Source: Promethearchaeota archaeon (GTDB lineage: Archaea > Asgardarchaeota > Lokiarchaeia > Sigyniarchaeales > SOKP01). Taken from it: 22,589 bases of DNA. Of this stretch, positions 1-22,589 are shown piece by piece. Made by a program: the position numbers and the translations under genes. The stretch's first letter is position 1; each line of letters opens with the position of its first letter. The notes under the pieces were generated by a model. It did no database searches. It was not told the DNA's origin and saw nothing but the letters and a program-made list of their open reading frames with translations. The DNA is taken from contig JAHLWP010000051.1 in NCBI GenBank assembly GCA_019057865.1, positions 1 to 22,589 of the forward strand. Reading direction: 5' to 3'.

Positions 1-33
1 AAAAATAGTCTTTATAAAAATAGAAATTGGGGA

Positions 34-75
34 ATAAGTAATTTCTATAATAGATAAGTAATTTCTATAATAGAT
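34..75. repeat. 20-bp direct tandem repeat (ATAAGTAATTTCTATAATAG x2)
   Basis: Identical copies at 34-53 and 54-73 plus 2 nt. ATAGAAATT at 20-28 is the reverse complement of AATTTCTAT within each copy. Confidence 0.85.
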
Positions 76-216
76 TTTTATTAATGATTTTGAGGATCAA
101 GAGACCTTATCATACTTAGGAGTGCGGAGAGCTTTAGTCATTGACAGTATTATGCGAGAAAAATATTTGATTTACACATTAGATTTTAATGGAGAGATTT
201 TAAAATCTTAAATTTA

Positions 217-223
217 GGAGGTG
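217..223 (+). promoter_or_regulatory. Shine-Dalgarno-like GGAGGTG upstream of the large ORF
   Basis: GGAGGTG lies 8 nt before an in-frame ATA at 232. The frame is open from 190. Confidence 0.55.
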
Positions 224-342
224 TATTAAAAATAAGTGAATTAGGCGAAAAAGGCGAATTTAATGATAAAGCTGAACAGGATGAATTAAATACTGAGAGC
301 GTTGAGGAGGTTGATGAAGGATTTAATAACGGATTTCATGAG

Positions 343-3300
343 ATGGGAGAATTAGCAGATGAGACTGACGAGGAATTTAATAGTGGATTTCATGAGATGG
401 AGGAAGTAACGGATGAGGAGATTGATAAGGAATTTGATGAGCAATTTAATGAGGTGGAAGAGGAATATGAAAATATCGGCTCTCAAAGTACTGTATTAAT
501 GCATGAAAATCCCGAAATAGAAGGAGAAAATCAGGAAGAACTTCAAGCTGAAAGTGAGGAATATACTGAGGAGGAAGAGGAGTACCTAGAGAATGAGGAA
601 GAAGCAATAGAGATAGATCCAGAAGAATACGAAAATGACCAAGATCCTATTATTGATACCGAAGAGATAGAATTTGTTAGGGATATGGAAGAATTGGGGC
701 GCATGCTGAAAGAATATGATGAGAAGTTAGGCTATCCTGAAGAAGAAAATGATAATACTGCTTTTAATGCAGAGCAAGCTTATAGGGAAATTAAAGAAAG
801 AAATAGTAATAAAGAAGAAAAGGAAGAGGCCCAAGAATTAGAGGAACAAGAAAAAGAAATTACAGAAGATCAGAAGGAAGAGCATATTGAGGAAATACTT
901 TCTGGTGATGCACAAGGGGAAGATGTCAATGATACATCAGAAGAAGCAGAGATAGAGCCAGAAGAGTTTGATTATCTTTGGGAAAAATATGAACAGTATG
1001 AACAAGAAGGGAAGAATTCTGAAGAAATCAGTAATTTAATGCATGAGGCAGAAGAAACTTATAAACTCTTAAAAAATGTTGAAAAGCTCTATGAACAACA
1101 AGAAAAAGAAAAATTAAAGTCAATTGACCATGAAGATGAAGAAGATAACGATGATGTAAGAGAACAGATTGATCGAGTAGATGCAGTAGAATATTTTGTA
1201 GATTTTGAAGAAAAATTACACCAGCAAGGAAAATCTCAAGGAGAAATTGACGAGCAGGTGGAAGAAATTGCGAAGGATTTCTTCTTAAGTGAAATAGAAG
1301 AAAAACAACAAAATGAACAAGAAAAAGATGTGAGTGAAGAACTTAGAATCGAACAAGCTGGAACTGATGAAATAAACTCAGATCTAAAAGAACAGGAACA
1401 GATTAAACAAATCTCTGTTTATGATAACGATGACAATAGAAAAACTCATGAAGAAGTGGAAAAAAAAGAAGCAGAAGAAGAGATCAAAACAGAATTAAAT
1501 GATATAGAAACTGATGATGTGGAACCATATCACGAAAGAATCAATGAATCCATTGAGAAAGAAGACAAGCTAGAGAGTAAAGAAACAGAAGAAGAAGAAT
1601 ATAAAAAGCTTCAGCAATTATATCGCCAAGAAACTGGTAAAAGACCTATGTATGCTGGAACGGAGACAAAAGGATTTAACCAATGGTTAGAAAAACAAGA
1701 ATTAAAAACTAAAGAGTTAGAAGAGAAAGAACAAAAAAAGGAGAAATGGCAAAAGAAACTTAAAAACTGGATAGAAGGATCTAACGAAGAAGAGCTCAGC
1801 TCTGAACTTAAAGTAGTTTTGAAAGAGATACTTCAAAATTTTCAAGAATATGAAAAATTAGAAGAATTATATAAAAGATATGAAAAAGGAGAATTAACTG
1901 AAAAAAATAAAGAAGTGTTGAATTTCATTATAAACAAACTATTAAATATAAGCCCTATTCACTTACATTTATATTTGAATATAAGCGGATTTAAAGCGTA
2001 TTATCAAGAACATCATTGGTGGAATCCCGCGCTTATTAATGAAATAAAATATAAATTTCTCAGACATCTGTCCAAAAAATATGAAGTCTTAAAAAAACAC
2101 TCAAAAAATATATCTAAACTTAAACAACTTCATGCTAAGCACATTCGAAAATTAGTTGATAGACCACATTCAATCAAGGAGAATATTAAATTAACTCAGA
2201 ATAATTTGAAGGACTTTTTAAAGGAAAATTTGGAAAATATAAATGAATTGAATGAAAATCAGAAATCAATTTTAGTTGAAAATCGAAATTCAATGATTCA
2301 AGGGCAGAACTCAAAATTTTCTGAGGATGAAATTAGATTTTTTAAAAATCATAATATTAATTGGAGAATGTTAGGATCTAGATGGGATTGGGTTAAAAGA
2401 AACCTTTTGATTCCATTTTTCTTGGAGATTTTATATGTAAAGAATAATAGGGTTCCTAAGACTAAAGAAATTGAAAATTGGGGTTATGGACGATTTTTAA
2501 AAATTTTAAGAGAAAAATATAGCTTAACTTTCTCAAAACTTGTAGAAAAGGCGGGTATAGCCCCACGAAAAAGCTTGAAAAAAGAAAAAAATTTTTCGAA
2601 TGATGAGAAAAAATTTTTAATTAATCATGAAGTTAAAATTGAAAATTTAAATACAAGATGGGAATGGGTTAGACTAAATCCTGAATTAGCAATTGATTTT
2701 TATGAGGAAATTTTATTTCCGAAATATGGTCGAAGCCCCACTTCAAGAGAAATAAAAAAATTAGGTTATGGGCAATTTATTGAAATACTACGAGATATGG
2801 GATTAACCCTTTCAAATTTGGCTGAAAGAGCCGGTTTTAGACCAAGAAATTCTTATGAAAGGGTGATTAATTCAGATGACTTAACAGATAAAGAAATCGA
2901 GTTTCTGGAGCGTCATAACATCAAGCTTAGTGATTTGACATCTAGATGGTCCTGGTTAGATGATGATCCAGATCTAGCGATGAATTTCTTTAAAGAAGTA
3001 ATTTATCGACTGCATAATAAAGTTCCTACTTGGGATGAGATTGCTTATTCAAATTATTATAATTTTGTTCAAAAACTTAGTACTTTCAATCTAACATATC
3101 CAGAACTTATAAAATTATCAGGATTTGAACCAAATTATGAATTTTTAAATGAAAATGATAAGACGATCATATATGATTTGATGGAAAGATTTGTGAATGA
3201 ATATTTCGAATCAGGTCAAGAGATTTATCCTCCATCTTTATCGTATTTAGTTAAATACGGACCATTAAAGGTTAGTGATGCTACTTTCAGTCATTATGCA

Positions 3301-4887
3301 AAAGAATATTTAATAGGTAGATTTGGAGTTCAAGAAGGTGAAAAAATTTATTCAGAATTTTGGCCACATTTATCTGCTGGATTATCTAGTGAGAAAATAT
3401 CAATGGTTTACGATTATACTGAAGAATTCGTAAATAATTTTTTAGATTCTAAAAAATTGCCACTACCAATTATTCATATAACTAAACATTTAATTCCAAA
3501 TATTTCTAGTCATACATTTTCTAAATATGCTCAAGAATATCTTAATAAGCGATTTGGTGTTGTTAGAAGCCAGAATCTCTATGAGAAAATGTGGCCATAT
3601 GATCTTTTAGTAGCTAATACAGGAACTTTAGTTCACAGAATAATTAATGAACTTTTAACTATATATTTTAAAAATTATCAAGAAATTAAATATTTTAGTG
3701 TTCCCGTTATTTATCCTACAAGAAAACCTGATGGGTTAATACTTAAATCAAGGAAACTTATTTCATTACTTAAAGCAAATGAGAATATTTTACATAAAAT
3801 AAATTTAGATATTAATATCTTAAATAAGGTTAAAGCAATTGTTTTTGATTTTACCTCAGATGTTTCACAACGAAATATCATGGATAAGATTATTAAATAT
3901 CAACATCCTGATCTTTTCCTTTTTATTATCGGAGTTAGATGGTATTATGATATTCCATATTTAAAAGTTCCAGAAGATAGAGGTGTAATAGGCAAAAAAA
4001 AAATTAAAATTATTAGTATTGAGGATTTTTGTGAACTATTTTCAATACCTTTGGAATTAATTCAAGAATTGGAAAGTATATTAAAGTTGGCAATTGATCG
4101 GGATATTGATTCTTTAAGTAAAATAAGCCTTTTGGAAAATGAAGAGTTATATAATACAGATTCTCTGCACGCTGAGCTTATTCAAAATGGAAAAATCAAA
4201 GAAAATATTCAAGAATTTTTGGATCTAGGTTTGATTAATCATCCAATTAAGAATATTTTTACAAAATCAGAACTAGAATATATAGAGAGTTGTAGAAATA
4301 TTGATCATAAAATAGCTATTATTGATATTGAGACAACGGGTTTCAATCCATTGAAAGATAGTATAGTTGAAATAGGGATTGTTGAATTAGATTTAAGTAC
4401 AGGAGAAAAAAAGATTTTATTCAATTCAGTTGTTAAGGATTCAAATTACAATTCATCAAAATATTATAATAATCTCTTTTTGAAAGATATTAGTATAGAT
4501 CCTATAGAGATTGAAAAAGCAAGACCTTTAGAATTTTATAGAGACATCCTTCAATTGATCTTTAATTGCTATAAGATTACTGCTTATAATAATAGATTTG
4601 ATTTTAGATTTTTGGAAAATAGAGGTTTTAACATTCCAAGAAAATTAATGGATATAATGAATTTTTGTCAACGAAAAATACCTAAAGGAAATAGTCTTAA
4701 ATTTGAGGAAGTTTATCGATATTTTTATAATACTCCTCAAAATAAGATAAAAGAAATTTTATCCAATCCAAATTATGTTTCATTACATAGAGCAATTGAT
4801 GATGTAATTCATGAAACTGAGCTCCTCTTTTATTTAATTCAGGAATCTAATTTTCCATTAACTTATCAAAAAAAACTTTTTTTATAG
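343..4887 (+). CDS. Large multidomain protein: Glu-rich N-terminus, helical repeats, PD-(D/E)XK-like domain, C-terminal DEDDh 3'-5' exonuclease (DnaQ-like); true start may be 232
   Basis: 1514-aa ORF. ExoI motif IAIIDIETTG, ExoII AYNNRFD, ExoIII HRAIDD. GTLVH...RKPDG...VFDFT resembles a restriction-fold nuclease. Three ~92-aa and two ~78-aa internal repeats. Confidence 0.8.
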   Translation: MGELADETDEEFNSGFHEMEEVTDEEIDKEFDEQFNEVEEEYENIGSQSTVLMHENPEIEGENQEELQAESEEYTEEEEEYLENEEEAIEIDPEEYENDQDPIIDTEEIEFVRDMEELGRMLKEYDEKLGYPEEENDNTAFNAEQAYREIKERNSNKEEKEEAQELEEQEKEITEDQKEEHIEEILSGDAQGEDVNDTSEEAEIEPEEFDYLWEKYEQYEQEGKNSEEISNLMHEAEETYKLLKNVEKLYEQQEKEKLKSIDHEDEEDNDDVREQIDRVDAVEYFVDFEEKLHQQGKSQGEIDEQVEEIAKDFFLSEIEEKQQNEQEKDVSEELRIEQAGTDEINSDLKEQEQIKQISVYDNDDNRKTHEEVEKKEAEEEIKTELNDIETDDVEPYHERINESIEKEDKLESKETEEEEYKKLQQLYRQETGKRPMYAGTETKGFNQWLEKQELKTKELEEKEQKKEKWQKKLKNWIEGSNEEELSSELKVVLKEILQNFQEYEKLEELYKRYEKGELTEKNKEVLNFIINKLLNISPIHLHLYLNISGFKAYYQEHHWWNPALINEIKYKFLRHLSKKYEVLKKHSKNISKLKQLHAKHIRKLVDRPHSIKENIKLTQNNLKDFLKENLENINELNENQKSILVENRNSMIQGQNSKFSEDEIRFFKNHNINWRMLGSRWDWVKRNLLIPFFLEILYVKNNRVPKTKEIENWGYGRFLKILREKYSLTFSKLVEKAGIAPRKSLKKEKNFSNDEKKFLINHEVKIENLNTRWEWVRLNPELAIDFYEEILFPKYGRSPTSREIKKLGYGQFIEILRDMGLTLSNLAERAGFRPRNSYERVINSDDLTDKEIEFLERHNIKLSDLTSRWSWLDDDPDLAMNFFKEVIYRLHNKVPTWDEIAYSNYYNFVQKLSTFNLTYPELIKLSGFEPNYEFLNENDKTIIYDLMERFVNEYFESGQEIYPPSLSYLVKYGPLKVSDATFSHYAKEYLIGRFGVQEGEKIYSEFWPHLSAGLSSEKISMVYDYTEEFVNNFLDSKKLPLPIIHITKHLIPNISSHTFSKYAQEYLNKRFGVVRSQNLYEKMWPYDLLVANTGTLVHRIINELLTIYFKNYQEIKYFSVPVIYPTRKPDGLILKSRKLISLLKANENILHKINLDINILNKVKAIVFDFTSDVSQRNIMDKIIKYQHPDLFLFIIGVRWYYDIPYLKVPEDRGVIGKKKIKIISIEDFCELFSIPLELIQELESILKLAIDRDIDSLSKISLLENEELYNTDSLHAELIQNGKIKENIQEFLDLGLINHPIKNIFTKSELEYIESCRNIDHKIAIIDIETTGFNPLKDSIVEIGIVELDLSTGEKKILFNSVVKDSNYNSSKYYNNLFLKDISIDPIEIEKARPLEFYRDILQLIFNCYKITAYNNRFDFRFLENRGFNIPRKLMDIMNFCQRKIPKGNSLKFEEVYRYFYNTPQNKIKEILSNPNYVSLHRAIDDVIHETELLFYLIQESNFPLTYQKKLFL

Positions 4888-5001
4888 AAAAATATTCTTA
4901 ATCTTTCTTAAGAAAAAATTCTTATTACTTCTATTATTAGGAAAAATTAATTAAGAAAAATTAAGAAGAGGAAATATAAGAAAAGTAATGGTTGAAGAAA
5001 A

Positions 5002-7941
5002 ATGATCGATTACGATCCACAAAAAATTGAAGAAAAATGGCAAAATAGATGGGAAAGCGATAAAATCTTTAAAGTAACTGAAAATTCGAAGAAAAAAAGT
5101 TATTATGTACTAGAGATGTATCCATACCCCTCTGGAAAGCTCCACATGGGACATTTAAGAAATTATACTATTGGAGATTGCATTGCTAGGTATAAAAGAA
5201 TGCAAGGTTTCAATGTTCTTTATCCAATGGGTTATGATTCCTTTGGTATGCCAGCAGAATCAAAATGTATATCACATTATGCTGTATAATGCAGCCATTG
5301 AAGAGGGAGCTAACCCAGAAGTTTGGACAAATAGTAATATTGAAATAATGTGTTCACAGCAAAAAAGGCTTGGTTTATCATATGATTGGGATCGAGTTTT
5401 ATGGTCCCACCAGAAGAGTTATTACAAATTTGACCAATGGTTCTTTTTGAAAATGTATGAACGTGGTTTGGCTTATAGACAAGAGAGCTATGTAAATTGG
5501 TGCCCAAAATGTGCAACTGTACTTGCTAATGAACAAGCAAGCGGAGGAAGATGTTGGCGTTGTAATACTGTTGTAGATATAAAATTACAACAAACATGGT
5601 TCTTAAAAATCAGAGAGTACGCAGATCAACTCCTTAAAGGCTTAGAAACTTTAGAATGGCCAGAAAATGTTAAAACAATGCAGCGTAAATTAAATCAATG
5701 CCTCTTCGGCATATGAGCGCCCTTGGATTGGTTATTCTGAAGGAACTGTCATTATGTTCCAAATAGTTGGAGAAAATAAGACTATTAATATCTTCACAAC
5801 TCGACCTGATACTGTTTATGGAGTATCTTTTATGGTCTTTGCCCCAGAGCATCCTTGGGTTCGTGAGTGGATCCAAGGAACTGAATATGAAGAGGATTTC
5901 AAAAAACTTTACGATGAAATAATTCATCAAGGGAGATATGAGAGAACTGATATTGAAATTGAAAAGAAGGGAATATTCACTGGAAAATATTGTTTCCATC
6001 CATTGATAAAAGATTTAAAAATTCCAATCTATATTGGTAACTTCGTATTTTGTATCAGTTTCTGATATAAAAGGAAAATTTACGAATATGGAGCAGGAGC
6101 AGTAATGGCTGTACCAGCACACGACCAATTTTGTAAGAATTCCTTACAAAGGTTATAGAGATTTTGAATTTGCGAGAAAATACCATATTCCGATAAAACA
6201 AGTTATACAACCTTTTGCTTATAAATTACCTGCTGATACAAATAAATGGAATCGTGCATATGAAGGAGACGGATTTTTAATTAATTCCTCAAGTAATAAA
6301 AGTGATTTCAATAACCTTGATAATCGCAATGCAATAGAAAAAATCACAAATAGATTAGAAGAAATTGATGCAGGTTATGGAACGGTCAACTATAAATTAC
6401 GCGACTGGGGGATATCCCGCCAAAGATATTGGGGCTGTCCGATACCAATAATATATTGCAAAAATTGTGGTAGAGTGCCTGTTCCTTATGAAGATCTTCC
6501 TGTTTCACTCCCAGATGATGTTGATTTCTCAAAAGGAGGGAATCCCTTAGAAACTAGTGAGAGTTTCATAAATGTGAAATGTCCTAAATGCGAAAAATTA
6601 GGAGCGAAACGTGAAACTGATACCATGGATACATTTGTAGATAGTTCATGGTATTTCTTTAGATATTGTGATCCTGATTCGAGAGATATACCTTATAGAA
6701 AAAAAATCTTAGACTATTGGGGTAAAGGTACCTTTCTTGTTGATCAATATATAGGTGGAATAGAACATGCGATATTACATTTGATATATGCTAGATTTTG
6801 GACAAAAGTAGCGAGAGATCTTGAATTGCATAGTTTTGATGAACCATTCAGGCGTTTATTGACACAGGGGATGATTAATAAGGCGCATCCTTTTTGTACT
6901 AACTGTAATAGACACATAATGAGAGCAGAACTTAAGGAGATGATGTGCAAACGATGTGGGAATAAAAATTTAACATTGAAATCTGTAAAAATGAGTAAAA
7001 GCTATGGAAATACTGTAGAGCCTAAGGAAATAGTAGATAAATATGGAGCTGATGCTGCTAGGTTTTTTATTTTATTCGGAGCAAGTCCTGAATCTGGCTT
7101 AGAATGGTCAGATGAAGGTGTTGGGTTTGCAAATAAATTCATAAAAAACACATTTTCAATGCTAGTTGATCCTCCTGAGATTAAAAGAAAAGAAAAAACT
7201 ATTCGAGATACTCTTGTAAAATATATTTTAAACAAAACGATAAAGCTAGTTACTAATAATTTTGAAAAAATATCAATTAGAGACGCTGTAAACAATATAA
7301 TACAATTCGCTTCTGAATTTAATAAATATAAAAATGAAGGTGTAGTTGAAGAAATTTTTGAAGAATGTAGAGAAAAATTACTTTTAATACTCCATCCAAT
7401 TATCCCTCATATCACTGAAGAAATCTGGGAAATCATTGGTAAAAAAGGATTTATTAGTTTAGCTTCATGGCCTTCTTACAATAAAGAATTAATTACTCTT
7501 GAAAATGATTTCAAATGGAAGTTAATAAACAATATTTTAGATGATATTAACAATATTAAAACTGTTATAAGAAAAGAAGAATTAGATAAAATTTCAATTA
7601 TTATAGCGGATGAATGGAAATATAGATTCTATAAACAGCTATTATCATTGATTAATGAAACCAAAAATCAAGGTGAAATTATAAAAACACTCATGCAAAA
7701 AGATTACTTAAAGCCTCATAGTAAGTTCATAAGTCAAATCATCACAAAAGTTTTAAAAAATGTAGGAAAGTATCCAAAATTCACTCTTACAACAAATGAG
7801 GAATACAATTTTTTTCAGGATATTAAATCAATGATCATGAAAAAATATAACTGCGAGGTTGAAATTTTAATTGAGAAAGATTCGAATGCACAAAAAGCAA
7901 TTCAATCTCTTCCAGGAAAACCTGCTATTATCATTACATAA
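5002..7941 (+). CDS. leuS: Leucine--tRNA ligase interrupted by four putative BHB micro-introns; join(5002-5259,5288-5688,5723-6047,6078-6128,6157-7941), 939 aa
   Basis: Motifs [12 protein letters not shown] (HIGH), [20 protein letters not shown] (CP1 editing), [37 protein letters not shown] and KMSKS. Joined exons total 2820 nt (940 codons) with no internal stop. Confidence 0.93.
5260..5287 (+). other. Putative BHB-type mRNA micro-intron 1 of leuS (28 nt)
   Basis: Removal restores FGMPAE^NAAI. Central helix GCAG(5254-57)/CUGU(5282-85), bulges AA^U and AU^A, intron stem CAAAAUGU/ACAUUAUG (7 of 8 paired). Exon-exon helix is relaxed. Confidence 0.85.
5689..5722 (+). other. Putative BHB-type mRNA micro-intron 2 of leuS (34 nt)
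   Basis: Removal restores TMQRNWIG (codon AA^T). Central helix GCGU(5683-86)/GCGC(5717-20), bulges AA^A and CC^U, exon helix CAAUGCA/UGGAUUG (6 of 7 paired), intron hairpin AUGCC-UCUUC-GGCAU. Confidence 0.88.
6048..6077 (+). other. Putative BHB-type mRNA micro-intron 3 of leuS (30 nt, in frame, contains TGA)
   Basis: Removal restores GNFV^IYEYGAG. Intron stem 6049-58/6062-71 (10 pairs), central helix UUCG/AGGA (3 of 4 paired), bulges UA^U and AA^A, long exon-exon helix 6028-40/6080-92. Confidence 0.82.
6129..6156 (+). other. Putative BHB-type mRNA micro-intron 4 of leuS (28 nt)
   Basis: Removal restores PAHDQ^RDFEFA. Central helix GACC(6123-26)/GGUU(6151-54), bulges AA^U and AU^A, perfect 8-bp intron stem UUUGUAAG/CUUACAAA. 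Confidence 0.9.
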
Positions 7942-8120
7942 GATCTTCTTAAAAGTTTTTTGAATAAAAGTAATTTATTAAATTACATCTTTCATATATT
8001 TCTTGATTCTAATTTATTAACTTAAAATTAACTAAATTATTTTAAATGGAAAAATATTAAATCTTAATAGAATTAGGGTTAAATTAAATCCCATTAATAT
8101 CAAATAAACCATACAAACAT

Positions 8121-8987
8121 ATGACTATATACGAATTAAGCATCATTTCTACTACAGGGTTCCCCTATTTTAATATACAAGTTAAACCAATACCCGAAGG
8201 CGTGAAAATATTCCTTAGATTTTTTGATTTTTCTCAAGACAAATTTGTTGATCAAGATCAAATGGATTTGGATTCAAAATTTGATCTTACTGCAGGCTTA
8301 ATATCTGCATTGTTTGAATTTGCTAGAAATATAGATAAAAAAATTGAAGTCCTCGAATTTAAATCTAAAAAAGAAAAAAAGCCACAAATTATAAAAGATA
8401 AACTAAAATACTTAGGAGATGTGTTAATTACCGTGCAAACAGATCCCTTTTTATTACATAATTCAGTACAAGAAAAAATAAAATTAATCTATAACACATT
8501 TATAACTTCCAAAATTCCTCTTGATTCTGGAGAGGAAATGATGAAAAATGAAGTGAATAAGATAATCAAAATTCTAACCGATTCAAAAGCTAGAAAACAA
8601 ATAACAAATCATAAGAATAAAATTAAACTTTTAGCCAATGATTTTTTAAACGAAATGAAGGGATATGGTTTAGAAGGAATTTGTATTACTTCATTTGATC
8701 TTTCACCTATTATAGTCTTTGGAAAAAAATACTCATTAGAAAAAGTTAATCAAATTTTAAGACATATTGGATTTATACCTGAAATTTCTCCTTTAGAATG
8801 GATTTACCGGCAATCTTTTCTTTCTGATGAGCAAATCCAAGTCTGTATTATTAAATCAGGGGTAGGTCCAACGGTGGAAGATATATTATTTGAGCCCTAT
8901 TTTTATCTACTCTTTGCAGATCCTCAAAGTTATTTTGGAGAATTTCCTGCAAAATTAACTGTTTCCTTTAATGATATTCTTGGTTAA
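8121..8987 (+). CDS. Hypothetical protein, probable longin/roadblock-like domains
   Basis: 288-aa ORF. N-terminus IYELSIISTTGFPYF and LTAGLISALFEFA resemble longin-fold patterns. Fold assigned by eye only. Confidence 0.55.
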   Translation: MTIYELSIISTTGFPYFNIQVKPIPEGVKIFLRFFDFSQDKFVDQDQMDLDSKFDLTAGLISALFEFARNIDKKIEVLEFKSKKEKKPQIIKDKLKYLGDVLITVQTDPFLLHNSVQEKIKLIYNTFITSKIPLDSGEEMMKNEVNKIIKILTDSKARKQITNHKNKIKLLANDFLNEMKGYGLEGICITSFDLSPIIVFGKKYSLEKVNQILRHIGFIPEISPLEWIYRQSFLSDEQIQVCIIKSGVGPTVEDILFEPYFYLLFADPQSYFGEFPAKLTVSFNDILG

Positions 8988-9010
8988 TATTTTATGAAAA
9001 TCGTTATATA

Positions 9011-9781
9011 TTATTTAATTGTATTTTCAGCTGCTTTAATTATTTGAGTTAATGAATCAGCTTGGAGTGAAGCACCCCCAACTAAGCCACCATCAATATT
9101 TTCCTTATTAAATAAATCTTTAGCATTTGAAGGTTTAATTGAACCACCATATTGGAGTCTCACTGAATCTGCGGTTTCTTTATCATATTTTTGAGATAAA
9201 AGGTCGCGAATAAAAACATGTATCTCTTCTGCTTGTTCAGGAGTTGCTGTTTTTCCGGTTCCTATTGCCCAAATTGGTTCATATGCGATTACAGTTTTCT
9301 TCATTTGATCTTTATTTAGTTCTTTAAACGTTTCATTCATTTGAAATTCAATAAACTCTTTAGTTTTACCTGATTCTCTTTCATCCAGATGTTCACCAAT
9401 GCATACTATAGGTTTTAAATCCATATATAGTGCTTTTTTAAGCTTTTTATTTATTAATTCGTCAGATTCCTTGAATATGTCCCTTCTTTCACTATGCCCA
9501 AGAATAACATATTCTACTCCTAAATCTTTTAAAAAATTTGGAGATATTTCTCCAGTAAATGCTCCTTTTTCCTCAAAATACATATTTTGAGCACCAGCTT
9601 TAATACCAGTCTTTTTTGTGATTTCAATTAAGGTCTGTAATGCTGTAAATGGAGCACAGATTACTATATCAACTAAATCAATCCCCTTTACTTGAGGTAG
9701 GAATTTTTTTAACATTTCATTTACTTCATCTGGAGTACCCCGATTCATCTTCCAATTGCCACCAATTATAGGTTTCCTCAC
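9011..9781 (-). CDS. tpiA: Triosephosphate isomerase (bacterial/eukaryotic type)
   Basis: GNWKMN, GAFTGE, ILGHSERR, AYEPIWAIGTG, YGGS and GGLVGGASL motifs. GTG start with GAGGT upstream. Confidence 0.97.
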   Translation of the reverse strand: MRKPIIGGNWKMNRGTPDEVNEMLKKFLPQVKGIDLVDIVICAPFTALQTLIEITKKTGIKAGAQNMYFEEKGAFTGEISPNFLKDLGVEYVILGHSERRDIFKESDELINKKLKKALYMDLKPIVCIGEHLDERESGKTKEFIEFQMNETFKELNKDQMKKTVIAYEPIWAIGTGKTATPEQAEEIHVFIRDLLSQKYDKETADSVRLQYGGSIKPSNAKDLFNKENIDGGLVGGASLQADSLTQIIKAAENTIK

Positions 9782-9907
9782 TTTTTATAACCTCATCTAA
9801 CTAATTTTGATTATTTATAATTTATATAATAGTAGTTAATTCAATTATGAAATTAAAATTATACATAAAGTAAGAAATTGAATAATATTAAGAAATAGTA
9901 AAAATAA

Positions 9908-10414
9908 TTACTCTTCCTTTTTTGGAAGTTTCTCAGTTAATTTTGTTGATTCTAATAATTTTTTTACTTCATTAACATCCGGAGCTAATACTTTTGGTAA
10001 ACCCAATTGATCCCGTCTCCTCTCTATCGCGGGTTGCATAGGAATTGCTTTACCATTTTCTAAGATTGTGGTTGCTTGTGTAGTATAGTATTCAGGACCC
10101 TCTCCTCTCTCAATGCTCATATTTTTAAGGATAGTAAAAATCTCTGTCAGTTCTACTTTTTGAGGGCAAACCTCATCACACGTATCACATACAGTACATC
10201 CCCAAATATTAAATGCATTCTCCTTACCAAAAATCTTTTCTTTTAAACCTAAAAGAGCATCTAAAATTAATCTCCGTGGATTATAACGTCCTTGAGTAAC
10301 TTGTGCCACAGGACACGCTCCACTACAAGTTGCACACTGATAACAATAAACAAGTGTACTTCCAATGTCTGATTGAATAATCTGGTTTCTAAAACCAAAA
10401 TCTAATGTTGCCAT
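9908..10414 (-). CDS. hdrC: Heterodisulfide reductase subunit C-like 2x[4Fe-4S] protein
   Basis: CYQCATCSGACP, YNPRRLI and IWGCTVCDTCDEVCPQ motifs. ATG at 10414 preferred over the start at 10426. Confidence 0.85.
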   Translation of the reverse strand: MATLDFGFRNQIIQSDIGSTLVYCYQCATCSGACPVAQVTQGRYNPRRLILDALLGLKEKIFGKENAFNIWGCTVCDTCDEVCPQKVELTEIFTILKNMSIERGEGPEYYTTQATTILENGKAIPMQPAIERRRDQLGLPKVLAPDVNEVKKLLESTKLTEKLPKKEE

Positions 10415-10622
10415 TTTAATTAACACGCAATTATTCTTAATTTAATTATAATAACTCTCTTTTAATTTTAAAATTATTTTTTTTCAATAATAAGTACCAA
10501 TTTTATTTTAGTAAATGTTAACAGAAAAAGTGTTTTTTTTAGAATTAAAACTGCTAATTTATTTATAATCTGAAAATAAAAAGAATAAAAAGAAAAGAAG
10601 TATATAAAACAATAAAGAATAT

Positions 10623-10741
10623 AAAAAATTCATCAATTCACTGAATTTTAGTTCTGCTAAAAATTTCATCAATTCACTGAATTTTAGTTCTGCTAAAAAT
10701 TTCATCAATTCACTGAATTTTAGTTCTGCTAAAAATTTCAT
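10623..10741. repeat. 36-bp tandem repeat, 3.3 copies (AAAAATTTCATCAATTCACTGAATTTTAGTTCTGCT)
   Basis: Copies at 10623-10658 (1 mismatch), 10659-10694, 10695-10730 and partial 10731-10741. No spacers between copies. Confidence 0.95.
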
Positions 10742-10767
10742 AAAAATAAAATAAAGGAGATAGAATT

Positions 10768-11124
10768 ATGGTAAATATCGAAGAATTAAAGGAATTTGGT
10801 CTTAATATCACAGAAGATATGAAAGATGGAAAGGTAGTTATCGATATTTATACGACATGGTGTGGGCCCTGTCGCTTCTTGAGCCCAATTTTAGAAAAAT
10901 TAAAGGAAGAAGGATTAATTAAGTTATTGAAGGTAGATTTAGATGAGAATAGACCTCTCGGAGAACATTTCCAGGTGACAGCTATTCCAACGCTTCTATT
11001 TTTCCATAATGGAAAACTTGTGGATGGCATAATCGAAGTTCAAGGTCAACCACTCGTACGAAACGGAATGATGACCGGGGCGGCAGGAGAGGATATATTA
11101 AAAAACATATTAGCAAAAATTTAA
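10768..11124 (+). CDS. trxA: Thioredoxin family protein
   Basis: WCGPC active site, KVDLDE, cis-Pro motif AIPTLLFF. AGGAG Shine-Dalgarno upstream. Confidence 0.9.
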   Translation: MVNIEELKEFGLNITEDMKDGKVVIDIYTTWCGPCRFLSPILEKLKEEGLIKLLKVDLDENRPLGEHFQVTAIPTLLFFHNGKLVDGIIEVQGQPLVRNGMMTGAAGEDILKNILAKI

Positions 11125-11285
11125 TATCTCAATTAATAACAACAGGAAAGTTTGATTAACTCTTTTTTTATTATTTTCTTTAAGATAGACAATATTAGTC
11201 AAGCATAAATCATACTAATAATCAATTATTCGAATTAAAAATTTTTTATGTAATGGTATTTTTCAATATTTAATTTAATAAAAGA

Positions 11286-11813
11286 TTGGAAAACATAATT
11301 ATGAACTATACACGAGAAGAATTGATTCAATCCGAGGCGACCATGAATCAAGTTAGAAATTCAATCTACCACTTAGCACGTTTTATGGATAAAAATGGAG
11401 TATCAGACATAAAAGAGAGATTAAGAAGGATGGGAAAAAATATCGCTCGGACATACATTAACTATTGGAAGCCCACACAAGTGGTTAATATTTCTAACTT
11501 AAAGGATTATATTACGACAATATATCAAAAAGTTCTTGGGAGCTATGTTTCAATAGAAATTAATGAGAGTGAGAAATTAGTAATAGTAAGAGATTCTAAA
11601 TGTTCATTATGTAAATATCATTACGAAGATATTGAAGTAGCTGGTTGTGAAATAATTATTGGTATGGTGTCTGAGCTTATCACTCAAATTAACTTTATTT
11701 CAAAGGATTCTTCATCAGTTTTTTTAGAACCATTTGAAGTAAAAGAGTCTCGAACCCATGGAAATAAATCATGTATTCAAATATATAAATATAAGATCGG
11801 AGGGAGCAATTGA
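11286..11813 (+). CDS. V4R/Bet3-like domain protein
   Basis: LRRMGKNIA helix and a CSLC...C..IIG...C pattern typical of V4R/HNOX/TRAPP-like folds. Start may be the ATG at 11301. Confidence 0.6.
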   Translation: MENIIMNYTREELIQSEATMNQVRNSIYHLARFMDKNGVSDIKERLRRMGKNIARTYINYWKPTQVVNISNLKDYITTIYQKVLGSYVSIEINESEKLVIVRDSKCSLCKYHYEDIEVAGCEIIIGMVSELITQINFISKDSSSVFLEPFEVKESRTHGNKSCIQIYKYKIGGSN

Positions 11814-13285
11814 AAATGGGGGCATTTCAGTGGTTAATGAAAAAAATAACAAAAACTTTTGGTCGTTCTACTAATGCACTATTTTATACACTCCTTTATA
11901 GGGAAATACTCAAAGAAATTAATGAAATAACGAAAAATGAAGAAGATAGTTTAATAATTCTGAGAGAAATGGGAAAAAGAGCGGCTTATGAATCATGTGA
12001 AAGGCATTCAGCAATCTTTAAATTTATGCCAGGAAATCCAAAAAAGATTTTGGATTATTTTGAAATTCTTTGGGTTGTAGTTTTTGGAAAAGAATTAGAT
12101 GATTATTCTTATGAGGAAATCCCGAAAGAAGAATCAAAATATAATGATTATATTCTTAAAATTAGCAAATGTCCAATTTGTAGTGGCTATGGTCAAGATA
12201 ATGAGGATACATTTAATTTTATGAAATTAAAAGATAAAGAGACCGAAGGAATGGCTTGTGGACTCTGCGGAATGTTAGAAAGTGTAGCTAACTTTATATT
12301 AAAAGTAAAAAGGAATGATTATCGAATTGGTATCGTTGAGCAAAAATGTATTACTAGAGGTGATGATTGCCTTCAATTCATTTGTAAAATATATGACTAT
12401 AAAGAATGGCAAGAACATACAGCAGTAAGAATTCAAGATAAAATTTCTTCTCATATTCGTTTCGAAGAAGGCATAGAAGAAGAACTTGTTCAAGAAACTA
12501 AGTTAGATATTATAGACAAACTTCAAGATGTTATATCAATAGATAAATTAGAAGAAATCCTTGATGAACCATTGGAAGGCATTAAGGAACGGGTTGCTGA
12601 TATTATTCGAGATAAATTAAATATGGAACCAGAACATTTTTTCGATTATTTTAGAAATTATGAAGATGATATGATAAGAATTATTGGATACTTAGGAACA
12701 CATCTTTTAAATGAATATGGAGGTTTATTAGAAAAATCTCTTAAGAATGAAACAGTTGCGAAAATATTTGGTTATCTCTATAAACAGATTAAAGATATGA
12801 CTCTTTTATTTATTCCATTAGATGTAATACGAGATTATAATAAATTATTAGTAAGCTTTTTAGATGGATTGGCTCCGGTAGAAATGGTTGAAAATATTAA
12901 ACTTTTTTCTGCTAAAGATACAATTAATTATCTGTTTGAAGGAGTTAAAATGGCGTTTGAAAACTTAGGCATTGATTTTTCCGAATTAAAGGAAAATGTT
13001 TGGGAAGAATTAAAGAAAGAACGGGAGGATGAGTTAATCCCCTCTGAAGCTTCTGCGATTGATAGAACTCGAGAGAATGTTCCAAAAATAATTAATCTTA
13101 TTCAAGAGATTTTAATGATTATTACCGATATTTTTACACTCCCTATAAGGGTTTTAATATCTGAAAGCCATTATGGATTAAAAACTGCTATAAATTCAGT
13201 TGTTTCTGAAGAGGAAGGACTATATGGTTCAATAAGAGAACGATTTGATAACATCTTTGACCAAATTCAAGAAATAAGACGATAA
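11810..13285 (+). CDS. V4R domain protein with C-terminal helical extension
   Basis: LREMGKRAA, CPIC, CGLCGMLE and EQKCITRGDDCLQF (V4R signature). Overlaps the stop of the upstream gene by 4 nt. Confidence 0.7.
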   Translation: MKMGAFQWLMKKITKTFGRSTNALFYTLLYREILKEINEITKNEEDSLIILREMGKRAAYESCERHSAIFKFMPGNPKKILDYFEILWVVVFGKELDDYSYEEIPKEESKYNDYILKISKCPICSGYGQDNEDTFNFMKLKDKETEGMACGLCGMLESVANFILKVKRNDYRIGIVEQKCITRGDDCLQFICKIYDYKEWQEHTAVRIQDKISSHIRFEEGIEEELVQETKLDIIDKLQDVISIDKLEEILDEPLEGIKERVADIIRDKLNMEPEHFFDYFRNYEDDMIRIIGYLGTHLLNEYGGLLEKSLKNETVAKIFGYLYKQIKDMTLLFIPLDVIRDYNKLLVSFLDGLAPVEMVENIKLFSAKDTINYLFEGVKMAFENLGIDFSELKENVWEELKKEREDELIPSEASAIDRTRENVPKIINLIQEILMIITDIFTLPIRVLISESHYGLKTAINSVVSEEEGLYGSIRERFDNIFDQIQEIRR

Positions 13286-13490
13286 ATCTTTAACTTTTTA
13301 TATTTAAATTTATTACTTGTTTTAAAATATTTTTTCACTTTTTTCCTACGTTTATAATAATATAAAATCTGCTTTTTTAAAGAAAAATAATTTGTAAAAG
13401 TGAAGAACTTTTCGTTAATTAATTTTATATAAATTTGAGATAATAATTATTATTAATTAATTCAAAATCTTAATAAAAAGAGAAAATTGC

Positions 13491-16241
13491 ATGGTTTTAA
13501 AATTGAAAACTACTGAAAAAAAAGTTATCATAAAATTGTCAGCTGTATTAGTACTTACTACTATTGTGTTTACGATTCTTTCAGTTCCTTTAATTAGCAT
13601 TATTGCTCCGCTAGGAGATATTCTCTTTCCTGGTACTGGTTTATGGCGGGTTCCTGGTGAACTTCCTGAGTATGAAGTATTATATGTTAAGGGATTGAAT
13701 AGTTCGGTGACGGTTTATCGAGATGAATGGGGGATCCCTCATATCTATGCATCTAATGAAAATGATTTGAGTTTTGCATTAGGTTATGTCCATGCTCAAG
13801 ATAGACTGTTCCAAATGGATTTAGCAAGGCGACAAGTAAGAGGTAAGCTGTCTGAAGTAGTAGGTAGTTTAGCTCTAGAAGAAGACAAATTTAATCTTGC
13901 AATGGGAATGGAATATTGGGCCAATCAAACTTTTCAGGAAGCTATTAGAATGCAGAAATTGGGAGAAATTGATTTTTTAGATTCAATTTATCGCTATGCT
14001 GACGGAGTGAATTATTTTATCAATACTCATAAAGATGAATTACCAATAGAATACGCTATTTTAGGATTTAAGCCAACAAAATGGACACCATTAGACACAT
14101 TTTGTTTTAACAAATATATGAGTAAAATGCTTACTTGGCAATATTATGACCTATATAGATTACAAACTCTAGATGCTCTTGGTGAAAACAATTTTACTGA
14201 ATTATTTATGTCAACTTATGGACAAATTCCTATATGCCCAAATTATGGTATTTTTAATGATAGTTCAGAACTCTCTTATAATGGTGGGCCATTAAAGATA
14301 AGTTCAAATGTCATAAATACTGTTTCTAACTTTTTGAAAAAGGTTGATAGTATTCCCTCAGAAAAAACATTGATGGATCTACAAGAGCAAAACATTATAG
14401 GCTCAAATAATTGGGTTGTTGATGGCGTAAAAAGTAGCACAGGAATGCCAATTTTATGTAACGATATGCATTTAGCATGGAATATGCCTGGAATATGGTA
14501 TGAAGCACACTTAGCTGATTTAAGTACTGGTTTAAGTGTATATGGATTTACACTAGCAGGAGTCAATATTCCTATAGTGGGTCATACTGATTATGTAGCA
14601 TGGGGTATTACTAATACTGGATATGACGTAATGGACTGGTTTTATTATGAGGAAGTGGACTCTGATCATTATATTTATAATGGTATAATAACAGAGTATA
14701 CAACAAGAACCTATACTATAAAAATAAAGGATCAAGGCTCTAAAAAATTTACAGTCAAGGAAACTGTACACGGCCCCGTTCTTAATGATTTCCTAGATGA
14801 TGATATACCTGATTCTTTAGATACAGAAAAAATAGTGTTAGCACCTAAATGGACAGGAAATAATGTAACTACTGAGTTTTTAGCATTGTATGGATTTAAT
14901 CATGCCAAAAATAGAATTCAATTTAATCAAGCTTTGGCTCATTTCCTTACTCCATCTTCCAATTTTATTTATGCTGATATTGAAGGAACAATCGCAATTA
15001 GACCCACTGGGTTAGTACCTATTAGAGATGATAATTTAATTCCACCCTGGCATTTTGGCAATGGAACCTTACCATATAATGGATCAAATGGTGAAGGTGA
15101 GTGGATTGGTTATGTTCCTTTTGATGCCTTACCAAATACAGAAAATCCATCACAACATTATTTAGCATCAGCAAATCAAATAGTTGCTGGACCTAACTAT
15201 ATAAATTATTCACTTCAGAACAGTTATGCGGCAGGTTATCGGGCAAGAAGGATTAATGAATTACTAAATAATTCTCCAGATGGGACAGTTGGTATAGAAA
15301 AAATGAAGGAATTACAGCTTGATGTTAAATCTACACCAGCTAGAGCCTTTGTTCCATATCTTATTAATACAACTGAAGGGTTGCCCTCCTCTCAAAAAAC
15401 ACCAATAATATTAGATATTTTAATTCAATTGAAGAATTGGGATTATGATATGGATAAGGATTTAGCGGCACCAACAATTTATCGAAAATGGCGAGATTAT
15501 TATCAGGATTACACTTTTGATGATGAATTTGAAGCTGCTGGAGCACCAATACAACCTCAATTGAATGTTTTAGAGAAATTAACTAGAGATGAGCCAGATT
15601 CAAAATGGTTTGATGATATTAACACACCTGAAACAGAGAATAGAACTAATATAATCATTAAAGCCTTAAATGCTACAGTCGATTTTCTAGTAGAATATTA
15701 TGGCACTAATGATGTATCTGCATGGAGATGGGGTGATATACATCAATATAGTTTCCCTCATATTGTTCCCGGATTTAATTCTTTAAATAAAGGACCATTT
15801 GAAGGAGATGGAGAAGGTTATACAATTAATCCGTCAAGAGTGAGTATAAGAGATGGATTAGGTTTGGCTCGGGGTGGAGCTTCAGAGCGAATGATAATAG
15901 ATTTCAGTGATTTGAAGAATTCTCTTAGTGTTATTCCATCTGGACAGAGAGGTATATCTAATTCCAAGCATTATTCTGATCAATTAGAGGAATTATTTCT
16001 AAAGGGAAAATATCATCGACACTATTTTTATAATAATAAAGAAGATTTTCCAAGGAATCATATTGAATCTCAAATCAAGTTTATACCGGGAAAAAACACT
16101 GATTTAGCAATTTTCATGACGACATTCCTAATAATAGGTTCTACGATTGGTATCATAAGCGTTATTGTAGTTATATGGTTCAAAAGAGAGCAAATTTTTA
16201 TAAGATTAAACAAATTAAAATTGAAGCGAAGAGGTGACTAA
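13491..16241 (+). CDS. Penicillin acylase family Ntn-hydrolase (peptidase S45), membrane anchored
   Basis: VYRDEWGIPHIYA, GYVHAQDRLFQMD, G^SNNWVV nucleophile Ser, NDMHL and SANQ motifs. Hydrophobic segments at both ends. Confidence 0.93.
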   Translation: MVLKLKTTEKKVIIKLSAVLVLTTIVFTILSVPLISIIAPLGDILFPGTGLWRVPGELPEYEVLYVKGLNSSVTVYRDEWGIPHIYASNENDLSFALGYVHAQDRLFQMDLARRQVRGKLSEVVGSLALEEDKFNLAMGMEYWANQTFQEAIRMQKLGEIDFLDSIYRYADGVNYFINTHKDELPIEYAILGFKPTKWTPLDTFCFNKYMSKMLTWQYYDLYRLQTLDALGENNFTELFMSTYGQIPICPNYGIFNDSSELSYNGGPLKISSNVINTVSNFLKKVDSIPSEKTLMDLQEQNIIGSNNWVVDGVKSSTGMPILCNDMHLAWNMPGIWYEAHLADLSTGLSVYGFTLAGVNIPIVGHTDYVAWGITNTGYDVMDWFYYEEVDSDHYIYNGIITEYTTRTYTIKIKDQGSKKFTVKETVHGPVLNDFLDDDIPDSLDTEKIVLAPKWTGNNVTTEFLALYGFNHAKNRIQFNQALAHFLTPSSNFIYADIEGTIAIRPTGLVPIRDDNLIPPWHFGNGTLPYNGSNGEGEWIGYVPFDALPNTENPSQHYLASANQIVAGPNYINYSLQNSYAAGYRARRINELLNNSPDGTVGIEKMKELQLDVKSTPARAFVPYLINTTEGLPSSQKTPIILDILIQLKNWDYDMDKDLAAPTIYRKWRDYYQDYTFDDEFEAAGAPIQPQLNVLEKLTRDEPDSKWFDDINTPETENRTNIIIKALNATVDFLVEYYGTNDVSAWRWGDIHQYSFPHIVPGFNSLNKGPFEGDGEGYTINPSRVSIRDGLGLARGGASERMIIDFSDLKNSLSVIPSGQRGISNSKHYSDQLEELFLKGKYHRHYFYNNKEDFPRNHIESQIKFIPGKNTDLAIFMTTFLIIGSTIGIISVIVVIWFKREQIFIRLNKLKLKRRGD

Positions 16242-16685
16242 ATGAAAATTAAAAATTATGAGATTAAAATAAGTCCAGAGACAAGAACTTTTATAGTATC
16301 TATTTTATTTACAATGCTTATTACTTATATTCTAACGTTTATATACGTCTGGCAATTAATTATAATTCCTGGAATATTAGCTGGAGTTTTTAACAAAACA
16401 ATTAGAAGAGGAATATATAGTGGTGCCTTGGGAGTTTCAATAATTTGGGTTATATTTATGATCTATAGGATTATTGAACAAAATGCTTATATTAATTTGG
16501 ATCAATTTGCCGGGTTAATATTTGGTGGATTAGGTTATGGATGGGTTATTTTTGTTCTTATATCATTATTTGGGGTATTATTTGGTGCTTTAGGCGGTGC
16601 AATTGGAAGTAGTATATCTATTCTAGTAAAACTAAGACTTGAAAGAGGTGAATCAGAACTCCCAAAACCAGAAAAACTATCTTAA
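16242..16685 (+). CDS. Small integral membrane protein
   Basis: 147 aa with about 4 hydrophobic Gly-rich segments. Directly abuts the acylase stop codon. Confidence 0.75.
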   Translation: MKIKNYEIKISPETRTFIVSILFTMLITYILTFIYVWQLIIIPGILAGVFNKTIRRGIYSGALGVSIIWVIFMIYRIIEQNAYINLDQFAGLIFGGLGYGWVIFVLISLFGVLFGALGGAIGSSISILVKLRLERGESELPKPEKLS

Positions 16686-16697
16686 ATTAAATTAATA

Positions 16698-18149
16698 TTA
16701 TTTTATCTGAGGAATATCTTCTGCTGATTTTAATTTTTCTGAGGAATATATATCATAAAACCAATCAATGATATATTGAAAGAAAAACCGTTCTCGTAAA
16801 ACATCATAATGAGATTTTTCTTTTAAACTTGTTAATTTGGCAATATCTTCTGCGTTTAATTTTCCGTCAGCGATTAAATTCATTCGAGCTTTATATTGAT
16901 CAATCATCTTTATAGGTCGCAAAATTGCTGAAATTGCATTTGAAAATTTATCTATTAAATCCTGAAAATCAATTTCATAAAAATCTCGATGATAACCATC
17001 CTCGAATAAAAAATTTTCTACATGGCTAATAATTGACTTTTTTTTTGGATAATTAATTTTTTCTTCTTTACTTAAAGTCTCTACAAGATAATCAACAATT
17101 TTTCTAATTGTATCAGCTTTAATATGGTAATTTTGTAATTCTTTTTCCAGTTTTTCAATGAATTGATTCTTTAAAAATTCTTTGAATTTAATTATAATAG
17201 CTTTATTCTGGTTAACATCAGTACAGATTTCAATTATTTCTCCTTTAGGAGTTGAATATGTAAAACCTAAACCCTGTGGACCAATCCCTCCCATTAAAAT
17301 CATTGATAAATTATAAAAATTATAATTATTTTCAGCTAAAATTTTATCTGTATTTTTAAAAATGTTCTTAGGAGATACTAAATGTCTTTTAATTTCACTA
17401 TGTTCATGTTCTTCATCAGCATCATAATAAAATACATTATATTTATATACAACACTAAATTCAATAAATTTATTCTCTTTTAATATAATATCTCTCTTTT
17501 CTTTATTTATTCGATCTCTGTAGAATAAATAATTTTTATTAAAATCGTCAATAAATCGTTTAATTGGGCTTAAATATCTAATACTAAGACCATATATAGT
17601 ATACTGGTTAAAAAAAATATTCTTGATATAATCCATTAATCCATCTCGATTTGGAAAATAAGTAAGGGGATTATTAATGAAATAATCATAAAGATCTTGA
17701 GGCATAACCTTATAAACATACAATATGAATGAATCAGATACCTTTCCAAAAAAGTCATTTAAGTTTGACAAAAATAATTTATCTTCTTTAACACTTTCTA
17801 ATATCTTTTTTTCATCTTCATTTAATTCTTTCTCTAATAAATTAAACTTATTACAAAATCTTAAAACATCTATTATATCACCTAAAGCAGAAGTTTGATA
17901 TCCTTCAGATATCCTTTCAGTACAACTTAAAAGTAACAATGAGATTAGCTTGAATCTATTAGGTATTTTTTTTACATCTATAAAAATATCAAAGTTAATT
18001 GATTTATCAATTAATTTTTTGAAAATCTTAAATTTTCCATGTTTAAGACTTTCAGAAAGGCCATTATAGAATTCTTTCTCGATTTGCGTCCTATCTTTTA
18101 AATTTGAAATTCTTGATATATAATTTTCAAATAAATGATTTGAAGGCAT
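16698..18149 (-). CDS. Hypothetical protein
   Basis: 483-aa ORF with a conserved-looking MGGIGPQGLGFTYSTPKGE segment. No family recognised. Confidence 0.75.
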   Translation of the reverse strand: MPSNHLFENYISRISNLKDRTQIEKEFYNGLSESLKHGKFKIFKKLIDKSINFDIFIDVKKIPNRFKLISLLLLSCTERISEGYQTSALGDIIDVLRFCNKFNLLEKELNEDEKKILESVKEDKLFLSNLNDFFGKVSDSFILYVYKVMPQDLYDYFINNPLTYFPNRDGLMDYIKNIFFNQYTIYGLSIRYLSPIKRFIDDFNKNYLFYRDRINKEKRDIILKENKFIEFSVVYKYNVFYYDADEEHEHSEIKRHLVSPKNIFKNTDKILAENNYNFYNLSMILMGGIGPQGLGFTYSTPKGEIIEICTDVNQNKAIIIKFKEFLKNQFIEKLEKELQNYHIKADTIRKIVDYLVETLSKEEKINYPKKKSIISHVENFLFEDGYHRDFYEIDFQDLIDKFSNAISAILRPIKMIDQYKARMNLIADGKLNAEDIAKLTSLKEKSHYDVLRERFFFQYIIDWFYDIYSSEKLKSAEDIPQIK

Positions 18150-18223
18150 ATTACAACTATTATAATAAAAACATTATATTAAAAATAGTTATAGCTGAAA
18201 TTTTAAAAATTGATTAAATTTCT

Positions 18224-18595
18224 TTAATCTAATAATTCAGCAATTTTATTCGAAACACTTTGGATATTTAGAAAAACCATTCCTAATGAGACGTCACTTT
18301 TCGCCAATGTACATAAAATGGCGTTTTCCCCTGCTTTTGACAAGATAATTATTCCATCAACACCCTCTATCAAAATACGCTTCAAGTCTCCACGAACGAG
18401 TTCCTCTACAGCACGCTCAGATACACTTAAGATGGCAGCACTCATGGCACTAACTATACCGTCGTTAACATCTCGAGCAAGTACAGAACAAATAGGTAAG
18501 CCTTGTACGCTAACGATTGCACTACCCTGAACATCGGCATTAACTGCTTCCATTTTTCTTAGAAGATCGGTGAGTTCGCTAATATTTTCTGACAA
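18224..18595 (-). CDS. Roadblock/LC7 (MglB-like) domain protein
   Basis: GSAIVSVQGLPI, VSAMSAAILS, LKRILIEG and SLGMVFL motifs. TTG start with AAGGAGGT upstream. Confidence 0.92.
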   Translation of the reverse strand: MSENISELTDLLRKMEAVNADVQGSAIVSVQGLPICSVLARDVNDGIVSAMSAAILSVSERAVEELVRGDLKRILIEGVDGIIILSKAGENAILCTLAKSDVSLGMVFLNIQSVSNKIAELLD

Positions 18596-18783
18596 TCGGG
18601 GGTGTTACCTCCTTAATTGGTCAATTTTCCTTATAATTCCTTTAAGGTTAAATAAACCAAATTAATTTTAGATAATATGAAAAAATGATTATAATATTAT
18701 TTTTATATTTGATCTAATTTTAATGTTAACTTTATTAATAAAGTTAATACTTATTTAAAAACATAATTTCATTACATATTTTA

Positions 18784-19764
18784 ATGACTGAGAATCAAAA
18801 TTTAAAAAGCAAACCTCAAAAGGAGAAAAGTGAAGAAGACTTAGAAAAAGAGGAAGAAGAAAAGAGATTAAAAATCGAATCACTTAGAAAAGCTGGAAAA
18901 ATTGCTCAAGAAGTGAAAAAATTCATAAAACCAAAAATTAAGGTAGGAGCAAAAGCAATTGATATAATTTCTACTACTGAAGGAAAAATTGAAGAATTAG
19001 AGGGAAATTGTGCATTTCCAGTAAATTTAAGTATAAATAATATCGCAGCACATTATACATCTCCTTTAAAAGATGATGGCTTAACTATTAATGATGGTGA
19101 TATAGTAAAAATCGATTTAGGTGTCCATATAGAGGGTTATATCGTTGATACTGCTTTTTCTGTTAACTTTAATGAAAATAAATCGCTTGAAAATATAATA
19201 CAAGCTACTGAAGTTGCTCTGGAAGCAGCTAAAATGATGGCAAAAACTAAAGTACATACTAAAGAAATGGGGAAAAAAATAGAAAGTATTGTTAAAGGAT
19301 TTAAATATAATCCTATAAAAGAACTTGGAGGACACCAGATAGAAAGATGGACAGTTCATGGGGAAAAATCACTACCTGAATTAGGTACTCAAGGTGGTGA
19401 TATTATGGAAGATGGTGAGGTATTTTCCATAGAAATATTTGCAAGTACAGGTGAAGGTACTGTTCATAATACCAGAAATGCTTTCATTTATGAATTGAAC
19501 CCTTATGTTGGTAGAGTACCTTTAAGAAGGAAGACTTCCAAACAACTCTTAGGTTTTATTAATAAGAATTATAAAACTTTACCTTTCGCAGAGAGATGGT
19601 TGGCAAAAGAATTTAGGATGGGTATTGCATTTGGACTTCAAGAGCTTGTACAACAAGGAAAATTGCTAGCCCATTATGTATTAGCAGAAAAAAAAGGGGT
19701 TTTTGTAGCTCAGTCAGAAGAAACTATTTTAATTACTGAAGATGGATTTGAAGAATTAACATAA
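18784..19764 (+). CDS. map: Methionine aminopeptidase type 2 (archaeal/eukaryotic)
   Basis: AFPVNLSINNIAAHYT, KIDLGVHIEGYIVDTA, GGHQI, SIEIFAS, helical insert YKTLPFAERWL and VAQSEET. Confidence 0.95.
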   Translation: MTENQNLKSKPQKEKSEEDLEKEEEEKRLKIESLRKAGKIAQEVKKFIKPKIKVGAKAIDIISTTEGKIEELEGNCAFPVNLSINNIAAHYTSPLKDDGLTINDGDIVKIDLGVHIEGYIVDTAFSVNFNENKSLENIIQATEVALEAAKMMAKTKVHTKEMGKKIESIVKGFKYNPIKELGGHQIERWTVHGEKSLPELGTQGGDIMEDGEVFSIEIFASTGEGTVHNTRNAFIYELNPYVGRVPLRRKTSKQLLGFINKNYKTLPFAERWLAKEFRMGIAFGLQELVQQGKLLAHYVLAEKKGVFVAQSEETILITEDGFEELT

Positions 19765-19796
19765 AATTATTTCAAATAAATTTTTTAAAAAATTAA

Positions 19797-20909
19797 ATGA
19801 ACAAACTGAAAATTTGTTTAGTTTCTTTAAAAATCGCTCCAGATAGCGAACGTTCTGGTTTTGAGGGGATTTTTGATTATTTAAAGAAACAGAATCATGA
19901 CGTTAAATTAGTTACTGGTAAATGGAATATTAAACTTGATGATCCAAAAATAATACAAGTCGATTTAATAAGAAAACGTTTTTTTTGGGCACCTCAATTT
20001 GTATTTAAAATTGCTAAGTATCTTAGAAGTCATAATTTTGATATTATTCATGGAAATGGTGCCAAAGGAACATTACCTATAATTTTTTCTAATAAAAAGA
20101 ATTATATCTCAACAATTCATGATTTAGGTCCTTTTGAAACAAAATTCACAACAATTCCTATGGAGCCATATTTAATTAAATATATTGTTAATAAGGCTAC
20201 GTATATAACAACTGTATCAGAGTATTCTAAGAATAGAATTAAACACTATATACCAAAGGCTAATTTAAGTAAAATTCAAGTAATATATAATGGTATTGGA
20301 GATTGGTTTAAACCTAAACCAAAAGAAGCACAAAGATTAAGAGAGAAGTTAAATATTACAGGTCCGGTGATCTTTACTTTCGGACGGATTGCAAACTATA
20401 AAGGTGTTAGTGATATAATAGCAGCTTATAAAATCGCCAAAAAGAAGATTCCAGACCTTAATTTTGTCATTGGTGGACTTCCTGATTTTAAAATGACAAG
20501 TATTTACAGAAAATGGAAAAACCAATATAAAGATATCATTTTTTTAGGGTATATCCCCGAAGAAGAAGTTCCAAGTTATTACACTATGGCCGATATATTA
20601 ATACAATATTCATTTGGGTCAGAAGGATTTGGAAATACACAACTTGAAGCACTTGCATGTGGAACTTCCGTAATAAGCTCTTCATTAAAAGTCTATCGTG
20701 AAATTTTACAGGATAATGCAATCTTTATTCCTCCTAAAAACCGTCAATTACTTGCTGAAGCAATTAATAAACTCATTAAGGATGATACTCTAAGGGAAAA
20801 TTTGGTTAAAAAAGGACAGGAATTTGTAAAAAGATACACATGGGACTCAGTTGGAAAAAGATTAGAAAATGTTTATCAGAAATTTTTATTAGATACAAAA
20901 AATCAATAA
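19797..20909 (+). CDS. Glycosyltransferase family 4 (GT-B)
   Basis: DIIHGN, TIHD, IYNGI, GRIANYKG and EGFGNTQLEALACG motifs. Confidence 0.92.
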   Translation: MNKLKICLVSLKIAPDSERSGFEGIFDYLKKQNHDVKLVTGKWNIKLDDPKIIQVDLIRKRFFWAPQFVFKIAKYLRSHNFDIIHGNGAKGTLPIIFSNKKNYISTIHDLGPFETKFTTIPMEPYLIKYIVNKATYITTVSEYSKNRIKHYIPKANLSKIQVIYNGIGDWFKPKPKEAQRLREKLNITGPVIFTFGRIANYKGVSDIIAAYKIAKKKIPDLNFVIGGLPDFKMTSIYRKWKNQYKDIIFLGYIPEEEVPSYYTMADILIQYSFGSEGFGNTQLEALACGTSVISSSLKVYREILQDNAIFIPPKNRQLLAEAINKLIKDDTLRENLVKKGQEFVKRYTWDSVGKRLENVYQKFLLDTKNQ

Positions 20910-20974
20910 TTAGCTAATAGCTCTGTAATTTGAATTCAATATACTCAAATTTTTCTCTTTAAATTGATCAATTA

Positions 20975-22084
20975 TTATAAAAGTTTTAATTTATTTTTTA
21001 CATAATCGAAACAGATCTCAATTGGATTGTCAAATTGGCTAATTTTTTCTTTAAAAGAGCTAATCTTAAATCTATCTGGGGATGGACCTTGATTAAGGAT
21101 ATCTATAGTCCTATTAACCAATTGGTTTGACTCTCGTATATGTTCTAGAGGAAATCCATTTTTTATTAAATATTTTTCCTGTGGTGCAGATTCTCCTGGG
21201 AAAAATTCTATACTAGGCACATTTAATAAACTTGATTCACGTACAATGGTACCCCCTCCACTAATTATTAAAGCTCCATAGAAACATAAATCGACTAGAT
21301 TTGGCAAATATTGAGTTATGATGACATTTTTTTCTTTAGTTAAAATTTTAAGTCGGTTTAAAAGGAATTGTTCTTGTTTTTTTGAACGAACAAGAAGGAA
21401 ATATTTATAATTTGGAAATTCTTTGAAAATTGGAGGAAAGAATTTACTAATCATAGTTTCCTCTGGTTTAAGTTTATCAATCAAATAACTAGCATGTGTA
21501 GGCTCAGTCCTGATTATCAAGAATTTTCCTTTTTCTAAATCAAATCTTTCAAGAATTTCAGGATTGGGAGCATATTCTGAAAGCCAAGCAATTTCATCAA
21601 CTCCATTATACCTAATAATTTTCTCAGGATCGGCATAAAGATGGATATACCATTCTTTAGGGATGCACTCCGGAGTGATTAGATTTCCTATGAATGGGTG
21701 TATTAACTTACATACAGGTTTATTGCGAGGTTCATCATTAAATCCTATTGAAGGAATTTGTAAGCCATATGTGATCCTTGTACCTTCTATTGATAAAAAA
21801 GTAACAAAATAGTCTGGTGAAAATTTAATAATTAGAGGAAATAATTGTTTTAAGCGAGTTATATAAGTTTCCAATTTGTCTTCTAATTTTTCACCTCCAT
21901 GTCTACCAATTTTTTTGTATTTTACTCCAAAATCATCCAAAATTTGATATGTTGAATCATAATCTCTGGCTGTTATTAAAAGTTCTAATCCTTCTTTTTC
22001 AAACTTTTTAATTAGGGACTTAAACATTATGGCCGTTTTAGGTTGTTCAATGTCTATCCAAATCCTTTTACTAAATAGGCTCAT
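20975..22084 (-). CDS. DUF354 family protein (GT-B-like)
   Basis: IWIDIEQPK, LITARDY, IGRHGG, IRYNGVDE and ISGGGTIVRESSLLNVP motifs. ATG at 22084 preferred as start. Confidence 0.85.
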   Translation of the reverse strand: MSLFSKRIWIDIEQPKTAIMFKSLIKKFEKEGLELLITARDYDSTYQILDDFGVKYKKIGRHGGEKLEDKLETYITRLKQLFPLIIKFSPDYFVTFLSIEGTRITYGLQIPSIGFNDEPRNKPVCKLIHPFIGNLITPECIPKEWYIHLYADPEKIIRYNGVDEIAWLSEYAPNPEILERFDLEKGKFLIIRTEPTHASYLIDKLKPEETMISKFFPPIFKEFPNYKYFLLVRSKKQEQFLLNRLKILTKEKNVIITQYLPNLVDLCFYGALIISGGGTIVRESSLLNVPSIEFFPGESAPQEKYLIKNGFPLEHIRESNQLVNRTIDILNQGPSPDRFKISSFKEKISQFDNPIEICFDYVKNKLKLL

Positions 22085-22215
22085 AGTAAGCACTAAAATG
22101 AAATTATAATTAAAGGCTTTATTAAAAATACAGTTATGTTTTATAGAAATTTTGAGACTATTTAGGATTTTCTTAAATTTAAAATGTTAATTCTTCAAAT
22201 TTCGAAAAAAATCAA

Positions 22216-22509
22216 TTATTTCCCACAAATACAAGGATTAGATTTATATTTAATACACATATTAGGATATTTTTTTAATAGAGCATCTTTAAGGTCAATA
22301 TCTAATAAATTTGCTAATGAGCTTGTCCAAGCTATAATATCAGCAAGTTCTTCTGAAGCTTGTTCTATATCAATTTTAGGATCATTGATAATCTTCGCTA
22401 GTTCTCCAATCTCTTCTATTAACCAAATATATGTTGCTTTAATTCCTCTTTTATAGTCTTGTCGAAAGTAAAGATCTTTTATTAAGCCTTGAAATTCAGT
22501 AATTCTCAT
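22216..22509 (-). CDS. MazG-like nucleotide pyrophosphohydrolase
   Basis: WLIEEIGELA and EELADIIAW motifs, C-terminal KYP..C...PCIC. Confidence 0.88.
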   Translation of the reverse strand: MRITEFQGLIKDLYFRQDYKRGIKATYIWLIEEIGELAKIINDPKIDIEQASEELADIIAWTSSLANLLDIDLKDALLKKYPNMCIKYKSNPCICGK

Positions 22510-22589
22510 TTTTTTTGTTAATAAATCATTAAATTAACAGTCTCAAAGGATTTAGATGTTAGAAATCCATTGAGCTGAATTCATTTTCA

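Follow-up and report, generated by a model that had tools for sequence, protein, structure and literature searches.

Four candidate bulge–helix–bulge introns in the coding sequence of a recombinant, second leucyl-tRNA synthetase gene of an Asgard archaeon

The window, by which we mean the whole 22,589-nt stretch of Promethearchaeota DNA analysed here, carries on its forward strand a bacterial-type leucyl-tRNA synthetase (LeuRS) gene, leuS, that is broken by four inserts of 28, 34, 30 and 28 nt (5260–5287, 5689–5722, 6048–6077 and 6129–6156). Upstream, on the same strand, is a gene for a Glu-rich protein of 1,514 amino acids (343–4887) with internal repeats and a weak 3′–5′ exonuclease-like C terminus. 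When the inserts are removed from leuS, positions 5002–5259, 5288–5688, 5723–6047, 6078–6128 and 6157–7941 join into 2,820 nt, comprising 939 codons and a stop codon, with zero internal stops.

The exons match consecutive parts of TIGR00396 (leuS_bact). Exon 1 (5002–5259) spans codons 1–86, includes the HMGH motif, ends in GCAGAA and corresponds to TIGR00396 positions 1–83; exon 2 (5288–5688) holds codons 87–219 plus 2 nt and matches 84–218; and exon 3 (5723–6047), with the start of the CP1 editing domain and the TTRPDT motif, matches 220–323. Exon 4 (6078–6128) is a micro-exon of 51 nt that encodes 17 residues and shows 94% identity to the sister genome G012. Exon 5 (6157–7941) contributes the remainder of CP1, the KMSKS motif, the anticodon-binding and C-terminal domains and the stop codon, and matches 341–809 before continuing into an archaeal-like C terminus. 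Introns 1, 3 and 4 are in phase 0, and intron 3 contains in-frame stops; intron 2 is in phase 2 and divides an Asn codon (AA|T). Protein alignment alone places the junctions of introns 1, 2 and 4 uniquely, and the borders of intron 3 have a leeway of 1 nt that leaves the product unchanged. The four insertion sites coincide with the best-conserved motifs of LeuRS (mean conservation 0.94 versus 0.79, P = 0.0016).

The inserts are present without gaps in metagenome contigs from other studies. They recur in four assemblies generated with different assemblers (L188, L189 and L101 are among the carriers) and in a lineage, L101, that is 8–12% diverged from the window sequence, all of which argues against an origin in assembly or sequencing artefacts. 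In contigs from intron-less relatives, the match to the window stops exactly at 5259 and continues with AATGCAGC; in some of these contigs, the match is limited to exon 4. A blastn-short search of the whole genome found no further copies of the inserts, and an origin from a repeat or mobile element was dropped for want of a second genomic copy. Rfam searches over 4800–8100 returned nothing significant; a single CRISPR-DR match (E = 0.46) was below the gathering score. A 177-nt ‘insertion’ in leuS of the metagenome-assembled genome DZ2M.348 (L098) was set aside as a scaffolding duplication that contains a run of N and no introns.

With junctions set by protein alignment only, blind to structure, the RNA at all four has the same layout: a 4-bp helix between the 5′ exon and the end of the intron (H), a 3-nt bulge, an intron stem (h′) and a second 3-nt bulge, with the predicted cuts after the second bulge nucleotide. 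At introns 1–4, H has 4/4, 4/4, 3/4 (one G·A) and 4/4 pairs and the intron stem has 7, 5, 10 and 8 pairs; the chance of an equal bulge–helix–bulge (BHB) score at random genome positions of equal spacing is 1.8 × 10⁻⁴, 1.2 × 10⁻³, <1.7 × 10⁻⁵ and 1.2 × 10⁻⁴, respectively. At intron 1, H pairs 5254–5257 (GCAG) with 5282–5285 (CUGU), the bulges are 5258–5260 (AA|U) and 5286–5288 (AU|A), and the stem (5261–5268 with 5274–5281) contains one A·A; the outer helix is weak (HBh′ type). At intron 2, H pairs 5683–5686 (GCGU) with 5717–5720 (GCGC), the bulges are 5687–5689 (AA|A) and 5721–5723 (CC|U), the stem (5690–5695 with 5711–5716) is accompanied by an apical GC hairpin (5698–5702 with 5708–5712), and an outer helix joins 5676–5682 to 5724–5730; the minimum-energy fold has a competing hairpin and a widened 5′ bulge. 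Intron 3 has H at 6042–6045 (UUCG) and 6072–6075 (AGGA), bulges at 6046–6048 (UA|U) and 6076–6078 (AA|A), a stem of 6049–6058 with 6062–6071 and a long outer helix (6028–6040 with 6080–6092), and its fold has z = −5.3. For intron 4, in which H pairs 6123–6126 (GACC) with 6151–6154 (GGUU), the bulges are 6127–6129 (AA|U) and 6155–6157 (AU|A), the stem is 6130–6137 with 6143–6150 and the outer helix is weak, the minimum-energy fold is exactly the predicted BHB (z = −2.5).

The exon–exon helix (h) is thus good at introns 2 and 3 and weak at introns 1 and 4 (0–2 adjacent pairs), where the geometry is relaxed (HBh′) and not textbook. The HBh′ form is accepted only by (αβ)2 or ε2 endonucleases (PMC5829648). 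BHB motifs are cleaved between the second and third bulge residues (PMC2738675), and cutting leuS by this rule gives the 939-codon frame. This geometry, which is far beyond chance, supports the view that the inserts are mRNA introns of the splicing-endonuclease (BHB) kind. The first-pass annotation of this DNA had described four inserts of 28–34 nt, a 939-amino-acid frame after their removal and BHB geometry with a cut after the second bulge nucleotide at every junction. The positions and lengths hold, the joined frame is free of stops and collinear with TIGR00396, and the geometry is found at four of four junctions, with three of four H pairs at intron 3. Confirmation of the inserts by mapping DNA reads had been suggested; the gap-free contigs and L188, L189 and L101 all contain them.

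In the diverged lineage L101, each of the four introns occupies the same site as in the window. Across 645 spliced codons, L101 and the window differ with dS = 0.31, dN = 0.037 and ω = 0.12, and there is no stop or indel. Amino acid changes are concentrated in variable LeuRS columns (mean conservation 0.61 versus 0.82; 0 of 20,000 random draws were as low). In the 115 codons located after an intron but before the first in-frame ATG, GTG or TTG, ω is still 0.2, so the translation of these start-less but constrained codons must continue from the exon upstream. Of 120 intron sites, 11 (9%) differ, compared with dS of 0.31, and the changes comprise one compensatory pair, three wobble to Watson–Crick replacements, one wobble-keeping change and five changes in loops or bulges, a structural comparison of two lineages and thus of modest power. 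In intron 1, A5269G is in the loop and T5285C converts a G·U of H to G–C. In intron 2, C5701T and G5709A form the compensatory change from C–G to U–A; G5717A (U·G to U–A) and T5691C (U·G to C–G) keep pairing; a wobble pair of the minimum-energy fold survives C5696T; two changes affect unpaired positions, C5704T in the loop and C5721T in the bulge; and A5694T alone among all the intron changes is incompatible with the strict stem. T6059C, in the loop, is the only change in intron 3, and intron 4 is identical in the window, L101, L188 and L189.

As comparison with a diverged relative that has the same inserts reveals strong selection on the joined frame, the leuS mRNA is almost certainly cut and rejoined, and the comparison shows that the split gene has retained its function while the lineages diverged substantially. 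Ribosomes could instead hop over the inserts on uncut RNA, as in translational bypassing of T4 gene 60 and of the byp elements of Magnusiomyces mitochondria. The byp elements are short hairpins, and the inserts resemble them in form and size. We nevertheless give this explanation very little credence: take-off and landing codons are unmatched at every one of the four sites (GAA with UAU before AAU, GUA with AAA, and CAA with UAU), intron 2, at the CGU site, splits a codon, and the conserved, co-varying feature is a 4-bp helix with two 3-nt bulges, for which bypassing has no need. Gene callers, for their part, report separate products of 95, 139–145, 132 and 488–518 amino acids, as would be expected if the pieces were translated apart and came together as a split enzyme like that of Aquifex. 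However, exon 4 would supply only 17 residues, and exon 5 runs for 76–106 codons before an in-frame start, yet those codons are constrained; a split enzyme and the artefacts considered above are, even taken together, extremely improbable.

Candidate enzymes for splicing are encoded in the genome: two EndA-family paralogues (PF01974; in the regions C71:81890–82114 and C69:38574–38822; 104.6 and 70.5 bits) and one RtcB (PF01139; C75:110910–112217; 561 bits). Asgard EndA is of the (αβ)2 type and owes its broad specificity to the L1 loop (PMC5829648). ARAGORN recognized only 27 tRNAs in this 99.7%-complete genome, 12 of them intron-bearing, and the genome looks rich in tRNA introns. In the mechanism that we propose, each insert would fold with its upstream exon after transcription into the 4-bp helix, two 3-nt bulges and intron hairpin; a heteromeric (αβ)2 EndA would cut each bulge between the second and third nucleotides; RtcB would ligate the exons into one 939-codon mRNA for a bacterial-type LeuRS; and the excised 28–34-nt introns would probably be released in circular form. 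That these steps take place in vivo is what we infer from the sequences compared here. A search for RNA sequencing runs that contain 5002–6400 returned none, and two metatranscriptome runs of a related study matched almost nothing of this stretch.

The gene is also a recombinant, an origin that the first-pass annotation did not anticipate. At 866 informative sites, about nine-tenths of those upstream of a crossover in exon 5 match L101 and nearly all of those downstream match G012; the switch is between nucleotides 1918 and 1938 of the coding sequence (7039–7059). The first 640 or so codons, which include every one of the introns, derive from an L101-like lineage, and the 3′ third is native (G012-like). 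In L189, the crossover is elsewhere (6987–7000). The four introns therefore arrived together by recombination and were not gained singly in this species. The upstream gene for the 1,514-amino-acid protein shows 80–88% nucleotide identity to L101 from 2311 onwards and travels with the intron-bearing 5′ part of leuS; a search of 40 relatives yielded domain-level matches of ≤40% but no orthologue of its protein, and in Pfam only PF16473 is matched, below the cut-off. On our reading, the donor was a deep-branching congener, from which the intron-bearing 5′ segment, together with the giant upstream gene, replaced the native 5′ part. The displaced part is found as an uninterrupted 339-codon remnant on contig C73. 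An assembly chimera was rejected as the source of the join, because the same junction of this 5′ type with the native 3′ part recurs in four assemblies and because, in the one sample that also contains L101, the 5′ part of the chimera is 99–100% window-like and not L101-like. Contig C73 terminates in a dispersed repeat of 120–130 nt, and no overlap was found between its end and the start of contig C49.

The first-pass annotation had called leuS essential and asked for confirmation that there is no second intact copy. An intact archaeal-type LeuRS gene is present at C1:28378–31242 (967-amino-acid frame; 936 bits versus a cut-off of 648.5), in addition to the C73 remnant; the label ‘essential’ is therefore unsupported, and the intron-bearing gene, a bacterial-type paralogue and the second LeuRS of the cell, could be dispensable in this organism. 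This raises the alternative that the inserts are true introns in the donor and that leuS in the window is a recently disabled or dispensable relic that now drifts, with the archaeal enzyme on C1 doing the work and the native leuS broken by the same event. Compared with L189, the closest chimeric sister, codons 1–620 have 1.5 synonymous and 6.5 non-synonymous substitutions, an ω of about 1 without statistical power, and strain variants comprise 7 synonymous and 10 non-synonymous changes. Values of ω are as a rule inflated at very low divergence, however, and all 939 codons are free of stops, frameshifts and indels in the three chimeras (window, L188 and L189). Their introns are intact and, apart from a single bulge or wobble position, identical; the chimera has persisted across populations with flanks that are 3–5% different; the 3′ part of leuS has ω of 0.15–0.2; and 38 of 41 relatives have retained bacterial-type LeuRS, among them those with an archaeal-type enzyme as well. 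We regard the relic as an improbable alternative. Of the two findings that had been named in advance as speaking jointly against splicing, an intact leuS elsewhere exists; for relaxed selection on this copy, the comparison with L189 offers only 8 substitutions. On balance, we consider it very likely that the four inserts are BHB introns of a protein-coding pre-mRNA, in a recombinant LeuRS gene that is not the only one in the cell.

In the literature that we searched, cbf5, which has one intron, is the only archaeal protein-coding gene with confirmed EndA-dependent splicing. The BHB intron of the cbf5 pre-mRNA of Crenarchaeota is cut by a hetero-oligomeric EndA and has been gained and lost among relatives (Watanabe 2002; Yoshinari 2006; Yokobori 2009, PMC2738675). 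Both genes would have BHB introns in a protein-coding pre-mRNA; leuS has four introns, belongs to a mesophilic Asgard lineage and is an unrelated gene, for an aminoacyl-tRNA synthetase, whereas cbf5 has a single intron in thermophilic Crenarchaeota. Unlike cbf5, leuS has a 51-nt micro-exon and introns that arrived together by segment recombination. The BHB introns described in a preprint that does not cover mRNAs share the motif, the size range and the presumed EndA and RtcB with leuS, and their gains recur at many positions; in leuS the host is an mRNA, so that excision must restore the frame and competes with translation. Homing of group I introns and inteins is similar in its conserved-motif sites and in the movement of a segment between lineages by recombination; the leuS introns (28–34 nt) encode no endonuclease and show no sign of site-specific homing, and the moved unit is a gene segment of more than 2 kb. 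In the unconventional, cytoplasmic splicing of HAC1/XBP1 mRNA, a non-spliceosomal intron (26 nt in XBP1) bounded by stem-loops is cut out by IRE1, which shifts the reading frame, and the ends are joined by tRNA ligase or RtcB. A small intron, a protein endonuclease and joining by a tRNA ligase are features shared with the proposed splicing of leuS, whereas the endonuclease and motif are different and HAC1/XBP1 splicing is stress-regulated and concerns a single intron.

Here, in the group of archaea closest to eukaryotes, a 2.8-kb housekeeping-type gene is divided into five exons, one of them 51 nt in length. It is now testable how a prokaryote without a nucleus avoids translating unspliced mRNA, how such introns are gained and spread (in leuS, by whole-segment recombination) and whether archaeal ancestors of eukaryotes had multi-intron protein genes before the spliceosome. 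Annotation pipelines report such genes as fragments of 95–518 amino acids, which distorts estimates of Asgard gene content and completeness. More speculatively, and with doubts that outweigh our confidence, mRNA splicing by EndA and RtcB may be routine in Promethearchaeota, and BHB micro-introns may favour the best-conserved coding motifs because they spread between lineages by homologous recombination of flanking segments, a nuclease-free analogue of homing. If this were true, the window would capture transfer in the act, with four introns imported at once and two different crossover points in two populations.

A scan of contigs C1 to C26 that merged open reading frames across deletions of 12–150 nt and scored BHB folds, in line with the earlier proposal to look genome-wide for frameshifted genes with such folds, gave no excess over a decoy of parallel pairing (825 real versus 816 decoy at the strict threshold). 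In a genome this rich in AT, BHB geometry without fixed junctions predicts introns only weakly, and the scan was given up for tests based on homology. When 340 kb were compared with the sister G012 without recourse to the motif, a single species-specific insert emerged in 256 orthologues, a perfect BHB in an ADH-like gene. These four leuS introns are in none of about 135 genomes of the family; the search for further members of the intron-bearing lineage, in which family genomes and JGI metagenome contigs both reached ≤74% identity, yielded only L101 and the chimeric strains. In other genera of the family, leuS has inserts of about 30 nt at three sites that differ from these, and the central helix is 4/4 in each. 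The insert after codon 79 is represented by 13 distinct sequences, in which 95.5% of cells are paired (37–52% with the partners slid) and four pairs show compensatory changes, and its covariation score is above those of all 500 shuffles.

The leucyl-tRNA synthetase (LeuRS) gene, leuS, at window positions 5002–7941 (+) of this Asgard metagenome-assembled genome (Promethearchaeota; G000, 4.26 Mb, 29% GC) consists of five open pieces. They are separated by inserts of 28 nt (intron 1, 5260–5287, +, between PAE and NAA), 34 nt (intron 2, 5689–5722, +, within QR(N)WIG), 30 nt (intron 3, 6048–6077, +, between NFV and IYE) and 28 nt (intron 4, 6129–6156, +, between HDQ and RDF). Junctions were set by protein collinearity only, blind to RNA structure; the placement is unique for introns 1, 2 and 4, and intron 3 can be shifted by one base. 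The first-pass annotation had described four inserts of 28–34 nt, a 939-aa frame and the catalytic motifs, all of which were confirmed: deletion of the inserts leaves 2,820 nt (939 codons plus stop, no internal stops), the exons match consecutive parts of NCBIfam TIGR00396 (leuS_bact; 1–83, 84–218, 220–323, 17 residues and 341–809), and HMGH, TTRPDT, AHDxRD and KMSKS are intact. Exon 4 is a micro-exon of 51 nt, and the C terminus of the protein has an archaeal-type resemblance. The introns lie in unusually conserved motifs (conservation of 0.94 versus 0.79, P = 0.0016).

The bulge–helix–bulge (BHB) fold proposed earlier, the archaeal tRNA-intron type, was borne out at all four protein-placed junctions. 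With junctions fixed, we scored pairing of the 4 nt before the 5′ bulge with the 4 nt before the 3′ bulge, assuming 3-nt bulges and an intron stem directly after the 5′ bulge. Introns 1–4 have 4, 4, 3 and 4 central-helix pairs and 7, 5, 10 and 8 stem pairs, and randomly drawn sites of identical spacing in the genome score at least this well with P = 1.8e-4, 1.2e-3, <1.7e-5 and 1.2e-4, respectively. Cleavage is predicted in every case after the second of the three bulge residues, as in the rule for cbf5 (PMC2738675). Minimum-energy folds directly display helix, bulge and hairpin for introns 1 and 4, a long exon–exon helix plus intron hairpin for intron 3 (z = −5.3) and a competing GC hairpin for intron 2. 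For introns 1 and 4 the outer helix is poor, and they would therefore be of the relaxed HBh′ form, which requires an (αβ)2 or ε2 endonuclease; Asgard archaea have an (αβ)2 enzyme with an L1 loop (PMC5829648). The genome encodes two paralogues of the EndA endonuclease family and one RtcB ligase.

The inserts are not artefacts: contigs from three other studies cover them without gaps, one of them being 2,024 nt long, derived from a marine-sediment run of 2015 and different from the window at only 2 positions. Contigs of intron-less relatives diverge from the window exactly at 5259 and then read AATGCAGC, and some match exon 4 alone (6078–6128), which independently confirms the insert borders. 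No further copies of the four inserts were found anywhere in the genome.

A diverged lineage, L101 (ENA ERZ23499174; a 13.7-kb contig that shares the giant upstream gene and has leuS annotated as four pieces), carries all four introns at identical positions, so the whole divergence of the two lineages accrued with the introns in place. Across 645 codons of the spliced frame, 95 synonymous and 56 non-synonymous differences separate the two (dS 0.31, dN 0.037, omega 0.12), with no stop and no indel. Amino-acid replacements fall in the less conserved columns (mean conservation of 0.61 versus 0.82; 0 of 20,000 random draws as low). Omega is 0.2 in the 115 codons that follow an intron and precede any in-frame start codon, which are untranslatable unless joined to the upstream exon. 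The introns themselves differ at 11 of 120 positions, around one-third of the synonymous rate. In the intron 2 hairpin, C5701T and G5709A together turn C–G into U–A, a compensatory change; T5285C, G5717A and T5691C convert G.U or U.G to Watson–Crick pairs (two in central helices); and C5696T converts C–G to U.G in the minimum-energy stem. Five of the 11 changes are in loops or bulges, and A5694T is the sole one that does not fit the strict stem. We consider it very probable that the four inserts are mRNA introns spliced by EndA and RtcB. The suggestion that several BHB introns are removed from one mRNA is thus supported in its intron reading, on geometry, omega and structure-compatible changes, but not in treating the gene as the only LeuRS. 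Translational bypassing is unsupported, as take-off and landing codons mismatch and intron 2 splits a codon.

The reading of leuS as essential, with its implied absence of a second enzyme, is not supported: an intact archaeal-type LeuRS (TIGR00395; 967-aa frame, 936 bits) lies on contig C1 of the same genome (C1:28378–31242, +). Contig C73 holds an uninterrupted 339-codon N-terminal fragment of a bacterial-type LeuRS (C73:12022–13038, +), 94% identical to the N terminus of its counterpart in the sister genome G012 (omega 0.13). It ends ...GNFVIYEYGALCD and a stop, within what is exon 4 of the window gene; the next 3.8 kb are unrelated DNA (HhH-GPD glycosylase and MBL-like open reading frame (ORF)). 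The upstream flank and 5′ end of G012 leuS are syntenic with C73, and its 3′ end and 10 kb downstream with the window contig. On this comparison we identify the fragment as what is left of the native 5′ part of leuS.

The window gene is a recombinant second LeuRS, and the evidence indicates that its four introns entered the genome together by recombination. None of the searched relatives shows the inserts: of 41 relatives, the 38 with a leuS of this kind were covered (24 congeners among them), as were 120 of 134 family genomes; leuS in searched relatives is one frame of around 930 aa or has different inserts at different sites. Median protein identity to G012 (isolate YT5_1216) is 93%, yet window LeuRS codons 1–334 reach only 67%, versus around 91% from about 6972 onward (translated comparison) and a dS of 0.055 over the final 294 codons. 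Trees place the N-terminal and middle parts away from G012, and the C-terminal part and the C73 fragment each as sister to it. A protein search limited to the foreign part found one close relative, L101 (93%), which represents the donor lineage and is 88–95% identical to the window over 5011–7110 and 55–62% thereafter. Among 866 informative sites in the three-way comparison of window, L101 and G012, L101 is matched at around nine in ten of those upstream of nt 1918 of the spliced CDS and G012 at nearly all of those downstream of nt 1938, placing the crossover at window 7039–7059, just past KMSKS.

Four assemblies contain the chimeric exon-5 ORF: one from NCBI, two from ENA and one from Logan. 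We rejected an assembly join as its source because L189, a chimeric-strain sequence from the same sample as L101, has a 5′ part that is 99–100% window-like. L189 switches lineage at 6987–7000, around 50 nt before the window does, and the upstream gene is itself a mosaic; recombination at the locus is recurrent. Over 5061–6810 the window and L189 are 99–100% identical while their native flanks differ by 3–5%; together with the unlike crossover points, this suggests that the imported 5′ segment spread recently among already diverged strains.

Given the archaeal-type enzyme, the window copy could be dispensable. Strain variants comprise 7 synonymous and 10 non-synonymous changes, and the chimera and L189 differ at just 8 sites over codons 1–620 (1.5 synonymous, 6.5 non-synonymous), which leaves that test powerless. 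However, three chimeric sequences carry no lesions, and the chimera persists in populations with flanks 3–5% apart. Moreover, 38 of 41 relatives retain the bacterial type, while the archaeal type, rare in other families of the order, was found in 12 of 15 congeners but not in G012 (99% complete).

Other introns or intron-like inserts occur in the genome and family. ARAGORN recognised only 27 tRNAs in this 99.7%-complete genome, 12 with introns of 11–1,582 nt, consistent with the heavy tRNA interruption reported for Asgard archaea (bioRxiv 10.64898/2026.10.13.758758). Multiple introns probably conceal many tRNA genes. When 340 kb of G012 was compared with this genome without reference to the motif (256 orthologues), one species-specific insert emerged, of 28–29 nt, in a zinc-ADH-like gene (C60 ~11315–11342, −; between KRCGI and CGSDVHM). 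It is a perfect BHB (GUGG, AAU, 9-bp hairpin, CCAU, AAU) that is absent from G012; the reverse comparison (331 orthologues) found no species-specific insert. Such introns are thus rare, and four in one gene call for a recombination explanation. In other genera of the family, leuS is interrupted repeatedly, with inserts of around 30 nt after codon 79, near codons 133–143 (G123, G142 and some metagenome contigs) and, in G064, after codon 538, each with 4/4 central-helix pairs. The codon-79 intron (between GYD and SFG; 29–31 nt) is found in several genera (L074, L079–L085, L088, L089, L128, L138 and L147), is mostly in frame and carries stop codons. Across 13 distinct sequences, 95.5% of cells are paired, versus 37–52% with partners slid; compensatory change is seen at four pairs, and none of 500 shuffles reaches the covariation score. 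Separately, the congeneric leuS L069 (genome G093) lacks around 100 codons (G012 residues 270–372), with around 100 nt instead (~2040–2141); as G093 contains N bases, this gap may be masking rather than biology.

The nearest precedent is the intron in the cbf5 pre-mRNA of Crenarchaeota. According to PMC2738675 and to what later EndA papers cite, no other archaeal mRNA intron has been confirmed; our literature search turned up no publication dealing with BHB introns of Asgard mRNAs. The window gene contributes four candidate introns with a diverged intron-bearing orthologue, a direct test of selection, a micro-exon, evidence for the joint entry of the introns by recombination, and a host gene that is not the sole LeuRS.

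The gene upstream (343–4887, +) accompanies the intron-bearing leuS segment and encodes 1,514 aa. The N-terminal half of its product is very rich in Glu, three repeats of around 100 aa each (...RW.WV... modules) lie within the protein, and the C terminus weakly resembles a 3′–5′ exonuclease (PF16473, below cut-off). The gene has no orthologue among 40 relatives and is mosaic between populations (99% identical to L189 at 3061–3560, 80–88% at 3561–4810). Around 3.4 kb of the window (13300–16700) has no counterpart in the syntenic G012 contig C25, in which 17757 joins window 13300 to 16695. A dispersed repeat of 120–130 nt (copies 82–92% identical; C73:16705–16836, C33, C50, C58, C61 and C66) lies at the end of C73 and C66 and close to that of C58. 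It is a probable cause of assembly breaks and may point to a mobile element beside the leuS remnant.

Follow-up and report, generated by a model that had tools for sequence, protein, structure and literature searches.

Positions 5689-5722 of the window (the whole 22,589-nt stretch of DNA that was analysed) most likely constitute a genuine bulge-helix-bulge (BHB) pre-mRNA intron, here called intron 2, in the bacterial-type leucyl-tRNA synthetase gene (leuS) of an Asgard (Promethearchaeota/Loki-type) archaeon; the probability of this reading is put at roughly 0.85. The leuS mRNA is very probably cut and re-joined at this site, and we infer both cleavage and ligation from the structure, its conservation, the restoration of the reading frame, purifying selection, and the presence of the enzymes. 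In the proposed mechanism, exon bases 5676-5686 of the pre-mRNA would find their partners within the intron (5717-5720) and in exon 3 (5724-5730), and these pairings, together with an intron helix (5690-5692/5714-5716), would form the h-B-H-B-h' arrangement. The tRNA-splicing endonuclease, presumed to be an alpha/beta heterotetramer, would cut after 5688 and 5722, i.e., after base 2 of each bulge, and RtcB would ligate the exons, thereby remaking the Asn codon AAU of the MQRNWIG motif at the point where the editing domain begins. The predicted spliced junction reads CGUAA/UUGGAUUGG, the predicted peptide across the join is ...TMQRNWIGYSEG..., and the 34-nt intron would be released, probably as a circle. 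The remaining introns of the gene (1, 3, and 4) would be spliced likewise, and only the fully spliced mRNA would encode the 939-aa enzyme.

The gene (leuS_bact) occupies positions 5002-7941 of the forward strand and comprises five exons and four BHB inserts, its reading frame being broken four times. When an uninterrupted relative is used as the tblastn query, the breaks fall at GMPAE/NAAI, MQR-N-WIG, GNFV/IYEYG, and AHDQ/RDFEF, and the query is covered without loss over all four. Excision of the four inserts yields an intact ORF of 939 aa; translation of an unspliced mRNA would end after 95 codons. The exons match Pfam PF00133, PF13603, and PF08264, and the order of the domains across them is correct (tRNA-synt_1, LeuRS editing domain, anticodon-binding domain). 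They also match NCBIfam TIGR00396, which is the best NCBIfam match of exon 2 (181 bits) and exon 5 (417 bits), scores that come from single exons, neither of which can attain the whole-protein cut-off by itself. The best family, together with the domain order, identifies the product as a bacterial-type leucine--tRNA ligase. Relative to the profile of the editing domain, intron 2 falls at position 3 and thus coincides with a domain boundary. Aminoacyl-tRNA synthetases that are split, and palindromic inserts that stay in frame, are known elsewhere. In principle, separate translation of the leuS pieces might give a LeuRS that assembles from parts, or the protein might simply tolerate the insert as a palindromic selfish repeat. 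Here, however, the insert length of 34 nt is not divisible by three and the frame changes downstream of it, exon 4 alone would give a peptide of 17 residues, the Asn codon is split, and the insert sequence has no other copy in the genome, all of which makes such an explanation highly improbable.

The boundaries of intron 2 were set by the tblastn protein alignment, independently of any RNA structure. Against an intact relative, exon 2 ends with ...VKTMQR and exon 3 opens with WIGYSEG in a different frame; because only the joining of AA (5687-5688) to T (5723) yields the invariant Asn, the intron is placed at 5689-5722. The MQRNWIG motif is contiguous in 55 intron-less relatives. The first-pass annotation of this DNA had described a phase-2 insertion of 34 nt (AA^T in QRNWIG) with exon, central, and intron helices, and both the boundaries and the three helices are borne out. 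The outer helix h is formed by CAAUGCA in exon 2 (5676-5682), a strand that is invariant in orthologs, and UGGAUUG in exon 3 (5724-5730), which encodes W-I-G. It contains six of seven possible pairs (CAAU.CA/UG.AUUG, 2+4 bp), arranged around a G.G mismatch (5680/5726) that had previously gone unmentioned. The central helix H consists of GCGU at the end of exon 2 (5683-5686) and GCGC within the intron (5717-5720), with 4/4 pairs including one U.G, and is bordered by a 3-nt bulge at each end, one on either strand. In the 5' bulge, AAA (5687-5689), the predicted cut after 5688 (AA/A) would leave AA as bases 1 and 2 of the Asn codon, and in the 3' bulge, CCU (5721-5723), the predicted cut after 5722 (CC/U) would leave U5723 to complete AAU. 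Cutting after base 2 of each bulge thus restores both the Asn of MQRNWIG and the frame. The intron helix h' pairs UUA (5690-5692) with UGA (5714-5716) over 3 bp, so that each of the flanking helices, h and h', has at least 2 bp. It encloses a hairpin (5698-5712) whose stem, AUGCC/GGCAU (5698-5702/5708-5712), is GC-rich within AT-rich DNA, as had been remarked earlier; the G+C content of the intron is 47% vs. 29% for the genome.

The frequency of so strict a motif in this genome is about 2.5e-5 for any fixed combination of position and length, and here the protein alignment had fixed both beforehand. The identical cut register in tRNA-Thr(UGU) of the same genome places the tRNA intron at the canonical 37/38 position (h 6/6, H 4/4), although this is a rough check, as ARAGORN intron calls are inexact and only some of the tRNAs have a clean BHB. 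The earlier description of the fold as a strict BHB stands, with one qualification. The minimum free energy (MFE) structure of the window copy (-15.3 kcal/mol, unexceptional against shuffles with a z of only -1.27) pairs UCA 5695-5697 in place of UUA 5690-5692, which produces an 8-nt 5' bulge, and it is 3.6 kcal/mol more stable than the strict BHB form (-11.7 kcal/mol). Thus, judged on the window sequence alone, the term strict is arguable, given this larger bulge and the unremarkable z. The strict form is nonetheless conserved in all five sequence versions known among the orthologs and is itself the MFE structure in three of them, whereas the alternative pairing of the window copy is not conserved among the versions.

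These versions come from exon-2 ORFs that cluster at 91% identity or more in a protein collection, which led to 12 contigs from NCBI, ENA, JGI, and Logan. All 12, which stem from no fewer than nine other assemblies or runs of sequencing, have a 34-nt insert at the intron 2 site, and they have in common the gene order RNase_T-domain protein / leuS / 288-aa protein / triosephosphate isomerase. It is therefore barely conceivable that the intron arose through faulty assembly or sequencing: although the genome was binned from a metagenome (contamination estimated at 5%), the insert recurs, with sequence variants, in independent assemblies from these four sources. The comparison of leuS among relatives that the first-pass annotation had proposed as a check comes out in its favour: the inserts keep their length of 34 nt and every pair of the strict BHB, with 18/18 pairs standard in each of the five versions (100% of 90 cells); control structures slid by 1-3 columns are 20-41% paired. 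One compensatory change, C-G to U-A on both sides, is found at pair 4 of the hairpin. There are also two one-sided compatible changes, namely U.G to U-A in helix H of one allele (L073) and, in helix h', a U.G in the window vs. a C-G in every other version. Six further columns vary, none of them paired; for example, base 1 of the 3' bulge varies between C and U, as is expected of an unpaired base. The sample is small, with five versions and a single double change: a covariation score as high as the observed one arises in 51 of 500 shuffles, and the changes are thus to be taken as consistent covariation rather than as proof.

The proteins that such an intron would depend on are encoded in the genome. 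There are two paralogues of the PF01974 tRNA-intron endonuclease (EndA), of which the alpha-like subunit has the catalytic Tyr/His/Lys and the beta-like subunit has Asp in place of the catalytic His, a correspondence judged by eye from the ORF translations. The two genes lie at 81560-82162 of contig C71 and 38262-38885 of contig C69. RtcB is also encoded (561 bits; contig C75, 110910-112217), so that the host possesses both an endonuclease and a ligase for EndA-dependent BHB introns. Asgard EndA is reported to be an (alpha-beta)2 enzyme with a broad-specificity loop (PMC5829648). ARAGORN finds only 18 tRNA genes in this genome (99.7% complete), and 12 of these have introns (11-61 nt in length), a tally that fits the heavy interruption of tRNA genes reported for Asgard archaea (bioRxiv 10.64898/2026.10.13.758758). 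The difference between the MFE structure of the window copy and the strict BHB might be taken to suggest that intron 2 is removed or skipped without EndA and RtcB, e.g., by another RNase, by self-cleavage, or by ribosomal bypassing as in T4 gene 60. However, the features that are conserved (a 4-bp helix, two 3-nt bulges, and flanking helices) are exactly those that EndA needs. Bypassing is contradicted by the 34-nt split of a codon as AA/U, which a ribosome cannot read, and matched take-off and landing codons are likewise absent. The length of 34 nt is far too short for an intron of group I or II, and no Rfam family matches the intron 2 region. Removal by such other routes is thus unlikely.

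Intron 2 is accompanied by three further introns. Intron 1 (28 nt, 5260-5287, forward strand), between GMPAE and NAAI, has a complete central helix (GCAG/CUGU, 4/4), the 5' bulge AAU, an h' of 7/8 pairs, and a weak h. Intron 3 (30 nt, 6048-6077, forward strand), between GNFV and IYEYG, is in frame with a TGA stop inside, and has 3/4 pairs in H and an h' of 10 bp. Intron 4 (28 nt, 6129-6156, forward strand), between AHDQ and RDFEF, has H GACC/GGUU (4/4), the bulges AAU and AUA, and an h' of 8 bp. All three are kept in position and length among the orthologs, with changes that are compatible with pairing; intron 1 is conserved in the alleles L071, L073, and L076, and its h' includes a compensatory change from U-A to C-G. 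A comparison of the introns agrees with the first-pass annotation in that intron 2 has no obvious sequence in common with introns 1, 3, and 4, nor does it show similarity to any sequence elsewhere in the genome. The separate acquisition of intron 2 that had been suggested may be correct, being a reading based only on this dissimilarity. Each carrier of intron 2 also has introns 1, 3, and 4, and the gains therefore cannot be ordered by presence and absence.

It is pertinent to ask whether the gene is functional at all. The same genome carries an uninterrupted archaeal-type LeuRS on contig C1 (TIGR00395, 937 bits), so that the essentiality of the bacterial-type leuS cannot be assumed, and contig C73 carries an intron-less, truncated leuS fragment of 335 residues. 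In addition, the intron-bearing clade lies on a long branch and the C-terminal third of the protein is very divergent (only 46-53% identity between alleles). It could thus be argued that leuS is a decaying pseudogene, that its four inserts are junk, and that leucine is charged by the archaeal-type enzyme. The comparison of alleles speaks strongly against this. After removal of the BHB inserts, four of them (the window, L076, L073, and L071) give a gap-free ORF of 939 aa, with pairwise dN/dS of 0.16-0.25 at dS of 0.45-0.8. The window, L073, and L076 have four inserts each and L071 has eight, i.e., four additional BHB-shaped ones. The length differences between alleles consist of BHB-shaped inserts only, and the inserts hold their exact length and pairing. 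Because such diverged alleles keep gap-free ORFs and a low dN/dS, leuS is not considered a pseudogene, an explanation that is very unlikely to be true; the product predicted from splicing is under purifying selection, as judged from these substitution ratios. The dN/dS values are somewhat high for a synthetase. Among deposited proteins, a search for near matches of exon 3 in the protein collection returned unspliced exon ORFs only, and in a search with exon 2 for longer proteins the best full-length match was 76% identical, with no spliced or intron-less form above it.

The insert at the intron 2 site has a narrow distribution. Of the species genomes compared, 135 from the family and 154 from the order, only that of the window has it. 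A protein-guided scan of metagenome loci at 56-74% identity found it in 0 of 80, with 75 showing a contiguous motif, two the variant RQRDWIG, and three a motif that was unreadable in the fetched stretch; used as a DNA pattern, the intron 2 core had no match in the genome or metagenome collections, from which near relatives may be missing. Other genera of the family have leuS inserts of their own. In 13 genomes, a strict BHB insert of 29-31 nt lies between PMGYD and SFG (one of the 13 lacks a clean splice), and its removal restores PMGYDSFG(L/M)PAE. More inserts occur in these genera at two additional sites, which brings the leuS gene to at least 11 intron sites when the window clade and the other genera are combined. 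In the tree, the clade with introns 1-4 is a long branch nested inside the genus. Intron 1 might have been a shifted copy of the intron found throughout the family at site A, 21 nt upstream, but this was rejected for want of convincing sequence similarity. The same applies to the idea that a rare-looking CGU Arg codon co-evolved with intron 2, since CGN is common there in intron-less relatives. No endonuclease family was found in the genes flanking leuS, and hence no homing-endonuclease cassette beside it; the upstream 1514-aa protein has no Pfam match in the scan, and its relatives carry RNase_T. A genome-wide census of coding-sequence BHB motifs by ORF-joining gave 804 matches vs. 707-791 in frame-shifted controls and is not discriminating, because ordinary gene-gene junctions pass the test.

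In the literature searched, BHB splicing within archaeal coding sequence is documented for cbf5 only (PMC7714728, PMC2738675), and there is one case in a 5'-UTR, that of the Haloferax volcanii HVO_1309 mRNA (PMC7714728). On comparative evidence, leuS intron 2 joins the cbf5-type coding-sequence BHB introns. Like the intron in the pre-mRNA of cbf5, a crenarchaeal pseudouridine synthase gene (Watanabe 2002; Yoshinari 2006; Yokobori 2009, PMC2738675), it is a short, BHB-bounded intron within coding sequence, its host has a heteromeric (alpha-beta)2 splicing endonuclease, and it is patchily distributed among relatives, which implies gain and loss. The two differ in gene and phylum, leuS being a bacterial-type synthetase gene of Asgard archaea, and in number, as cbf5 has one intron whereas leuS has four, or eight in the sister allele. 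Moreover, cbf5 splicing has been shown experimentally, whereas leuS splicing is predicted here from sequence. With archaeal tRNA and rRNA BHB introns, including those of the heavily interrupted Asgard tRNA genes, intron 2 has in common the h-B-H-B-h' geometry, the cut register, a size within the range of the tRNA introns of its own genome, and presumably the enzymes; however, codons (M-Q-R / W-I-G) take the place of a tRNA stem in the exon half of the motif, and the join must preserve a reading frame. As in HVO_1309, the predicted substrate of the splicing endonuclease is an mRNA, but the HVO_1309 intron lies in an untranslated leader and that of leuS inside the coding sequence. A further parallel exists in the splicing of HAC1/XBP1 mRNA in eukaryotes, where Ire1 cuts and a tRNA ligase or RtcB joins. 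There, too, a short, frame-changing mRNA intron is removed by proteins without a spliceosome and the ends are joined by a tRNA ligase. Unlike EndA, however, Ire1 recognises stem-loops rather than a BHB, and the HAC1/XBP1 system is regulatory.

Compared with cbf5, the sole documented gene, an Asgard synthetase gene would thus need four BHB splices, and its sister allele eight, with comparative data providing the structure, the cut sites, and the constraint imposed by selection. Such substrates can easily be tested with a transcript of 67 nt (5670-5736), the two enzyme genes, and a junction that is already defined, and the alleles, which are very close to one another yet vary in intron number, provide a route to study intron gain. 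Sister alleles of leuS differ by four introns, and it is a tentative proposal, given slightly less than even odds, that BHB introns are actively multiplying in protein-coding genes of this Asgard family and that whole alleles laden with introns displace one another among near-identical genomes, leaving gene remnants. If this were true, the gain of BHB introns would be ongoing and accompanied by horizontal spread, and the closest prokaryotic relatives of eukaryotes would run routine pre-mRNA splicing without a spliceosome.

Among the four bulge-helix-bulge (BHB) inserts of the bacterial-type leuS gene (5002-7941, forward strand), three have some features in common. Introns 3 (6048-6077) and 4 (6129-6156) both begin with TTTTGTA (6048-6054 and 6129-6135), and introns 1 (5260-5287) and 4 are equal in length (28 nt) and have the bulges AAU and AUA in common (5258-5260/5286-5288 and 6127-6129/6155-6157, respectively). 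Intron 2 (5689-5722) has neither the TTTTGTA start, nor these bulges, nor the 28-nt length. Part of intron 3 is also matched elsewhere in the genome, at C71:151839-151860 (22 nt, 91%).

A comparison of the window (4900-7941) with L071 (positions 1691-5537 of a leuS locus in NCBI GCA_019058095.1) revealed that the two genomes are near-identical, with flanks at 96-100% nucleotide identity, whereas the leuS alleles are only approximately 65-95% identical across most of the gene, and that of L071 carries eight BHB inserts compared with four in the window. Downstream of the L071 allele lies a 3' leuS remnant, which is approximately 82% identical to the window as a whole and window-like (97-99%) only in its last ~315 nt, corresponding to window ~7627-7941. 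It looks as though the whole leuS gene in L071 was replaced by a foreign allele with more introns. Divergence is also strongly uneven along the spliced product when the window is compared with L071 and L073, another allele with orthologous introns: identity is 90-95% over the first 200 residues but 46-53% in the C-terminal third (window 7100-7941). The gene may thus be a mosaic. The genome of the window also contains an intron-less leuS fragment (C73:10798-13029), which comprises the first 335 residues and ends in IYEYGALCD and a stop codon. Together with its upstream flank, this fragment is 95.5% identical to the genus-mate G012, and the homology breaks off abruptly within leuS. The fragment represents the remains of a gene or, alternatively, lies on a contig that is chimeric or a contaminant; estimated contamination of the bin is 5%.

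Inserts and irregularities in leuS extend to other genomes of the family. A strict BHB insert of 29-31 nt lies at PMGYD/SFG(L/M)PAE in 13 genomes from other genera (L034, L042-L047, L051-L053, and L057-L059), although a clean splice was not obtained for one of the 13, L046. G123 and G142 have a second insert at YYK|WDQWFF, and the frame of G063 and G064 is broken near residue 538. It seems that leuS is a hot spot for BHB introns. In L033 (G093:C72), the match skips from residue 266 to 372 of the reference across only ~107 nt of DNA, which could reflect a partial editing-domain deletion, a more extensive rearrangement, or an error in the assembly.

Upstream of leuS, a very acidic 1514-aa protein (343-4887) gave no match in a Pfam scan, whereas the records of its relatives list an RNase_T domain. 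Sequences 60-92% identical to its N-terminal ~600 residues are present on no fewer than seven further contigs (C83, C80, C77, C23, C48, C69, and C63), and it is thus a member of a multi-copy family.

Only 18 tRNA genes were detected by ARAGORN in the whole genome (estimated completeness 99.7%), 12 of them with introns; the majority of its tRNA genes are probably too interrupted for recognition. The genome also encodes an uninterrupted archaeal-type LeuRS of 962 aa (L165, C1:28363-31251; TIGR00395, 937 bits). Comparable matches of ~950-1000 aa, unclassified as to LeuRS type, were found across many relatives. The intron-bearing bacterial-type leuS of the window is thus an additional LeuRS gene in this genome and need not be essential.
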